IMG/VR virus record: IMGVR_UViG_3300019776_000583
Coordinates: 20,162 to 84,161 of that record
Length of the DNA: 64,000 bases
Origin: a virus
Taxonomy: Duplodnaviria > Heunggongvirae > Uroviricota > Caudoviricetes
Strand: one strand, 5' to 3'
The position numbers and the translations under genes are program-made. Below the pieces are notes generated by a model. It was not told the origin of the DNA. It searched no databases and saw nothing but the letters and a program-made list of their open reading frames with translations. This document shows, in pieces, positions 1 to 64,000 of this stretch; the stretch's first letter is position 1, and the number at the start of each line of letters is the position of its first letter.

Positions 1-369
1 CAGACCGCCTACAAGGCAGCCTCGCTCGAGGCCACCACACTTAAGAGGGAGAGAGAGCATGCAATCGCCGAAGCCATCGCCGAAGCCCGCAACCTGGAGC
101 GCCAGGCAGCGCTGGCCAACGAGGCGCGCCTGCGGTCTGCTGTTGCTGTCGAGCGCCGCGACGCTGAGCGGCTGCGGGCACAACTCGCCGATTCCCTCGG
201 TCGAGCCTGCAGCGCCACTGCAGATTCCGGGGCCGCCGGTGACGCAGCGGCCGCCGCCATCGGGGACGTACTGGCAGAAGCACTGCGAGTTCAGGCGCAG
301 CTTGCAGGAGCAGCTGAAGGTCACGCTGGAGAGGTCCGAGCACTGCTCGACGCCTGGCCAGGCAAGTGA
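1..369 (+). CDS. C-terminal part of a coiled-coil protein (5' end lies outside the window)
   Basis: Frame 1 is open from base 1 to the TGA at 367-369 with strong GC3 bias. Ala/Arg/Glu-rich heptad-like sequence (ERRDAERLRAQLADSL). Confidence 0.5.
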   Translation, partial: QTAYKAASLEATTLKREREHAIAEAIAEARNLERQAALANEARLRSAVAVERRDAERLRAQLADSLGRACSATADSGAAGDAAAAAIGDVLAEALRVQAQLAGAAEGHAGEVRALLDAWPGK

Positions 370-935
370 GGCGCAACCAGGTCAAGGGCGCCAAGAAGAT
401 CAAGCGTCGGGCCAGGCTGGCTCCACGCGCTGAGCGCCGGCATCTGCAGCGCCGCTCGAGGGCCTTCAACGAGCGCGCGCCGCATGCCCGGCGCTACGAC
501 CTGTGGCCTGGCGCGTGGATGACGGAGATGGCCGGCCACCCGTGGTCCCGCATCGAGCTGCGCATCGCGACCAACAGGTTCTGGATGCTGCGCGAGGCCT
601 GGCTGCTTGGCTCCGACGTTGCAAACGATGGCGCCACGCAGGGCTGCGTGATCAACAGGGTGAAATCCCACGTGCGTGGAATGTCGCGCCCGGCGCGAGG
701 AGAGCGCGGCAGAATCGCGACCGTCCTGCTCAACGAGGTCGACCTTCTGAGTCGCCCTTCGGAGATCGGGGCTCACGAGATGACGCACGCCGCGCTGCGC
801 TTCATGGACGTCCGCGGCATCAGGCTCACCGGAGGCATCATCGAAGAGGAGGCCCTCTGCTACACGGTGGGAGAGCTGGTGCGCCAGCTCAACAGCATCT
901 TCTACGCTCACAGCTACAGGCGGCCCAGCCGATGA
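366..935 (+). CDS. Hypothetical protein with an HExxH zinc-metallopeptidase motif (GAHEMTHAAL)
   Basis: Strong GC3 periodicity. GTG start overlaps the upstream stop (GTGA). HEMTH motif near the C-terminus. Confidence 0.5.
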   Translation: MRRNQVKGAKKIKRRARLAPRAERRHLQRRSRAFNERAPHARRYDLWPGAWMTEMAGHPWSRIELRIATNRFWMLREAWLLGSDVANDGATQGCVINRVKSHVRGMSRPARGERGRIATVLLNEVDLLSRPSEIGAHEMTHAALRFMDVRGIRLTGGIIEEEALCYTVGELVRQLNSIFYAHSYRRPSR

Positions 936-1354
936 CCACCATCACAGTCGACGCAGCGCTCGGCATCATGTGCGCCGACTCACACTGGAGCGACGGCCTC
1001 GAGAAGGGCCCGATGCGCAAGGTGTGGCGCATCAACGGCGCGCTCGTTGGCTTCGCTGGGGCCCTCGATGCCATCGAGGCCACCAAGGCCTACCTGAAGG
1101 ATGGCTGCAACGGCAAGCCCCCACCCCAAGCCTGCGCCAGCGCCCTGCTGCTCGACGGGACCAAGGTCTGCACATGGACGCGCCTGGACGGATTCACGAC
1201 GGTCCCGGGCAGGTACGCAATAGGCTCAGGTGGCGCGGCCGCCCGGGCCGCACTCGAAGCCGGTGCCAGCGCCTCCAAGGCCCTGGCGATCGCCCGCAAC
1301 ATCGACGCAAGAACCAGCGGAAGGACGCGCGTGTACAAACTGAACACCAGCTGA
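932..1354 (+). CDS. HslV / proteasome-beta-like N-terminal-nucleophile (Thr) peptidase
   Basis: Begins MTTITVD, so Thr1 would be exposed after Met removal, as in HslV TTIV. GFAG and AIGSGGAAARAAL motifs align with HslV GFAGG and AIGSGG...ARAL. ATGA start/stop coupling with the upstream gene. Confidence 0.75.
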   Translation: MTTITVDAALGIMCADSHWSDGLEKGPMRKVWRINGALVGFAGALDAIEATKAYLKDGCNGKPPPQACASALLLDGTKVCTWTRLDGFTTVPGRYAIGSGGAAARAALEAGASASKALAIARNIDARTSGRTRVYKLNTS

Positions 1355-2535
1355 TGAATCCCATCGAAAGAATCGACCCCGGGCTCTTGCAGTTCGCGTC
1401 CGCGCGACAGATTGAGTTCATCGATGCGATCGAGAAGCACGGCTCACAGACTGCTGCAGCTCGCGCGCTGGGCCTGACTCGCAACACTATCTCCGAGTCG
1501 ATGGCCAGGCTGCGTGAGCGCGCAGCGAAGCAGGGCTACTCGCCCGAGCATGCCTGGAAGCAGCCGGTGCCCGACACGCACGTGGCCAAGGGCGTGTCCA
1601 CCTACTACGACGCCGATGGCAAGGTCCGCGGGCAGTGGGTGAAGGCTGACTTGAGGGCTGGTGAACAGCTGGCCGCCATGAGGTCCGCCGCCGCCGCGAT
1701 GGCAGAGGAGATCCCTCGCGCCTCCCCAATCGAGGGGCCGATCCCCACTGGCGACGAGCTACTGAACGTCTATGTGCTGACAGATGTGCACATCGGTGCT
1801 TTGTGCTGGGCCAAGGAGACCGGCGAGGACTGGGACCTGGCGATAGCCGAGCGGACCCTGTGGGGCTGCTTCGAGAAAATGATCGAGTCGGCGCCGGCTG
1901 CGCGCCACGCCTATGTGGCACAGCTCGGCGACTTCCTTCACAGCGACTCCATGAAGGCGCTGACGCCGGCGAGCGGGCACCTCCTCGATCAGGATGGCCG
2001 CTTCCCAAAGCTGGTGGCGGTGGCCATCCGCGTGTTGCGCCGCATCGTCAACCTGGCGCTCGCAAAGCACGAGCGGGTGACCGTGCTGATGGCGGACGCC
2101 AACCACGACCCGGTGTCTGGCATGTGGCTGCGCGCGATGTTCAGGGCGCTCTACGAGAACGAGCCCCGCATCGAGGTGGTCGACAGCGAGTTCCCCTACT
2201 ACGGGCACCAGCACGGCGAGACGATGGTCTGCTTCCATCACGGCCACCTGGCCAAGAAGGAGGCGCTGCCGCTGCTGTTCGCTACCGCCTTCTCGAAGAT
2301 CTGGGGCGCCACCAAACATCGCGTGGTGCATGTTGGGCACATGCACCACACCGATGAAAAGGAGCACAACGGGATGACCGTGTTCCAGCACCCGACGATC
2401 GCCGCCAAGGACGCCTACGCGGCCCGCGGCGGGTGGCTCGCTCAGCGCGCGGCAAATTGCGTGACCTATCACAAGAAGCATGGAGAGGTGTCGCGGATCA
2501 AGGTGAGGCCGGAGATGCTGGAGACCGCGCTTTGA
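1354..2535 (+). CDS. HTH-domain plus calcineurin-like metallophosphoesterase fusion protein
   Basis: ATG overlaps the upstream stop (TGATG). N-terminal HTH (SQTAAARALGLTRNTISESMARLRE). Metallophosphoesterase motifs LTDVHIG, GDFLHSD, ANHD, HHGH, GHMHH. Confidence 0.75.
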   Translation: MNPIERIDPGLLQFASARQIEFIDAIEKHGSQTAAARALGLTRNTISESMARLRERAAKQGYSPEHAWKQPVPDTHVAKGVSTYYDADGKVRGQWVKADLRAGEQLAAMRSAAAAMAEEIPRASPIEGPIPTGDELLNVYVLTDVHIGALCWAKETGEDWDLAIAERTLWGCFEKMIESAPAARHAYVAQLGDFLHSDSMKALTPASGHLLDQDGRFPKLVAVAIRVLRRIVNLALAKHERVTVLMADANHDPVSGMWLRAMFRALYENEPRIEVVDSEFPYYGHQHGETMVCFHHGHLAKKEALPLLFATAFSKIWGATKHRVVHVGHMHHTDEKEHNGMTVFQHPTIAAKDAYAARGGWLAQRAANCVTYHKKHGEVSRIKVRPEMLETAL

Positions 2536-2781
2536 CGGTCATCATCTATGCGCACTACAGGCCTTGCGCGCAGCTCCGCAGGTTCGCCGAGCGTGGCGCT
2601 CCCCTTCAGTCGGAGGAGACCAGGCGGAAGCGGGCAGAGAGTGCTCGCATCTCCTGGATCGCGAGGCGGGCGTCGAGCGGGGGCTCGGCCGCCTGATCCG
2701 CGTTCGCGGGTGGCGCAGCCCCGCGGGTGTGGCTATGTTCGCGCGTCAAATCCCGCACTGCGTGCTTCACCGAAGGGCCCC

Positions 2782-2955
2782 ATGGCTGCCACCACATCCG
2801 ACATGATCGACAAGGGCTCGAAGGCCTACGAGAAGGCCTGGGACGAGGCCCCGAAGGAGTTCGAGGCCTGCAAGGGTTGCAAGACCCCCGGCTACTGCAA
2901 AGAGCAGGGCTGCCAATCGAAAGAGGCCGCCACGATGAAGAAGATGGTGGGCTGA
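2782..2955 (+). CDS. Small Cys-rich protein (57 aa; CKGCKTPGYCKEQGC)
   Basis: Clean GC3 periodicity only from this ATG onward. The upstream part of listed ORF 2548..2955 lacks coding bias. Confidence 0.5.
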   Translation: MAATTSDMIDKGSKAYEKAWDEAPKEFEACKGCKTPGYCKEQGCQSKEAATMKKMVG

Positions 2956-2956
2956 A

Positions 2957-3466
2957 GTGGGCTTCCTGAAGAAGCTGAGGAATGCGGTCGGCGGGGTGGT
3001 CTCCAAGCTACCCGGCGGCTCCCAGATCCAGAAGGTGGTGGGCAAGGACCCGATCGCCCAGTCCATCATGAAGGTGGACCCTCTGGCTCGAGACATGGCC
3101 GGCGCTGCCGGCCTCATCGCGCCGGGCCAGGCTGCCGACCCCGCCCAGGCTCCAGTCAGGACGGGCTTCCAACCTCCAACGTCTCGCAATGCCGGCTGGC
3201 AGGGTGAGCGCGTCGCTGCGCTTCGAGCGCGGTTTGCAAGGCCTGGCGCCGCGCCAGTTGGAGCGGCTCCTGTGGGCGTCGCCCCGGTCGCGGCCGCCCC
3301 GGTGAGCGCCACGCCCCCTCCTGTTGCGACTGGCGCCGGCGTGACCGCAGCACCCGCCATTTCTCCGCCTTCCGTGGCAGCGCCCGCATCGGTCCCCATG
3401 AACCCCGCGCAACAGGACATCGACACGTACTCGTATGCCTGGGACCGCGCGAACAACACGTACTGA
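2957..3466 (+). CDS. Hypothetical Pro/Ala-rich protein with AAPVG repeats
   Basis: GTG start 1 nt after the upstream stop. Coding GC3 bias. Repetitive AAPVGAAPVGVAPVAAAPV segment. Confidence 0.45.
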   Translation: MGFLKKLRNAVGGVVSKLPGGSQIQKVVGKDPIAQSIMKVDPLARDMAGAAGLIAPGQAADPAQAPVRTGFQPPTSRNAGWQGERVAALRARFARPGAAPVGAAPVGVAPVAAAPVSATPPPVATGAGVTAAPAISPPSVAAPASVPMNPAQQDIDTYSYAWDRANNTY

Positions 3467-3472
3467 GGACCA

Positions 3473-3853
3473 ATGGATCGCCAATTCACACCCGACGAGA
3501 TCGGCAACCCGAAGAAGACCATGGCTCGACGCATGGCCAACGCTGAGGATGAGCCGGTCGGTGGCCTGATCCCCTCGACTGAGAAGGACTCTGGTCAACG
3601 CCAATTCCTCTACGGCCCCAAGCGCAAGCCCAAGAGCAAGGAAGAGGAGGATCGGAAGCGGGGTGATCTCGAGCGGCTCATACGGAAGCGCGACGAGGAC
3701 ATGAAGAACTCGCAATCCGACTTCGAGAAGGAGTTCTCCAAGGACTCCGAGGCGCCCCTGACGGACGCTGTTGTGGCCTCCAGAAAGGCCGCTACGCGGC
3801 CCGCCGAAGAGTCGGATGAAGAGTACGTGGACGCATACCAGGCTGAGGCCTGA
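3473..3853 (+). CDS. Hypothetical highly charged protein (KRKPKSKEEEDRKRGDLERL)
   Basis: GAGGA Shine-Dalgarno 5 nt upstream of the ATG. Strong GC3 bias. Confidence 0.6.
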   Translation: MDRQFTPDEIGNPKKTMARRMANAEDEPVGGLIPSTEKDSGQRQFLYGPKRKPKSKEEEDRKRGDLERLIRKRDEDMKNSQSDFEKEFSKDSEAPLTDAVVASRKAATRPAEESDEEYVDAYQAEA

Positions 3854-3868
3854 GCCGAAGGAAAAGAC

Positions 3869-5941
3869 ATGCTGAAAAAAGTTGGAAACGACGTCGCAGA
3901 AGCCGTTGTTCTTGTCGACCCGATAACTGGCGAGGCCTACGCCGCCAGTGGTGGTGGTGGCGGTGGTGGCAGTGGCGGCAGCGTCACCCTGCCTGGCGTG
4001 AGCGGAACCACCGCTCAGGCGGTTCAAGGCATCTCCGGCGGCGTGGCCATGCCTGTCAGCAACACCAGCCTGGCCAACATTGACATCGACCTTGGCACCC
4101 CTTCGGATGCTGCTGCAACCACCGACGCCGGAGCGTTCTCTCTGATTTCGCTGGTCAAGCGGGCGCTGCAGAACTGGACGTCTCTCCTGGCTCGGCTGCC
4201 GTCTGCGTTGACGGCCGTCCCCAGCCCGGACCAGGCCGCCCAGCCGATGCGGATCGTGGGCCAAAACGCCACCGGCGCTGGCTTCAGCGCGGTTGGCGCA
4301 TCGGTGATCGATAGCTTCTTCGTCCAGACGCCCGTCGTCACGGGCGGCGTCACGTACAACCAGGCAGCTGGCTCACTCAACGTGGTGGCAGGAACCACGG
4401 TCAACGCTGAGTTTCTGGCTCGCTCGGTGTCAGCGTTCAGGGGCTCTCTGCGCCAGAGATTCTCGCTCGTGGCGTCGCAGCGAATCGTCAACAACAACTT
4501 TGCAGTTTTGCTGGCCGACCTGATCGGCGAGTCCTTGAGTTTCACCATCAACTCGACGACATCCGTCACGGTCAACGTGCCGGGGAACACCTTCGATTCC
4601 ACGATGGTTGGTCAGTTCGTCAACATCGGCGGCATCGTCAGTGCGGCGGCCGCCGTGCCGGGCCGCTACGCGGTCGCCAGCGTAGTGACTGGGGTGAGCA
4701 TCACCTTCACCGTGGCTGGCTACCCTGCGACTGGCACTGGCACTTGCACGCTGTTCGGCCGCAACTACGTGCGACACCTCGTCACCGGCGCCACAGCCAC
4801 CGCGCTCAACGTCGACGCCCAGCGCAACGGATGGGCGACTGGTGATACCGCCGCCGTCATCAACACCACCGCCGCCCCCGGCACGGTTGTGCAGACTGAG
4901 TTGACCGGACGCGAGGTGTTCTTCTCCGACTCGCTGAGGGCTTCCAGTACCGCGCCCAGCTTCGTCACCAGGGCATCGAGATACGAAAACATCCCCGATC
5001 AGTCGATCGACCTGTACGTGTTCCTCTGGAACTTCAACGGCACAGTCGCGCCGGCGAGCTCGAGCACGTTCTCTATGGCCCACCTATCGGTCGAGAACTT
5101 TGCGAACCTGCCGGTTTACATCCAGGGGGCGCGATCGATGGGCCAGCAGAATGCACTTCCGGTGCAGCTGCAGGCGGGGGCCAACAGCATCGGCTCGATT
5201 GGCACCGTGACCACGGTCACCGGCGTCACGACCGTCTCAACGGTCACGACGGTTGGGTCGGTGACGGCAGCCAACCTGAACATTCCCGGCATCATCGCTG
5301 ACGTGGCCTCGGCCGCACTGACCGCATCTGCCACAACGGCCGCGTTCACGCCGACGTTTGGGCCGAGCTACGAGGTCAACATTCCCGTCACCGCAGTCAC
5401 GGGAACCCTACCCACCCTGGATGTCGGCATCGAGGAGTCGGACGACAGCGGGACCAACTGGTTCAGGGTGTACGACTTCCCGCGCATCACGGCGACAGGC
5501 ATCTACCGCAGCCCGAAGCTGGCACTGACCGGCAACCGCGTGCGCTACGTGCAGACGGTCGGCGGCACGACGCCGTCATTTACCCGGGCCGTGAACCGCC
5601 TGCAGTCCAGCGACCGCGGGCAGAACATCCGGCAGTTGGTTGACCGCACCGTGGCTCTGGCAACGCTGACCAGCGCCACGCCGGCGCTCAACGTCCAGAA
5701 CAGCACCAACCTGCAACTTCAGGTCAACATCGGAGCCGCCAGCACGGCCCCGTCTCTTCAGATCCAGGGTTCTGACGATGGCGGGGCAAGCTGGTACAGC
5801 ATCGGAGCTCCGTTGGCTGCCGTCGCCTCCAGCACCGTTTCGCTGACCGTCAACAACGTGCAGGCCCAGCAGTCCCGGGCCATTGTCTCGACTGCTGGCA
5901 CTGGCGTGACTTCTGGCTATGTTCTGTTGAAAGCATTCTGA
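3869..5941 (+). CDS. Virion structural protein, fibre-like (Gly/Thr/Ser/Val-rich, 690 aa)
   Basis: GAAGGA Shine-Dalgarno. Poly-Gly (GGGGGGGSGG) near the N-terminus. VTTVTGVTTVSTVTTVG repeat. Composition typical of tail or head fibres. Confidence 0.6.
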   Translation: MLKKVGNDVAEAVVLVDPITGEAYAASGGGGGGGSGGSVTLPGVSGTTAQAVQGISGGVAMPVSNTSLANIDIDLGTPSDAAATTDAGAFSLISLVKRALQNWTSLLARLPSALTAVPSPDQAAQPMRIVGQNATGAGFSAVGASVIDSFFVQTPVVTGGVTYNQAAGSLNVVAGTTVNAEFLARSVSAFRGSLRQRFSLVASQRIVNNNFAVLLADLIGESLSFTINSTTSVTVNVPGNTFDSTMVGQFVNIGGIVSAAAAVPGRYAVASVVTGVSITFTVAGYPATGTGTCTLFGRNYVRHLVTGATATALNVDAQRNGWATGDTAAVINTTAAPGTVVQTELTGREVFFSDSLRASSTAPSFVTRASRYENIPDQSIDLYVFLWNFNGTVAPASSSTFSMAHLSVENFANLPVYIQGARSMGQQNALPVQLQAGANSIGSIGTVTTVTGVTTVSTVTTVGSVTAANLNIPGIIADVASAALTASATTAAFTPTFGPSYEVNIPVTAVTGTLPTLDVGIEESDDSGTNWFRVYDFPRITATGIYRSPKLALTGNRVRYVQTVGGTTPSFTRAVNRLQSSDRGQNIRQLVDRTVALATLTSATPALNVQNSTNLQLQVNIGAASTAPSLQIQGSDDGGASWYSIGAPLAAVASSTVSLTVNNVQAQQSRAIVSTAGTGVTSGYVLLKAF

Positions 5942-5973
5942 ACGTGAGACGCAAGGGCCACCAGGAGTAGACC

Positions 5974-6288
5974 ATGTCACGCAACTACGACGCATCACAA
6001 GTAGGCAGGCCCTACGTCAGGGTCCCTTCGATCCAGATCAAGTACCCGTCCCCGCTGCATGCCACTGTCACCTTTCAGGAGGTGGAGGCTGTCGTTCTGC
6101 AGGATGGCTCGGTGCGCCAGATCGGCGATCTGGGCGAGCGCAGCTTCAGCGTCGACCCCGGTGACATGGACGATGTCCTCCAGCTCCGAGACCCGACGAC
6201 GGGGAACGTCATCCCTGGCGCCACGATGACGGTCCAGCAGCTGATGCTCGGAATGCTTGCGATCATCCGCCGCGAGCAGACGAAGTGA
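5974..6288 (+). CDS. Hypothetical protein (104 aa)
   Basis: AGGAG Shine-Dalgarno. GC3 bias. Confidence 0.6.
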   Translation: MSRNYDASQVGRPYVRVPSIQIKYPSPLHATVTFQEVEAVVLQDGSVRQIGDLGERSFSVDPGDMDDVLQLRDPTTGNVIPGATMTVQQLMLGMLAIIRREQTK

Positions 6289-6761
6289 AGATCGCGCACT
6301 ACGTCGGCCGACACGCGAACGACGGCCTGTCGGCGCGCCTTGGGTGGGCCATTGTCCGCGCCGTGCAGCGCGGCGAGTTCAAGCGCGTCACGCACGTCGA
6401 GTCGATCATCGATGAGCATGAAGACGGCTCCGTGACGATCGCAAGCTCAAGCCTGCGAGACGGCGGCGTGCGCGCCAAGCGCGTGCGACTCACGCCCGGC
6501 GCCTGGATCATCGCCGACGTGCCGCAGTGGGACCGCAGCGCGGCAAAGGAATTGCTCGCCGCGACCGCGGGCCGCCCCTACGACACCCTCGGTGCTGTCG
6601 CCACCGTCATGCCGACCCGCCAGAACAGCGCCCAGTACTTCTGCAGCGAGTGGGTTGGCGCGCCGTACCTGCGCAGCGCCCACATCTTTGGCCCGGCCCA
6701 GCTGGCGGCGCTGACTTTCAGCATAGGCCGCGACGTGACGGCCGAGTTCTTCGGGGCCTGA
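6285..6761 (+). CDS. Hypothetical protein (158 aa)
   Basis: GTG start overlaps the upstream stop (GTGA). GC3 bias. Confidence 0.5.
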   Translation: MKIAHYVGRHANDGLSARLGWAIVRAVQRGEFKRVTHVESIIDEHEDGSVTIASSSLRDGGVRAKRVRLTPGAWIIADVPQWDRSAAKELLAATAGRPYDTLGAVATVMPTRQNSAQYFCSEWVGAPYLRSAHIFGPAQLAALTFSIGRDVTAEFFGA

Positions 6762-6766
6762 GAAGC

Positions 6767-8359
6767 ATGGCATCACCCAACTCAGACATCTACTCGTCGG
6801 CGACCGCCCCCGTGTACGGAGGCAGGACCGCCTCCGCGCCGGCGCCGAGTCCCTCGCCATCGCCGAGCCCGTCTCCGTCTCCTTCACCGTCTCCTTCGCC
6901 GTCTCCGTCGCCTTCGCCTTCGCCGTCACCGAGCCCATCTCCGTCGCCTGCAATCGTGCTGTCTGCGACTGGGAACGCCACGGTCGGCGTCGCGTACACC
7001 ATCACGGCCACTGCCTCCAACCTGACGGCCGGCCTCGTTGGCACTCCAGAGAACGTCACTGGAAGCGCGACCTTCAGCCCCACGACGATCAACCCGGCTC
7101 CAGGCGAACTCAGCAAGCTCTTCAGCGCCACCTACGCCTCCGCTGGAAGCGCATCGGTGCGCGTGACAGCACCTGGCGTGGTGAGCAACACGCTATCGAT
7201 CACCGTCGTGGCAGCCCCGACCCCAGCGCCCGCCCCGGCCCCAGCTCCGGCGCCAGCCCCGTCGACATCGGCTCCGGCCGTGGCCACCGGAGGCACTGTG
7301 CTTGTGTCGGCCACTGCGGCTGGCACCGGCTGGACCAAGCTGTCGCAGTCAGCGTCCGGGACCCTGAACACCGCAGCCGACATCGTGAACCCGTCGCAAC
7401 ACTCCGGAGCTGTGTGGGACAACGCCCGCTCCAGGATGTGGATGGTGGGCGCCGAGACGCACTCGTACGTGGACTTTGGCATGACCAACAGCCCGTACTA
7501 CTGGGACGCCATCACGGGTCAGTTTGGCCGCATGCACGACCACGACCTGAGCGCCAACTACAGAGTGAGCGCGGATGGCATCTGGTATGGAAATTCAGCA
7601 AAGACCCGGCCCCCAGCGCTGCACGTCTACAACCGCATCCGCATGAACGCAGCGGGGAGCCTTGAGCTTTCCTACCCTGCCCAAGATCACCTGTACGTGA
7701 CCCCGATCCTGGAGGGCTCGATCACCGGGCCGAACGCGAAGACCCCGTTCTGGACCTACAACCCGTCGACAGGCCTCTGGAGCAACGACGGGTCTCCTGG
7801 CGACACATCGGCGTGGGCGAACAACGGTAACTCGTTCTGCGGAACCGAGTACGTCTCCGGGTTTGGTTGGGTGACCGCTGAGGACGTTCGCGTCCGCGTG
7901 CTGTCGGACTCTCGGGTCATGACGACGACCAGCGTGTCGGGTCTGACGCCGGGCCCGGTTCACAACAAGATCCTGCCGATCTCGGGTAGTCGCGTCGTCG
8001 CCATGCTCACCGGCGGAAACACGACTCTATGCGTGATTCATCCGCTGCTGAACCTGGCCACCACCACATCGCGCCTGGTGGCCTCGTACCCGGCCCTGGC
8101 CAACCATGATGTGACCTCCTGCGGCTCATGCCTGATGCCGGACGGGCGGATTCTGTTCACGGCTCGGAACTCAGCGGGGCGCTTTGTCGCATTCATCTTC
8201 GACGTGGATGCGAACACCGTGACATCGACCGGGCACACCATTCCCGCTGAGCACCCCGGATACCAGTGGAAGTTTGTGTGGGCCACTTCGCTGAACTGTG
8301 CGCTGTTGTACACGCTGGACGCCTCCAATGTTGCTGCGGTTTGGTCGCTCAAGCTCTAA
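6767..8359 (+). CDS. Tail fibre / receptor-binding protein with (Ser-Pro)24 and (Ala-Pro)n linkers
   Basis: ATG 6 nt after the upstream stop. About 48 aa of perfect SP repeat, then an APAPAPAPAP stretch, then a globular C-terminal domain. Confidence 0.65.
   Translation: MASPNSDIYSSATAPVYGGRTASAPAPSPSPSPSPSPSPSPSPSPSPSPSPSPSPSPSPSPAIVLSATGNATVGVAYTITATASNLTAGLVGTPENVTGSATFSPTTINPAPGELSKLFSATYASAGSASVRVTAPGVVSNTLSITVVAAPTPAPAPAPAPAPAPSTSAPAVATGGTVLVSATAAGTGWTKLSQSASGTLNTAADIVNPSQHSGAVWDNARSRMWMVGAETHSYVDFGMTNSPYYWDAITGQFGRMHDHDLSANYRVSADGIWYGNSAKTRPPALHVYNRIRMNAAGSLELSYPAQDHLYVTPILEGSITGPNAKTPFWTYNPSTGLWSNDGSPGDTSAWANNGNSFCGTEYVSGFGWVTAEDVRVRVLSDSRVMTTTSVSGLTPGPVHNKILPISGSRVVAMLTGGNTTLCVIHPLLNLATTTSRLVASYPALANHDVTSCGSCLMPDGRILFTARNSAGRFVAFIFDVDANTVTSTGHTIPAEHPGYQWKFVWATSLNCALLYTLDASNVAAVWSLKL
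6847..6950 (+). repeat. Hexanucleotide (TCGCCG)n tandem repeat encoding (Ser-Pro)n
   Basis: Visible perfect tandem repeat in the DNA and in the translation. Confidence 0.9.
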
Positions 8360-8377
8360 GGATCAAGGAAAGACAAC

Positions 8378-10654
8378 ATGACCATCACCCTCGGCTTCGA
8401 CGCCCAGACCCCCGAGCAGATCAGTTTCTACTGCACCCCCACGCGCACGATCGCGGCCGACACGAAGGTCACCGTCGAGTACAAGCAGTCGGGCACATCG
8501 ACGTGGAAGACAGGCCACCCGTTGCTGCGAATCACGCCCTCGTACTCAGTGACGAGTGGGCCGGTCGCCCTGGTCGACTCCTGGGCCGGTGTGATCTTCG
8601 ATCTGACGCCAGGCACAACCTACGACGTGCGGCTCACGGTCATCGAGCCAGGGCAAGCCAACGTCGTCATCACCGGAACGCGAGCGACCCGGGCGCTGCC
8701 TGCTGCGGCTGGCGCGACGACCAAGACGGCGACCACTGCGGACAACCTGCAGACCAAGTTTGACTCGCTGCTGCCGGGTGACGTGTTGATGCTGGCGAAT
8801 GGTGTCTACGACTGGTCATCGCAGCCAATTCCGCTGCGCATGCAGGTTGCCGGAACGGAAGCGAACCCGATCTACATTCGTGGCACATCGAAGCTGGGCA
8901 CTGTCATCAAGCGCACCACCGGCTTCGTGACGCAGATGCTTGCCACGGGTAACGTCATCTTTGAAGACCTGACCATCGAAGGGTCGAGCAGTGACTCCGG
9001 CACTGACGCGCAAAGCATTGGCGTGAGCTTCTGGAACGGCGCACCCGGGCAGCCGAACTGCACCTTCCGCAGAATTCTTTTCAAAGGCCTTGACCAAGGG
9101 ATTATTTCGTTCGGAGGTGTCAACGGATGCTTGGTCTACGAGTGCGAGTTCCAGGGGAACAACCCGTGGTCGAAGAGCTACGAGATCAATCCCGCGTCGG
9201 ACATGTTCAATTACACATGGAACGACGACGGCATCTCGCTGCCGGGGTTGGGTAACGCCGCGTGGAACAACACGCTGAACGGTTTCGGCGACGCCTTTTC
9301 CGTGAAGCAGGAGGTCTTCTCTGCTGCGGTGTACTTCTACCGCAACCACGTCAAGATGACGGGCGACGACGCTTGCGAGGGGGATTACGCAACCCGCAAC
9401 TTCGGCTTCTACGACAACTACATCACCAACGCTGGAACGCTGTTCTCCAGCGACCCGATCTATGGTGGCCCGACCTACGTCTTCCGTAACATCGGCATCA
9501 ACATCTGGCGCGGCCCGTTCAAGCTGAACACCACGGGTGGCGGCTTGCTGATGTATTCCAACACCATCATCAAGACCAAGACGCCAGGCGAGAATGCCGG
9601 CTGGTATCTGTCTGGGAATGGTGGGGCCACGAACTTGCGCCAGTGGGCCTACGTCAACAACCTTCTGATCTATCGCGATGCTGGGGTGACGCCGACGATC
9701 TGGCTTGAGCAGGTTGGCAACACACCCATCGACTTCACGAACAACGGCTGGTTCCCAGACAACACCAGCGCCGCCACATTCAAGTGGAATGTCGGCGGGA
9801 ACTTTGGGACGGTCGCCGCAGCTGCCGCTGGAATTGCGGTCACCACCCCAGTGTTCGGCACTTCAGTTCGCCGGCACACAGGTGACGTGGCCGCAGTCAC
9901 GGACCCGTTCGCCACCGACATCGCGATCAGCTCCAACTACCAGACGGCATTTGTCGGCACCCCATCAGTCGCGCTGTCGACAGGCACCACGGTGTCTAAC
10001 GCGGGGGCCGTGATCCCTGGCATCACGGACGGCTTCAGCGGTGCTGCACCTGACATCGGCGCCGCGATCTCTGGCCGCGCCGCAATCACCTACGGCGTCT
10101 CATCGCCAACCGCGGGCACTGCGCCGACCATCACGGTCCAACCCTCCAGCCAGTCCGTGACCGCTGGCGCAACGGCGACGTTCTCGGTGGTGGCCACAGG
10201 GTCGTCGTTGACGTACCAGTGGCGCCTCAATGGCGCGAACATCAGCGGCGCCACTTCGAGCAGCTACACGACCGCGGCGACGGCCCTGTCCGATAGCGGG
10301 CGCGTCTACAGCGTTGTTGTGACGGGTGACACGGCACCGGCCGCGACATCGTCCAACGCCACCCTGACGGTCACGTCCGGAGGCGGTGGCGGTGGCGGCG
10401 CAGCCGGCACGATGACTCTCGGCCCGTTCGGGCTCAACACCGGCAGCGGCCCGCTGCTAGGGACTGCGGTCTCCTACACGCTGACGTCGGGCGAGGTTGG
10501 CTCCGCGAGCGGCACACCGATCAACGGCACCGGGACGCTCAACGCATCCACGGGCCTGCTGTCGATCACGGGCCTCTCCGCCGGCGTGTACTCGGTCCAG
10601 GTCAAGAACGCAGACGGCACGGGCCGCTGGCACGACGTGGTGACGGTGTCCTGA
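8378..10654 (+). CDS. Tailspike / tail-fibre protein with a right-handed beta-helix (pectate-lyase-like) domain and a C-terminal Ig-like domain
   Basis: Shine-Dalgarno AAGGAAAG. Many Asn/Gly-rich beta-helix rungs (NNTLNGFGDAF, YDNYITNAG, FRNIGINIW). Ig-like segment ITVQPSSQSVTAGATATFSV...YQWRLNG. Poly-Gly linker. Confidence 0.7.
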   Translation: MTITLGFDAQTPEQISFYCTPTRTIAADTKVTVEYKQSGTSTWKTGHPLLRITPSYSVTSGPVALVDSWAGVIFDLTPGTTYDVRLTVIEPGQANVVITGTRATRALPAAAGATTKTATTADNLQTKFDSLLPGDVLMLANGVYDWSSQPIPLRMQVAGTEANPIYIRGTSKLGTVIKRTTGFVTQMLATGNVIFEDLTIEGSSSDSGTDAQSIGVSFWNGAPGQPNCTFRRILFKGLDQGIISFGGVNGCLVYECEFQGNNPWSKSYEINPASDMFNYTWNDDGISLPGLGNAAWNNTLNGFGDAFSVKQEVFSAAVYFYRNHVKMTGDDACEGDYATRNFGFYDNYITNAGTLFSSDPIYGGPTYVFRNIGINIWRGPFKLNTTGGGLLMYSNTIIKTKTPGENAGWYLSGNGGATNLRQWAYVNNLLIYRDAGVTPTIWLEQVGNTPIDFTNNGWFPDNTSAATFKWNVGGNFGTVAAAAAGIAVTTPVFGTSVRRHTGDVAAVTDPFATDIAISSNYQTAFVGTPSVALSTGTTVSNAGAVIPGITDGFSGAAPDIGAAISGRAAITYGVSSPTAGTAPTITVQPSSQSVTAGATATFSVVATGSSLTYQWRLNGANISGATSSSYTTAATALSDSGRVYSVVVTGDTAPAATSSNATLTVTSGGGGGGGAAGTMTLGPFGLNTGSGPLLGTAVSYTLTSGEVGSASGTPINGTGTLNASTGLLSITGLSAGVYSVQVKNADGTGRWHDVVTVS

Positions 10655-11316
10655 TGCTGCGCAACATGCGTGAGACGGCGGGCGGGCGGGCCATCCTTGG
10701 CACGCAGTACGTCGGCCTGCTTGGGTCTCAGATCCTCGCCGCCACGGCCACCGGGACCAACGGGCCTGGCGCCATGTACAACGACGGCCTGGTGTCGAGC
10801 AAGCGGTATCGCATGCTGCTGGCCAACCCGTCCGCGTTCCCTGGAGTGGTCTACGAAGACGGCAGCTTCATGGCCTCAGCTGCGGTTTCGACGACCTACC
10901 GGTTGTACGAAGACAACGTCCTCGTTGCGCAGTCGGGGGGTGGGTTCGATATCCCGTTCGTTGTGACGATCGGAGCCTCAGCCGCTCGAGTCGCGGATCC
11001 CACCATCACCATCAGTCGCGGAGAGTGGGGCCTCTGGGCCTACAGATTCCGCAAGCAGCCGCGCGAGGTGCGCGACATCATCATCGAGATGGCGCCATGG
11101 TTTGCGGGAAGGGCCGACAACCCTATGGCAGTTCAGTGCCTTGCTCCGAGCGGCGTATCGGTGTCGGCCTCTCTGTCGGGGACCCGCATCTCAGTCTCTA
11201 TCGGCGGCGGGATTGACGGGTCCATCTACAACATCCCGATCCTGCTGACCACCGACTCGAACCCAGCCAGCGTGCGCGAGTTCGACCTGATTGCCCTGGT
11301 TCAAGAGGTTCAGTGA
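10654..11316 (+). CDS. Hypothetical tail-associated protein (220 aa)
   Basis: ATGA overlap with the tailspike stop. GC3 bias. Confidence 0.55.
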   Translation: MLRNMRETAGGRAILGTQYVGLLGSQILAATATGTNGPGAMYNDGLVSSKRYRMLLANPSAFPGVVYEDGSFMASAAVSTTYRLYEDNVLVAQSGGGFDIPFVVTIGASAARVADPTITISRGEWGLWAYRFRKQPREVRDIIIEMAPWFAGRADNPMAVQCLAPSGVSVSASLSGTRISVSIGGGIDGSIYNIPILLTTDSNPASVREFDLIALVQEVQ

Positions 11317-13775
11317 GCATGATCGAGAACGACGAATACACCGTTGCGGCAGCCCTTGTGTTCGAGGAGCAGCCGCAACCTCAGGACGACCAGGCCGCGC
11401 TGCTGCAGGGCCTCGGCTCGACGCTGCTTGAGGAGTTCAAGCGCGCCGAGTCCGATCGCATGCTGACCGAGCAGCGCTGGCTGAGAGACCTGCGTCAGTA
11501 CCGCGGCCAGTACGACCCCGACGTCGAATCGAAGATCGGCAAGGCTAGGTCTCGCGCATTCGTGCGCAAGACTCGCGTCAAGATCAAGACCATTGACTCG
11601 CGCGTCGCGGACCTGCTGTTCCCGACCGGAGCCAATAAGAACTGGGCGATTGAGGAGACTCCGAAGCCCACCATCTCCCCCGAGCAGAAGGCGCTGATCG
11701 TCCAGTCGTTCAAGCAGCAGGCCCTGCAAGGCCTTCAGCAGCAGGCCCAACAGATGCTGCAGGAGGCGGTTCAGAGCGGAGTCCCCGAGGCTGAAGCCAA
11801 GGCCCAGATCGAGCAGCAGATGGCCGCCCAGATGCGGCAGGCCCAGGCCGACCCGCCGATCCAGGAGATCGAGAAGCTCGCCAAGAAGGCCGCCAAGGAT
11901 GCCGCGGCGCGCATGAGCGAAGTCATCGAGGACCAGTTGGTCGAGGCGCGCTACAAGCAGGTCGCCCTGAAGACCATCCACAGCGGCCACCTGTACGGCG
12001 CCGGCATCCTGAAGGGTCCTCTGGTCGATCGACGCATCAGGACGCGATTCGTCAAGGAGAATGGCAAGTGGGTCTCCAAGACGGAGACCTACGTCATTCC
12101 GTTCATCGACTTTGTTCCGCTGTGGCGCTTCTATCCAGACATGAGCGCGACCGAGATGTCGGCCTGCCGCTTCGCGTACGAGCGCCACACGATGACCCGC
12201 CACGAGATGAGCGGCCTGGCGGAGCGCAAGTCCTTCGCGCGCGGCCGCGAGAAGATCATCGAGTGGATCAAAGCGAACCCGAAGGGCCACGCCACGCCGC
12301 GCTACTGGGACAACGAGCTGCGCAACATTGGCGAGCGCGACGGCGTCCAGGGCGACCCGGGCGGCACGTACGAGGTGCTCGAGAGGTGGGGTTGGCTCAA
12401 TGGCGAGCAGCTGTCGGCGGCCGGCGTCAACGTCCCCGAAGACCGGATGCACGAGGCGTTCTTCAGCAACGTCTGGATGCTCCCCAACGGCACCGTCATC
12501 AAGGTCGCCCTGCAGCAGATCGACGGCGTCACATGGCCGTACTTCATCTACTACTTCGACAAGGACGAGTCGACGATCTTCCCCGAGGGCCTGGCTTCGA
12601 TCATGCGCGACGACCAGGAGATGCTCAACGCGGCCACTCGGATCATGATCGACAACGCCGCCATCACGAGTGGCGGCCAGCTCGAGGTCACACCGCACCT
12701 GTTGAGCAAGGTCGAGAACGTCGACGAGATCATCCCCTGGAAGGTCTGGCTCCGGAACAACCAGAGCCCCGGGTCTCCCGCTATCCGAGAGATCCGATTC
12801 GGGTCGAACATCGGCGAGCTCTCGCAGATGGCGGCCATGTTCGAGAACAACGCCGACGAGACCACCGCGATCCCGCGCTACATGAGCGGTGAGAACGCGA
12901 CCAACGGGGCCGCCGGCACGAGCTCCGGGCTGTCGATGCTGATGGGCGCCGTCAACATCGTCACCAAGGACTTGATCACCTCGTACGACGAGGGGATCAC
13001 GGTCGGCTTCATCCGTGGCACCTACCACTGGAACATGAAGTTCAACCCCGACGACACGATCAAAGGGGACTACGACGTCAAGGCCACGGGCAGCGCGAGC
13101 CTGGTGGCAAAGGAGGTCCGAGCCCGAGCCCTGAACGAGTTCGCTCAGATGACGGCCAACCCGCTGGACGACCCATGGATCAAGCGCGGCGTGCTGAACA
13201 AGCTGCGCGCCGAGGCCAACGAGCTGGTCGACTGCGTGAAGACTCAGGAGGAGTTCGATGCGGAGCAGAACAGCCCGCAGAACATCGCCAACATGCAGCT
13301 GCAGCAGCAGATGGTGGTCGCGCAGCTTCAGGAGCTGATGGCGAAGATCCAGAAGACTGCTGCCGACACCGAGAAGGCCATGGCCAGTGTGAAGCTACTC
13401 GACGCCCAGGCCGTCAGCGCCAAGGTGTCGACCGCCTACGCTGCGCTGCAGGCCGGCGGTGTGGCCACGAGCCAGCCGACGATCGCGCCCGCAGGCGACG
13501 AGATCCTGCGCTCGGCCGGGTGGCAGGACGCAACGCCCGACCCATCGATCGCGCAGCTCAACGGGCCGCCGGTCCAGGAGCGGCAGGGCACCGCGACGAA
13601 GATGGGCTCAGGCCAGTCGTTCGCCGTCGAGCCGCGCGGCGACACTGACCCAATGACGCCGCAGGATCCAAATGCGGCCCAGCCGCAACAGCAGCCAACC
13701 GACGCCGCCCCGCAGCCAGCGACCGGCATGGATGGTGTCAACGGCGGTATCGAGACGCAAAGGATTGAGCCTTGA
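11313..13775 (+). CDS. Portal (head-to-tail connector) protein, podovirus type
   Basis: 820 aa and positioned immediately before scaffold and major capsid genes. The Gln-rich C-terminal tail (MQLQQQMVVAQLQELMAKIQ) resembles the T7 gp8 C-terminus. ATGA overlap with the upstream gene. Confidence 0.7.
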   Translation: MSMIENDEYTVAAALVFEEQPQPQDDQAALLQGLGSTLLEEFKRAESDRMLTEQRWLRDLRQYRGQYDPDVESKIGKARSRAFVRKTRVKIKTIDSRVADLLFPTGANKNWAIEETPKPTISPEQKALIVQSFKQQALQGLQQQAQQMLQEAVQSGVPEAEAKAQIEQQMAAQMRQAQADPPIQEIEKLAKKAAKDAAARMSEVIEDQLVEARYKQVALKTIHSGHLYGAGILKGPLVDRRIRTRFVKENGKWVSKTETYVIPFIDFVPLWRFYPDMSATEMSACRFAYERHTMTRHEMSGLAERKSFARGREKIIEWIKANPKGHATPRYWDNELRNIGERDGVQGDPGGTYEVLERWGWLNGEQLSAAGVNVPEDRMHEAFFSNVWMLPNGTVIKVALQQIDGVTWPYFIYYFDKDESTIFPEGLASIMRDDQEMLNAATRIMIDNAAITSGGQLEVTPHLLSKVENVDEIIPWKVWLRNNQSPGSPAIREIRFGSNIGELSQMAAMFENNADETTAIPRYMSGENATNGAAGTSSGLSMLMGAVNIVTKDLITSYDEGITVGFIRGTYHWNMKFNPDDTIKGDYDVKATGSASLVAKEVRARALNEFAQMTANPLDDPWIKRGVLNKLRAEANELVDCVKTQEEFDAEQNSPQNIANMQLQQQMVVAQLQELMAKIQKTAADTEKAMASVKLLDAQAVSAKVSTAYAALQAGGVATSQPTIAPAGDEILRSAGWQDATPDPSIAQLNGPPVQERQGTATKMGSGQSFAVEPRGDTDPMTPQDPNAAQPQQQPTDAAPQPATGMDGVNGGIETQRIEP

Positions 13776-14011
13776 TCGTATTGAATCTCGACGAGCAGAT
13801 CAGGGCCTCAACGCAAGTCCTGCGAGCGCACCGCGAGACCGACTCGATGATCCACGTTCTCGGGTTGTTGGACTTGCTCGATCGCTCCTATAAGGAGCAA
13901 CTCGCCGATGTTGCGGCTGCGGATCTCGCGAAGGTCCAGGGAGCGCTGAAGCAGGTCACAAGCCTGCGTGATGCGATCTTTGGTCCCGAGGGCTTGATTC
14001 CGCGACTGTGA
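13772..14011 (+). CDS. Small hypothetical protein (79 aa)
   Basis: TTG start overlaps the portal stop. Moderate GC3 bias. Confidence 0.35.
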   Translation: MIVLNLDEQIRASTQVLRAHRETDSMIHVLGLLDLLDRSYKEQLADVAAADLAKVQGALKQVTSLRDAIFGPEGLIPRL

Positions 14012-14040
14012 GGGGGCCGCCATCCGGCGCGAGAGGACAC

Positions 14041-14976
14041 ATGGAAACTGAAGACCAAGACGCAGAAGCTGAGTTCGCCAGCGCCTTCAATGAAGACGAG
14101 ATGGCGGAGCAGTCCACCGAGGGCGAGAGCCAGGTCGCCGACAGCGATGTCGCGGGCGATGCCGGCCAGAACGGTGGCGGTCAGCCCGCGTCCGATGGCG
14201 TCGCGGTGGCGCTCAACACCGAAGCTCCGGCCGCGGCCGAGGAGTCAGCTTCCGACATCGACAAGGAGCGACAGCGGCTCAAGTCCTGGGAGGGTCGACT
14301 GAAGGCCCGAGAGGCCGAGATCGAGTCCAAGGCTCAGCAGTCGCAGCAAGGCGAAGAGCAGGGCGAAGAGGCGGCCGATGCGCTCGAGAGCGTGGCCGAG
14401 GCGGCCCAGGCCAAGGGGTCCACCGAGATGGCGCAGGCGGCGAACGCCGCGGCAGAGGCCATCGAGGCCGGAGAGATCTCCCCCGAGGATGCTGTCGCCC
14501 AGCTGTCGGAGGACTTCGGCGAAGAGTTCATCAAGATGATCAAGGCGATCGTGGTTGCGACGACCAAGAAGGAAGTCGAACCCGTTGCCCGAACCGTTGA
14601 CGACGTCGTGTCGTCGCTCCACAGCAAGGAGGAGAGGGCCCACTTCAAGGCCATCGCCGACAAGCACCCCGACTTCAGCGAGATCGGCAAGTCCGACTCG
14701 TTCAAGAGCTTCATTCAGGGCCTGCCCGATGACGTTCGCGGCGACGCCGAGAACGTGGCAAAGGGCGGCTCTGCTGAAGATGTAATCGCCCTGCTGGATG
14801 CGTTCAAAGAATCGCAGTCGCCGGCCAATTCGAGCGCGCAGCCCTCTGCTGAGGACACTGGTGGCGCCGAGTCTGGAATGGAGGACCTCGAGGGAGTTCG
14901 CAGCGGCGGGGTGAGGTTGCCCGAGAAGCCCAGCCCGAGCCAGGAAGACTACGCCGGGGCCTGGGACCAATTCTGA
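14041..14976 (+). CDS. Scaffolding protein candidate (acidic, Ala/Glu-rich, 311 aa)
   Basis: Lies between portal and major capsid genes. GAGAGGA Shine-Dalgarno before the ATG. Very acidic and helical composition. Confidence 0.55.
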   Translation: METEDQDAEAEFASAFNEDEMAEQSTEGESQVADSDVAGDAGQNGGGQPASDGVAVALNTEAPAAAEESASDIDKERQRLKSWEGRLKAREAEIESKAQQSQQGEEQGEEAADALESVAEAAQAKGSTEMAQAANAAAEAIEAGEISPEDAVAQLSEDFGEEFIKMIKAIVVATTKKEVEPVARTVDDVVSSLHSKEERAHFKAIADKHPDFSEIGKSDSFKSFIQGLPDDVRGDAENVAKGGSAEDVIALLDAFKESQSPANSSAQPSAEDTGGAESGMEDLEGVRSGGVRLPEKPSPSQEDYAGAWDQF

Positions 14977-15201
14977 CTGCCTGAAGGGGCCACGACTGCC
15001 CTCACAGCCGCTGTAGCAAGGTGCAGCGGATACCAAACACCTTGCAACCTGGAGTTGGACGCACGTCGAGTGCGGCTGGACGCGGGATACGCCTGACGGC
15101 GCCCCGAGCACGTTCACCTTGGCCATAGCCGACAGAAAGTCAGCTCCTTTCGTGACCGCAATTCCGCGGTTGTGGTGAATGCCAAATCGAAAGGAAACAT
15201 C

Positions 15202-16185
15202 ATGGCATCGACTGTTTATGGCGACATCAGCCCGCGTACCGCGGCCTACGCCGAGAAAGAGCTGCTCAAGCGCGGCCTCCCGTTCCTGGTTCTCGAGAAG
15301 TTCGGTCAGAGCAAGCCTCTGCCCAGCAACTCCACCCGGGTGATGAAGTTCCGGCGCTACAACGCGCTGCCCAACACCCCGGTCACCCTGGGTGAAGGCG
15401 TGACCCCCACCTCGACCAACCTGTCCGTGACCGACGTGACCGCCACGCTGCAGCAGTACGGCAGCCTGACGACCATCAGCGACGTCATCCTGGACACCCA
15501 CGAGGACCCGACGCTGCAAGAAGCCGTCGCCCTGCTGGGTGAGCAGGCGGCCCAGATGATCGAGAAGATGCGCTATGGCGTCCTGCGCGCAGGCACCAAC
15601 GTGATCTTCGCCAACGGCGCGACCCGCGGCGCGGTGAACACCGCGATCACCCTGACGCTGCAGCGCCGCGCGACGCGCGCCCTGAAGCGGCAGAACGCCC
15701 GCTTCATCACCAGCGTCATTCGCTCGACCCCGAACTGGGGCACCGAGAACGTGGCTCCGGGCTTCGTCGCGCTGATCCACACGGACTGCGAGGCCGACGT
15801 GCGAGGCCTGAGCGGCTTCGTGCCGGCCGAGAAGTATGGCTCGATGACCCCCTGGGAAAACGAGCTGGGCAAGGTCGAGGACGTGCGCTACGTCAGCTCG
15901 ACGATCTTCGAGCCCTTCATCAACGCCGGCGGCGCGGCCGGCACGATGCTCTCGAGCGGCGGCAGCAATGCTGACGTGTACCCGGTGCTGTTCCTGGCCA
16001 AGGACGCCTACGCCACCATCGCGCTGAAGGGCATGTACGCCCTGACGCCGATGGTCGTGAACCCCAAGCCCAGCGACAGCGACCCCCTGGCCCAGCGCGG
16101 CCACGTCAGCTGGAAGGCGTACCAGACCTGCGTGATCCTGAACGATGCGTTCATGATCCGCGGCGAGGTGGCTGCCACCGCCTGA
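15202..16185 (+). CDS. Major capsid protein (HK97-fold, N4 / epsilon15-like family)
   Basis: AAAGGAAAC Shine-Dalgarno and ATG. FRRYNALPNTPVTLGEGVTPTS motif typical of podophage major capsid proteins. Length of about 330 aa. Position after the scaffold gene. Strong hairpin terminator immediately downstream. Confidence 0.75.
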   Translation: MASTVYGDISPRTAAYAEKELLKRGLPFLVLEKFGQSKPLPSNSTRVMKFRRYNALPNTPVTLGEGVTPTSTNLSVTDVTATLQQYGSLTTISDVILDTHEDPTLQEAVALLGEQAAQMIEKMRYGVLRAGTNVIFANGATRGAVNTAITLTLQRRATRALKRQNARFITSVIRSTPNWGTENVAPGFVALIHTDCEADVRGLSGFVPAEKYGSMTPWENELGKVEDVRYVSSTIFEPFINAGGAAGTMLSSGGSNADVYPVLFLAKDAYATIALKGMYALTPMVVNPKPSDSDPLAQRGHVSWKAYQTCVILNDAFMIRGEVAATA

Positions 16186-16190
16186 TGAAG

Positions 16191-16217
16191 TGAAGGAGGG
16201 GGAGTGATCCCCCTCCT
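16191..16217 (+). terminator. Intrinsic-terminator-like or attenuator hairpin directly after the major capsid gene
   Basis: GGAGGGGGA / TCCCCCTCC form a perfect 9-bp GC-rich stem with a 6-nt loop (AGTGAT) immediately after the stop codon. Confidence 0.5.
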
Positions 16218-16247
16218 CGCCATCTCAACACGACACAAGGAAAAATC

Positions 16248-16793
16248 ATGTCCCGTCTCGACGACATTTTCAGCGGCCCCGTCCGCAAGGCCCTCGCTGC
16301 CACCACGACCAGCGCGCACGTTCTGGCCGCCACCGGCGGCGCCACTGCAACCGTGGCCACCACGGGCGCCGTGGTTTCCCAGATCGACGGCATCACGCGC
16401 TCCCGCGCAGCCCTTGCCGCCCAGTCGCTGCAACCCACGCACGACATCTTCGGCAACGCCAACTCGGCCGCCTACGCGGTGCCGATCGGTAGCACCGTCT
16501 ACACGGTGCTGGGCGTCAACGCTGCCGGCACCATCGCGGTGGTGCAGGGCACGTTCGCCGGCCAGAACCTGGTTCCCTCGGCCACCGCCGGCCTGGGCGC
16601 CTTGTCCAATGCCGGCACGTCCTTCGTGGGCGATGGCTCGATCCCGAGCCTGCCCGACGGCTTCGCGCCGCTGGGCCTGGTGAAGTCCGTGGCGACGTCC
16701 GCCACGTTCACCCCTGGCACCACGCTGCTGAACGCGGCTGGCGTCACCCACACGTTCTTCGACATCGGCCTGATCCCTTCGATCAAGCCGTAA
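16248..16793 (+). CDS. Hypothetical virion protein, possibly capsid decoration (181 aa, Ala/Thr/Gly-rich)
   Basis: AAGGAAAAA Shine-Dalgarno. Flanked by hairpins on both sides. Confidence 0.55.
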   Translation: MSRLDDIFSGPVRKALAATTTSAHVLAATGGATATVATTGAVVSQIDGITRSRAALAAQSLQPTHDIFGNANSAAYAVPIGSTVYTVLGVNAAGTIAVVQGTFAGQNLVPSATAGLGALSNAGTSFVGDGSIPSLPDGFAPLGLVKSVATSATFTPGTTLLNAAGVTHTFFDIGLIPSIKP

Positions 16794-16809
16794 TCGGCGC
16801 GTGGTAGGT

Positions 16810-16845
16810 GGGGCCGCTTCGGTGGCCCCGCCATGTTCTTGTTTC
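16810..16845 (+). terminator. Rho-independent terminator
   Basis: GGGGCC-GCTTCGGT-GGCCCC hairpin followed by the T-rich tract GCCATGTTCTTGTTTC. Confidence 0.55.
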
Positions 16846-16862
16846 ATCTGTGAGGTCCATTC

Positions 16863-17234
16863 ATGTCTGCAAACTCCCAGGTCTCGACCCTCGAGTCCAC
16901 CAAGCCGGCCGCCGCTGCGGTCGCCAAGGCCGCCATCAAGCCGACGGCCGTCAAATCCAACGGCCATGACGTCGCTCTGAGCGGCAAGAAGGCAACCCTG
17001 ACCATCCACCCCTCCGAGGGCATCGGCGGCGAAGACGCCGTGCTGGTTGGCGTCAACGGCTTCATGTACCAGATCCCCCGCAGCGAGCCGCAGGAGATCC
17101 CGGTCGAGGCCCTGGCCATCCTGGAGAACTCCGTCGGCGTCCACCTGTCGACCGGCAAGGGCGCCGAGGTCACCGAGCGTCGCGTGCCGCGCTTCGCCTA
17201 CACCGTCCACTCCGTCGACAAGCTCGACGCCTGA
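16863..17234 (+). CDS. Hypothetical structural protein (123 aa)
   Basis: GTGAGG Shine-Dalgarno. GC3 bias. Confidence 0.55.
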   Translation: MSANSQVSTLESTKPAAAAVAKAAIKPTAVKSNGHDVALSGKKATLTIHPSEGIGGEDAVLVGVNGFMYQIPRSEPQEIPVEALAILENSVGVHLSTGKGAEVTERRVPRFAYTVHSVDKLDA

Positions 17235-17245
17235 AGGAGGCCTGA

Positions 17246-18037
17246 ATGGGCACCACCCTCATCCGCGACGTTTTCTACCGAGCGTCCTCGCAGCTCAACG
17301 ACCTGAGCCCGCAGTTCACTCGGTGGAAGCAGCGCGAGCTGGTGGATGCCTGCAACGACGGGCAGCGGGCTGTTGCGAAGTACATCCCATCCAGCTCAGC
17401 CCGGGTCGACTCCGTCAAGTTGCAGGCCGGCAGCAAGCAATCGATCGAGCGCATCCTGGCGGCCAGCATCCTGCCTGGCGACGGATCACCCGCGGCCGAC
17501 GTCAACGGCACCTACTTCCAGACCGCCATCCGAAACATGGGTGCCAATGGCTCGACGCCAGGCTCCGTGATTCGCGTGATCGATCGAGAGGTCCTGGACA
17601 CCACTACGCCTGACTGGCACATCGCGGCTGCCGGCACCTACGCCGGCGTGCGCGGCGTGGTCTTCGACCCCCGCTATCCGAAGGTCTTCTACGCATGGCC
17701 CCCGCTGCCGGCCGCGACCAACTGGTGGATCGAGCAGTCGATGCTGGCTGACCCCGTGCTGATCCCTCAGGCTGCGGAGGGAACCTACGGGTGGGAGGGA
17801 TCGAGCACCACGTCGATCTCGATCGATGACAAGTACGTCGACGACCTGGTGAACTACATCATGGCGCGCGCGTTCATGAAGGACGCCGAGTGGGCCGCCA
17901 ACCCGGCCATGGCTCAGAACTACACGAGCCTCTTCGTGGGTAGCGTCAACGCCCAAGTGACCGCGCTGACAGGCGTCAACCCGAACCTGCAGTCGCTGCC
18001 GTTCAATCCCAACGTCCCGGCCAAGTCGGCGCGATGA
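17246..18037 (+). CDS. Hypothetical structural protein (263 aa)
   Basis: AAGGAGG Shine-Dalgarno. Confidence 0.55.
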   Translation: MGTTLIRDVFYRASSQLNDLSPQFTRWKQRELVDACNDGQRAVAKYIPSSSARVDSVKLQAGSKQSIERILAASILPGDGSPAADVNGTYFQTAIRNMGANGSTPGSVIRVIDREVLDTTTPDWHIAAAGTYAGVRGVVFDPRYPKVFYAWPPLPAATNWWIEQSMLADPVLIPQAAEGTYGWEGSSTTSISIDDKYVDDLVNYIMARAFMKDAEWAANPAMAQNYTSLFVGSVNAQVTALTGVNPNLQSLPFNPNVPAKSAR

Positions 18038-18675
18038 CCCCATCGCAGCTGTACTCGCGCATCCTGCCATTCGTGCCAGGATGCCCGGAGCCGACTGTGG
18101 ATCAGGCGGTGATGGACGCCGTCATCGAGTTCGCGGATCGGACCCAGGCGATCTTCACGACCAGCACGCCCGTCCCATTGGTGGACGGGCGGTCGACCTA
18201 CTACGTCTTCGGCGACTACGGCCTCGAGCCCGACCTGATCCGCGGCGTCTATGTTGGCCCGAGAGAACTGACTCATGCCACCCAAAGCCGGCTTCACGAC
18301 CTCATACCGTCCTGGCAGACGGCAGAGTCGAGTGAGCCGACCGTGTACACCACGTTCGAAGAATCCGGATCGATCACCGTCTACCCGAAGCCGCGCAACG
18401 TGAATGGCGGGGCGCTGACGATCGTCGCCACATGGTCCCCCGGCCTTGATGCAACGTCGTTCCCAGACGAGTTGGGCCGCCGCTACTTCAGGGACCTTGC
18501 CGAGGGCGCCAAAGCAAGGCTGATGATGATGCCCGACAGGAAGTGGACCAACCCACAGCTCGGGGCGATCTGCCAAGGCAAGTTCGACTCTGGCATTTCA
18601 GACGCCAGGATCGAGGCCATCCACGCAAAGGGGGCTGGATCCATCGTCGTCAGGCAGCGGCAATTCGGGAGCTGA
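18034..18675 (+). CDS. Hypothetical structural protein (213 aa), possible head-tail adaptor
   Basis: ATGA start/stop overlap with the upstream gene. Position in the structural module. Confidence 0.5.
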   Translation: MTPSQLYSRILPFVPGCPEPTVDQAVMDAVIEFADRTQAIFTTSTPVPLVDGRSTYYVFGDYGLEPDLIRGVYVGPRELTHATQSRLHDLIPSWQTAESSEPTVYTTFEESGSITVYPKPRNVNGGALTIVATWSPGLDATSFPDELGRRYFRDLAEGAKARLMMMPDRKWTNPQLGAICQGKFDSGISDARIEAIHAKGAGSIVVRQRQFGS

Positions 18676-18676
18676 C

Positions 18677-20302
18677 ATGCCGACGATTGTCGTGAAGGCA
18701 TTCGGCGGCATGAGGCCCATTCTGGAGCCTCAGCTGCTGGACCCGTCGGAGTCGCAGGTGGCGCAGAACGTGCGCCTGATCAGTGGTGCCATCGCCCCGC
18801 TGCGAGGCGCGACCACCATGCGCGCAGCCTCCATCGCATCTCCGCAGACCATCTGGCGGTTCGGCGACAGCGCGACCGAGAATGAATGGTGGCTCGAGTT
18901 CGCAGGCCGCGTCGACGTCATCCGATCGCCCATCCCATCCGACCCGTGGGGCAGAACCTACTGGTCCGACGGCGCGACCGCGAAGTACGCCCCAAGCTCC
19001 GTCCTCCTCTCTGGTGGTGGCACACTGCCTGGGGCAAGCTACACGCTCGGCGTGCCGGCCCCAACGGTGGCCCCAACCGTCTCTGGCACCGCCAGCACGG
19101 CGTCCACATCGGAGACGCGGTCCTACGTCTACACCTACGTGTCGGCATACGGCGAGGAGGGGCCCCCATCGCCGCCGTCGGCGCCTCAGTCGCTGGACCC
19201 CACTGCCGCGGTGACGCTGAGTGCGATGCAGACCGGGCCATCGGGCTCGTACAACATCACCCTCAAGCGCATCTATCGCACGTCCACCGTCGGCTCGACG
19301 GCGCAGTTCCAGTACGTCACCGAGATCCCGGTGGCCACGGTCAGTCACGTCGACACCAAGAGCCAAGCCCTCCTTGGCGAGGTGCTCGCTACAGAGGACT
19401 GGAGCCCGCCCCCTTCAGGCCTTACGGGCCTGAAGATGCTCGCCAATGGCGGTGCGATTGGATTCGTCGGCAACACCGTCTACACCACCGAGCCCAACCT
19501 GCCTCACGCATGGGCCCACTCGACAGCCATCGAGGAGAAGATCGTCGGCCTTGGCGTGTTTCGCCAGGGTGCCGTGCTGCTCACGAACGGATACCCCTAC
19601 ATCTACACCGGGGCGGACCCGTCGGCCATGACGCCGGAGCGCCTGGAGAGGCCCCTTGCCCTGATGTCAAGGGCGAGCATCGTCGATACCGGAGATGGCT
19701 GCCTGTACGCATCCTCCGACGGCCTGGCATCGGTTGGGTCTGGAGGCGGCGAGATCGTCACCAAGGCCCTCATCAGCCCGGAGCAGTGGCGCGCGTACAA
19801 CCCGTCTTCGATGGTGGCCGCGGTGATCGACGGCCGATACCACTGCCTGTACACAAACACGAGCGGCGTGCGCGGCATGCTGATCTTCGACTTTGATGGT
19901 GGCGGCGCCAAGTTCACAAGCTGCGACTTCAATACCGCGGCTGCAGTCTCTGCGCTGTACCCAGACCCGCGCACTGGCACGTTGTACATGGTGCAGTCGG
20001 GCAACATTATCAGGTTCGATCGAGGAGCCTCTTTGACGGCCACCTGGCGCAGCGGCATCTACCGCCTCGCGTCGCCGGCCAACATGTCGTGCTTCGCAGT
20101 TGATGCGGCAGCCTACCCCGTGACGCTGAAGGTCTACGCCGACGGCGCCTTGGTGCACACGGCAAGCGTCGCATCTCGCCTTGCTGCGCGCCTGCCTGCC
20201 GGATTTGAGGCGACAGACTGGAGCTTCGAGCTCTCCGGGACCGCCAAGATCACGCGCATCGTCCTGGCGACGTCCATGTCGGAGCTGAAGGCTGTTTCGT
20301 GA
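18677..20302 (+). CDS. Tail tubular / nozzle protein candidate (541 aa)
   Basis: GGGAG Shine-Dalgarno. Position matches T7 gp11 / gp12-like genes. Confidence 0.5.
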   Translation: MPTIVVKAFGGMRPILEPQLLDPSESQVAQNVRLISGAIAPLRGATTMRAASIASPQTIWRFGDSATENEWWLEFAGRVDVIRSPIPSDPWGRTYWSDGATAKYAPSSVLLSGGGTLPGASYTLGVPAPTVAPTVSGTASTASTSETRSYVYTYVSAYGEEGPPSPPSAPQSLDPTAAVTLSAMQTGPSGSYNITLKRIYRTSTVGSTAQFQYVTEIPVATVSHVDTKSQALLGEVLATEDWSPPPSGLTGLKMLANGGAIGFVGNTVYTTEPNLPHAWAHSTAIEEKIVGLGVFRQGAVLLTNGYPYIYTGADPSAMTPERLERPLALMSRASIVDTGDGCLYASSDGLASVGSGGGEIVTKALISPEQWRAYNPSSMVAAVIDGRYHCLYTNTSGVRGMLIFDFDGGGAKFTSCDFNTAAAVSALYPDPRTGTLYMVQSGNIIRFDRGASLTATWRSGIYRLASPANMSCFAVDAAAYPVTLKVYADGALVHTASVASRLAARLPAGFEATDWSFELSGTAKITRIVLATSMSELKAVS

Positions 20303-22959
20303 GCCGGTCGACCAAGGTCCCGTCACTTCCGTCCCCGACGCCCGCCAACTCACTGGAGTTCGCCAAGGCGGTGAAGGGCGTGCTCGACGTGAGAGAAGGC
20401 CTCGCTGGTGACCCCCTCGATGCCAACGTCACCCTGCGCGAGCTGGCCGATGGCGGGATCATCAGCGTGTCGCGCACCAGTACCGGCGGGATCGGATCAC
20501 TGCTCCCTGTTGGCGGCGGAGATGGCGCAAGCACCCTTCCCGACCTGACAACGCCTCCAGCACCGACGGGTCTTTCGGCATCCGGCGCTCTCACCAGCAT
20601 CACGCTGCAGTGGGACTCATGGCCGTACAGCAACCACGCCTTCACTGAGGTGTGGAGATCCGCTACAACCAGCTTCGGCGCAGCGGTGCTGATAGGCACG
20701 AGCTCGACGAGGTTCTACTCGGACGCGGTTGGAAGTACTGGCAAGACGTACTACTACTGGATTCGATTCAGGTCGATGGCGGATGTTCCTGGGCCTTACA
20801 ACTCGGTCAGCGGGACTCCAGCATCAAGCGGTCAGGACGTTGGCCTGCTGCTCTCGACGCTGAGCGGCCAGATCACGGAAACGCAGCTCTTCTCTTCGCT
20901 GAACACCCGCATCAACCTGATAGACGGCCCATCAACCACAACGGGCACGGTGGCGGCTCGAGTCAAGACAGAAACGGATGCCCGCGTTGCCGCGCTGACG
21001 GCAGAGGCTGGGTACAGATCGTCAGGTGATGCGACCACCTTGGCCAGCGCTCAGACTTACGCTCAGACATGGTCCTACAGCAAGTCGACCGTGGACAGCG
21101 CAATCGCTGCTCAGGGGACGTCGCTGACGACGGCCTTCACCAACGCTGACGCGACAAACCTTACCAGCGCCAATACCTACACTGCGACATACGCCTACAG
21201 CAAGTCTGCGGTCGATAGCTCACTCAGCTCTTTGAATACATCAATCCGCGCCGACTTTGCTGCCGCGGATAGCACCACTCTTGCATCGGCCAATTCATTT
21301 ACCTACAGCCGGGCGACCATCGATGGGGCAATCTCATCGAGCGCCTCCACTCTGACGGCCGCGTATCAGGCGGCCGATAGCACCACACTGACGTCGGCGA
21401 AGAACTACACCGAAAGCTATGCCTATTCAGCATCCGCCGGATCCGCCACAGCCGGCAATGTCAGCACCCTCACCGCCAGGCTCAACAACTTCAACGGGTC
21501 AGGTGTAAGTGTAGAGACCAGCACATCCGCCACAGCGAGCACTGCAAACGGCCTGGCCGGCCTGTACTCGGTGAAGATGGACCTCAACGGTTTCGTCAGC
21601 GGATTCGGTCTCCAGTCAAGTCTGATTACTGGCGGAACCCCGACCAGTACATTCATCGTCAACGTCGACAAATTTGCTTTGACGACGCCCACCTCGTCGG
21701 TAGCAAACTGGTCTGCATCGACGGCCATCGCACTGAATGCGGTGCGAGGGATCTCGGGCGTCAACGACAAGCTGTTGGTGTGCAAGGTTGCAGGAACGAC
21801 TGGAGGCAGCGCTCCATCGATAGCAGGTAGCGTCGGCACTCGCGTGATCGACGGCGGCGTGACCTGGCAGATCGGTAGCCGCGTTCCGTTCTCGTCCCTC
21901 ACCGTCCCTACGTCGATCAACGGAGCGACCGTCCCCGCTGGCACCTACATTGATGGCGCATACATACTCAACGCCACCATCAACAGTGCCCAGATCGGCA
22001 GCCTTGCTGCCGACAAGATCACGGCCGGCTACACCACCAGCGTAGACCTAGAGAGCGGCGTCTTTGCCGGCTCTGAGTTCTACATCGGAGGCACTGTCAC
22101 CTACGAGTACAGTGACGCAACGGCCCCGACAAAGAAGACAGGCATCGCGAGCGTCTCCAGCCCGAACGTCGCACTGAACACTTCCGGCGCCCTGTTCAAC
22201 TCTGCGTACTTCAAGATTTACAACGGGTCGACTTACGAGACCCCATTCGAGGTCGTCGGCGGTGCCGTCAAGATCAAGAACGCATACATTCAGGATGCGT
22301 CGATCACGACGGCCAAGATCAGCGACACGATTCAGTCGACGAACTACAGTTCATCTGCTGGATGGCAGATCAACAAGAGCGGCACAGCGACGTTCAACCA
22401 AGTCTCGGTGAGGGGGGAGCTCAACGTCGGGGCCATGACTGGTTGGGCATGGCCCGCGGCTGGCCAGTCTGGCGCCCACCTTGGCCCCAACGGCCTGTTG
22501 ATCGGAAACGCCAACGACAACAGGTACTTCTATGTCAACGTAAACGGAGACATATCGGCCCCTGGGCTCACGATCTCAGCTGGATCTGCGTCGTTCAGCG
22601 GGACCCTTTCCGCAAACATCGTCAACACCAATCAGATCGTTGGCGGAGCCACTTCGGTTGGGGCGTCGGCCACATCTGCAGGGGCGTCAGTGAGCGTGAC
22701 GGTCAGCGTTCCTGCTGGCGCATCGGCGATCCTGATCGAATACTTCCTTGGGCCTGACACGGTGACATACACAGGAGGAGGCGGCAAGGATGGCGGTGGC
22801 GGCTACACCTATGGTCCGATCATCGCAGGACTGACAGACAACGGATCCACGACTGGGGCGATCATCATCTCTCCATCCGCTGGCAACCATACGATCACCC
22901 TCTCTCGGTCTTACTACACCGGAACAATGCGCCTTGGCGTCATGGTCCTCAAGCGATGA
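20299..22959 (+). CDS. Large tail protein (886 aa) with an FN3-like domain and tandem fibre repeats
   Basis: GTG start overlaps the upstream stop. FN3-like segment LQWDSWPYSNHAFTEVWRS...YYYWIRF. About 7 tandem repeats (DATTLASAQTYAQTWSYSKSTVDSAI...). Confidence 0.6.
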   Translation: MSRSTKVPSLPSPTPANSLEFAKAVKGVLDVREGLAGDPLDANVTLRELADGGIISVSRTSTGGIGSLLPVGGGDGASTLPDLTTPPAPTGLSASGALTSITLQWDSWPYSNHAFTEVWRSATTSFGAAVLIGTSSTRFYSDAVGSTGKTYYYWIRFRSMADVPGPYNSVSGTPASSGQDVGLLLSTLSGQITETQLFSSLNTRINLIDGPSTTTGTVAARVKTETDARVAALTAEAGYRSSGDATTLASAQTYAQTWSYSKSTVDSAIAAQGTSLTTAFTNADATNLTSANTYTATYAYSKSAVDSSLSSLNTSIRADFAAADSTTLASANSFTYSRATIDGAISSSASTLTAAYQAADSTTLTSAKNYTESYAYSASAGSATAGNVSTLTARLNNFNGSGVSVETSTSATASTANGLAGLYSVKMDLNGFVSGFGLQSSLITGGTPTSTFIVNVDKFALTTPTSSVANWSASTAIALNAVRGISGVNDKLLVCKVAGTTGGSAPSIAGSVGTRVIDGGVTWQIGSRVPFSSLTVPTSINGATVPAGTYIDGAYILNATINSAQIGSLAADKITAGYTTSVDLESGVFAGSEFYIGGTVTYEYSDATAPTKKTGIASVSSPNVALNTSGALFNSAYFKIYNGSTYETPFEVVGGAVKIKNAYIQDASITTAKISDTIQSTNYSSSAGWQINKSGTATFNQVSVRGELNVGAMTGWAWPAAGQSGAHLGPNGLLIGNANDNRYFYVNVNGDISAPGLTISAGSASFSGTLSANIVNTNQIVGGATSVGASATSAGASVSVTVSVPAGASAILIEYFLGPDTVTYTGGGGKDGGGGYTYGPIIAGLTDNGSTTGAIIISPSAGNHTITLSRSYYTGTMRLGVMVLKR
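21020..21500 (+). repeat. Tandem degenerate amino-acid repeats of about 25-30 aa (tail-fibre collar-like) inside the 886-aa tail protein
   Basis: Repeating xADxTTLxSAxxYxxxYAYSKSxVDSxI units visible in the translation. Confidence 0.6.
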
Positions 22960-23345
22960 AGCACTTTGTCATTCACAACGCCGCAGGAGAAATCTTGCGC
23001 TCCGGCATCTGCCAGAATGAGACGTTTGATCTGCAGGCCAATGGTCCCGATGAGTTCGTCATTGAGGCCCAGGCAGACCCAGAGACAGACGCGGTAGATC
23101 CGGCGACCGGGGAGGTTGTCGTCAGCGGAAAGCCGCCGCCTCCGATCGACATGGATTACCGCAAGGCTCGACTGGATGCGTACCCCGGAATCAACGAGCA
23201 GCTCGACATGCTGTGGCATGCGATGGACCGCAACGAGATGGTCAAAGCCGAGCCCTTCTACAGCCGGATCAAGGCCGTCAAGGACTCCTACCCGAAGGAC
23301 AACTCTGTCGCTCCTGGTTCCGTGATCATCTACCAGATGGAGTGA
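22956..23345 (+). CDS. Tail-fibre-assembly / chaperone-like protein candidate (129 aa)
   Basis: ATGA overlap with the upstream gene. Position downstream of the fibre gene. Confidence 0.4.
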   Translation: MKHFVIHNAAGEILRSGICQNETFDLQANGPDEFVIEAQADPETDAVDPATGEVVVSGKPPPPIDMDYRKARLDAYPGINEQLDMLWHAMDRNEMVKAEPFYSRIKAVKDSYPKDNSVAPGSVIIYQME

Positions 23346-23366
23346 ACCTTGACTACACCAAGGCGC

Positions 23367-23876
23367 ATGTGGAGAGCGGAGAACAACAAGTCCGCAAGAG
23401 TCGAAGAGATGGATTGCTTTGGCTGGAGGGTGCACCGTCACGTGCTGCCGGTCGGGTCGTGCATGGTCGTTGTTGCGACTCACCAGATCGATCGATCGGA
23501 GGCTCCGAACAAGGCTCTCTATGTGAGGGGGCGTGGCGTCGTCACCAACAGCCTCGGCGGACAGTTCGACGACCGAACTCCGGGCCTGTTCACGGGGGCA
23601 AGGCCTGACCATCCGGCCGGAACAACAAGGATCCTTGCCGCCGAGGAGCTTGAGTTCTGGTGCTTCAACTGGCACGCGAACCGCGGCGCGCTGCCGGACG
23701 CTGAACCCCTGATCGCCATGAACGCGGAGCCGGTTGAACTGGCGGCCGGCCAGCGCGTCCTACTCTGCGCCGGCTCGCTTGGGCCGCACTCCGTTGGCCC
23801 TTTCGTTGCGACTGGCGAGCCGCTCGTGGCGGCCGGCGACGTGTACGGATTTCTGATTGGAGCGGATCGTGGGTAA
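23367..23876 (+). CDS. Hypothetical protein (169 aa)
   Basis: ORF with moderate GC3 bias. Start uncertain (TTG at 23349 or ATG at 23367). Confidence 0.4.
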   Translation: MWRAENNKSARVEEMDCFGWRVHRHVLPVGSCMVVVATHQIDRSEAPNKALYVRGRGVVTNSLGGQFDDRTPGLFTGARPDHPAGTTRILAAEELEFWCFNWHANRGALPDAEPLIAMNAEPVELAAGQRVLLCAGSLGPHSVGPFVATGEPLVAAGDVYGFLIGADRG

Positions 23877-23889
23877 GCAGCCTCTGTGG

Positions 23890-24603
23890 ATGATCTCTGT
23901 TGGCCACCTGGTGGGCCTGGCCGCCATCGTCGCCGGGCTGACTCTCGTCGCCACCGGAACCTCCAGCGCCTGGTGGCTACTCCTGTGGCCAGCGTTCCAT
24001 GTGCTGGGGTCGCTGATGCTGTCGGTTGGCCTGCACAGGTATTTCTCGCACGGCGCGTTCAAGACGACGAGTGCCTGGCACAACTTCATGGCCTTCTACA
24101 GCGTGCTGCTACTCAACGGCAGCCCGCACGGTTGGGCGGCGGCGCACAACACGCACCACGCGCACTCCGACACTGACCGCGACCCGCACATGGCCGGCTT
24201 GAGCTACCTGGCCTGGAAGCGCTACCGCGATGTCCCCATGGTGAGCCGAGGCGTGCGGCGCCTGGCCGGCGACAGGACGCTCGCATTTGTGCATCGCAAC
24301 GGCCTGTGGCTCTGGGTTGGATTCACGGCGTTGGCCCTGGCCATCTCCCCCGAGGCCTACCTATTTGGCTACCTGATGCCGCTTGGCAGCGTCCACCTGA
24401 TCGGTGCTCTTCACCAGGTCACGAGCCACTCCGGGGGATCTGCGCGCGACATCTGGTGGCTCGAGCTGCTGCTTCCGGCTTGCGGCGAGTGGCTTCACAA
24501 GACCCACCACGACCACCCAGGCCGAGCTGACTACCGCACGAAGTGGTGGCACCTGGACCTGGGCGCGCTCTTCATCAACGCGATTCGCACGGATAGGCGC
24601 TGA
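23890..24603 (+). CDS. Membrane fatty-acid desaturase / hydroxylase-superfamily protein (three His-boxes); candidate lysogenic-conversion moron
   Basis: Hydrophobic N-terminal helices. His-boxes HRYFSH (HxxxxH), HNTHHAH (HxxHH) and HKTHHDH (HxxHH). A GC-rich hairpin and promoter-like sequence lie downstream. Start uncertain: TTG 23857, GTG 23869 or ATG 23890. Confidence 0.65.
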   Translation: MISVGHLVGLAAIVAGLTLVATGTSSAWWLLLWPAFHVLGSLMLSVGLHRYFSHGAFKTTSAWHNFMAFYSVLLLNGSPHGWAAAHNTHHAHSDTDRDPHMAGLSYLAWKRYRDVPMVSRGVRRLAGDRTLAFVHRNGLWLWVGFTALALAISPEAYLFGYLMPLGSVHLIGALHQVTSHSGGSARDIWWLELLLPACGEWLHKTHHDHPGRADYRTKWWHLDLGALFINAIRTDRR

Positions 24604-24756
24604 CAAGACAAGCGGCTTCGTTGGCCGCTCAACGCTTCCGAGAAGAAGGTCTACAGGCTCGCGCGGGGCGCCCCCGCGTCCGTGGAATTGGCCTTCGTGT
24701 GCCGGGCTCGCTGACTAGAATCGGCGGCCAGTCAAGGCTCCGCAAGGCTCATCCGC

Positions 24757-25371
24757 ATGACCCAGTTTCTGAACGCCGCTGAAGACAATTCGGGCCCTAG
24801 CCCAGAGGCAGCTGCGCCAGATGATGTCGCCGCGACCGGCGAAAAGTTTCCTCTCGCTGCGCTGCCTGCGTTCGAGAACACCGCGTTTGCGCCGGACATC
24901 CCTTACGAGCTGACCTACGAGCAATTCGAGGCGCTGCCGGTTTCTGAGCAGTGCTTGCGGGCGAGGGCTTTGATCCTTGGTCTCCAGGAGTGGATCTGCG
25001 AGCAGGATGGTTCCTTCGGGGCCGATGCAATCACGCCCATCCATCGATTCACGCGAGGCGGCATGTACTGCCGCGAGTTGACGATGCCAGCTGGCCTCCT
25101 GATCGTCGGAAAGCGGCACTCGAAAGAGCACCTGGTTGTCATGACAAAGGGCGCATGCACACTCTTCACTGAGCGCGGTCGAGAGGAGTTGTCGGGTTCC
25201 ACAACATTCATCTCTCCGGCCGGAGAGAAGCGTGTTCTCGTCATTCACGAAGAGACAACCTGGCTGACTGTGCATTCCACGCCCTATACAGACCCCGCAC
25301 TTGTTGAGCTGGACATCACCATTCCCGAGGTGCGCGACGTTGCGCGCCGCAATATCCTGGAGGCGCCATGA
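24757..25371 (+). CDS. Hypothetical protein (204 aa)
   Basis: ORF with GC3 bias, preceded by a 153-bp intergenic region with a promoter-like TTGGCC...TAGAAT. Confidence 0.5.
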   Translation: MTQFLNAAEDNSGPSPEAAAPDDVAATGEKFPLAALPAFENTAFAPDIPYELTYEQFEALPVSEQCLRARALILGLQEWICEQDGSFGADAITPIHRFTRGGMYCRELTMPAGLLIVGKRHSKEHLVVMTKGACTLFTERGREELSGSTTFISPAGEKRVLVIHEETTWLTVHSTPYTDPALVELDITIPEVRDVARRNILEAP

Positions 25372-26330
25372 CGCTGGTTTATGTAGGCATTGGCAGCGCG
25401 GTTATCGGAGCCGCCGGAACCGCTTACGCATCGAACAAGGCCGCCAAGACCGGCAAGGCCGGCATAGACGCACAGCGCGAAATGGCCAGCGAAGCCAACG
25501 CACTGAGCAAGGAACAGTTCGACTGGAATAAGTGGGTGTACGAGAACGACATCGCCCCGGCCAACAAGGCCAACCAGGAGATGCAGTTCCTCATTGCCGA
25601 GGACTACCTCGACACCTCGAAGACCAACAAGGACTTCGCGAACGAGCAGCGCGACGAGTACAGGAAGACCTACCTTCCGAACGAACGTCGCGTGGCCGAT
25701 GAGGCCGCCAACTACGACTCGAGCGAGAACGTAGGCCGGCGTAGCGGCATGGCAGCAGCTAACGTCAACCAGCAGTTCAGCAACGCCATTGGTCAGCGCA
25801 CGCGCGCTCTAGGCCGCTACGGCCTGACCTCCACGGCTGGCGGCAATCAAGTTGCGAAAGACTCATTGGCTCAGGCTGCTACCGCCAGCGGCGCGGCCAC
25901 TGGAGCGGCCTTTGACACCCAAGACAAGGCAATCTCCCTTCGCAGCGGAGTGGCCAACTTTGGCCGCAACATGCCAAACACTGCCGCACAAGCCAATGCC
26001 ACAGGCAACGCTGCGAATGGTGGCGCATCTTCCACGAGCCAGCTCTCAGCCAATGCAGCCGGAGCTGGCGCATCGTTCATGAACGGCGCTTACAACAACC
26101 GGGTCGGCGGCATGAACTACTACGGCAACGTGATGGGCGCCACTGGAGCTCGTGAGTCCGCGCTGTGGGGAAACGTCGCCCAGGGCTTGGGAAATCTGAC
26201 TGGGTCCATCGTTCAGGGCAACGGCGGGTGGGGGGCAATGGGAAGCAAGATCGGCGGCATGTTCGGTGGCGGCGGCATGGACACCGGCAACTACATGCCG
26301 GCCGGTGAGTACATCGGAGGGGGGATCTGA
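25368..26330 (+). CDS. Internal virion (ejection) protein candidate with an N-terminal transmembrane helix (320 aa, Gly/Ala/Asn-rich)
   Basis: ATGA overlap with the upstream gene. N-terminal TM helix LVYVGIGSAVIGAAGTAYA. Position matches T7 gp13 / gp14. Confidence 0.55.
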   Translation: MTLVYVGIGSAVIGAAGTAYASNKAAKTGKAGIDAQREMASEANALSKEQFDWNKWVYENDIAPANKANQEMQFLIAEDYLDTSKTNKDFANEQRDEYRKTYLPNERRVADEAANYDSSENVGRRSGMAAANVNQQFSNAIGQRTRALGRYGLTSTAGGNQVAKDSLAQAATASGAATGAAFDTQDKAISLRSGVANFGRNMPNTAAQANATGNAANGGASSTSQLSANAAGAGASFMNGAYNNRVGGMNYYGNVMGATGARESALWGNVAQGLGNLTGSIVQGNGGWGAMGSKIGGMFGGGGMDTGNYMPAGEYIGGGI

Positions 26331-28135
26331 TGAGCTTCGGACTACTGGCTGGCATCGCCGGCGCATTCCCCGCCATTCAGCGAGGCATGGACGATCAGAA
26401 AGCTCGCGACCAGGCCGACGAGGACCGCAAGTTCCAGCTCGAGCAGCGCGAGGCCGCGAAGGCTGATCGCGCCTTCGGGCTGCAGCAGCGGGACCGCCAG
26501 GTTGCTGAGCAGAACCGCCAGGACAACCTCAACCGCGAACTGGCTGCGGTGCCGCAGACGCGCGAGATCGAAGTCACCAAAGACCAGCTCAACGAGGACT
26601 CTGCAGGCAACACCTGGATGGCTCCGACCAAGGTCAAGTCAACCGTCGCTGCGCCCGAGTGGGTCAAGTTCAAGTCCACCGCTGAAGTGCTTCGCAGGAA
26701 CCAGGAGTTTGAGAAGGCTGACGCCTACGAGGCGATGTCCAAGAAGGCTCAGTTCGCCGACTCGGCCCAGCGATTCCATCGCCTCAAGTCCGGCGCCGCT
26801 GGAATGTCACTCGAGCAGCTCGCCAAGGCCGCCTCCGACATCTACAACAACGACCCCCTCCCGGCGCAAATTGAGAGCGCGACGCCGGTCGCCGGCGGCA
26901 TGCAAATCACCGTCAGGAACAAGGACACCGGCGTGTCGGACAGCATGGTCGTCAAAGACCAGGCCGAACTGCTTCAACGCCTGGAGGCCTACTACAGCCC
27001 CGACACCTACGCGAACTACCTGCAACTGCAGGACAAGAGAGCAGCTGAGCTCGCTAAGCCTCGGAAGCTGGCTCCTGGGGAGATTGAGGTTGTGGGTGCT
27101 GCGCCTGGGCGCAACAACAACCCCACGGCCGCTCAAGTGCGGGCTGCTGCGGGCGGTGCTGGCGGTGGCGCCGGTGCTGGAAAGATGCCGGCAACGGTGT
27201 ACGACCAGGCTCGCAACATGATGAACGATTCTTTCGGCAAGAACGACACACCAGCACAGGTGCGCTCCGATGCCGAGAACTACCTCGATCGAGTTGTAAG
27301 GACCAATCCTGGTATTTCAGCCGCGCGCGCACAACGCATCGCTATCGCAGGCGCTTTGGACCCGTCCAAGCACACCCCCCACTTCAACCCGGCCACTGGT
27401 CAGATCGACATTGCTGTCGTCGATGATGACAAGAAGCCATACACGATTACTCCGAATGCATTCTCACCGGAGGAGGTTGCATCTCCGGAGTTCAAGAAGC
27501 GGTTTCCTCAGGCTGACATAAAGGCAACCGCCGAAGGCCTTATCAGGGCGACGGCGGGCGGCGACAAGGACAAGGAGCGGGCCATTCGTTCTGCCGCATT
27601 CGACCCGGCTGCGCAGAAGAAGTTCTTCGATGAAGCCCAGGCGGAGGCTGACAAGGCCGTTGCCGAGGCCCTTGCAAAGAACGCCAAGCTGCCAAAGCCA
27701 GAGCCCGAGGAGGCCATCAGGGCTCGTGCGCAGGCCGGCATGGAGGAGTGGTCTGGAAACATGCGGCGCAAGCTGGACTTGGTGTCCAAATTTGCCGACC
27801 CGCCGAAGGTTGAGGCCCCCAAGAAGGCCCCGCCGTCGCCAAGGCCCGCAAATGACTTCGGCCTTGGCGCCACAAGACCGATCGATCAGCAGTCCTATTT
27901 TGGCCTGAGCACTTTCCAGGCCAACGAGCTGGCAGCTCGACAGGCGAGAGATGCGCGCGCAGCGATGCCGCCGCGAGCCTCTGTCGACCGAGCCGCGGCC
28001 GACAGAGATCCAGACATCACCCGGCTTCGCCGTGAAGTGCAGGGCGCACTGCGCGCCGGCAAGTCCGTCGAGGCCAACAACAAACTCGCCGAGATAAAGC
28101 GCATCGAGCAAGAGCGCCACACGCGCGTCCAGTGA
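26330..28135 (+). CDS. Internal virion (ejection) protein candidate (601 aa)
   Basis: TGATG start/stop overlap. Position just before the giant SLT-containing protein, as for T7 gp15. Confidence 0.55.
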   Translation: MSFGLLAGIAGAFPAIQRGMDDQKARDQADEDRKFQLEQREAAKADRAFGLQQRDRQVAEQNRQDNLNRELAAVPQTREIEVTKDQLNEDSAGNTWMAPTKVKSTVAAPEWVKFKSTAEVLRRNQEFEKADAYEAMSKKAQFADSAQRFHRLKSGAAGMSLEQLAKAASDIYNNDPLPAQIESATPVAGGMQITVRNKDTGVSDSMVVKDQAELLQRLEAYYSPDTYANYLQLQDKRAAELAKPRKLAPGEIEVVGAAPGRNNNPTAAQVRAAAGGAGGGAGAGKMPATVYDQARNMMNDSFGKNDTPAQVRSDAENYLDRVVRTNPGISAARAQRIAIAGALDPSKHTPHFNPATGQIDIAVVDDDKKPYTITPNAFSPEEVASPEFKKRFPQADIKATAEGLIRATAGGDKDKERAIRSAAFDPAAQKKFFDEAQAEADKAVAEALAKNAKLPKPEPEEAIRARAQAGMEEWSGNMRRKLDLVSKFADPPKVEAPKKAPPSPRPANDFGLGATRPIDQQSYFGLSTFQANELAARQARDARAAMPPRASVDRAAADRDPDITRLRREVQGALRAGKSVEANNKLAEIKRIEQERHTRVQ

Positions 28136-28169
28136 TGCTCCAACCGCATGCGACTGAAAGAATCGACGA

Positions 28170-31100
28170 ATGAAGAACAGCCTGACACCGTTCACCGCAG
28201 ATGACCTACTTGCCGCACCTCAATCCGGCCAGGCTTCTCAGCCGGAGAGCGGCACCGCTGCCATCTTCGATGCGCTGCTGTCGCAAGAGTCCGGCGGCCG
28301 GCAATTCGACAAGAATGGCGCCCCCATCACGAGCTCAGCTGGCGCCGTCGGCATCGCTCAGGTCATGGAGAAGACGGGGCCCGAGGCCGCTGCGCTGGCG
28401 GGCCTGCCGTGGGATCGGGATCGGTGGCAGCGCGACGCCGACTACAACAAGGCGATCGGCAACGCCTACTTTCAGAAGCAGCTGAACGAATTCGGAAACG
28501 TGCCTCAGGCGCTGGCTGCCTACAACGCAGGCCCTGGCGCGGTTCGGCGCGCGGTAGCACTTGCGCAGCGCGACGGCCAGCCGGACGCCTGGCTTGCAAA
28601 GCTGCCAGAGGAGACTCGAAGCTACGTGCCGGCCGTTCTGTCTCGTGCCGGCGTCCCGATGCCGGCCGGCGCAGCCGAGCCCGACAAGCAGTACTACGGC
28701 ACTCCGTCGAAGGAGTTCATCCCTCTCGCCTCCAGGAAGCCTGGAGCGACTGCCGGCGACTTCGTGCGCGAGTTCATCGCGTCTGGAGCCTCTGGCATTG
28801 GCTCGATCATTCAAGCTGGCGGAGAGGTGGCTGCAGCCGTGGCCAACAAGGTCAGCGGCACCAACGACTACGAGGGAAAGAACGTCTTCGCGGGGACTGC
28901 CGATTCACTGCGGCAGAACATGACGGAGGGCGGCCGAGCGGCCCTCGCAGACAGCAACATCGAGGGAAGCCTCGCCGACCTGTCTTTGGAGAAGCTGCCG
29001 AGCTCCCCCCAGGCCTGGGGGATGCTGACGGCAAACGTCCTTGGGTCATTGGCCTCGACGATGATCCCGATGGTCGGCCCGATGGCGCGCGTCGCATCTA
29101 CAGCCAAAGCTGGGGATGTTGCCCGCCTGGCATCCGCGTCTCGTACGGCAAAAGTGGCTGGCGCCGGATTCGGTGCTGCGCAGACCGGGGGCGCTGCTGC
29201 AGAAGAGGTTCGCAAGAGCGCCGAGAAGGCGATCTCCGGCATGACTCACGAGCAGCTGATGTCGTCAGTCCCGTCCTACGCTCAGGCGTTCGGCGAAACA
29301 GGCGACGAGGCTCAGGCAAGGTCTGCTGTTGTGAACTCCGCGGCGCAGCTCGCCGGCATGGGTGCGGCCGTGTTTGGTGCGGTCGGCGGCGCAGTCAACG
29401 CAAAGGTGATCGAAGACATCATCTTGAAGCAGGGCATCACGAAGATGCTCGGAAACAAGTTGCCGACGCGCCTCGCTGTTGGGGCCCCTGTTATTGGGAT
29501 GGCTGAAGGCGGGCAAGAGGTCTCCGAGAAGGTTGGGCAGAACATTGGTGAGGACCTGGGCCTCGGCCGAGATCCGATGGCTGACCCGCTGCGGGACACT
29601 GCTGGTGACTTCGTTGGCGGCATGATCGGCGGCAATGCTGTCGGCGGCGTTGCGGCGCTTCGGCGGCCTGAGATGGATCCCGTGGCGCGCAAGGCATCGG
29701 AGCCAAACAGCCCGTTGTCCAAGGCGGCAACTCAGGGTGTGATTGCCACCGATGCTGCGCCGCAGCCCGCGTCGCCAGCCCCCGTAGACCCGGCCCAGCG
29801 CCTGGCCGAGCTCGAGGCCATCGGCCAGCAGGGCGGCGTCTTCACGCCCGGGCAGCAGCAAGAATACGAGGCACTCAAGGGCGCCCGAGACGCTACCCCT
29901 GGCGCCGTGCCCGACGAGATCGGCCCGCGCGCCATGGCCGCTCGCGACGCCCTGCGCGTCGACCGCAGCCTGATGGATGCGCTGCGCGCAGACACCTCCC
30001 CCATCAAGCCCTCGGCCCTGCTGAAGGACCTGTCGATCGCCACTAGCAAGAGTGCTCAGCCCGCCATGCGCGAGCAGGCCCTGACGCGCGTCGAGATGGC
30101 AATGGAGTGGGCCAGAGCGAACCCGGCCCCGACGATCGAGACGGGGATCGAGGAGATCTCCGGCTTCTCCGGCGGCGAAGATCGCCCGACCGGCCCGCGG
30201 CCGACCGCGACTCAGCTGCGCGCCGGCGTCGACCGCGACGCCGAGCTGATTGGCCAGCGCGATGGCGGCCTGGCTAATCCGGCCGGCCAGCGCTCCCGCG
30301 ACGAGGCCGACCGCCGCGAGCAGGCCGCGATCGACATCGAGTCCGCGCCCAACGCTTCGCCCGAGGTGCTGGACCGCGCCGTAGCGCTGCGCCAGCAGGC
30401 CGCGAGCCTGCGCCGCCGGGCCGACGAGATGGACGCTCAGCCAGGCGCTGGCGGCACGTCTGGCGTTGGCTTTGCCCGCGACCGCGCCGGCATCGACGAG
30501 CAGCGCCAGGCAAACCTCGAGCGCAACATGCGCGCGCCGGCCGCTACGGCCGCTCCCGCCGCACCGGCGCCCGTCGCCGTCACAGCCACCGACCAGGCCC
30601 GCCTGGAGTCCGCAGCGCTGGCCGGCAAGGACGCCCAGCGCCGCGCTGAGGACAGCCCCCGCCAGGTCATCATCGACCGCGCGCTGCGCAACGTCGAGGA
30701 GCGCGGCGGCGTGGCCAGCCCGGCCGAGGCCCGAATCTTCCAGGAGGCCGGCGTCGGCAAGCCGTACGACCGCATCGACGAGAGCCTGGCCGGCGAGCCC
30801 TCGACCGACCAGCAGCTCACCGGCGCGACCGGCATCGCGCTGGGCCGCGCCCCGCGCGAGAGCTTGCGCCAGGGCCAGCAGTCCGAAGCCGACCTGATCG
30901 CCCGGGAGCAGCGCGACCGCAGCGACAGCCGCATGAAGGCTCTGGCCGCCGAGCGCGCCGCCACCCAGGCCGCACGCCCGGGCGAGAGGGCTGCAGCGCC
31001 GGCGCCCTCCGCCGACGACGTCATCGCCGCCCTGAAGACAATCCCGGCCCTCCGCACGGCCGAGCAGAAGTCGCTGGTCGACATCGCGCGCCGCAACTAC

Positions 31101-34100
31101 ACCGTCGAGCAGATGCGCGTCATGAACGATGCCGCCGTCAACCCGGCGAACCTGAGCGCGACCGACAAGTTGCAGCTGCAGCAGATCCGCAAGTCCGAGG
31201 AGCGTGACGCGGCGCTGCTGGCCCTGCCCGACGTCGCCATCCCGGCTGGCAATGGGCCCGCCTTCATCCGCAAGCGCAAGGCCCAGATCGAGGCCGCCGC
31301 TGCCCAGGGCTTCGAGACCGTTGAGCGCCGCGACGGCGTATTCGTGATTCGCAATTCGCGAACGGGCGCTGAGATGCGCCTGTCTGGCCGTGCCGACGCA
31401 GCGCTGGCCCGCGAGGCCATCCGCAAGATGGTCGACGAGCGAGCTCACGCCGCCGCCACCAGCCCGAAGAACGACCGCAAGGATCCCAGTTGGGCCCAGA
31501 TCGACGCGATCAACTGGAAGAAGGGTGACCCGATCCCATTGAACGGCGTGACCGTTCGCATCGAGAACCCCGTCGGCTCCATCCGCCGCGCACGCCCTGA
31601 TGCGCCGGTGCAGTGGAAGACCACGATGAAGCACCACTACGGCGAGATCGCCGGCACCAAGGGTGTCGACGGCGACCCGGTGGACGTCTTCGTGGGGCCG
31701 AACCCCGCAAGCCCGAAGATCTGGGTGATCGACCAGGTCACGGAGGGCGGCAAGCTCGACGAGCACAAGGTGATGTTCGGCTTCGACAGCGAGTCGGCCG
31801 CGCGCGCCGGCTACCTGTCGAACTTCAGCAGCGGCTGGAAGGGCCTGGGCAACATCACTGAGATGACCCAGGACGAGTTCCGCGCCTGGATCAAGGACCA
31901 GGGCGCCACGATGGCGCCGGCTGCCGAAGCCGCGCCGGCCCAGCAGGATGATGCTGAAAAGGCAACGACCGGCGCCGCAGAAGCGGCACCCGACATCGCC
32001 ACCGAAGTCGAGCCCGAATCCGGCTCGTTCACCGTCCGCATGGATGGCAAGAACGTGCGCTTCGAGCGCCGCGGTGTGGACGCGCTTGGAGAGACCGAGT
32101 CGCCTGAGCGAGACGGCAAGGCCACCCGCATCAGCAAGAAGTCTGCAGCACTCATCAAAGCCATCGCAAAGGCGCTGGGCAAGAAAGTCGTCTTCTTCGC
32201 TGACGTGAGCGGCGTGCGCCCTGGCGACGGCTTTGTGGTTCCGAACGAACCTAACACGATCTATTTGAATGAGATCTCAACGATCAGCCCTATGGCCGTC
32301 ATGGGCCATGAGTTCCTGCATACCCTTCGCCTGACCAACCCCAAGGCCTGGGACGCGATCGCGGCCGTCGTCAAGACCAGCGTGAAAGACCCCAAGGGAT
32401 TCCGCAAGGACTACTACGGCGCCGAGAAGGGCGAGAAGCGCGGAGACGGCGCGCTGAGCGAGGAGCAGGGCGGCGAGCTCGAGGAGCTGGTCTCCGACCT
32501 GGGTGGCAACCTGATGACCGACCCCAAGTTCTGGGAGGAGGTCTTCGCCAAGATCCGCGCCGACAACGGCAAGGACGCAAAGGGCATCATCGCCCGCCTG
32601 ATCGCGACGCTCCAGTCGATGATCGACAAGATCGCCGGCACGGTGAAGGGCCGGAAGTTCAAGGCCGACGACCCCGAGAATGGCTTCGTCACCGACCTCG
32701 ACTCCATCCGTGCGGCCTACCGCGACGGCCTGGCGGCCTACCTGCAGCAGAGCGGGGAGTCGAAGGCGGGCATGCAGGCGGAGGTGCTGAAGTCGCGGGG
32801 ACGCGTCGGATTCAGTGAGATTTCCAAGAAGTACCTGGAAGGCTGGCCGCCCGGCTTGCGCGTAGATTACCGCGGCACAGAGGCTTACTACGCAATCAAG
32901 CGATTGCCATACAACGACAACGCCAGCGCGCAGAAGGAGCTTGGCGTCAAGTTCAGTGGCGACATGATGGCGGACATCGGAGCTACCGTGGCGGCAGTTG
33001 CTGCGCGCGACGGATTCCCAGGACTTGATCGCGCACCTCGGATTCCCGTCTATAGCGCAATGCTCAGCGAGATGCAGCTGCGGCAGGCCGGTCGCGGCTA
33101 CATACAAGTTCTGCCCACCGTTGTGGATACAGAAAACGTAGAAACCCTCTACGTCAACTGGTCCAGCGGGTCCTCTGAAGATGAGGTTCGATCCGCCGCC
33201 AGGGCGGAGGCCGCCAACCAGCGCCTGAACAGGATCTTTTACGGGCCATCAAGCGGGGTTGTTTCAGGACTGGAGTCTGGCGCTGTATCGCGAGACCCGT
33301 CAGCCTGGGCGGAGGCGATGGCAACGGCACTCTCCGTGACGGCGCGAGCAACGCCCAAAAAGCAGTCGGCAGAGTGGGGGCGTTCATTTGGTGAGCGCAT
33401 GTGGTCCAGGATGCCTGACAAGTTCGTCGTGGGCGTCTTTGAGGATCTCGGCTCCGACCACCCCGACAAGAGAGCAGAGCTCGCCAAGTGGAGGGCCAGT
33501 GAGTCTGACCGCAAGGAGGCGGTGCGCGCAAATCGCGACTGGGAAAACCGCCCCCTGTACCAAAAGATCCTTGACGCCGTGCGCGGCACACGGGGCCCCG
33601 GATCTGACGAGGCACGCCGATCGCCAGAGCGCGGCATGACGGTCACCGGCTATCACTTTAGCCGCGAGCCTCGCAAGGCCCTGAGTTCAGCGACGCATGG
33701 CCAAGGTTTGCAGGACGCCAACCGCGAGCAGTTCCAGGACGCAGAAGACCAGCGCATTCGCCAGCGGATCTACTTCTACGTCGACAAGGGCACCGGCATC
33801 ACTCCGCTGCCAGGCCTTGGCACGCACGCTCACCGCACGAAGCTGTCTGGCGTGTACGACATGAACAAGGACGCGCTCGGCCTGAGGCGCGGGAAGTCTC
33901 TCGCGGACTTCGAGAGCTCTGTGCTGGACGCGGGGTACGATGGATACCTGGACCGCCGAGACGGCACGCAGCCTGGCGTCGTCATCATGCTGGGCAAGCG
34001 CTCGATCACCCCCGAGTACCTTGGAATGATGGGCTCGATCAAGGACGGTGAGAAGCTGCCTGGCGCAGTGGCCCCCGCGGTTGAGCGCCCCCCGATCTCC

Positions 34101-37100
34101 AAGGGATTGATGTCCAAGGAGATCGATGCCGTCGAGGTCGGAAACATCCCCGGCGCCCGCATGCGCGCAGGCACCCTGACGATCCCGGCCGACCAGGCCG
34201 AGGCCGCCAACGCCGAGATGGCGCGCATCGGCTCGTCCATCCGCTTCAGCAAGGAGCGCCTGGCCACCCCGGCGGAGCAGATCGAGGCCGTTCGCAAGAA
34301 GTACGAGGGCACCGATCAGTGGATGAAGTCGCCCAACGGGCGCCAGACAAACCTGTCGGAGCGCCAGTGGCTGCACGTGCGCACGCCGAGCTTCAAGAAG
34401 TGGTTCGGCGACTGGGAGAAGTTCGCTGCGATGCAGGGCGGCGTCTGGAATGACGCTAGCGGCGAGGTGTCAAAGGTCGTCAGCAGCAGCGGAGAGCCGC
34501 TGGTGGTCTACCACGGCACCGACAACGGCGGCTTCGCAGAGTTCTGGAAGCCCAGCGGAACCAAGCGCGGCGACCTCGGCATCTTCACGACAGACGACCT
34601 TCCGATGGCCGCGAGCTACGTGCATCTCGGCCGCGGGCGGATGCTTGGCGCCGGCGATATTTCGGAGTTTGGTGAACAGGACGCGCAGAAGCCTGGAATC
34701 TATGCGCTGTTTCTGAATATCCGAAAGCCGATCGAGAGAGACTTTGAGGGGGCCAACTGGGACGGTAGCCGCAACGGCCAGTTCATGGTGGTTGACGACG
34801 ACGGCGAGCAACTGTTCAAAGACGATGGTAGCGGGTACTTTGCAGACCACGGCGACGCCTTCGACCTGGTCATTCAAAAGGGCGGCAACATCGAGGAAGC
34901 CACCGACCACTACGAGTCGACAGACAGCGTCGTGCGCGAAGCACAGCGCGGCGGAAGCGATGGCGCGATCATCCGCCAGGTGGTGGACGAGGGTGGCGGT
35001 CGCAGCAGCTACGCGGGCGAGCCGAGCGACATCTTCGTCGCACTCGACCCGAACCAGGTGAAGAGCGCCGACTTCAACGGCGGCGAGTACAGCGTCACCG
35101 AGGACGACATCCGCAAGAGCGCGCCGCGCGAGCACATCCGCGTGCATGAGTTCGAGGTCAGCACTCGCACGCCGTACGCCAAGGAAACGAAGAACTTCAC
35201 GCCAGAGGACGCCCGCGCAAACCTTCTGATCAGCGACTTCGCCGCAGGCCTCGGCCAGGAGAAGTGGCTCAGCGCCGTCACCGAGCTGGTCGAGTCCTAT
35301 CCGAACTACCGCGCAGCGCCGAGCGCCGACACGCCCGAGAAGAAGCTCGAGCGCATAGTCCGCCAGATGGTGGAGAACCTGACGTGGCTGCACGACCGGG
35401 TGCCGGCTGCAACGCGCAGCCGCAGCAAGCTCTGGTATGACGGAGCCAACGCCATCGCGCAGCGCTGGGTGAAGAAGTACGGCATCACCGACGCCCAGGC
35501 GGCCGGCATCCTGGCCGTTCTGAGCCCGCAGAAAGACTGGTTCATGAACGTGAGCCTGGCCAACCGCGTGGCCGACATCCTGAGCGAGCGACAGGCCTTT
35601 CGATGGTCCAATCAGATGGACGAGACGGCCAGCCGGATCTTCGGCAATGAAGCCTACGACGAGGACATCGCCGAGATCCGCGGCGAGACGCTGCAGGACA
35701 TCGATGACCCGTACCTGCGCGCGATGTGGGTGCGCGTGTACGACCAGGCGCACAACTCGAGCTCGTTCTACATCGTCTCGCCGGAGGGCGACTTCATCGC
35801 CGAGGCGCGCACGAAGGGCGGCACCCTCGGGCGCGTGGCGTGGGGTGGAAACAGCACGATCGCCAAAGCTGTTTCGATCTTCGAGAACGGCAGCTTTGAG
35901 AACATCAGCACATCTCTCGGGCGGATGCACAAGGTCCGAAACTTCTACAACAACATCCTCGTGCCGAATAGCCCGAACGGGCACGTGACGATCGACACTC
36001 ATGCGGTGGCGGCCGCGCTGTTGCGCGCACTGTCTGGCAACTCGCTCGAGGTGAAGCACAACTTCAGCGGCCCCAGTAGCGCGCACGCCGGTCTGAAGGG
36101 TGTATACGCCCTCTACGAGGAGGCGTACCGGCGCGCTGCCGCAGAGCGCGGTATCCTCCCGCGCGAGATGCAATCGATCACGTGGGAGGCCATCCGCGGC
36201 CTGTACGTGCCAACATTCAAGGCCCAGGAGCGCAACGTCGACGCGATCGACGCGGTCTGGGACCGCTACAGCAAAGGACGCCTGAGCTATGAAAAAGCCC
36301 GACAACAAGTATTCGAGCTTGGTGGACGCATTGACCCCCCTAGCTGGGAAGGACGCGACCCTGGCGCGTATGTTGAAGATGAACCGGCCTCTGACGATGG
36401 AGACGTATCTGAGGATGGAGCATCCGCAGGGGATTCCTCCGATGACCGCGGAGCTGCTGGCAAGCGTGCCGGCGCCGCTGCGCGCCGGTCAGCAGAACGA
36501 GACGGAAGAGGACGGAATCAAGGCCGAGGCCTTACGCCGCTTGCGGGTGCGCCAGCTGTCCAAGGCGCGGCCGGTCCCGACCCCCGACTCGTCGAAGTAG
36601 CAGAGCGCTACGCGGCAGCGCGCGGCATCAAGCTGCGCCGCCAGGCCGAGTACGTCGGCGTCGATGAAGGGCGCGCACGCCGCATCGCGGCCGCCTACGA
36701 CGCCATGCCACACGCGCCGCAGGACCCCAAGGTCAAGGCAGCCTACGCCAGCCTGATCGAGCAGACTGTCGCGCAGTACAAGGCGCTCGAGGCGGCCGGC
36801 TATCAGTTCTACCTGTTCGACGAGACCAACGACCCATACAAGGGCAACCCGTGGAACGCCATGCGCGACCTGCGGGTCAACAAGGTGATGGGGGTCTTCG
36901 CGACAGAGGCTGGCTTCGGCAGCAGCGACCTGGACGTCGCCGACAACCCGCTGCTTGCGGACACTGGCATCAAGTGGCCGTGGGGTGTTACCGACGGCGA
37001 GCCGAAGCGCGTGCTGGCCAACGACCTGTTCCGCGCCGTTCATGACGCCTTTGGCCACGGCCTGGAGGGCGCCGGCTTCCGTGCGCAGGGCGAGGAGAAC

Positions 37101-37499
37101 GCATGGCAGGCTCACGTGCGGCTGTTCGATGGCCCAGCGCTCGGCGCCATCACAAGCGAGACGCGCGGCCAGAACTCCTTCCTCAACTACGGCCCCAACG
37201 GCGACAAGAACCGCGGCGCCAAAGTAGAGGACACCATCTTCGCCGACCAGAAGACGGGGCTCATGCCGGAGTGGACCTGGCAAGAGGGACGCGCTGCCGA
37301 CGAGGTGTCGTTCGAGCCCGACCAGGACCTAATCGACCTGTTCGAGGACCTTGGCGCGATGGGCCAGCGCAAAGCCCGCGCCGAGACTGCGGCAAGTGCC
37401 CACCCTCAGGCCCAGAAGATCAAAGAAGTCAACGACAATATCCTCGACCTGCTGCAGGAGTTGGAAGACTCCGGGAGCTTGACGATCAACTGCGACTAA
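28170..37499 (+). CDS. Giant polyvalent virion protein (3109 aa): N-terminal lytic transglycosylase (SLT), HExxH zincin-like motif, inorganic-pyrophosphatase-like domain, YHGT-motif domain
   Basis: Single uninterrupted 9.3-kb ORF with coding bias. SLT motifs ESGG...GIAQVM...AYNAGPG at the N-terminus. MGHEFLHTL. DGDPVDVFVG...DEHKV. VVYHGTDNGGFAEF. Confidence 0.85.
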   Translation: MKNSLTPFTADDLLAAPQSGQASQPESGTAAIFDALLSQESGGRQFDKNGAPITSSAGAVGIAQVMEKTGPEAAALAGLPWDRDRWQRDADYNKAIGNAYFQKQLNEFGNVPQALAAYNAGPGAVRRAVALAQRDGQPDAWLAKLPEETRSYVPAVLSRAGVPMPAGAAEPDKQYYGTPSKEFIPLASRKPGATAGDFVREFIASGASGIGSIIQAGGEVAAAVANKVSGTNDYEGKNVFAGTADSLRQNMTEGGRAALADSNIEGSLADLSLEKLPSSPQAWGMLTANVLGSLASTMIPMVGPMARVASTAKAGDVARLASASRTAKVAGAGFGAAQTGGAAAEEVRKSAEKAISGMTHEQLMSSVPSYAQAFGETGDEAQARSAVVNSAAQLAGMGAAVFGAVGGAVNAKVIEDIILKQGITKMLGNKLPTRLAVGAPVIGMAEGGQEVSEKVGQNIGEDLGLGRDPMADPLRDTAGDFVGGMIGGNAVGGVAALRRPEMDPVARKASEPNSPLSKAATQGVIATDAAPQPASPAPVDPAQRLAELEAIGQQGGVFTPGQQQEYEALKGARDATPGAVPDEIGPRAMAARDALRVDRSLMDALRADTSPIKPSALLKDLSIATSKSAQPAMREQALTRVEMAMEWARANPAPTIETGIEEISGFSGGEDRPTGPRPTATQLRAGVDRDAELIGQRDGGLANPAGQRSRDEADRREQAAIDIESAPNASPEVLDRAVALRQQAASLRRRADEMDAQPGAGGTSGVGFARDRAGIDEQRQANLERNMRAPAATAAPAAPAPVAVTATDQARLESAALAGKDAQRRAEDSPRQVIIDRALRNVEERGGVASPAEARIFQEAGVGKPYDRIDESLAGEPSTDQQLTGATGIALGRAPRESLRQGQQSEADLIAREQRDRSDSRMKALAAERAATQAARPGERAAAPAPSADDVIAALKTIPALRTAEQKSLVDIARRNYTVEQMRVMNDAAVNPANLSATDKLQLQQIRKSEERDAALLALPDVAIPAGNGPAFIRKRKAQIEAAAAQGFETVERRDGVFVIRNSRTGAEMRLSGRADAALAREAIRKMVDERAHAAATSPKNDRKDPSWAQIDAINWKKGDPIPLNGVTVRIENPVGSIRRARPDAPVQWKTTMKHHYGEIAGTKGVDGDPVDVFVGPNPASPKIWVIDQVTEGGKLDEHKVMFGFDSESAARAGYLSNFSSGWKGLGNITEMTQDEFRAWIKDQGATMAPAAEAAPAQQDDAEKATTGAAEAAPDIATEVEPESGSFTVRMDGKNVRFERRGVDALGETESPERDGKATRISKKSAALIKAIAKALGKKVVFFADVSGVRPGDGFVVPNEPNTIYLNEISTISPMAVMGHEFLHTLRLTNPKAWDAIAAVVKTSVKDPKGFRKDYYGAEKGEKRGDGALSEEQGGELEELVSDLGGNLMTDPKFWEEVFAKIRADNGKDAKGIIARLIATLQSMIDKIAGTVKGRKFKADDPENGFVTDLDSIRAAYRDGLAAYLQQSGESKAGMQAEVLKSRGRVGFSEISKKYLEGWPPGLRVDYRGTEAYYAIKRLPYNDNASAQKELGVKFSGDMMADIGATVAAVAARDGFPGLDRAPRIPVYSAMLSEMQLRQAGRGYIQVLPTVVDTENVETLYVNWSSGSSEDEVRSAARAEAANQRLNRIFYGPSSGVVSGLESGAVSRDPSAWAEAMATALSVTARATPKKQSAEWGRSFGERMWSRMPDKFVVGVFEDLGSDHPDKRAELAKWRASESDRKEAVRANRDWENRPLYQKILDAVRGTRGPGSDEARRSPERGMTVTGYHFSREPRKALSSATHGQGLQDANREQFQDAEDQRIRQRIYFYVDKGTGITPLPGLGTHAHRTKLSGVYDMNKDALGLRRGKSLADFESSVLDAGYDGYLDRRDGTQPGVVIMLGKRSITPEYLGMMGSIKDGEKLPGAVAPAVERPPISKGLMSKEIDAVEVGNIPGARMRAGTLTIPADQAEAANAEMARIGSSIRFSKERLATPAEQIEAVRKKYEGTDQWMKSPNGRQTNLSERQWLHVRTPSFKKWFGDWEKFAAMQGGVWNDASGEVSKVVSSSGEPLVVYHGTDNGGFAEFWKPSGTKRGDLGIFTTDDLPMAASYVHLGRGRMLGAGDISEFGEQDAQKPGIYALFLNIRKPIERDFEGANWDGSRNGQFMVVDDDGEQLFKDDGSGYFADHGDAFDLVIQKGGNIEEATDHYESTDSVVREAQRGGSDGAIIRQVVDEGGGRSSYAGEPSDIFVALDPNQVKSADFNGGEYSVTEDDIRKSAPREHIRVHEFEVSTRTPYAKETKNFTPEDARANLLISDFAAGLGQEKWLSAVTELVESYPNYRAAPSADTPEKKLERIVRQMVENLTWLHDRVPAATRSRSKLWYDGANAIAQRWVKKYGITDAQAAGILAVLSPQKDWFMNVSLANRVADILSERQAFRWSNQMDETASRIFGNEAYDEDIAEIRGETLQDIDDPYLRAMWVRVYDQAHNSSSFYIVSPEGDFIAEARTKGGTLGRVAWGGNSTIAKAVSIFENGSFENISTSLGRMHKVRNFYNNILVPNSPNGHVTIDTHAVAAALLRALSGNSLEVKHNFSGPSSAHAGLKGVYALYEEAYRRAAAERGILPREMQSITWEAIRGLYVPTFKAQERNVDAIDAVWDRYSKGRLSYEKARQQVFELGGRIDPPSWEGRDPGAYVEDEPASDDGDVSEDGASAGDSSDDRGAAGKRAGAAARRSAERDGRGRNQGRGLTPLAGAPAVQGAAGPDPRLVEVAERYAAARGIKLRRQAEYVGVDEGRARRIAAAYDAMPHAPQDPKVKAAYASLIEQTVAQYKALEAAGYQFYLFDETNDPYKGNPWNAMRDLRVNKVMGVFATEAGFGSSDLDVADNPLLADTGIKWPWGVTDGEPKRVLANDLFRAVHDAFGHGLEGAGFRAQGEENAWQAHVRLFDGPALGAITSETRGQNSFLNYGPNGDKNRGAKVEDTIFADQKTGLMPEWTWQEGRAADEVSFEPDQDLIDLFEDLGAMGQRKARAETAASAHPQAQKIKEVNDNILDLLQELEDSGSLTINCD

Positions 37500-37508
37500 C
37501 GAACAAAA

Positions 37509-38015
37509 ATGCCAATCCAGCCCAAAAGCGACATTTGCCAGGAGCGACTGCATCAGCTGTTCGTGTACGACGAACAGACGGGCATTTTCACGCGCCGCAT
37601 CAGCCGGCGCTGCGCAAAGGCGGGCTCCGTTGCCGGGTGTCGATCCACCGACGGGTACTGGCAAATCTCAATCAGCGGCTCCGTCTATAGAGCCCATCGC
37701 CTTGCGTGGCTGTATGCGCACGGAACCTGGCCCACAAATCAGATCGATCACATTGACGGCAACCGGCTGAACAACAGGATCACCAACCTTAGGGATGTGC
37801 CTCAATCCACCAACATGCTGAACATTCACGCCCCGGGGTCCGCCAACACGACAGGCTTTCGTGGCGTGTTCTTTGATCGCAATAGCGGCACATTTTCGTA
37901 CTCTGTCAGAGTCAAAGGTCGAGACGGGGTCGGTAGCGGGTTCAAGGATGCGATGACAGCGCATCAGGGGTATTTGCTCAGGAAAGAAATTATGATCGGA
38001 GAAGCGCGCCAATGA
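37509..38015 (+). CDS. HNH homing endonuclease with an AP2-type DNA-binding domain
   Basis: HRLAWLYAHGTWPTNQIDHIDGNRLNNRITNLR is an HNH signature. GFRGVFFDRNSGTFSYSV is AP2-like. Confidence 0.8.
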   Translation: MPIQPKSDICQERLHQLFVYDEQTGIFTRRISRRCAKAGSVAGCRSTDGYWQISISGSVYRAHRLAWLYAHGTWPTNQIDHIDGNRLNNRITNLRDVPQSTNMLNIHAPGSANTTGFRGVFFDRNSGTFSYSVRVKGRDGVGSGFKDAMTAHQGYLLRKEIMIGEARQ

Positions 38016-41000
38016 AGTCTTGCAGCTACACCTTCCGCGGCCCCGACGGCGAGAACGTCGTTCTTCGTGGCATGGCCGCCATCAAGGCATTCCTGGCCAG
38101 CGGAGGGCTGGAGTACCTGCGGGCGCCGGAGGTGAGCAGGACCACTGAGCGCGACGTCACGCAGACGCCCGAGTTCAAGCGCTGGTTCGGCGACAGCGTC
38201 ATGACCGTTGACGGCAAGCCCGGCGGCAAGCCGCTGACGCTGTACCACGGCGGCTTCCCCCTTGTTGATCAGCCGCCCGGCAAGGGCATCCCCAAGGCCA
38301 GCACGCGGGGTGCTCTGGGCTACGGCTTCTACATGACCCCCGATGAAGGTCGCGCCGAGATGTACGCCGGCGAGTCCGGCGGCTGGGGTCGCCCCGACGG
38401 CAAGGTCACAGCGCTCTATGCCCGCCTGCTGAACCCACTGGTGATCGAGCACGACGACAAGCAAGACCCGGTCATCACGGGCCTGGTTGCCGCCGGCATG
38501 CCGCGCGACAAGGCAATCAAGAAGGTCGAGAAGGCCAACGAGGAGCACGGCTGGACCGGCAAGGAGCTGATGTCTGCCGCCACCAAGGCCAGCCACGACG
38601 GCGTCGTGCTCAAGCGCGGCGGCAAGATCTCCGAGGTCGTCACCTACCAGCCGACCCAGGTCAAGAGCGCCATCGGCAACGACGGCTCGTTCTCGTGGAG
38701 CCCCGACATCCGCAAGAGCGCCGAGCGCCACTGGTACAGCCAGCTCGAGCGCGCGATTGAAGGCGTCCCCGCGCGCCTGGACAACCAGTCGGCCGTGCAG
38801 TGGTCGCAATGGCTCAAGGCCAACGCCAGCAAGCTCGGCGTCAAGCAAGACGAGGTGACCTGGTCCGGCATCGAGGACTGGCTCAAGCTCAAGGGCAAGG
38901 AGAAGGTCTCGAAGGCGGAGATCGGCGAGTACCTGGCCGAGGGCGGCGTGCGGGTTGAGGAGACGGTTCTGGGTGACGGCGATCGCTGGACCAGAATGGA
39001 TACCGGGGAGAGCACTCAAAACGAGGATGTGGCAAGGCAATGGGCTTCGTCCGGCGTTGACTTCAACTACGACAAGTCCAGCACCAAATACAGCCAATAC
39101 ACCCTCCCCGGCGGCACGAACTACCGCGAGGTGCTGCTGACGCTGCCGGAGCCCAAGCTCGCAGAGATCGAGCCATGGACCGTCGGACGCATGCGCTCCA
39201 GCAAGGACAAGCTGCTGGACATGGGTTTCTCGCAGTTGGCGATAGACACGGCCATTGCAAAGGCGACCGAGACCGGAGGCGTGGAGTCCGCGCTGCGCGC
39301 CATGGACGCCAAGGTTGCGTCCGGCACGGCCAGCCAGGGCCAGCGAGAGGCGGCTCAGCTGCTGCGCGGCATGGCGTCCGGTGAGCGCAAGAACAAGGAG
39401 GCGCGCCTGGTTGCACTGGCAAAGGCGGGCTACAAGTCAGGCCACTGGGACCAGAAGAACGTGCTCGCGCACATTCGCCTCAACGACCGCGTCGATGCCG
39501 ACGGCAAGCGCGTGCTGTTCGTCGAGGAGCTGCAGAGCGACTTCGCGCAAGACGCTCGCAAGAAAGGCATTCAGTCCAGCTACAAGCTGGAGGACGTGCA
39601 ACTCACCGATGGTCCGCTTCCGGCGACCTTCTACTACATCAAGACACCCGACAACGTCTTCCAGATCCTGAAGTCGCAGCACTCCAGCGAGCAGGCTGCG
39701 CGCGAGTACATCGTCCGCGAGAAGAAGATCAATAGCGGCGGCGTTCCGAGCGCCCCCTTCATCGACGACACCACCAAGTGGCTCAACCTTGCCATGAAGC
39801 GAGTCATCAAGCTGGCGGTGGACGATGGCTACGATGCCGTCGCGTTTGTGAACGGCGAGCAGAGTGCTGATCGGTATGACCTGAGCAAGCAAATCAGCAA
39901 GGTGCTTTGGAATGAAGACACAAAGAGGCTGACGGCCTACGACAAGAACACATCCGAGCGCCGCACCAGTGGCCGCGCAGTCATTGATGAGAGCGATGTG
40001 ACTGCAGATCGACTTGAAGATTATGTTGGCAAGGATGTTGCCAAGAAGCTGCTGGAAATGACGCCGGACGAGGATGGCGACAGATCGCTTTCCGGCCTCG
40101 ACCTCAAGGTCGGCGGCGAAGGCATGAAGGCCTTCTACGACAAGATCGTGCCGCAGGCGGCCGGCGGCCTGGTGAAGAAGATGGGCGGGGAGGGGATGAC
40201 GAAGGTGACTCTGCCCAAGATGCCGGGCGGCCGGGCTGTGGTGCGCAATGGAGTCGAGATCAAGACGATTGGCGACATTCAACAGCCCGGCTTCCTCGTC
40301 ACCGACGAGATGCGCGACAAGGCCTCCGGCGGCATGCCGCTGTTCAGCCGCGAGCGACAGACCGACACAGAAGCCTTCAAGAATTGGTTCGGCGACAGCA
40401 AGGTCGTCGATGCCGGGGGCAAGCCGCTGGTTGTGTACCACGGCACGGCAGAGGACTTTGCTGAGTTTGACCCGACGCGCGCCGGCCGCAACTACTTCAG
40501 CTCCGGCGCCCGCCGCGGCATGTTCTTCACCAGCAACCCCGGCACCGCAAGCGTGTACGCCGAGAAGCCGTCTGGCGCGTACCTGAACCCGTCAGATCCG
40601 GAGCGGGCCGACTTCGGCCGCGGCACAGCCACGATCATGCCTGTGTACCTGTCGCTGCAGAATCCGCTGGTCATCAGCACGAAGAAGTCGCCCGACAAGT
40701 TCTTCGACGGGAGGTGGGAGGACATCTTTTCGCGTGTCGAAGCCCGCGGTCACGACGGCGCGATCATTCGCGGAGGTGCGGAGTTCAAGCGCGATCTGTA
40801 TGTGGCCTTGGAGCCCACCCAGATCAAGTCCGCAATCGGCAACACTGGCGCCTTTGCGACTGACAATCCGGACATTACCAAGTCTACCGAGCGCGCCGCG
40901 ATGGGCCTCAACGAGAGCCGCCTCGACCGCGTCATGAACGAGTGGGGCTACACCAGCGGCAAGTCTCGAGCCGCGCTGACCTACATCGATCCGAGCGACT

Positions 41001-44000
41001 TCCTCGCTGCGACCACCGAGTCTCCTGAGGCGATAGAGCGCATCCGCCGCGAGGCTGGTGAACTCGACATGGGCAACCTCACTTCGGAGTCGCAGACCCC
41101 GTTCCTGAAGGTTGAGAAGCGCTCCAACGACAAGGAGTGGCGCATCGTTGGCCACGAGGGTCGGCACCGCATGGCCGCCCTGCAGAAGGCCGGCTACAAC
41201 CAAGTACCGATCGTGCTGTACCAGTACGGCGCGACTGACGACTTCGGCGCCAAGATCTCTGGCCAGAGGCTGATGGGCCAAGACTTCGAGTACGTCGGTC
41301 CCGGATCTCGCGGGCAAGACATTGTCCTGGGCGAAGCCACCTCAATCACATTCGACAACAAGGCGAAGATTGCCGATGAGTTCGGTCGCGGCGACGCGCA
41401 GTTCTCTCGCGAGCGCACCGACACGCCCGAGTTCAAGCGCTGGTTCGGTGGCAGCGTTCTCACCGACAACGACAGCCGCCCGATGGTTATGTACCACCAG
41501 ACCAAGAGCGACTTCTCTGAATTCAAGCCCGGAGGCAACGACGCCACGCTCAGCGGGCCGGCGATATGGGTTCGGCCGGACCCATCAGTCATGGCCTCTG
41601 GCCACAACACCGGCACGCGCCGCAAGGGCCAGTTCCAACCCGGAACGCGCGAGATTCCTCTGTATGTGCGCCTGACAAACGCACTCGGCAGCAACAGCTC
41701 CAACTGGAGAGAGGTATACGGCCAGTTCAAGAGCAAGGGCAATAGCCCCTGGCTGATGGATCAGGCGTTCATCGATGAACTGAAGTCGAAGGGCTACGAC
41801 GGGGTGATGCACCTCAGCAATGACGGCGAGATGGAGGAAGTGGCCGTCTTCGACGCCAACCAGGTCAAGAGCGTCTTCAACGACGGTAGCTTCGACGAGA
41901 CCGACTCCAACATCCTCTCCAGCGCCGCGCGCAACTGGCAGACGCCAGGCGCCTCCAAGTTCGATGATGCCGTCCAGAAGTTCCAGGACAAGAACGTCGA
42001 CCTCCTCCGCGTGCAGCAGGCCCTGAAAGAGGCTGGCGTCGAGATCGCCAACGATCGCGACGCATACCTGAAGGAGGAGCTCTTCCACGGCCGTGCTGCC
42101 AAGCGCACCGAGGACTTCACCAAGAAGGAGCTCGAGCCCTTGACGAAGGCCATGGCTGACCGCGGCCTGACCATCGAGGAGCTCGACGAGTACCTGCACG
42201 CTCGCCACGCAAAGGAGGCGAACGACCTCGTAGCCGAGCGCAACCCAGACAGCCAGGACCTCCAGGACGGCGGGTCCGGCATGAAGTCCAAGGATGCCCA
42301 GGACTACTTGGCTGGCCTGCCATCCGACAAGCGAGAGCACCTGGCTGCCGTCGCCGCACAGGTCGACAAGATGCTGGCCAGGACGCGCCAGCTCATGGTC
42401 GACTACGAGCTCGAGGGCGCAGACACGGTCAAGGGCTGGGGCGAGATGTTCCAGCACTACGTGCCGCTGATGCGCGAGGACGATGGCGACGCGCCGTCCG
42501 GCCTTGGTATGGGCCAGGGCTTCAGCATCAAGGGCCGCGAGGTCAAAAGCCGCACCGGCTCGACGAAGAAGGTCGTCGACATCCTGGCCAACATCGCGCT
42601 GCAGCGCGAGCGCGTGATCGTGCGCGGCGAGAAGAACCGCGTCGGCCAGGCGCTGGTGAACTTGGCTCGCGAGAACGAGAACAAGGACTTCTGGACCGTC
42701 GACCTGACGCCCACGACGCCGACCTACGACCCCAAGAAGGGCGTCGTGGTGCAGCGGCCGGACCCGATGTTCAAGATGCGACCCAACGTGCTGGTGGCCA
42801 AGTTCAAGGAGGCCGACGGCAGCGTCAAGGAGCACGCTGTCATCTTCGACGAGAAGGACTCCCGCGCCGTGCGCGCCGCCGCCTCGCTGAAGAACCTCGA
42901 GGCTGCCCGCATGGAGGGCTTCCTGGGTGGCGCAGCGGCGGTCACCCGCTACTTCAGCGCGATCGTCACCCAGTACAACCCGGTCTTCGGCGTCATCAAC
43001 TTCATGCGCGACTTCCAGGCCGTGATGCTCAACCTGAAGAGCACCCCGCTGGATGGTAAGCAGAAGCAGATCGCCGCCGACTCGATGCGCGCGGTGAAGC
43101 AGATCTACTCGAACCTGCGCAGCGGCAAGGACACCGGCGACCTGCAGAAGCTCTTCGACGAGTTCCGCGACGCCGGCGGCCAGACTGGCTTCCGCCAGCT
43201 CTACGCCGACAGCGCCGACCGCGCCGACGCCATCCGTGAGGCCATCAACCCTGACGCCTGGACCGACACCAAGCTGGGCAAGATCTTCACCGCCAACGGC
43301 GTCTTGAAGGTCCCCATGGCCAAGGCTATGCGCGCGTCGAAGGGCGTCTTCCAATGGCTCACCGACTACAACGACACTCTCGAGAATGCCACCCGCCTGG
43401 CAGTCTACAAGGCCGGCAAGGAGCAGTTCCTGTCGGAGGGCCTGGGAGAGACTGAGGCCCGCGAGAAGGCCGCCAGCATCGCCAAGAACATCAGCGCCAA
43501 CTTCAACCGCAAGGGCGAGCTGGGCCAGCAGATCGGCGCTCTCTACGCCTTCTTCAACGCCAGCGCGCAGGGCACAGCCCGCCTGGGCCAGCTGCTCTTC
43601 GACATGGAGCCCGGCAAGCCCAAGACAATCCGCCTGTCGCGCGTCGGCAAGCGCATCGTGACCGGCGGCGTGCTGCTGGGCGTGGCGCAGGCGCTGGCGC
43701 TGTCTGCCGCCGGCTTCAGCGACGATGATCCGCCGGAGTTCGTTCGCGAGCGGTCGATCGTGATCCCGACCGGCGGCAAGAGCTACATCTCGATCCCCAT
43801 GCCGCTGGGCCTGCACGTGCTACCCAACCTGGGCCGCGTGACGACCGAGTGGGCCATGGGTGGCTTCGACAAGACGCCGCAGCGCGCCGTAGCCATGGTT
43901 GGCCTGCTGGCCGAGGCCTTTGTGCCGACCGGATCCAGCGGCCTTTCGATGCAGACGCTGGCGCCTACCGCGGTGGACCCACTGGTGGCGCTGACCGAGA

Positions 44001-44629
44001 ACAAGGACTGGCAGGGCCGGCCGATCGCCAAGGAGAGCATGAACCCGGCGATCCCGGGCCATGCGCTGGTGAAGGACACAGCGACAGCCTGGTCGCGCGT
44101 GATGGCCGAGGCGATCAACTACGCCACCGGCGGCAACCATTACCTGCGCGGTGCGGTGAGCCCGACCCCGGACCAGCTCGACTACCTGATCTCCGCCCTG
44201 GGCGGCGGGGTGGCCAACGAGATCTCCAAGGCCCAACAGACCGGCTCTAGCCTGGCCACCGGCGAGTCATTGCCGACCTACAAGATCCCGCTGGTGGGCC
44301 GCCTGATCGGCAACGCCGCCAGCCAGCAGAGCGAGGGCACGGCCTTCTACTCCGCGTCGCGCAAGCTGAACGAGCTGGAGACGGAGATCAAGGGCCTGCA
44401 GAAGGACGGTAGGAGCCAGGAGGCGGCCGCACTGCGCGCCTCGCGGCCGGACGCCTACCTCATGGCCCAGGTCAACCGGGCCGAGAGAGACATCTCGAAG
44501 CTGCGCAAGGAGAAGAGCTCGCTGATTGAGTCTGGCGCACCGCGCGAACAGGTTCGCGCAGTGGAGGAGAAGATCACCGCGCGCATGGCGGCCTTCAACC
44601 GGGCCTTCGACCAGATGCAGCCTCGGTAG
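38012..44629 (+). CDS. Giant polyvalent virion protein (2205 aa) carrying three tandem copies of the FKxWFGDS...YHG[TG] domain and a hydrophobic C-terminal region
   Basis: ATGA overlap with the HNH gene. Uninterrupted 6.6-kb ORF. Three paralogous roughly 200-aa modules, each beginning TPEFKRWFGDS / EAFKNWFGDS / TPEFKRWFGGS and ending QVKSAIGN / QIKSAIGN / QVKSVFND. Confidence 0.85.
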   Translation: MKSCSYTFRGPDGENVVLRGMAAIKAFLASGGLEYLRAPEVSRTTERDVTQTPEFKRWFGDSVMTVDGKPGGKPLTLYHGGFPLVDQPPGKGIPKASTRGALGYGFYMTPDEGRAEMYAGESGGWGRPDGKVTALYARLLNPLVIEHDDKQDPVITGLVAAGMPRDKAIKKVEKANEEHGWTGKELMSAATKASHDGVVLKRGGKISEVVTYQPTQVKSAIGNDGSFSWSPDIRKSAERHWYSQLERAIEGVPARLDNQSAVQWSQWLKANASKLGVKQDEVTWSGIEDWLKLKGKEKVSKAEIGEYLAEGGVRVEETVLGDGDRWTRMDTGESTQNEDVARQWASSGVDFNYDKSSTKYSQYTLPGGTNYREVLLTLPEPKLAEIEPWTVGRMRSSKDKLLDMGFSQLAIDTAIAKATETGGVESALRAMDAKVASGTASQGQREAAQLLRGMASGERKNKEARLVALAKAGYKSGHWDQKNVLAHIRLNDRVDADGKRVLFVEELQSDFAQDARKKGIQSSYKLEDVQLTDGPLPATFYYIKTPDNVFQILKSQHSSEQAAREYIVREKKINSGGVPSAPFIDDTTKWLNLAMKRVIKLAVDDGYDAVAFVNGEQSADRYDLSKQISKVLWNEDTKRLTAYDKNTSERRTSGRAVIDESDVTADRLEDYVGKDVAKKLLEMTPDEDGDRSLSGLDLKVGGEGMKAFYDKIVPQAAGGLVKKMGGEGMTKVTLPKMPGGRAVVRNGVEIKTIGDIQQPGFLVTDEMRDKASGGMPLFSRERQTDTEAFKNWFGDSKVVDAGGKPLVVYHGTAEDFAEFDPTRAGRNYFSSGARRGMFFTSNPGTASVYAEKPSGAYLNPSDPERADFGRGTATIMPVYLSLQNPLVISTKKSPDKFFDGRWEDIFSRVEARGHDGAIIRGGAEFKRDLYVALEPTQIKSAIGNTGAFATDNPDITKSTERAAMGLNESRLDRVMNEWGYTSGKSRAALTYIDPSDFLAATTESPEAIERIRREAGELDMGNLTSESQTPFLKVEKRSNDKEWRIVGHEGRHRMAALQKAGYNQVPIVLYQYGATDDFGAKISGQRLMGQDFEYVGPGSRGQDIVLGEATSITFDNKAKIADEFGRGDAQFSRERTDTPEFKRWFGGSVLTDNDSRPMVMYHQTKSDFSEFKPGGNDATLSGPAIWVRPDPSVMASGHNTGTRRKGQFQPGTREIPLYVRLTNALGSNSSNWREVYGQFKSKGNSPWLMDQAFIDELKSKGYDGVMHLSNDGEMEEVAVFDANQVKSVFNDGSFDETDSNILSSAARNWQTPGASKFDDAVQKFQDKNVDLLRVQQALKEAGVEIANDRDAYLKEELFHGRAAKRTEDFTKKELEPLTKAMADRGLTIEELDEYLHARHAKEANDLVAERNPDSQDLQDGGSGMKSKDAQDYLAGLPSDKREHLAAVAAQVDKMLARTRQLMVDYELEGADTVKGWGEMFQHYVPLMREDDGDAPSGLGMGQGFSIKGREVKSRTGSTKKVVDILANIALQRERVIVRGEKNRVGQALVNLARENENKDFWTVDLTPTTPTYDPKKGVVVQRPDPMFKMRPNVLVAKFKEADGSVKEHAVIFDEKDSRAVRAAASLKNLEAARMEGFLGGAAAVTRYFSAIVTQYNPVFGVINFMRDFQAVMLNLKSTPLDGKQKQIAADSMRAVKQIYSNLRSGKDTGDLQKLFDEFRDAGGQTGFRQLYADSADRADAIREAINPDAWTDTKLGKIFTANGVLKVPMAKAMRASKGVFQWLTDYNDTLENATRLAVYKAGKEQFLSEGLGETEAREKAASIAKNISANFNRKGELGQQIGALYAFFNASAQGTARLGQLLFDMEPGKPKTIRLSRVGKRIVTGGVLLGVAQALALSAAGFSDDDPPEFVRERSIVIPTGGKSYISIPMPLGLHVLPNLGRVTTEWAMGGFDKTPQRAVAMVGLLAEAFVPTGSSGLSMQTLAPTAVDPLVALTENKDWQGRPIAKESMNPAIPGHALVKDTATAWSRVMAEAINYATGGNHYLRGAVSPTPDQLDYLISALGGGVANEISKAQQTGSSLATGESLPTYKIPLVGRLIGNAASQQSEGTAFYSASRKLNELETEIKGLQKDGRSQEAAALRASRPDAYLMAQVNRAERDISKLRKEKSSLIESGAPREQVRAVEEKITARMAAFNRAFDQMQPR

Positions 44630-44799
44630 GCTACCGGGAGATGGATTGGACGATGCTGGCGGTGCAACCCACCGCCAGCAAGACCCACCCAGCAGTCAAG
44701 AGCAGCTGGGTGATCTCTCGCGGGGCCTTTGCCAGGCCCCACAAGAACAGTCCGAATAGAACGAAAAGTATGAGCATGCGCCGAATCTAGCAAGGCCCC

Positions 44800-45010
44800 T
44801 CTAAGCCACTACTGCTACGCGATTGCTACGACGGCCCGGAGACCCGCATGGCTGCTGGGCGACTACCCCGTGAGCTACGGAGGCTTGGTGCTGGTCACCG
44901 CCTGTAGAACCGCTTCCAGGCATCATCAAGGTACACTGCTTGTCACCCGTTGTCACCGTCGATTGCTACTTGTGCATCGACTCGTGTGCATCGGTAGCAC
45001 TGGAGGTGCT
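44800..45010. promoter_or_regulatory. Candidate attP / integrase arm-site region (clustered short direct repeats upstream of int)
   Basis: Repeats TTGTCACC x2, GTGCATCG x2, TTGCTAC / TGCTACG at least x4 within about 200 bp of non-coding DNA immediately 5' of the integrase gene. Confidence 0.4.
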
Positions 45011-45015
45011 ACGGC

Positions 45016-46110
45016 GTGGCAAGCATCAAGCAAATGGGCCCGAAGTCCTGGCGCGTGCAGATCCGACGCAAGGGACACAAGACGATCACCAAGACCCTCA
45101 CCACTGAGCGGCTGGCCAAGCAGTTCGCCGCAAGGGTAGAGGGTGACATCGAAGACGGCAAGCCGCCCACCGTCGGCACGGACATCACGGTCAGCCAGGC
45201 AGTCGAGGCCTTCCGGGAGCTGCGCGACACCGGCCAGCGCCCAGTGGCGCGCGGCTCGACCGAGTTCTACATGCTGCGCCATCTCGAGGAGGGCATGGGC
45301 GGCTGGAGGGTCGATGCGGTGACGCCGCAGAGGCTGGCCTCCTGGGCCCGCTCGCGCATGGACGAGGGCGCCGGCCCAGCCACCATCGGCATGGAGGTCT
45401 CCAAGCTGGGCACCGTGATGCGGCACGCCAGCGCGTGGCTGCGCACGCCGCTGCCAGACATCGTGGCGCCGGCCCGGGCGCTGCTCGAGTATTCAGGCCT
45501 GGTGGGCCCCAGCCAACACCGAGAGAGGCGGCCCACAGAGGACGAGTTGGTCCGGCTACTCGAGATCGCTGACCCGACGATGCAGGACCTGATGCTGGCC
45601 GCCATCCTGACGACGATGCGCCGCGGCGAGCTCACGCGCATCCTGTGGGCGGACCTAGACGAGGAGCGCAAGCTGGTCCTGATCCGCGACCGCAAGCACC
45701 CACGCAAGAAGCAGGGAAACCACATGTGGTGCCCGCTGCTGGGTGACGCGATGAAGGTGCTGAAGCGCCAACCCCACGTCGACGAAAGGATCTTCCCGGT
45801 CGACAACGAGTGGGTCAGCGACACCTTCAAGGCGATGTGCGACCAGCTTGGGATTGAGGACCTGCACTTTCACGACCTGCGTCATGAAGGCACGAGCCGG
45901 CTATTCGAGGCCGGCTACCGGATCGAGCAGGTCCGCCTGGTGACAGGCCACAAGAAGCTCGAGAACCTGATGCGGTACACCAACCTCAGGCCAGAGCACC
46001 TTTCTTCGCCGCCGCCCGTTTTTGGTCCAGGTAATCCGCCACGTCTCGGTGGTCAGCCCAGCGCTGCCCCTGATCCAGGTACGTCGGGATCGGAAATCGA
46101 TCCTCGCTGA
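45016..46110 (+). CDS. int: Tyrosine recombinase / phage integrase
   Basis: GGAGG Shine-Dalgarno and GTG start. N-terminal arm-binding-like domain. C-terminal HDLRHEGTS (HxxR) and LMRYTNL (catalytic Tyr). Unusual ~45-aa C-terminal extension. Confidence 0.9.
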   Translation: MASIKQMGPKSWRVQIRRKGHKTITKTLTTERLAKQFAARVEGDIEDGKPPTVGTDITVSQAVEAFRELRDTGQRPVARGSTEFYMLRHLEEGMGGWRVDAVTPQRLASWARSRMDEGAGPATIGMEVSKLGTVMRHASAWLRTPLPDIVAPARALLEYSGLVGPSQHRERRPTEDELVRLLEIADPTMQDLMLAAILTTMRRGELTRILWADLDEERKLVLIRDRKHPRKKQGNHMWCPLLGDAMKVLKRQPHVDERIFPVDNEWVSDTFKAMCDQLGIEDLHFHDLRHEGTSRLFEAGYRIEQVRLVTGHKKLENLMRYTNLRPEHLSSPPPVFGPGNPPRLGGQPSAAPDPGTSGSEIDPR

Positions 46111-46219
46111 TCTGGTTGCGGATGCTGCCGGCGGACATGGCGAGCTCCTCTCCGAGCTGCTTGAGGCTCAATCGTAGGCCGTGCTTTTCGATGAGGTAAG
46201 CCTGGGCGAGGAAGCTCAT
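45986..46219 (-). CDS. AlpA / excisionase-family HTH DNA-binding protein (Xis-like)
   Basis: 77 aa. LSLKQLGEELAMSAGSIRNQISEDRFPIPTYLDQGQRWADHRDVADYL resembles AlpA/Xis MerR-like HTH proteins. Convergent with int and overlaps its 3' end by about 125 bp. Confidence 0.65.
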   Translation of the reverse strand: MSFLAQAYLIEKHGLRLSLKQLGEELAMSAGSIRNQISEDRFPIPTYLDQGQRWADHRDVADYLDQKRAAAKKGALA

Positions 46220-46323
46220 GGTGTCGTGTTGGTGGCGCCGGTTCGGCACATTTGGCGAGGGACCGGCAGCTGGCCTCGGATATGACGGCCCGAGGGCCCC
46301 GCATGTGCCATGCGGTCTACGAA

Positions 46324-47139
46324 CTACTTGCCGATGTTGATGAAGGGCACCGCGCCGCCGGCCTGAGTGACCGGGAGCTTCCCGTCCCACTTGGCGATCG
46401 CCTGCAGTTGCACGTACTCGGTGCCGCCCTGCTTGGCCACCGCCTCGGCCTTGATGCGGATCGCGTCGGCCTCGCCTTGCGCCTCGATGCGCAGGCGGTC
46501 TGCCTCTGCCTTGGCCACCTTGATGTCGTTCTCCTTCTTCTGGAGCACGAACTGGCTGTTGGCAGCCGCCTTGATGTTCGCCTCGAGCGCAGGGTCGGTG
46601 ACGAGGTTGCGCACGTTGGCGCTGCGCACGAAGAACCAGCCCTTGCCGGCCGATGCGTCCAGGTCGCTCTGCAGCGCCTTGACCACCTTCGCGGCGATCG
46701 CAGTGCGCTCGGTGTGCACGGTGCCCGATCCAAACTCCGCGACGGCGCTGTAGATCGCCTCACGCGCCTGGCGCGTCACGTAGTTCATGCCAACCCTGAC
46801 GCCATCTTCTTTGTCGATCTGCATCACGTCGCCAGGCCACCGGGTCATGATCGCCGGCGCCTTGGACGGGTCGATCTGGACGTAGATGTCGATGTCCAAG
46901 TCGGCTAGCGTGATCTTGTCGAGCGTCTGGGGCTTGAGGTCGTTGAGGGCCAGCGGCAGCTCCTTGGCGGACACCTCGGTGACGCGCTTGAACAGCGTGA
47001 AGTAGACGCCGGCCGGCATGGTCTCGGGCTTGACTTGGCCGAGGGTTGACTCGACGCCCACGTTGCCGGTGTCGATCTGCGAGCAGGCGCCCAGCACGGT
47101 CGCGAAAAGGATGAGGATCAGAGACTTGATGGACTTCAT
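46324..47139 (-). CDS. SPFH / band-7 (stomatin/prohibitin-like) domain lipoprotein
   Basis: Signal peptide with lipobox LGAC. SPFH-like core and a C-terminal coiled coil (AKAEADRLRIEAQGEADAIRIKAEA). Confidence 0.75.
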   Translation of the reverse strand: MKSIKSLILILFATVLGACSQIDTGNVGVESTLGQVKPETMPAGVYFTLFKRVTEVSAKELPLALNDLKPQTLDKITLADLDIDIYVQIDPSKAPAIMTRWPGDVMQIDKEDGVRVGMNYVTRQAREAIYSAVAEFGSGTVHTERTAIAAKVVKALQSDLDASAGKGWFFVRSANVRNLVTDPALEANIKAAANSQFVLQKKENDIKVAKAEADRLRIEAQGEADAIRIKAEAVAKQGGTEYVQLQAIAKWDGKLPVTQAGGAVPFINIGK

Positions 47140-47146
47140 GGTTTCC

Positions 47147-47338
47147 TTACAGAAGAGGCTGAGAGGGGAGGTGGTTTGCCAACGCGACGAGGGACAGCAA
47201 GGCGGCCAGCAGGGCCCCGAGGGCGATGCCGTGCTTCGTAATGAAGCGGGCTGACGCCTTGCGCGTCTCGGGGTCGGAGGCTTGCCAGGCGGCGTAGCCG
47301 GCGACGATCAGGACGATGAGGACAAAGAGGTGCTTCAC
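47147..47338 (-). CDS. Small two-TM membrane protein (63 aa)
   Basis: Two hydrophobic helices (LFVLIVLIVAGYAAW, ALGALLAALLSLVAL). 8 nt upstream of the SPFH gene. Confidence 0.5.
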   Translation of the reverse strand: MKHLFVLIVLIVAGYAAWQASDPETRKASARFITKHGIALGALLAALLSLVALANHLPSQPLL

Positions 47339-47345
47339 ACTGGAC

Positions 47346-47555
47346 CTAGTACTTTCCTCCCGGCTTGCGCGCCGGGCTGACGGTGATGACGTCCACGTGC
47401 CGGCCAGCCGCCCATGGGGCTACGCTGACCTGCTCGATGGAGACGGTGAGGCCCGACTTGCGGGCCTGCAGCGCGAGGGCGTGAGCTTCGCGCTCAATCT
47501 GAGCAGTCATGTCGTCGACCGTGATGTCGACGCCATGCTCGTCGAAGCTCACCAC
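47346..47555 (-). CDS. Small hypothetical protein (69 aa)
   Basis: ORF with GC3 bias in an operon-like arrangement. Confidence 0.4.
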   Translation of the reverse strand: MVSFDEHGVDITVDDMTAQIEREAHALALQARKSGLTVSIEQVSVAPWAAGRHVDVITVSPARKPGGKY

Positions 47556-47559
47556 GACC

Positions 47560-47748
47560 TCAGATGACGGCGGCGCCGTCGATCGACAGAACCTGGCCCG
47601 GACGGATCTTCAGCGGCTTGTCGGCGCCAGCGACCTTGACTTGGAGGTACGGGCCGTTGACGTGGGCTTCCTGGCGCAGGAACGTGCCCTCGCCCTTGAC
47701 GCCGTTGAAGCGGCGGAAGACGAGACGCTGGTTCTTCTTCAGTTTCAT
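47560..47748 (-). CDS. Small hypothetical protein (62 aa; MKLKKNQRLVFRRFNGVKGEG...)
   Basis: ATG start, with the upstream part of the listed ORF replaced by the overlapping neighbour. GC3 bias. Confidence 0.45.
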   Translation of the reverse strand: MKLKKNQRLVFRRFNGVKGEGTFLRQEAHVNGPYLQVKVAGADKPLKIRPGQVLSIDGAAVI

Positions 47749-48164
47749 GCTTTGCTTTCGGTGGTGGTGGAAACGTCGCCTTCGGTCTGGGCGCCGATTC
47801 CGGCCAGGTCTTCGGGCGTCAAGCTGGTCGCCGTGCTGGCGATCAGGTCGGCGAGCGCGGGGCTGATGCCTCCGTCGCTCTTGGTCGGCGCGGCCGCGGC
47901 CTGACTTGCGATCTGGTACGGCATCCACTGGCAGTAGCTGCCGCCCGGCAGGGGGTCGCCCGGCTGAACCAGCGTGATGCCGATTCGGGTGTGGAAGTGC
48001 CCATCGTGATCGGTGATGGACAGATTCACGGTGCGCTCGTTGAGCACGAAGATCACGACCGCATGCAGCGGCTGCGCGCCGCGTCGGACCATCAGTCCCG
48101 CATCTTCACTATCGGGGATGAAGTGCACGTGGCGGCTGATGTCGGGGATGATGATGTTGGGCAC
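47745..48164 (-). CDS. Hypothetical protein (140 aa)
   Basis: GTG start preceded by AAGGA. Strong GC3 bias. Overlaps the downstream gene by 4 nt. Confidence 0.5.
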   Translation of the reverse strand: MPNIIIPDISRHVHFIPDSEDAGLMVRRGAQPLHAVVIFVLNERTVNLSITDHDGHFHTRIGITLVQPGDPLPGGSYCQWMPYQIASQAAAAPTKSDGGISPALADLIASTATSLTPEDLAGIGAQTEGDVSTTTESKA

Positions 48165-48401
48165 AAGGTCCTTTCGAGGTGGTTGATAAAGAAAGCGGTC
48201 GCATCGTATCAGAGAAAGTTGGACGCGCAACAGAAAGTTATGCGTTTGTTTTCCTCTTCATCGAGAACAGTCGCCAGCAGTGACCGCAATGCCAGCTCTC
48301 TCGGGTTCTCTGCACACCGCCTGGGAGTGGGCGGTCTGCTTTGCACTTGGCGCAGAACTTCAAGGGCCCGGGCGCCGGCGCCGTTGGGGCCGGCGGGGCC
48401 A

Positions 48402-48947
48402 TCAGTACAGGCCCGTCAGGTCGGGCTCCTTGTAGAGCTCAGACTTGCCGATCTTTCCTCCATCAAGGATCACTGGCGTGCCATCGGCCTTGAACTTCGA
48501 GAAGTTGCTGTCGGCGACCCGGCAGTCGGCCTCAATCTTCTCGAACCCGGCAAGGAAGGCGACACCGTTGCCGGTGACTTCGCTATCGCACAGAGCGTCG
48601 AGCGCCGCCTCCCGGTCGAAAATCCTGGCGATCGCATGCCTGGTCTTCAGTACGCTGGCGCATCCATCGAGATGCGCTGCCAGCTCCTGCATGGCGGTAG
48701 ACGTGATGCCGGTGTTGCTCTCGATGTAGACGCATCGCAGGAACTCCGCGAACTCCTCAATGTGCACGCCGATCTGCACCGACAGGTCAGCCTCAGAGCC
48801 GGGCTTCTTGCCGCAGGCTTCGAGCCACGTAGCCACCGCGCGTACACCGGCGCCGTGGCTGCGCCGCATCTCGATCACTGCGGGGTGCTTGTTCGCGCCG
48901 TCGACAGCAGCGAGCTGCTCGGAGAGTTCGTTGGTGATTGTGGTCAT
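48402..48947 (-). CDS. MazG-like all-alpha nucleotide pyrophosphohydrolase candidate
   Basis: Start MTTITNELSEQL. IHIEEFAEFLR and EVTGNGVAFLAGF segments resemble MazG-family EExxE-type motifs. Low-certainty family assignment. Confidence 0.5.
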   Translation of the reverse strand: MTTITNELSEQLAAVDGANKHPAVIEMRRSHGAGVRAVATWLEACGKKPGSEADLSVQIGVHIEEFAEFLRCVYIESNTGITSTAMQELAAHLDGCASVLKTRHAIARIFDREAALDALCDSEVTGNGVAFLAGFEKIEADCRVADSNFSKFKADGTPVILDGGKIGKSELYKEPDLTGLY

Positions 48948-49474
48948 TGGTACATGCCTTTCGTGAGGAAGTGGAAGTAGTGAAGGAACTCGGCCTCGGC
49001 GACGTCGTACGGCATCTGGGTGATGATCACCGGCGCCGGGGCGCCCTTGATCGACCACTCATCAGTGTCGCCAGGGAAGAGCTGGGCGCGCTCAGCGAGC
49101 AGCACGTCGTTGTCGGCCTGCTTCACCAGTGGGTCGAGCTCGTATGGCAGGCCAAAGCGGGCTGCCACCGCGCGCCAGACGCGATCCTCGAGCTCGGCGT
49201 AGTCCGCCAGAAGGCGCTTGTTGGGGCGCGTCATGTCGCGGATGAGGCCCTCGGGGGCGTCGTGCATCAGGCCCTGCAGCTTGAGGTGGTCAGGCAGGAC
49301 TTGTGCGACCAGCAGGCTGTGCTCCGCCACACTGTAGAAGCCCTCCATCTGGCCGCCGTAGCGGCACTCGCGCGAGATGCCAGAGGCCAGGTCGAGGATG
49401 TTCATGTCCTCGGGCCGCGGGTTGGCCGGATAGAAGCGACCGCCGCTTCGTGTGCGCATCCAGTCGCCACTCAT
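48944..49474 (-). CDS. HD-domain phosphohydrolase (YfbR-like 5'-deoxynucleotidase)
   Basis: VAEHSLLVAQVL...LMHDAPEGLIRDM gives an H...HD metal-binding signature. Confidence 0.75.
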   Translation of the reverse strand: MSGDWMRTRSGGRFYPANPRPEDMNILDLASGISRECRYGGQMEGFYSVAEHSLLVAQVLPDHLKLQGLMHDAPEGLIRDMTRPNKRLLADYAELEDRVWRAVAARFGLPYELDPLVKQADNDVLLAERAQLFPGDTDEWSIKGAPAPVIITQMPYDVAEAEFLHYFHFLTKGMYQ

Positions 49475-50112
49475 TGGGCAGCTTTCTTGGCCGTCGCCTC
49501 GATGAGCCGCAGCGCGCGCTCAATCTCTTGAACGGCCTGGGCGCAGCAGTACGAGCAGAGGTCTTCGAGGTCGCCATCGTTGTAGATCTCGACGTCGGCC
49601 GCAAACTTCAGCGCGTGCCGCTCGCTCTCGTGCTCTCCAGGCACGAGGCCCGGGCGGGTTACACGCACCACAATGCCGCCAAGCGCTCGAACGGCTTCGT
49701 ACTCGTTCGGAAATCGCAGGTCCTCGGTGAGGATGTCAATGTTCCTCGCCAGCCGTGGCTCGACTGCGCGTCTCCAGGCATCGACCCAGATGCTCTCGCC
49801 GATTAGGTCTCGGCCCCACTCGGTGCCGAGGGTGACCATCGCATGTCGCGGAGTCTTACCGCAGAGCTTTGGCGATGGCACCTCCTTGAGGTCGCCCTCG
49901 ATCTCCTGGTCATCGAGGCCGAAGGTGCGCAGCATGTCCTTCAGAGGGCCGGCGAACCGAATGCGCGCCGCTGGCAACGACCCCGCCAGCGTCTGCGCGG
50001 CGGTTGACTTGCCAGACCCCTTCAGCCCGCACAGCGCGATGAGTCTCCCTCGAGCGGGCTGGTTCGTTTCTGTGCTCACATCTCCTTCTTTCTGCCGCAG
50101 CGCGGCGTTCAT
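49471..50112 (-). CDS. Deoxynucleoside monophosphate kinase (T4 gp1-like dNMP kinase)
   Basis: P-loop GLKGSGKST. IRFAGPLKD, IVVRVTRPG and IYNDGDLEDLC align with T4 dNMP kinase motifs YQLAGPIKD, IHVVRPGQ and ITNDGSLEELF. Confidence 0.8.
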   Translation of the reverse strand: MNAALRQKEGDVSTETNQPARGRLIALCGLKGSGKSTAAQTLAGSLPAARIRFAGPLKDMLRTFGLDDQEIEGDLKEVPSPKLCGKTPRHAMVTLGTEWGRDLIGESIWVDAWRRAVEPRLARNIDILTEDLRFPNEYEAVRALGGIVVRVTRPGLVPGEHESERHALKFAADVEIYNDGDLEDLCSYCCAQAVQEIERALRLIEATAKKAAQ

Positions 50113-51014
50113 TCCTGGGTGGGATTCGGCGGCTTGATCTCGCCGCCCAGCGCGCGAATCAGATCCTCGATCAGCGGGCGAAGTTCCCCGGTTTCGAGGG
50201 CCACGTTGGCATCGAACGCATCGGACTTTTCGGCGCTCGTCGCGGCCTCCAGCGCCACGTCGAGCATGCTGATCTTGCGCAGCGACAGGTCGTCTGCCAG
50301 CACGAACGACACCCGCCCGGCGCGAGATAGCGCCACGCGAGTCGGCTGCTTGCCCTGGTTGATGTGGTCACCAACCTCGTCGATGTCGAGCGTGTGGCGC
50401 GAGTAGCGCACGACAGCCTTCTCGCCGTCGGGCTGCTTGAGCTCGCACTCGCGGTCCAGGCTGAACGGCTCATGGGCCTCCTTGTCGAGCAGCCAGGCGG
50501 CCATGCACGACGCGGGCGACTGGGCCGTCTGCAGAGCCGAGAACTGCACGCCAGGCAGCGCCTCTGCCAGCAGCGAGGTCAGGTCTCCGGCGCGGTTCCA
50601 GGACTGCGTGCCGATGACCACCAGGCCGTCCTGCGGGTCGATCCAGATCGCGACCTCGCTATCCTTAGGGAAGGCCTTGGGCAGGAGCTCGTGGATGACC
50701 TGCTCCTTCAGCTCCTTGAAGGACTTGCCCTTGGGGCGGCGGCCGGTGTCGGCCTCGACCTTGTCGAGCAGGACCTCGAGGTGGCGCTTGACCTCGCTGG
50801 CGGGCACACTCTTGGTCTGCGTGCGCACGGCGATGATCAGCTGGCCTCCGATCGACTCGACCAGGGTCTCGTGCTTTCCCCGTGGCCGCACGAAGCCGGC
50901 GGACTTTGTCTGGGTCGGAGCGCATGGCACGAACTCGCGCGCAATGACGCCGGAGATCAGCGCGCCCAGGTTGATGGGGCCGACTGCGCGGACGATGACT
51001 GCGTTCTTGAACAT
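50109..51014 (-). CDS. rdgC: Recombination-associated protein RdgC
   Basis: Full-length (301 aa) similarity to RdgC, including LLPKAF and the C-terminal ETGELRPLIEDLIRALGGE. Confidence 0.85.
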   Translation of the reverse strand: MFKNAVIVRAVGPINLGALISGVIAREFVPCAPTQTKSAGFVRPRGKHETLVESIGGQLIIAVRTQTKSVPASEVKRHLEVLLDKVEADTGRRPKGKSFKELKEQVIHELLPKAFPKDSEVAIWIDPQDGLVVIGTQSWNRAGDLTSLLAEALPGVQFSALQTAQSPASCMAAWLLDKEAHEPFSLDRECELKQPDGEKAVVRYSRHTLDIDEVGDHINQGKQPTRVALSRAGRVSFVLADDLSLRKISMLDVALEAATSAEKSDAFDANVALETGELRPLIEDLIRALGGEIKPPNPTQE

Positions 51015-51028
51015 GGTTCTTTCTGCTG

Positions 51029-51343
51029 CTACCGCAGCTGCTCTGGTTCGGTGTTGGTGATGGCGTGAGCCGCTTTGTGATGCTCGTCACACAGCCAAGT
51101 GAACAACATCGGCGCGCCGTAGTGCGGGTGGTGCGCCTCCGCCTTTCCGCCGCAAATCTCGCACGGCCACGGCGTCAGCTTTCCTCGAAGTATGGCTTTG
51201 TTGACCGCGTTGTGGCACCTGACCTTGTCTGCATTACGCTGCCTCCAAGCCCTGTTGGCCCTGCCGCGCGCCGCCTTACCCTCTGGTGTTTTGCCGTAGG
51301 CGCGAACGGCCGCAATGCGGTCATCACGGTTTGCATACGGCAT
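51029..51343 (-). CDS. Small Cys/His-rich zinc-finger (HNH-like) protein
   Basis: CHNAVNKAI...CEICGGKAEAHHPHY...WLCDEHHKAAH. 4-nt spacing after the SSB gene. Start chosen at M56 of the listed ORF. Confidence 0.5.
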   Translation of the reverse strand: MPYANRDDRIAAVRAYGKTPEGKAARGRANRAWRQRNADKVRCHNAVNKAILRGKLTPWPCEICGGKAEAHHPHYGAPMLFTWLCDEHHKAAHAITNTEPEQLR

Positions 51344-51347
51344 ACGA

Positions 51348-51848
51348 CTAGAAGGGGATATCCGAATCGAGGTCGTCGAAGCTAGTGCTGGACGTTTGGC
51401 GCTGCGGCGCGCGCTGAGCCGGAGCTGACGTGCGCTGGTTGGGAGCGGGCGCCCGGCTCTGCGCCGGGGGTGCCTGCCGCTGTTGAGGATCCTGGCTGCG
51501 CTGCCCACCGCCCTGTTGCTGGCCGCCGCCCTCGCCGCCGCCAGCCAGGTCGATCTCGAGCACCCGGCCCACCAGCTTGCTGCCGGTCCCGTTCTTGCCC
51601 TCGTACTCTTCGATGTGCACGTCGGACAGGATCACGTCCACCAGGCCTCCGGCGTTCAGGTACGGCGCGAGCGCTTCGGCGCGCTTGCCCCACATGGAGG
51701 CATCGACCCACTGGGTGGGGCGGTACTTCTGGCCGTCGGCCTTCTTGCCGTACGAGAAGGCGAGGGCGAGGTTGCAGACGGCGTCACCGTTGGGGGTGAA
51801 GCGAACCTCAGCGTCACGGCCGATGCGGGCCAATCCGATGACTTTCAT
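51348..51848 (-). CDS. ssb: Single-stranded DNA-binding protein
   Basis: OB-fold N-terminus, Gly/Gln-rich linker, and acidic C-terminal tail DDLDSDIPF. AAGGAAG Shine-Dalgarno. Confidence 0.9.
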   Translation of the reverse strand: MKVIGLARIGRDAEVRFTPNGDAVCNLALAFSYGKKADGQKYRPTQWVDASMWGKRAEALAPYLNAGGLVDVILSDVHIEEYEGKNGTGSKLVGRVLEIDLAGGGEGGGQQQGGGQRSQDPQQRQAPPAQSRAPAPNQRTSAPAQRAPQRQTSSTSFDDLDSDIPF

Positions 51849-51858
51849 GGTCTTCCTT

Positions 51859-52044
51859 TCAGGCGCCGAAGCGCCGCTTGTTGAACTGTTTCTTCAGCGC
51901 CTTCGTGGCGCCTCGGAGGCTGCGGGGACTGTTGAACGCGGTGGTGTCGCTTGTGGGGTGAGCGACGATGTCGCGGTCGGGGTAGCTGACTGGGACCAGG
52001 TCCTCGGCCATCCTGCGCAGCCGCTTCTGCTGCTTTCCGCTCAT
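51859..52044 (-). CDS. Small hypothetical protein (61 aa)
   Basis: Strong GC3 bias. ATGA overlap with the exonuclease gene. Confidence 0.45.
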   Translation of the reverse strand: MSGKQQKRLRRMAEDLVPVSYPDRDIVAHPTSDTTAFNSPRSLRGATKALKKQFNKRRFGA

Positions 52045-52838
52045 GCCGCCGCCTTCATCTGGTTGTTGGAGTACGGGGTGCGGAAAAAGTTCTCCATCTG
52101 CTTCACTCGGCCCGCAAATTTCAGGAGCCCAAGCTCCATCTCCTCAATGAAGCCCTCGTCCCTGTGGACGCGCTGGACGTACAGGTCATTGCCGTTGTTC
52201 AGCACAGCCAGGTCGGGCACGCCCATGATGAAGTCCCACCACTTGCGGCCCGTGATCCACATGCAACCCTGAATCTGGTGCTTGTACTCGGACAGGTCTC
52301 CGGTGCGCAGGATCGCGATGACCTTGTTCAGGTCGATCGGGACCTTGCACTCCATGCCGCCATCGCAGCCCACCAAGCCGTCGACGCTGGCCCCGAAGAG
52401 GCGGTCGTCGGTCAGGATCACACCCTGCTCGTCCACGATCACGCCGAAGCGCTCTTCGTAGCGCATGCGGGCGAACTGCTCCTGCTCTTTACCGCGGCGC
52501 AGTGCGAAGGTCTCGAAGGTGTCACCGTACGGCTGCTTGGTGATGCGCTCGATCGCCAGGGTGGCCGCCAGGCGCTCGCTTCCGGGGCTGGGATCGCCGA
52601 CCGGCTGACCGGCCAAGGCCTTGTCGACAGCGCCGGCCGATGGCTTCTTCTTGTAGCCGGCCGCGAGGCAGGCTTCAGCATCGCTTTTGCCGGCCCTGAT
52701 GGCGGCCACGTAGGTAGCCTGCTGATCCGTCAGCTCGCCAGTCATCTCGAGCGCTTGGCTGAACGTGCTGGCGGTGATGACACCGGCTCGGGCTGCATGC
52801 CACTCGGGCGTGCCCTGCTCGCAGTTGATGTGGATCAT
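52041..52838 (-). CDS. YqaJ-family viral recombination exonuclease (lambda Exo / RecE-like)
   Basis: GTPEWHAARAGVITASTF is the YqaJ signature. Adjacent to the Erf annealing protein gene. Confidence 0.85.
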   Translation of the reverse strand: MIHINCEQGTPEWHAARAGVITASTFSQALEMTGELTDQQATYVAAIRAGKSDAEACLAAGYKKKPSAGAVDKALAGQPVGDPSPGSERLAATLAIERITKQPYGDTFETFALRRGKEQEQFARMRYEERFGVIVDEQGVILTDDRLFGASVDGLVGCDGGMECKVPIDLNKVIAILRTGDLSEYKHQIQGCMWITGRKWWDFIMGVPDLAVLNNGNDLYVQRVHRDEGFIEEMELGLLKFAGRVKQMENFFRTPYSNNQMKAAA

Positions 52839-53629
52839 TTCTGCTCTCCTTGTTGGGCGGTTGTGGCTGCCGCACGTAGGGCAGCACGATGAGCGAGCGC
52901 TCGGTCCTTGAACTGCTTGGCGCCAACTCCATCGGAGGCGGCCGCAAACTCACCCATTACTCGGGCGTAAACGGCGCTGAGCTCCTTCTCGGTCTTGGTG
53001 GCCTCCACTTCTTTCGAGGCGGCCTCCACAGTCGGGCCCTTGACGCCGCCACTGGCTTCGTCAAAGGATGCGCCGTCATCGTCGACCTGTTCCTTGGTGG
53101 ACATGCCGGTGGCGGCCAGCAGCGTGTAGCGCTCCAGGTAGGTGACCGCGGAGGCGACCTGCTGGATGCTGTTCTTCTTGCCGCTGTCGTCGGGCGCGGC
53201 GTCCATCGTCACCGCCTCAGAGTGGCCGAGCTTGTGGGTGATGATGCAAGACACCACAACGCGCTGAGCTTCCTTCTTGACGTCCCAGCGGTGCGACAGG
53301 CCGTGCCGCGCCATCGCCGGCACCACCACGTCGGTGATGTCGGACAGTTCGGCGTGCTTGTAGCCGACGAAATTGCCCTGCTTGTCCGAGTAGCCGACCT
53401 GCTTGCGCTTGAAGATCTCGAGCGGCTCCGACTTGAAGTCGGTCATCGCGGCGACGAAGGCCTTGCGGGCCTCGCCGGCTTCCCAGCGCTCCTGCAGCGC
53501 CATCAGGCGCTCGAGGCGGTCCAGGTCCGCGCCCTGGGACACGGCCATCTGCAACAGGTCGGCCGGCGTGGCGGCCTTCAGAACTACCACCTGCTTGGGT
53601 GCGGCTGGCATATCGATTACTTCATTCAC
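52835..53629 (-). CDS. erf: Erf-family single-strand annealing protein
   Basis: TYLERYTLLAATGMSTKE aligns with P22 Erf SYARKYCLNGLFGIDD. AGGAG Shine-Dalgarno plus GTG start is favoured (alternative ATG at 53611). Confidence 0.7.
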   Translation of the reverse strand: MNEVIDMPAAPKQVVVLKAATPADLLQMAVSQGADLDRLERLMALQERWEAGEARKAFVAAMTDFKSEPLEIFKRKQVGYSDKQGNFVGYKHAELSDITDVVVPAMARHGLSHRWDVKKEAQRVVVSCIITHKLGHSEAVTMDAAPDDSGKKNSIQQVASAVTYLERYTLLAATGMSTKEQVDDDGASFDEASGGVKGPTVEAASKEVEATKTEKELSAVYARVMGEFAAASDGVGAKQFKDRALAHRAALRAAATTAQQGEQK

Positions 53630-53676
53630 GGGGATCTCCTGTGGACCAACAAAATGGTGACTATACAACAGAAAGT

Positions 53677-54351
53677 TTAGACCAGCGTGCGCTTTTTCTC
53701 ATGGAATCTCTTCAAAGACTCCGAGCGCATGGCGCGCTCCTCGGGTGACTGAACCCTCCCAGCTCGGGCGGCGGACATCTTCGCCCTGGTTTCGGCCGAT
53801 AAGACTCGACCCTTAGCCGCCGACGCGATCTTTGCGCGCACCTCTGGCAGCGCCATCGCGGCCCTCAGCGCCGGAAGGTACGAGGCAACTTCTTCGGGGG
53901 TCTTCTTGCACCCCTTCCTTGCGGCTGACATGCGAGACTTCTGCTGCTCCGACTTTGGGCGGCCCCGCATGTATTCACTGATCTTTGCCGCGTGCTCCGG
54001 CCTCAGTGGCACTCCTTTCTTGGCCCTCGAAATCCGGGCCTTTGCTTCGTCGGTGTGCCTCCGCCCCACGGCCCCCTCGCCGCCGTCCGTGAGGTTGCAC
54101 AACGGAGCGCCCAAGCCCCTAAAGCAGCGGACCAGAAACTTCTCGTGCTCGCAGGCCTCTTCGTTGGTTCGCCAGAGCGCGAGCACCTCGACCGCGACAC
54201 CGTGAGCCAGCGACACACTGACCCACCACCTGTTGCGGTGGGACCGCTGCCACGGCCTGCTTTTGACGCCCTTCCCGATGTAGAAGACGGCACCGTCTGA
54301 TGCCCGACGGTGCAGGTACGTGCAGAACATGCCGTCTGGTATGCGCTTCAT
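53677..54351 (-). CDS. GIY-YIG homing-endonuclease-like protein with C-terminal NUMOD3 repeats
   Basis: VFYIGKG...R...H...E is a GIY-YIG core. Repeated HTDEAKARISRAKKG / EQQKSRMSAARKG / ETRAKMSAARAG are NUMOD3-like motifs. TGATG coupling with the upstream gene. Confidence 0.65.
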   Translation of the reverse strand: MKRIPDGMFCTYLHRRASDGAVFYIGKGVKSRPWQRSHRNRWWVSVSLAHGVAVEVLALWRTNEEACEHEKFLVRCFRGLGAPLCNLTDGGEGAVGRRHTDEAKARISRAKKGVPLRPEHAAKISEYMRGRPKSEQQKSRMSAARKGCKKTPEEVASYLPALRAAMALPEVRAKIASAAKGRVLSAETRAKMSAARAGRVQSPEERAMRSESLKRFHEKKRTLV

Positions 54352-55742
54352 CAGGCGGGCTGCATCAGGCGCGCGATCTCCTCGAAAGCGTCGTAGGTGC
54401 CGAGCCACTCGGCGGCGATCGCGGGCTCGACGTCGAAGGCGCGGGCCACGGCTGCGGTCAGGCGCTCATCGTCGGGGCGCTTGGCTGCGGGCTTGGGCAG
54501 GGCGGCCGCGCGCGCAGCTTCGGCCTGGCGCTCCACCTCGAAGGCGTCGGTCTGCTCGGTGACCGGGGGCTTGACCTCCTCGGTCGGCACGTAGTGCACG
54601 ATCGTCGCGCCATTGGTGCCGGGCGACTCAGTGCGCTGCAGCTGCACTGGCGCGGCGGAGGCAAACTCAACCACGGGGGTCTCGGCCAGCAGCTTGCGCT
54701 CGAGCTCGGCATCCTCGGCCGCCTGGCGGGCTGCAGTCTCCGCGGCGCGCGAGGCAGCCTGCTGGCGCTCGAACTGAGCACGCTGCTCATCCAGCTGGCG
54801 CTGCTGCTCAGCGATGCGCTCCTGGGCCTGGCGCTCGGCCTCAGCCCGCGCAGCCTCCGCGGCGCGCTCGGCAGCGGCCGCGGCTTCGGCGCGCTGGCGC
54901 TCCTCGGCCTGGATGCGCTCAGACAGGATGCGGCGCTGCTCCCATTCGCGCTCGATGGCAGCCCGGCGCTCTTCCTCAGCCCGGCGGGCGGCTTCCTGCT
55001 GGGCGGCGAGCTCAGCGCGCTGGCGCTCCAGCTCGGCGCGCTCGGCGGCCAGGCTCGCGGCCTCGGCGCGCTGGCGCTCAGCCCGCTCCTCGGAGGCTTT
55101 GGCAGCACTCATCATCGCCTCGAGCTTCGTGCGAACCACGTCAGCCGCGGCCTCAGCCTCGCCTTGCAGCTCTGCGAAGAACTCCTTGTCGATCATCGAC
55201 ATTGCCAGGGCAACGGCAGCAGTCTCGATCTCCGAGGACGTCTTTCCGATGCAGGAGGCGGGCAGGCTATAGATCTCAGCGATGCGCTCGCGGATGGCCT
55301 TGATGCGAGCGGCTTCGGCGTCGTCGCGGGCCTTCTTCTCGGCGGCGCGGCGGTCTTCGTCGGCCTTGATCGCCTCGTCGAGCGGGCGCTCGAGCAGCTG
55401 CACGCGGGCCGCGAATCCGTCGCGCAGCTCGCGCGCCTTCTTCTGGGCGGCCAGCAGCGGCTGGTTCCAGGTCTTGTAGACCTCGTCGGCGGTGGTGCGC
55501 ACGGAGACCAGCTCCTTGCGCGCCTTGCGAGCGGCGTCGTTGCCCTTGGTTGTCGTCAGGTCGTAGACGACGTCCTTGTGACGCGCTTCGATCTGCGCGA
55601 GCGTTTGCTCGATAGGGTCGAACACCGCGAGGCCAGCGTTCGGTGCCTGGCCGGCCGCCTGCTCATTGGCGGCCGGCCCGACGACCTCCCACGGAGGGCC
55701 GGCGTCGGCGCCGGGCTCGTGGAAGCTGGGGTCGTTACTCAT
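54351..55742 (-). CDS. Coiled-coil protein with an ERQRAE-type low-complexity core (463 aa)
   Basis: AGGAG Shine-Dalgarno 7 nt before the ATG. The antisense + ORF 54300..55757 looks like GC-rich junk. Confidence 0.6.
   Translation of the reverse strand: MSNDPSFHEPGADAGPPWEVVGPAANEQAAGQAPNAGLAVFDPIEQTLAQIEARHKDVVYDLTTTKGNDAARKARKELVSVRTTADEVYKTWNQPLLAAQKKARELRDGFAARVQLLERPLDEAIKADEDRRAAEKKARDDAEAARIKAIRERIAEIYSLPASCIGKTSSEIETAAVALAMSMIDKEFFAELQGEAEAAADVVRTKLEAMMSAAKASEERAERQRAEAASLAAERAELERQRAELAAQQEAARRAEEERRAAIEREWEQRRILSERIQAEERQRAEAAAAAERAAEAARAEAERQAQERIAEQQRQLDEQRAQFERQQAASRAAETAARQAAEDAELERKLLAETPVVEFASAAPVQLQRTESPGTNGATIVHYVPTEEVKPPVTEQTDAFEVERQAEAARAAALPKPAAKRPDDERLTAAVARAFDVEPAIAAEWLGTYDAFEEIARLMQPA
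54647..55037 (-). repeat. Low-complexity Glu/Arg/Ala/Gln coiled-coil repeat region
   Basis: ERAERQRAEAASLAAERAELERQRAELAAQQEAARRAEEERR... Confidence 0.6.
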
Positions 55743-55811
55743 GAAAAGCTCCTGTGACGTGGAGCCACGAGTATACAACTTGTTGTTGGCCGCGCAAGAG
55801 AAAGTTATCGA

Positions 55812-56315
55812 CTATTTGTCGATCTGCTCGCGCGCGATCTCCACGAGGCGGGGGTCGGCCCGCGTCATCGCGTCGAGCAGCAGGCGCTTCTCTTCCAAGT
55901 AGACCCGAGCGAACTTCGGATCGTGCTCGACGATGCTCGAGGTGTTGCTGATCATGTCGGCGACCTTGATCGTCTGCACCCAGCCAGGGGCTCCAGACAA
56001 GCGCGACCGGCTGGCAGCCTTGCGAGCGGCGCGGCTACCAAGCTCAAGGTCGGACAGCAGCATGACGCTGCCAGCAACAACATCGCCGAACGCCCCGGCC
56101 AGTTGATCACGAGTCACGCCCTGGTCTTCAACGCTGTCGTGGAGCCAGGCGGTCGCTAGGTATACGTCGAGATCTACCAGGCCGGCCGGCGCAGCGGTGG
56201 CGGCAATGCCAGCCACCTCCGCCAAGTGGTCCGAGTAGGGGTTGTTCGTGTACTTTCGCCGCTGGTCACGATGAACCAATCGAGCAAAGACCATTGCTTT
56301 GATCGAAAGGTTCAC
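55812..56315 (-). CDS. SpoT/RelA-type HD-domain hydrolase (small alarmone hydrolase-like)
   Basis: HRDQRRKYTNNPYSDHLAEVAGI...AWLHDSVEDQ matches the Rel/SpoT HD signature (H...RxxGEPY..H...HD..ED). GGGAGA Shine-Dalgarno and GTG start. Confidence 0.7.
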   Translation of the reverse strand: MNLSIKAMVFARLVHRDQRRKYTNNPYSDHLAEVAGIAATAAPAGLVDLDVYLATAWLHDSVEDQGVTRDQLAGAFGDVVAGSVMLLSDLELGSRAARKAASRSRLSGAPGWVQTIKVADMISNTSSIVEHDPKFARVYLEEKRLLLDAMTRADPRLVEIAREQIDK

Positions 56316-56551
56316 GCCATCTCCCGGGGCACACGCCCAGAGCGGATACTGTCGGCGAGCTCCGTCAGCGATACCCGGCCACCGCCCTCGTCATCGGACA
56401 CCGCGCTCGCATGGTCCTGCAGCGCTCGGAAGCGGTCAGCGTCGCGCTCCAGTTCGCCGTTGCGGCCATGGGAGACGAGAGCCAGTGCGAAGACACCGCC
56501 GACACCGCCGAAGATGACGCCGACGAGAACGCCAACGAAGTAAGAATCCAT
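56312..56551 (-). CDS. Small membrane protein (79 aa, one TM helix)
   Basis: AGGAG Shine-Dalgarno. TM segment FVGVLVGVIFGGVGGVFALALV. Confidence 0.5.
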   Translation of the reverse strand: MDSYFVGVLVGVIFGGVGGVFALALVSHGRNGELERDADRFRALQDHASAVSDDEGGGRVSLTELADSIRSGRVPREMA

Positions 56552-56622
56552 GAAAGCTCCTGAGTTGTGACGCGACCCATTATCCAACAATTGCTTGGCG
56601 ACGCAACAGGTAGTTCAGGAAT

Positions 56623-56892
56623 TCACTTCTTCTTCGTGTACATCTCTGGCTCGGTCTTGCGCCATCCGCGGTTCTTGCTGGCGTCCTGGACCTTGGTGTT
56701 GCCGGGCGTGTTCTTGCCGCCCTTGTCGAGAGCCTTCACGTGAGCGACGTCCTTTCCATCGCCCTTGGTGACTTTGCCGTCGGCGATCGCCTCGCGACGG
56801 GCGGCGTTGTTGAGGACGCGCTTCTGAATGTTCGCTGGCTCGGCGTTGTAGGCCTTTTGGTAGGCGAGCTTCGCGGGGGTGGACGTCGGCAT
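56623..56892 (-). CDS. Small basic Lys-rich protein (89 aa)
   Basis: Clean GC3 periodicity from this ATG. The upstream extension of the listed ORF is not coding-like. Confidence 0.5.
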   Translation of the reverse strand: MPTSTPAKLAYQKAYNAEPANIQKRVLNNAARREAIADGKVTKGDGKDVAHVKALDKGGKNTPGNTKVQDASKNRGWRKTEPEMYTKKK

Positions 56893-56911
56893 GTGGTCTT
56901 TCTGGGATGGG

Positions 56912-57112
56912 TTACCAGTAGTAGATGTGCGGCTTGCTGGCCAGCGGCCACTCCACGCGATCGACGTCGTCGAGGTCCGTGGTCCTGGTGGCAAGGCGCT
57001 CGAGCCTGCGGGCCTGCGCCCGAGAGGGTCGCTCGAAGTAGATGTGATGGTGCCAGCCCGGGCTCTTCGAGGGGCTGAACTGGCGGTGATGATGGTGTCG
57101 GGTACGCGACAT
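56912..57112 (-). CDS. Small His-rich hypothetical protein (66 aa; RHHHHRQF...GWHHH)
   Basis: ORF with GC3 bias. Weak Shine-Dalgarno. Confidence 0.3.
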   Translation of the reverse strand: MSRTRHHHHRQFSPSKSPGWHHHIYFERPSRAQARRLERLATRTTDLDDVDRVEWPLASKPHIYYW

Positions 57113-57149
57113 GAATTGCTCCGGCGGTGGTCACAATTTCATGTTGATC

Positions 57150-59250
57150 TCCTGTTGGATTGAAGAGGGCGTCTGGATTCGAACCAGCGCTCCAGTGTCG
57201 CAGGGTGGCGCGACGGCCGGAGCTGAGCATTCCAAGAGGGGCTCGCTGACTCCCCGCCCGCGGGCTGCACCGAGGCCCGCACACCACCCTCAGATCAGCG
57301 GGCAGGTCGCTACTCCTGCTCCTGGCTCGTTATCGTTACGCCAGGCCCCGCACGAGTCGAACGTGCTTTAGGTTTCCCACTCCACGCACGCGTGTTGTCT
57401 GAACCTGTTGCCCAACCTCAGGCGTGTCTGCATTCCACGCTGCCGCTGATCTGAAGGTCGAGGGCGCAGGGAGCTGGCTCCGAGCCCTGAGGAGAGGTCT
57501 TCGTCGGCCCCCGTTGTGATGGGGGGCGTCCTGGCACGAGTTTCGCCAACGAGTGGCTACTGTCGACCGACTTCACTGAGCACCGCACTTACTGTGCGCC
57601 CTCGGGCCTGCATCCGCACATTACGTCTCCGGGGTAACGCCGGAGGTTGCGCATTGCTGCTGGCCCTTTCCGAGTGGGATGCAGGCCCGAAGGGGCAGCT
57701 TGCCTGCCAGCACGAGCTTTAAGCCCTCGGGGCCCTACGGTTTCGCCCGTCCGCCTTCTGCGCCAGGGTTTTCAATCAGCCATCTGGAGGGCCTTGCGCC
57801 TTCTTTGGGCCGCCTTGCGGCGACTCCGGGTCAAGGCGCATGACCCAGCAGACATTCACCCGGTTTGATTCCCAGTACGGTCTGCAAGCGCTGTCGGAAT
57901 TTTTCGAGGGTGGCGCATCGAGGTAGCCGATGCGTTTTTTCAGCCGGACCTGATGTTACGGTTCCCGGCACTTGATGCGTACACCCTCTGATCATCGGCC
58001 TGGGCGCAACTCCAGGTTGAACTCCGTAGACGGTCCTCCCTTGCTCCGAGCCGCGCTCCAGCGCCGCCTGCCCAGAACCCACCTTTCTTCCCACCTGAGT
58101 CGAACAGGCGCTTACTGGCTGTGTGCCCCGCGCTTAGAAATTGGGGCGCCCGATGATCAGAAAGTCCCCGTCTCTCCGGGGTGTCTCGCGCTATTTCCTG
58201 TGCCACGGTCCCGCGTTGACCGCTCGTTTCGTTCGAGCTTCGACTGCACAACCTCTACACCGCTCGTTACGTTTCGCGCGGCCACGTGAAGGGCCTTGTA
58301 CTTCGGACACCCTCAGATCATGGCCCGGGGCTTGATACCCGGTCAGCAACACACTGCCAGTTGCCTGCGGCGGGATGCACGTCTGCAGAGCCCACTCCAC
58401 TTCCTGTCCGCGCCTTCGCAGCACCTTGTACGGTTCCTGGCGTTGAGCGGGGCTAGCCGCGCGCTTCGGGGGTATGCAAGCAGTGACCCATGCCGTCCGG
58501 TGTTTCATGTTTCTGCACCGCGCCTAGCGTGTCCTTCCACGCCGGCCATGATCTGAAAGTCCCCGCTACTCTCCCGGGGTGGTCGCGCAGATCACTTTGC
58601 ACTGTTGCCTGACCCAGGGGTTAGTGCACTACCCTGGCGCCTCATGCTGGCTGACTGCGTGTTGCCGCTGCTCCTGTCTGACGATTGCTCGTCGAAATAG
58701 TTCCCTGTCGTCGGCATCGATTCAACGCCTTGCGGCTCCACGCGCCTTGCACTCTCTCTCGGCAGGGAGCCGAGGTCATCCACATTTTTGTTGCGCCCGG
58801 CTACGGGCCGCTTCACTTCATGCAGACTGTGGCCAGGTCTGCATTAGCTCGGAGCTACCGAGCGGGTCTCGTTGATTGCGGCCGTTGACAGGCCAGTCGG
58901 CCCAGTCCATCGCCGACGGCACGGCGAGCGTCTTCACCATCAGGGCTGGCGGCGCCCGACTTCTACCAACGCCCCGTCCGAGCAGTTTTGCGGCATCCAT
59001 CGGTCGCTTGCGCGGCCGGCCGTTGGGTCACATGCTCCATGTGGCGGGGCACCGCCAGCCCTGATAGTGCGGCACTCTGTCCGCCCGTCAAGCTATCTGC
59101 CGTGGGTCCGGCCGCTTTCGCCGGTGGCAAGGGTCCTAGCCTCTGAGCTGGTCAGGCCCGTTCAGTGCAAGCTAAGGGGCTGAACCTCCCCAGGAGGCGC
59201 GCCTTGCGGCGCCTACGCGCTTGCTGCGTCTCGGGACGGAATATACAACA
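57150..59250. ncRNA. Candidate large structured non-coding RNA locus: 2.1 kb ORF-free, with at least three paralogous modules closed by co-varying helices (strand unresolved, minus favoured by context)
   Basis: No ORF longer than 105 aa on any frame despite high GC, and no coding GC3 periodicity. Three module-closing helices: 57286-57300 with 57442-57456, 57986-57998 with 58149-58161, and 58311-58324 with 58543-58556. Each pairs ccYtcWGATCAnnGG with ccnnTGATCWGAAag and shows compensatory changes (cagcgg/ccgctg, catcgg/ccgatg, catggcc/ggccatg). Conserved AGTCGAA-loop hairpins with different stems (57349-57365 gcacg/cgtgc; 58093-58107 cctg/cagg). Duplicated GAAAGTCCCCG...CCGGGGTG segments at 58153 and 58549. 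Confidence 0.4.
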
Positions 59251-59258
59251 AAGAGGTG

Positions 59259-59501
59259 TCATGGCAACATTTTTTTTGCCAATGTTGCGATCGCATGCAG
59301 GCCCAGGCGCGGGTCGTCGCACAGGGATCCTGCCCCAATGAATCCGTAGTCTAGCCCGCCGTAGTGCACGGATGCGACGACGCCAACGATCGATCCACTC
59401 CGGGCCTCATCCAGAATCGTCTCCAACTGCAAGACGGTGTTTGGGTCAACTCGCAGTCTTTTTAGCTCTAGTGGCGGTGGGCTTGGTGGCTTTTCCGACA
59501 T
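59259..59501 (-). CDS. Small hypothetical protein (80 aa) downstream of the repressor
   Basis: ORF overlaps the repressor 3' end by 56 nt. Moderate coding bias. A hairpin overlaps its stop. Confidence 0.4.
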   Translation of the reverse strand: MSEKPPSPPPLELKRLRVDPNTVLQLETILDEARSGSIVGVVASVHYGGLDYGFIGAGSLCDDPRLGLHAIATLAKKMLP

Positions 59502-59916
59502 GATCTTTCGTGCCTCTCTTTATCTCAAGAAACGGTGGGATTGATTTTGTTGCTTCTCGCGCGTTGATTGTGTGAGCGCCCCTTTCAAGCGCGGCCAGGT
59601 GCATCTTGGCGAACTCTCCAATCAAGTTCTTTGCGTCGTACGGCAGCCTGCAAATCACAAGCAGCAGGTCGATGTCTCTTTGATCGATCAGTGCATTGAT
59701 CGTGCTGTCGTCCCCCGAGTGCCTCGCTCCCTCGCTCCAGTCGAGTTGGAACTTCAGGATCTCCTCCAGCTGCCTGGCTAAGCGCTTGCTTGGGTTGCTG
59801 CGCCCGCTCTCCCAGTGCCTCACAGCCTGGTCAGTGACGCCCATCTTGTCGGACAGTTCTGTAACAGAGATCCCAAGCTGGTCTCTCCGAGCCCGGATCT
59901 GATCCTTGATCTTCAT
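59446..59916 (-). CDS. XRE-family HTH transcriptional repressor (CI-like)
   Basis: N-terminal HTH_XRE (LGISVTELSDKMGVTDQAVRHWESGRSNPS). Divergent from a + strand gene, with a palindromic operator in the intergenic region. Confidence 0.75.
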   Translation of the reverse strand: MKIKDQIRARRDQLGISVTELSDKMGVTDQAVRHWESGRSNPSKRLARQLEEILKFQLDWSEGARHSGDDSTINALIDQRDIDLLLVICRLPYDAKNLIGEFAKMHLAALERGAHTINAREATKSIPPFLEIKRGTKDHVGKATKPTATRAKKTAS

Positions 59917-59940
59917 TTGACCTCCTGTGCCTAACGCAGG

Positions 59941-59967
59941 TTGTCAACACTCCGTTCTGTTGGCAAG
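59941..59967. promoter_or_regulatory. Palindromic operator TTGTCAACA-N9-TGTTGGCAA in the repressor / cro-like divergent region
   Basis: Inverted repeat read directly. The half-site GCCAACAGAA / TTCTGTTGGC recurs in other early intergenic regions. Confidence 0.5.
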
Positions 59968-59996
59968 CAAAACTTTTGTTGCGTACAATGGGTCGC
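59962..59996 (+). promoter_or_regulatory. Sigma70-like early rightward promoter (TTGGCA-N18-TACAAT) overlapping the operator
   Basis: Near-consensus -35 and -10 hexamers. AGGAGT Shine-Dalgarno and ATG at 60024 follow downstream. Confidence 0.5.
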
Positions 59997-60023
59997 GCCG
60001 AAGTCCGGCGCTAGGAGTACGCA

Positions 60024-60380
60024 ATGCAATTCGTCAACTCGAGTGGCAAACCGCTCGACATCAAGGCCATGCAGGATGCCGCAAGGCGCAAGGCCAGGCC
60101 CCAGTCCAGCGAGGCCTATCACAAGGGCTGGCTGGCATCCGGGTTCCCGCCCCAGCGCCTGATCGACGCGAAGATCGAGCATGAGCGAAAGGTCTCCGAC
60201 GCCGCCGCGGTAGGCCGCCGGATGCTGCCGTGGGATGAAGGTCGCTACATGCGCGACTCCAAGCCCACCAAGGTCAGGTCCAGGCCCTACGACACCCTCG
60301 CAGCCGCCATGGAAGCCTGCGCCCTTGCGGAGCGCACGGGATGGCGCGGATGCTCGTGGCTCGAGATCAGCAAGGGGTAG
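60024..60380 (+). CDS. Hypothetical protein (118 aa), first gene of the rightward early operon (cro position)
   Basis: AGGAGT Shine-Dalgarno. GC3 bias. No obvious HTH motif. Confidence 0.5.
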   Translation: MQFVNSSGKPLDIKAMQDAARRKARPQSSEAYHKGWLASGFPPQRLIDAKIEHERKVSDAAAVGRRMLPWDEGRYMRDSKPTKVRSRPYDTLAAAMEACALAERTGWRGCSWLEISKG

Positions 60381-60385
60381 GCCGA

Positions 60386-60928
60386 GTGATCACCCACACA
60401 ACGACCATTCGGCCCAAGGTCGACCTGGCCAACCAGGTCATCACGATCGAAGAAGCTGTCTCCACTCCGGATTTATTCGAGCCGCAGAGACTGATGGAGC
60501 AGCACGCACGCATCGTCATCGACTTGCGGGACAAGGCCACACGAGACGCCCTCATCTGCCTGGGCTGGAGGCCGCCAGCCGAGCCTGCCTCGAGCCTGCC
60601 GGCCACCATCCCCCAACCCGACATTCGCACACTCGTCAGGGCTCGAGACCCAGGCACAAGCGTTGCAGCGGCAGAGCGGGTTGCGGCCTTTGGGGCGGCA
60701 CACTCTGGACGCATCCTGGACACGTTGCGTGGCGCCGACCTGACGCCAGACGAGATTGGATCCGCATGTGGTCTCACTGGCGTCCAGGTGTCTCGGCGAA
60801 TGAGGCAACTGCAAGAGCTCGGCCACGTAGCTGTCGTCCAGGTCGATGATGGCCACGGGTCCACGGAGGACCTCAGGCGCGGCGGCGCTCGCGTGTGGAG
60901 AAGGCTCAAGGGGCCAACAGAAAGTTGA
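60386..60928 (+). CDS. Winged-helix DNA-binding protein candidate (180 aa)
   Basis: GTG start with AAGGGG upstream. C-terminal LTPDEIGSACGLTGVQVSRRMRQLQELGHV looks wHTH/MarR-like. Confidence 0.45.
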   Translation: MITHTTTIRPKVDLANQVITIEEAVSTPDLFEPQRLMEQHARIVIDLRDKATRDALICLGWRPPAEPASSLPATIPQPDIRTLVRARDPGTSVAAAERVAAFGAAHSGRILDTLRGADLTPDEIGSACGLTGVQVSRRMRQLQELGHVAVVQVDDGHGSTEDLRRGGARVWRRLKGPTES

Positions 60929-61017
60929 ACTAGAATCCGCCGCCCGCTTGAACTTGGCCGAGAGAGCGGGTGCTGTTGTCGACAGGCTCAAGGTGAGAGT
61001 CGACATAACCAGGCACT

Positions 61018-61093
61018 GTCCATCGATGAAAGGGCGTCCCCGAAAGGGGTCCGTTCTTCCTGGTGACGGGGCCAACCGCCCTTTCATCCATGG
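61018..61093. promoter_or_regulatory. Long interrupted palindrome (17-bp arms CCATCGATGAAAGGGCG / CGCCCTTTCATCCATGG) upstream of the replication gene; candidate origin or regulatory site
   Basis: Near-perfect inverted repeat separated by about 40 bp, itself containing a GTCCCCGAAAGGGGTC hairpin. Lies in the 224-bp gap before the O-like gene. Confidence 0.4.
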
Positions 61094-61152
61094 GCAGAAA
61101 GCGTTCTGTGCAGATCCATCCCTCCGGTCCCGGTAGGCCCCCCAGCCAAATC

Positions 61153-62019
61153 ATGGTTGTCTCGTCGTCTGAAGCTGCGGCTCCGCCGTACCCGGCAGAC
61201 ACGAAGGCCAAGGGCTGGCGCTTCGAGCTCGACTACGAGCGCATCGAGCAGTCGGACACCTGGGTCCTCGCGACGGCAGAGATGCGGCCATGGCTGCTGA
61301 TGCTTTGGATGACAGCTTGGCGGCAGGTCCCGTGCGGGTCGCTGCCGGCGGTCGACGACCTGATCGCGGCGCGCATCGGGATGGATGTCCGGCAGTTCCG
61401 CGCGCACCGCGACATCCTGATGCGCGGCTGGTCGCTGCACTCCGACGGCCGCATGTACCACGGCGCCATCACCGAGCAAGTGCTCGGCCTGCTTGGCGTC
61501 CGATCCAAAGAGGCCGCCCGCAAGCAGGCATGGCGAGACAAGCAAGATCAACAGCTTGCAGCTCTTCGTCCCGCGGGACAACCGCAGGACTCCGGTCGGA
61601 ATCCGGCGTCAGCGACGCTACCAGAACCAGAACCAGAACCGGAAGAAAGACAAAGGTCAAGTGCAGTGCCGCCGAGCGCTCCGCGTCGGCGCACCACTCC
61701 GTCTGCCGATGCGGTGAAGCTGATGGTCGCTGATGGGGTCTCGGATGAGGTTGCCTTGGCCTGGATGCAGGTCCGCAGGGCAAAGCGGCTCCCCTTGACT
61801 GACCTGGCGTGGAGGGATGTGAAGGAGCAGGCGGCGCTGGTCAGCATGACCCCCCATCAAGCCGTTGAGTACGCGGCCCGGAGCTCATGGGGCGGCTTCA
61901 AGGCGAGTTGGGTTGAGCGCGATCGGGCGGGCGGCAACGGAACTAAATCCGGGCAGACCAAGTCAATCTCCGGCATGAACTATTCGGAAGGCTTCGACGC
62001 GCATGGCAACATCCTCTGA
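61153..62019 (+). CDS. Replication initiation / replisome-organiser-like protein (DUF1376-like N-terminus; PEPEPEPE linker)
   Basis: N-terminal GWRFELDYERIEQSDTWVLATAEMRPWLLMLWMTAWRQ resembles phage replication-protein N-domains. Followed directly by a DnaC-like loader gene. Confidence 0.5.
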   Translation: MVVSSSEAAAPPYPADTKAKGWRFELDYERIEQSDTWVLATAEMRPWLLMLWMTAWRQVPCGSLPAVDDLIAARIGMDVRQFRAHRDILMRGWSLHSDGRMYHGAITEQVLGLLGVRSKEAARKQAWRDKQDQQLAALRPAGQPQDSGRNPASATLPEPEPEPEERQRSSAVPPSAPRRRTTPSADAVKLMVADGVSDEVALAWMQVRRAKRLPLTDLAWRDVKEQAALVSMTPHQAVEYAARSSWGGFKASWVERDRAGGNGTKSGQTKSISGMNYSEGFDAHGNIL

Positions 62020-62800
62020 CATCGGTTCGCTGCTGGGCGGCCGCGAGTTCACTGGCCTCTGCGAGACGCACGGCGAGTACAAGGGGCGCATCTACCGCCT
62101 GGGCGGCAGCGATCGCCGCAGCCTGTGCCCCCAGTGCTCGGCTGAGGCGGCCCTCTTGGCTGCGCGCCAGGCCGAGGCAGACCGGGAGCGCCAGCGCGCG
62201 CAGCGGTCCCTCGATGCGGCCGCCGAGGCCTTGGCCGTCTCAAAGGTGCCTCAGCGCTTCATCGGCAAGACTTTCGACACGTACATCGCCGAGACCCCCG
62301 AGCAGCAAGCAGCACTAACCATCTGCCGCCAGTACGCCGAAGACTTTTCCGAGCACCGGCGCGCCGGCACGGGCCTGACGCTTGCAGGCGGCAAGGGCAC
62401 CGGCAAGAGCCACCTGTCGGCATCGATCATCCACCACATCATCCCCGACCGATCGGCGCTTTACGCGACCGTGGGCGACGTGATTCGAGCCGTGCGTGAC
62501 ACCTGGCGGCGCGACAGCCCGATCAGCACCGGCAAGATGATCGAGAACCTGCGCGGACTGGACCTTCTGGTTCTGGATGAGATCGGCGTGCAGTCCGGCA
62601 CAGACGGCGAGCACACGATTCTCTACGACGTGCTGGACGGCCGATACCGCGACTGCGCACCAACCATCCTGCTCACAAACCTGGGGGCCGCCGCAATGCA
62701 GCAGGCCATCGGGGACCGCCTGTTCGATCGCTTGCGGGAGACGTCGAAGTGGGTGAGGTGCGATTGGGACAGCTACCGATCTCGGGCGAGGGCGCAGTGA
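62003..62800 (+). CDS. DnaC / IstB-like AAA+ helicase loader
   Basis: Walker A LAGGKGTGKSHL and Walker B LLVLDEIG. N-terminal Cys/His cluster. 17-nt overlap with the upstream gene. Confidence 0.85.
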   Translation: MATSSDIGSLLGGREFTGLCETHGEYKGRIYRLGGSDRRSLCPQCSAEAALLAARQAEADRERQRAQRSLDAAAEALAVSKVPQRFIGKTFDTYIAETPEQQAALTICRQYAEDFSEHRRAGTGLTLAGGKGTGKSHLSASIIHHIIPDRSALYATVGDVIRAVRDTWRRDSPISTGKMIENLRGLDLLVLDEIGVQSGTDGEHTILYDVLDGRYRDCAPTILLTNLGAAAMQQAIGDRLFDRLRETSKWVRCDWDSYRSRARAQ

Positions 62801-63072
62801 TGACGCAACGACCCCCGGTCGATGGCTTCATCGAGAAGCTGATGGACGTCCTGTCGCTGATCTTGTCCGAGCCCCGAACTCCCCGCCAGATCATCGAGAT
62901 CACCGATTACAAGGCCGACACGGTCCACAAGTACTTGGACAAAGGTATCGACTTCGGACTTGTGTACATCGTCGCGTATGAGCCTCAGTCGGCACCAGGG
63001 CGAAGGAGGCAGCCTATCTATGCGCACCAGGCCAGCCCGTTCGAGAAGCCTAACGCGCCGCCCCCAAAGTGA
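62800..63072 (+). CDS. Small hypothetical protein (90 aa)
   Basis: TGATG overlap with the dnaC-like stop. GC3 bias. Confidence 0.45.
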   Translation: MTQRPPVDGFIEKLMDVLSLILSEPRTPRQIIEITDYKADTVHKYLDKGIDFGLVYIVAYEPQSAPGRRRQPIYAHQASPFEKPNAPPPK

Positions 63073-63335
63073 CGACAGGCCTCGTCGATGGGATGTCTCT
63101 GCAAGATGCTGCGGATGCGGTTTCTGGCAAAGCGGCGAGCCTCCTGCGGCCCGGCCAGGATCTTGCGGTCTGGACAGAGATGGGGAGGTCAACAGTTCTG
63201 GTCGGCATCGCGACTCCGAATGCAGCAGGCACCGTCGCAATCAGCAGGTCGGAGTACGACGGCCTGAAGCTCATGGAGATCATCGATGGACGTCTACTTT
63301 CTCAAAGGCCCCCGGGGCTCGCTGCTGCCGGCTGA
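63069..63335 (+). CDS. Small hypothetical protein (88 aa)
   Basis: GTG start overlaps the upstream stop (GTGA). Confidence 0.4.
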   Translation: MTTGLVDGMSLQDAADAVSGKAASLLRPGQDLAVWTEMGRSTVLVGIATPNAAGTVAISRSEYDGLKLMEIIDGRLLSQRPPGLAAAG

Positions 63336-63756
63336 CGATGAGCAGGCAGCCCTGCTGGACAAGATCCCTCAGTCAGCGCTCGTCAAAGTCAGTCTCTCGC
63401 AAGTCCGCAACCCGAAATTCCACCGCAAGTACTTCGCCCTCTTGGGTTACGCCTACGCGATGTGGCAGGACACCCAGCCGGCGCGCGAGTACAAGGGCAG
63501 CCCGGTGGTCACGTCTTTCGAGCGTTTCCGCGATGAGGTGACGATCTTGGCTGGCCATCATGAGGCAGTTTTCAGTGTGACTGGAGAGCTCAGGCTGCAG
63601 GCCAAGTCAGTGAGCTTTGCGAAGATGGATGAGACCGGCTTCGAGAAGTTCTACAGCCGCGTGATCGACGTGCTGCTGCAGAAGGTTCTTCACAACGACA
63701 GGCTCACACCAGAGAAGATGCGCGCGTACGTCGACCAGGTGATCTCTTTCAGTTGA
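63286..63756 (+). CDS. Conserved phage protein (DUF1367-like; MDVYFLKGP...)
   Basis: ORF with coding bias and the N-terminal MDVYFLK motif typical of a prophage-associated family. Confidence 0.5.
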   Translation: MDVYFLKGPRGSLLPADDEQAALLDKIPQSALVKVSLSQVRNPKFHRKYFALLGYAYAMWQDTQPAREYKGSPVVTSFERFRDEVTILAGHHEAVFSVTGELRLQAKSVSFAKMDETGFEKFYSRVIDVLLQKVLHNDRLTPEKMRAYVDQVISFS

Positions 63757-63880
63757 ACCTTTTCGTGGTTGACAGGTCTATCGCTTGCTAAATCACAAGG
63801 ACAGATATGAGCTTTGAGAGCCCGAATGCCGTGGGCGCTACGGTTGAGCAAGTGGTTAGGCCTGTAGCCGGAGCGAAAGA

Positions 63881-64000
63881 ATGATTGACAAGAAGCGGAT
63901 CGAAGAAGAGGCGCAACACTTTTTTGAGTGGCCAGACCCGAAGCGCAAAGACCATGTGACGCTGACATCGTGCTTGATCTTTGCGGCGACCATTGCCGAG
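63881..64000 (+). CDS. Hypothetical protein, N-terminal fragment (continues past the window end)
   Basis: GGAGCGAAAGA Shine-Dalgarno then ATG. Open to the window end. Confidence 0.4.
   Translation, partial: MIDKKRIEEEAQHFFEWPDPKRKDHVTLTSCLIFAATIAE

What the first reader, a model, noticed from the sequence alone, without database searches (positions are those of the whole stretch)
57150..59250. 2.1-kb ORF-free locus containing three paralogous structured RNA-like modules with co-varying closing helices
The region lies between the CI-like repressor operon and the early recombination genes. Gene density elsewhere is near 95%, but here 2.1 kb lacks any credible ORF and any codon-position GC bias. 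It contains three homologous units (about 57284-57460, 57980-58170 and 58306-58565). Each is closed by a 12-14-bp long-range helix built on the same consensus (ccYtcWGATCAnnGG pairing with ccnnTGATCWGAAag). The variable positions change in a compensatory way in every copy (cagcgg/ccgctg; catcgg/ccgatg; catggcc/ggccatg). Internal hairpins keep an identical AGTCGAA loop on different but still complementary stems (gcacg...cgtgc versus cctg...cagg). Two modules also share GAAAGTCCCCG...CCGGGGTG. This pattern of conserved loops with compensatory stem changes is the signature of selection on RNA secondary structure rather than on protein or simple DNA repeats. A TATATT / TTGTTGTATA promoter-like element on the minus strand at about 59241-59252 sits just downstream of a hairpin at the end of the upstream gene. 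That position is suitable to start a leftward non-coding transcript. I could not match the region to any RNA family I know (tmRNA, RNase P, group I/II intron, GOLLD/ROOL/OLE were considered). It could be an array of phage sRNAs or one large ornate RNA.
Basis: seen in the sequence. Interest (0 to 1): 0.85.

Follow-up and report, generated by a model that had tools for sequence, protein, structure and literature searches.

The report
Phage array of structured RNA modules
The 2.1-kb gene-free stretch is a real, conserved array of folded non-coding RNA modules read leftward from its own promoter in a temperate phage; it sits where related phages keep tRNA genes and tRNA-repair enzymes, matches no described RNA family, and its function is unknown.

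Summary
Window 57150-59250 has no credible ORF and no codon-position GC bias. It carries at least five modules, not three, each closed by a 16-23-bp helix.

The RNA strand is the minus strand. A sigma-70-like promoter (59267-59240) points into the region. Helix wobbles are G.U on that strand 28 times against 6.

About eight related metagenomic phages carry homologous arrays. Compensatory changes support the module folds. The blocks are permuted between phages, which argues for autonomous units rather than one large RNA.

In relatives the modules alternate with real tRNAs and with tRNA-like RNAs that end in CCA. The same downstream gene slot holds a small-alarmone-hydrolase-like HD protein here, an RNA ligase in some relatives and RtcB in another. 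A second set of 7-10-bp bridge helices reuses the GAGGGUG end of each long helix.

No Rfam family matches (tRNA, YrlA, GOLLD and ROOL included). No cultured phage matches.

Best reading: a tRNA-island-type polycistronic array of processed small structured RNAs. A role in tRNA supply, mimicry or counter-defence is inferred, not shown.

The parts
59240..59267 (-). Sigma-70-like promoter TTGCCA-16-TATATT, directly after the stop codon of orf80 and pointing into the array
   Evidence: 10 of 12 matches. By my reading of the sequences, the same layout follows orf80 in L139 (TTGCCC-16-TATATT), in L014 and L027 (TTGCCG-16-TATAGT) and in L398 (TATAGT). The inverted repeat GCAACAT-N11-ATGTTGC overlaps the -35 hexamer and is a candidate operator (inferred).
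59085..59239 (-). Leader block A. It is always the first block of the array and is rich in short hairpins with GCAA- or GAAA-type loops
   Evidence: 75-83% identical to the first block of L139, L398, L138 and L389.
58935..59084 (-). Module M0. Hairpin GCGGACAGAGUGCCGC (59069-59084), then a 23-bp closing helix CACUAUCAGGGCUGGCGGUGCCC / GGGCGCCGCCAGCCCUGAUGGUG around an 89-nt insert
   Evidence: (I1). The same hairpin precedes the first module in L144, L389 and L398.
58580..58934 (-). Conserved inter-module blocks with local hairpins
   Evidence: Blocks 78-91% identical to L389 and L138, but in a different order.
58309..58579 (-). Module M3. 5' hairpin CCCCG-GGAGAGUAG-CGGGG (58561-58579), then a 17-bp closing helix (22 bp with one mismatch) ACUUUCAGAUCAUGGCC / GGCCAUGAUCUGAGGGU and a multi-helix insert of 218 nt
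   Evidence: Orthologues are present in L138, L139, L014 and L398. A minimal 92-nt version is present in L144 and L389.
58179..58314 (-). Inter-module segment that can be closed by GGGUGUC / GACACCC
57983..58181 (-). Module M2. 5' hairpin CCCCG-GAGAGA-CGGGG (58166-58181), a 16-bp closing helix ACUUUCUGAUCAUCGG / CCGAUGAUCAGAGGGU, and an internal T-arm-like hairpin GCCUG-UUCGACU-CAGGU (58093-58109)
   Evidence: Orthologues are present in L139, L141 and L027.
57906..57988 (-). Bridge domain closed by GAGGGUG / CACCCUC (7 bp). It overlaps the base of the M2 helix by 6 nt and holds two hairpins
   Evidence: The fold has z = -4.39, and 0 of 200 shuffles fold as well. 92% identical to L027.
57694..57905 (-). 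Conserved block. In relatives it directly follows a CCA-ending tRNA-like gene that is absent from the window
   Evidence: 85.5% identity to L398 over 449 nt.
57599..57693 (-). Module M1b. 17-bp closing helix (21 bp with one mismatch) CCUUCGGGCCUGCAUCC / GGAUGCAGGCCCGAGGG, with a 61-nt insert
   Evidence: (I3). Orthologues with compensatory arm changes are present in L139, L138, L141 and L398.
57459..57604 (-). Bridge domain closed by CGAGGGCGC / GCGCCCUCG (9 bp). Its 3' strand ends directly at the 5' arm of M1
57286..57458 (-). Module M1. 16-bp closing helix ACCUUCAGAUCAGCGG / CCGCUGAUCUGAGGGU, with an internal T-arm-like hairpin GCACG-UUCGACU-CGUGC (57350-57366)
   Evidence: (z = -3.15).
57161..57291 (-). 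Terminal degenerate tRNA-like domain. GAGGGUG can pair with CGCCCUC (57165-57171) directly 3' of the T-arm GCUGG-UUCGAAU-CCAGA (57172-57188). It ends in UUCA where relatives have ACCA
   Evidence: Compare the L027 tRNA-like ending CGCACCC-ACCA-UCAAACAACAGGAG. ARAGORN and the Rfam tRNA model do not call it.
57131..57152 (-). Strong Shine-Dalgarno sequence plus a 3-codon mini-ORF (AUG AAA UUG UGA) just before orf66
   Evidence: Conserved in L398 (MKL*) and L139 (MRL*). This stretch explains the weak Mu-gpT-DE match.
56912..57112 (-). orf66, the first gene after the array. It has an Arg/His-rich N-terminus (MSRTRHHHHRQ)
   Evidence: Only 4 protein clusters among 5.8 billion proteins, all directly 3' of homologous arrays. 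No Pfam or PHROG match. The AlphaFold2 model is unusable, mean pLDDT 58.7.
55812..56315 (-). HD_4 protein, small alarmone hydrolase / MESH1-like. It lies in an operon stretch where relatives instead carry an RNA ligase or RtcB
   Evidence: RNA ligase in L138, L139 and L389, and RtcB in L398.

Best explanation
The region is the window's copy of a phage 'tRNA-island'-type locus. It is a polycistronic array of small structured non-coding RNAs, about 2.1 kb long. It is transcribed leftward (minus strand) from a promoter just after the repressor operon, at the head of the early-left operon.

What the sequence and the comparisons show:
- There are at least five modules. Each is a multi-helix RNA enclosed by a 16-23-bp 'leader-trailer' helix whose base is conserved (5'-ACYUUC... 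/ ...GARGGU-3', with U.G wobbles).
- Each 5' arm is preceded by a short G+C-rich hairpin.
- Consecutive modules are chained by 7-10-bp bridge helices. These reuse the GAGGGUG end of the preceding long helix.
- Two modules and the terminal domain carry T-arm hairpins.
- Module folds, arms and bridges keep their pairing through compensatory changes in related phages.
- Modules are permuted, gained and lost like cassettes.

What the relatives show:
- The same arrays hold genuine tRNAs (Gly-UCC, Arg-UCU; Gln, Met and Cys in a distant phage).
- They also hold CCA-ending tRNA-like RNAs. As I read their sequences, a long hairpin stands in place of the anticodon arm.
- The 5' acceptor strand of these tRNA-like RNAs (GGGUG...) lies inside the 3' arm of the preceding module.

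What is inferred:
- The transcript is cut by host tRNA- and dsRNA-processing enzymes (RNase P at the GGGUG junctions, RNase III in the long helices) into stable small RNAs.
- These RNAs act on tRNA biology as tRNA mimics or decoys, or as helpers for the phage tRNA pool.
- They work alongside the swappable tRNA-repair enzyme encoded downstream: SAH-like HD here, Rnl or RtcB in relatives.
- Together they counter host defences that damage tRNA.
For: Non-coding:
- No ORF and no codon-position bias in the window.
- ORFs called inside homologous arrays have flat GC1/2/3 and no Pfam match.

Strand and transcription:
- Promoter found by the scan and read at the same position in relatives.
- 23 distinct long helices carry 28 G.U against 6 A.C on this strand.
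- The T-loop motif GUUCGAHUC occurs 14 times on the sense strand and 0 times on the antisense strand in 14 kb of non-redundant arrays. Three of the four copies in the whole window lie here.
- All tRNAs in relatives are co-oriented with the arrays.

Structure:
- Single-sequence folds have z = -3.1 for M1 and M2.
- Alignments show 12 of 63 and 13 of 55 pairs with changes on both sides, reached by 0 of 500 shuffles. Slid controls give 0-2.
- In the long helices, arm positions 2-15 show two to five pair types with at least 89% pairing, at least 96% at all but one position.
- Bridge helices covary: GAGGGUGGA/UCCACCCUC, GAGAGUCGCA/UGCGACUCU, GAAGGUCGCA/UGCGACCUUC, GAGGGCGC/GCGCCCUC. Their 3' strands end 0-2 nt before the next 5' arm.

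Autonomy of units: block order differs between phages.

tRNA context:
- tRNAs and tRNA-like RNAs sit in the arrays.
- RNA ligase, RtcB or SAH-like HD follows the array in the same operon, close to orf66.
- A distant phage, L404 (repressor 41% identical), has tRNAs interleaved with long-helix modules at the same position.

Conservation: array blocks are 80-91% identical between phages whose repressor genes are about 72% identical at the DNA level.
Against: - No expression data exist. Transcription, processing sites and product sizes are all inferred.
- The window itself has no functional tRNA, so a role in tRNA supply cannot apply here.
- The modules as wholes do not resemble tRNA. There is no Rfam tRNA or YrlA match even at E of 10 or less.
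- In the distant phage L404, A.C mismatches (6) outnumber G.U (3) in the helices. This weakens the wobble-based strand argument there.
- L404 has no RNA-repair gene next to its array.
- Only 4-5 sequences are available per module type, so the covariation evidence is suggestive in statistical terms. The long helices were selected for being paired.
- The bridge helix and the base of the long helix exclude each other, and the global minimum-free-energy fold is ambiguous.
Confidence: 0.55

Rival explanations
1. The region is a cis-acting leader of the early-left operon. The hairpin-plus-long-helix units would be repeated regulatory or processing signals: boxB-like hairpins for an N-like antiterminator (perhaps orf66), and RNase III sites like those in the lambda N leader, the T7 early region or rrn leader-trailer helices. 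Their job would be to let RNA polymerase cross a long untranslated stretch and to set the stability and translation of the downstream mRNA. The inserts would have no function in trans.
For: - The array lies between a promoter and the first early gene, with no terminator-like site on that strand other than the weak hairpin + ACUUUC.
- Every 5' arm is preceded by a 5-bp G+C-rich hairpin with a purine-rich loop (GAGAGA, GAAAGA, GGAGAGUAG) whose stem covaries.
- orf66 is the first ORF, is Arg/His-rich at its N-terminus, and occurs only with these arrays.
- The helix base is conserved in sequence across unrelated inserts, as expected for a shared protein or RNase recognition site.
- rrn operons use leader-trailer helices together with boxB and boxA (PMC10250234, abstract seen).
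Against: - The inserts themselves are conserved and covary. A pure spacer or processing signal does not need that.
- T-loop hairpins, tRNAs and tRNA-like genes sit in the arrays.
- 2.1 kb is very long for a leader.
- No boxA-like sequence was seen.
- The similarity to boxB and to N rests on recall only, and the orf66 model is uninformative.
Confidence: 0.2
2. The region is one large multi-domain 'ornate' RNA (GOLLD- or ROOL-like) that works as a single molecule or as a homo-oligomeric assembly.
For: - GOLLD and ROOL are encoded in phages and prophages, 'often near tRNA islands', and tRNAs sometimes lie inside GOLLD (PMC12286853).
- The region is densely structured along its whole length, and bridge helices tie neighbouring modules together.
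Against: - There is no match to GOLLD, ROOL or any other Rfam model, even at E of 10 or less.
- Block order, number and content differ between close relatives. Arrays range from about 0.9 to 2.1 kb, with permuted blocks. This does not fit a single fixed tertiary architecture.
Confidence: 0.08
3. The units are selfish DNA: MITE-like or palindromic repeat elements bounded by terminal inverted repeats. Alternatively they are cassettes shuffled by recombination at the conserved arms, and they accumulated in a permissive intergenic spot. RNA structure would be a by-product.
For: - The ends are conserved inverted repeats around variable interiors of 37-230 nt.
- Units are gained, lost and permuted between phages, and at least one deletion boundary lies at an arm (L389 against L144).
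- Homing endonuclease genes (NUMOD3, HNH, T5orf172) are nearby.
Against: - The arms covary rather than keeping one transposase-binding sequence.
- The two arms differ consistently (CUUUC against GAGGG), which gives G.U pairs on one strand only (28 against 6).
- The interiors are conserved and covary.
- No target-site duplications were seen at filled and empty sites.
- There are no copies elsewhere in the 64-kb window.
Confidence: 0.07
4. The region is a decayed protein-coding gene or genes.
For: Gene callers placed ORFs of 189-333 aa on the opposite strand inside several homologous arrays.
Against: - Those ORFs have flat GC1/2/3 (about 0.62/0.6/0.65), against GC3 of 0.76-0.88 in real genes of the operon, and no Pfam match.
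- The window region has no codon-position bias.
- Substitutions between homologs are compensatory within helices.
Confidence: 0.01

Closest known systems
Phage tRNA islands with embedded structured RNAs of unknown function (GOLLD, ROOL; also the T4 tRNA cluster with stable 'species 1 and 2' RNAs, the latter from my own knowledge)
   Same: - Phage-encoded, promoter-driven, untranslated and highly structured.
- Physically interleaved with tRNA genes in relatives.
- Homing endonuclease genes lie nearby.
- Function unknown.
- GOLLD and ROOL are described as 'often near tRNA islands', with tRNAs sometimes inside GOLLD (PMC12286853).
   Different: - No sequence or structure match to GOLLD, ROOL or any other Rfam model.
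- This locus is an array of 90-270-nt cassettes, each closed by its own long helix and permuted between phages. It is not one conserved 600-800-nt fold.
- In the window, no intact tRNA gene is detected.
Bacterial and phage Y RNAs (YrlA/YrlB) of the rsr-yrlBA-rtcBA RNA-repair operon
   Same: - Tandem small RNAs whose 5' and 3' ends form a long stem enclosing a domain with a T-arm (modules M1 and M2).
- Encoded next to RNA-repair enzymes (RtcB in relative L398).
- Possible tRNA mimicry (PMC4201824).
   Different: - No Ro60/TROVE gene in the window.
- No GNCGAAN0-1G motif.
- The Rfam YrlA model gives nothing in the window. Its only hit, 24.6 bits against a gathering score of 69, lies on a tRNA dimer in L138.
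- The stems are longer and have a different conserved sequence.
- No D-arm counterpart was shown.
Leader-trailer helices of rRNA operons, and RNase III sites of the phage T7 early region and the lambda N leader
   Same: - Long helices formed by sequences flanking an independently folding RNA within a polycistronic, untranslated transcript that also carries tRNAs.
- Small hairpins precede the 5' strand, as boxB does in rrn operons and in lambda nut sites.
- Related processing sites are repeated along one early transcript.
   Different: - Cleavage is untested.
- Many helices are 16-18 bp, shorter than classic RNase III substrates.
- No boxA was seen.
- The enclosed RNAs are small and unknown.
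MITEs and palindromic intergenic repeats (ERIC, Correia), and integron attC sites
   Same: - Conserved imperfect inverted repeats flank variable interiors.
- Presence and absence behave like cassettes.
- As in attC sites, arm complementarity is better conserved than arm sequence.
   Different: - No transposase or integron integrase is present.
- No GTTRRRY core sites and no target-site duplications were seen.
- Copies are confined to one locus.
- Wobbles are strand-specific, T-loops are present, and a promoter plus co-oriented tRNAs point to RNA.

Membership tests
tRNA (Rfam RF00005 / ARAGORN) | Cloverleaf with a 7-bp acceptor stem, D arm, anticodon arm with a 7-nt loop and T arm, detected by tRNA models | tested here: not met
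   ARAGORN finds 0 genes in the window. There is no Rfam tRNA match in 56800-59600 even at E of 10 or less. Relatives do have tRNAs in their arrays.
tRNA (Rfam RF00005 / ARAGORN) | T arm: a 5-bp stem ending in G53-C61, with a 7-nt loop UUCRANY | tested here: met
   GCACG-UUCGACU-CGUGC (57350-57366), GCCUG-UUCGACU-CAGGU (58093-58109) and GCUGG-UUCGAAU-CCAGA (57172-57188), all on the minus strand. The stem covaries in M2 orthologues (CCUG/CAGG to CCAG/CUGG).
Y RNA-like (YrlA, RF02553) | Covariance-model match at or above the gathering score | tested here: not met
   No match in the window. The only hit, 24.6 bits against a gathering score of 69, lies on a tRNA dimer in L138.
Y RNA-like (YrlA, RF02553) | Ro60/TROVE gene within about 4 kb on the same strand (PMC4201824) | tested here: not met
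   Pfam scans of the 20 neighbouring ORFs show no TROVE domain.
Y RNA-like (YrlA, RF02553) | GNCGAAN0-1G motif near the 5' end (putative Ro binding site) | tested here: not met
   A regular-expression search of 15 distinct modules found one internal chance match and none in the 5' arms.
Y RNA-like (YrlA, RF02553) | Long terminal stem enclosing a domain with a T arm | tested here: met
   Modules M1 and M2.
GOLLD / ROOL large ornate RNAs | Match to the Rfam covariance model | tested here: not met
GOLLD / ROOL large ornate RNAs | Encoded in a phage or prophage next to a tRNA island | tested here: met
   Met in relatives. In the window only a degenerate tRNA-like domain remains.
GOLLD / ROOL large ornate RNAs | A single conserved large architecture | tested here: not met
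   Blocks are permuted and vary in number between relatives.
MITE / palindromic repeat element | Terminal inverted repeats of conserved sequence | tested here: inconclusive
   The outer 6-12 nt are conserved, but the inner arm positions covary, and the two arms differ consistently in a way that yields G.U on one strand.
MITE / palindromic repeat element | Many dispersed copies with target-site duplications | tested here: inconclusive
   No copies outside the locus in the 64-kb window, and no duplications at filled and empty sites. The host genome is unknown.
Integron attC | R''/R' core sites (RYYYAAC / GTTRRRY) and an IntI integrase nearby | tested here: not met
   The arms are CACCCTCAGATCA / TGATCTGAAAGTC. 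No integrase was found among the neighbours scanned.
Lambda-type nut site / N antitermination | boxA plus a boxB hairpin bound by an arginine-rich N protein encoded just downstream | tested here: inconclusive
   Hairpins resembling boxB precede each 5' arm, and orf66 has an Arg/His-rich N-terminus. However, no boxA was seen, the resemblance rests on recall, and the orf66 model is uninformative.
RNase III leader-trailer processing helix | A long, nearly perfect helix formed by the flanks of an embedded structured RNA | tested here: met
   Five helices of 16-23 bp in the window, and 23 distinct helices of 15-30 bp in the family.
RNase III leader-trailer processing helix | Staggered cleavage by RNase III | not testable with these tools
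   Needs end mapping in wild-type and rnc mutant hosts.

The most novel reading that the evidence does not exclude
The modules are a new class of phage RNAs that act in trans on tRNA biology. They could be tRNA-mimic decoys or scaffolds, possibly self-assembling. They would be released from a tRNA-island transcript by tRNA- and dsRNA-processing enzymes. Together with an exchangeable tRNA-repair enzyme (SAH-like hydrolase, Rnl-type ligase or RtcB), they would form an RNA-based counter-defence island against host systems that cleave or modify tRNA.
Probability: 0.25. Interest if true: 0.85.

Novelty: new variant of a known kind. Interest (0 to 1): 0.66.

Why it matters
Phage tRNA islands repeatedly harbour large structured RNAs whose functions are still unknown, such as GOLLD and ROOL. 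This locus adds a distinct and anatomically tractable case.

- It is built from small cassettes with rRNA-like leader-trailer helices, T-loop hairpins and a chained alternative-pairing motif.
- It sits at the start of an early operon.
- It lies next to a gene slot that swaps between three different tRNA-repair enzymes.
- In the window, no intact tRNA gene is detected while the modules stay under purifying selection. This points to a function for the modules themselves.

If the modules prove to be tRNA mimics or decoys, they would be a new RNA-level anti-defence strategy. If they are processing or antitermination devices, they would show how a phage drives transcription and maturation across kilobases of untranslated RNA.

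Tried and rejected
Searches that found nothing or were uninformative:
- Rfam at gathering thresholds and at E of 10 or less, on the window and on eight relatives. Only tRNAs in relatives and chance-level hits appeared.
- INPHARED phage records. The region has no match. The L404 array matches only through its tRNAs. The 463-aa neighbouring protein has no match.
- IMG/VR pattern scans with three conserved motifs gave only two relatives, L014 and L027.
None had the partner arm.
- The metagenome-contig scan with both arms was swamped by one coding gene of a common human-gut bacterium. Distribution outside this phage lineage therefore remains unknown.
- The 89-aa neighbour is a very widespread phage protein. 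Its other loci carry no modules, and the 60 checked with ARAGORN hold only one tRNA.
- The AlphaFold2 model of orf66 has mean pLDDT 58.7, too low to use.
- The PDB search for the 463-aa protein gave nothing.
- A lenient count of helices of at least 14 bp did not separate sense from antisense (68 against 94; shuffles about 24). I replaced it with G.U against A.C counts in well-defined helices.

Readings considered and rejected:
- Decayed gene.
- attC site.
- Membership in the YrlA family.
- A single GOLLD- or ROOL-like RNA.

Hammerhead or hairpin ribozyme, retron, tmRNA and type III antitoxin repeats were considered from sequence inspection. None had a Rfam match. No reverse transcriptase appeared among the neighbouring ORFs scanned with Pfam. 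ARAGORN called no tmRNA.


Full report
OBSERVATION. Window 57150-59250 contains no ORF longer than 105 aa. It shows no codon-position GC signal: the spread across codon positions is 0.04-0.15, against 0.2-0.47 in the neighbouring genes. The 13-mers CACCCTCWGATCA (57285, 57982, 58308) and TGATCWGAARGTC (57447, 58154, 58549) occur exactly three times each and only here. Their inner extensions are complementary within each unit. The AGTCGAA hairpins, the shared GAAAGTCCCCG...CCGGGGTG element and the minus-strand promoter-like site are all present. The window is part of an 86-kb metagenomic contig (ENA ERZ28660116). The neighbourhood reads: HTH_3 repressor, orf80, gap, orf66, orf89, orf79, HD_4, a 463-aa protein of unknown function, NUMOD3, ERF, YqaJ, SSB, RdgC, dNMP kinase. 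This is the early-left arm of a lambdoid-type temperate phage.

STRAND AND TRANSCRIPTION. On the plus strand the outer part of each closing helix has C.A mismatches. On the minus strand these are U.G wobbles, which extends the helices to 16-23 bp. Across 23 distinct long helices collected from the window and its relatives, the sense strand carries 28 G.U against 6 A.C. The 'AGTCGAA loop' is UUCGACU on the minus strand. It sits on a 5-bp stem that ends in G-C, which is a T-arm. The motif GUUCGAHUC occurs 14 times on the sense strand and never on the antisense strand in 14 kb of non-redundant arrays. Three of the four copies in the whole 64-kb window lie in this region. A TTGCCA-16-TATATT promoter (59267-59240, minus strand, 10 of 12 matches) starts right after the orf80 stop codon. 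Reading the sequences, I find a promoter of the same layout at the same place in every relative inspected. No terminator-like site separates the array from orf66. All tRNA genes found in homologous arrays point the same way. Transcription itself remains unshown.

HOMOLOGS. Nothing similar exists in 50,697 GenBank phage records. Two IMG/VR contigs (L014, L027) share the locus. orf66 and orf80 each have only a handful of relatives among 5.8 billion proteins. Their contigs (L138, L139-L147, L148, L389-L402) all carry homologous arrays. A more distant phage, L404 (repressor 41% identical), has an array with different arm sequences at the same position. They say nothing about wider distribution.

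ANATOMY (RNA sense = window minus strand). After the promoter comes a conserved leader block. Then come at least five modules: M0 (58935-59084), M3 (58309-58579), M2 (57983-58181), M1b (57599-57693) and M1 (57286-57458). A degenerate tRNA-like domain follows (57161-57291).
- Each module is closed by a long helix with a conserved base, 5'-(A)C-Y-N-U-C... / ...G-A-N'-G-G-U(G)-3'. Inner helix positions show two to five different pair types with at least 89% pairing, at least 96% at all but one position. These helices were selected for being paired, so this particular figure is partly circular.
- Each 5' arm is preceded by a short G+C-rich hairpin, for example CCCCG-GAGAGA-CGGGG. Its stem covaries: GCCCG/CGGGC, CCUCG/CGAGG, GCGG/CCGC.
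- Inserts range from 37 to 230 nt and fall into types. The M3 type has a minimal 92-nt form in L144 and L389. The M2 and M1 types carry the T-arm hairpin.
- MAFFT alignments made without structural input give consensus folds with strong compensatory support. The M3 type has 63 pairs, 12 with changes on both sides, against 3.5 +/- 1.4 in shuffles (0 of 500 reach it) and 0-2 when partners are slid. The M2 type has 55 pairs, 13 with changes on both sides, against 5.3 +/- 1.7 (0 of 500). With 4-5 sequences per type this is good but not conclusive.

A SECOND LAYER OF PAIRING. The last nucleotides of each 3' arm, with a few that follow, are complementary to a stretch ending 0-2 nt before the 5' arm of the next long helix. 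Compensatory changes occur between loci: GAGGGUG/CACCCUC, CGAGGGCGC/GCGCCCUCG, UGAGGGUGGA/UCCACCCUCA, AGAGUCGCA/UGCGACUCU, GAAGGUCGCA/UGCGACCUUC. In the window, the segment 57906-57988 closed in this way folds far better than its shuffles (z = -4.39). These bridge helices overlap the wobble-rich base of the preceding long helix by about 6 nt, so the two pairings are alternatives.

The same GAGGGUG is the start of tRNA-like genes in relatives. In L398 and L027, a CCA-ending RNA with acceptor, D and T arms begins GGGUGUG or GGGUGCG inside the 3' arm of the preceding module. By my reading, a long hairpin (capped by UUCG in L398) stands where the anticodon arm should be. The window's terminal domain is the decayed counterpart. 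GAGGGUG pairs with CGCCCUC directly after the T-arm, and UUCA stands where relatives have ACCA. In L404 the 3' end of tRNA-Cys (ACCA plus trailer) runs into an arm motif. I infer that the long helices descend from, or still act as, pairings between the trailer of one tRNA-like unit and the leader of the next.

UNITS ARE AUTONOMOUS. Blocks of 150-450 nt are 75-91% identical between phages but occur in different orders and numbers. The window order A-F-D-C-M3-B-...-E corresponds to A-M3min-B-C-D-E-F in L389. L144 lacks 946 nt that L389 has, with one boundary in an arm. tRNA-like genes are present or absent at precise junctions. This argues against a single fixed large RNA. It favours an array of independent cassettes, as in tRNA clusters. 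Array blocks are at least as conserved as the flanking repressor gene, which is about 72% identical at the DNA level.

NOT A GENE, NOT A KNOWN RNA. ORFs that gene callers placed inside homologous arrays have flat GC1/2/3 (about 0.62/0.60/0.65), against GC3 of 0.76-0.88 for real genes in the operon. They have no Pfam match. No Rfam family reaches its threshold. At E of 10 or less there are only chance-level hits, and the Mu-gpT-DE hit is the Shine-Dalgarno region of a mini-ORF. YrlA-type Y RNAs share the long stem plus T-arm design and live next to RtcB (PMC4201824). The defining features fail here: there is no model match, no Ro60 gene and no GNCGAAN0-1G motif.

CONTEXT AND LIKELY FUNCTION. 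Downstream of the array, in the same operon and near orf66, the window has an HD_4 protein closest to small alarmone hydrolases and MESH1. L138, L139 and L389 have an RNA ligase (PF09414). L398 has RtcB (E = 4.6e-129). From general knowledge, all three enzyme types can reverse damage to tRNA: cleaved anticodon loops, or 3'-pyrophosphorylated CCA ends made by toxic alarmone synthetases. Homing endonuclease genes are also nearby, as in the T4 tRNA cluster.

My best explanation is therefore an early-expressed tRNA-island-type array. Its structured modules are released by host processing enzymes and act on tRNA biology, as mimics, decoys or helpers, together with the repair enzyme. The anatomy, the strand, the conservation and the tRNA context are shown. 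Processing and function are inferred.

The main rival is that the hairpin-plus-helix units are cis-acting antitermination and RNase III signals of a long leader, like the lambda N leader, the T7 early sites or rrn leader-trailer helices (PMC10250234). orf66 would then be an N-like factor. This explains the conserved helix base and the hairpins. It does not explain the conservation and covariation of the inserts.

The MITE-like and single-ornate-RNA readings are less likely, for the reasons given above. GOLLD and ROOL remain the nearest described phenomenon: large phage RNAs 'often near tRNA islands' with unknown function (PMC12286853).

VERDICT. This is a real, conserved and undescribed family of phage RNA modules with a clear link to tRNA islands. 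The function remains open. It is a new variant of a known kind, namely phage tRNA-island-associated structured RNAs. Interest is about 0.66.

Noticed in passing
window 57131-57152 (minus strand): A strong Shine-Dalgarno sequence (GGAG) is followed by a 3-codon mini-ORF, AUG AAA UUG UGA, 18 nt before the orf66 start. It is conserved as MKL* in L398 and MRL* in L139. It may couple or gate orf66 translation. It also explains the weak Rfam Mu-gpT-DE hit (18.1 bits).
   Followed up: partly
window 55812-56315 (minus strand); L139 6605-7513; L138 7638-8546; L398 4940-6169: Downstream of the array, related phages carry different enzymes: a small-alarmone-hydrolase-like HD protein in the window, an Rnl-type RNA ligase, or RtcB. 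This looks like an exchangeable tRNA- or RNA-repair slot.
   Followed up: partly
L398 3289-3379; L027 6124-6214 (minus strand); L139 5746-5833; L139 4863-4933; L138 5762-5832; L141 792-862: Relatives encode aberrant tRNA-like RNAs. Some have acceptor, D and T arms and an encoded CCA, but by my reading a long hairpin stands in place of the anticodon arm (UUCG-capped in L398). Others have anticodon loops of 6 or 8 nt. They are unlikely to decode and could be mimics or decoys.
   Followed up: partly
window 59258-59290 and 59945-59985: The inverted repeat GCAACAT-N11-ATGTTGC overlaps the -35 hexamer of the array promoter, inside the end of orf80. It resembles TTGGCAA...TGTTGC and CAACA-N8-TGTTG in the repressor/cro intergenic region. 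These are candidate operators, which would make the array promoter repressor-controlled, like lambda PL.
   Followed up: partly
window 59446-59501: orf80 overlaps the 3' end of the repressor gene by 56 nt in another frame. It is found only in this phage lineage (8 protein clusters) and has no family match.
   Followed up: partly
L404 6449-7340: A distant phage has long-helix modules with a different arm consensus (CCAUCAUGA.../...UCAUGAUGG) between tRNA-Gln, tRNA-Met and tRNA-Cys. Here A.C mismatches (6) outnumber G.U (3) in the helices, unlike the main family. This is unexplained.
   Followed up: partly
window 53677-54408 (minus strand); L148 432-1076; L389 3069-3539: Homing-endonuclease-type genes (NUMOD3, HNH, T5orf172/MUG113) are scattered around the locus in different relatives. 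This fits the mosaic, cassette-like evolution of the operon.
   Followed up: no
window 54351-55742 (minus strand): A conserved 463-aa protein (73% G+C in part of its gene) lies between the repair slot and the recombination genes. It has no Pfam, PDB or cultured-phage match and hits only PHROG families of unknown function.
   Followed up: partly
window 38012-44629 (plus strand): A very long ORF of 2205 aa. I did not examine it.
   Followed up: no
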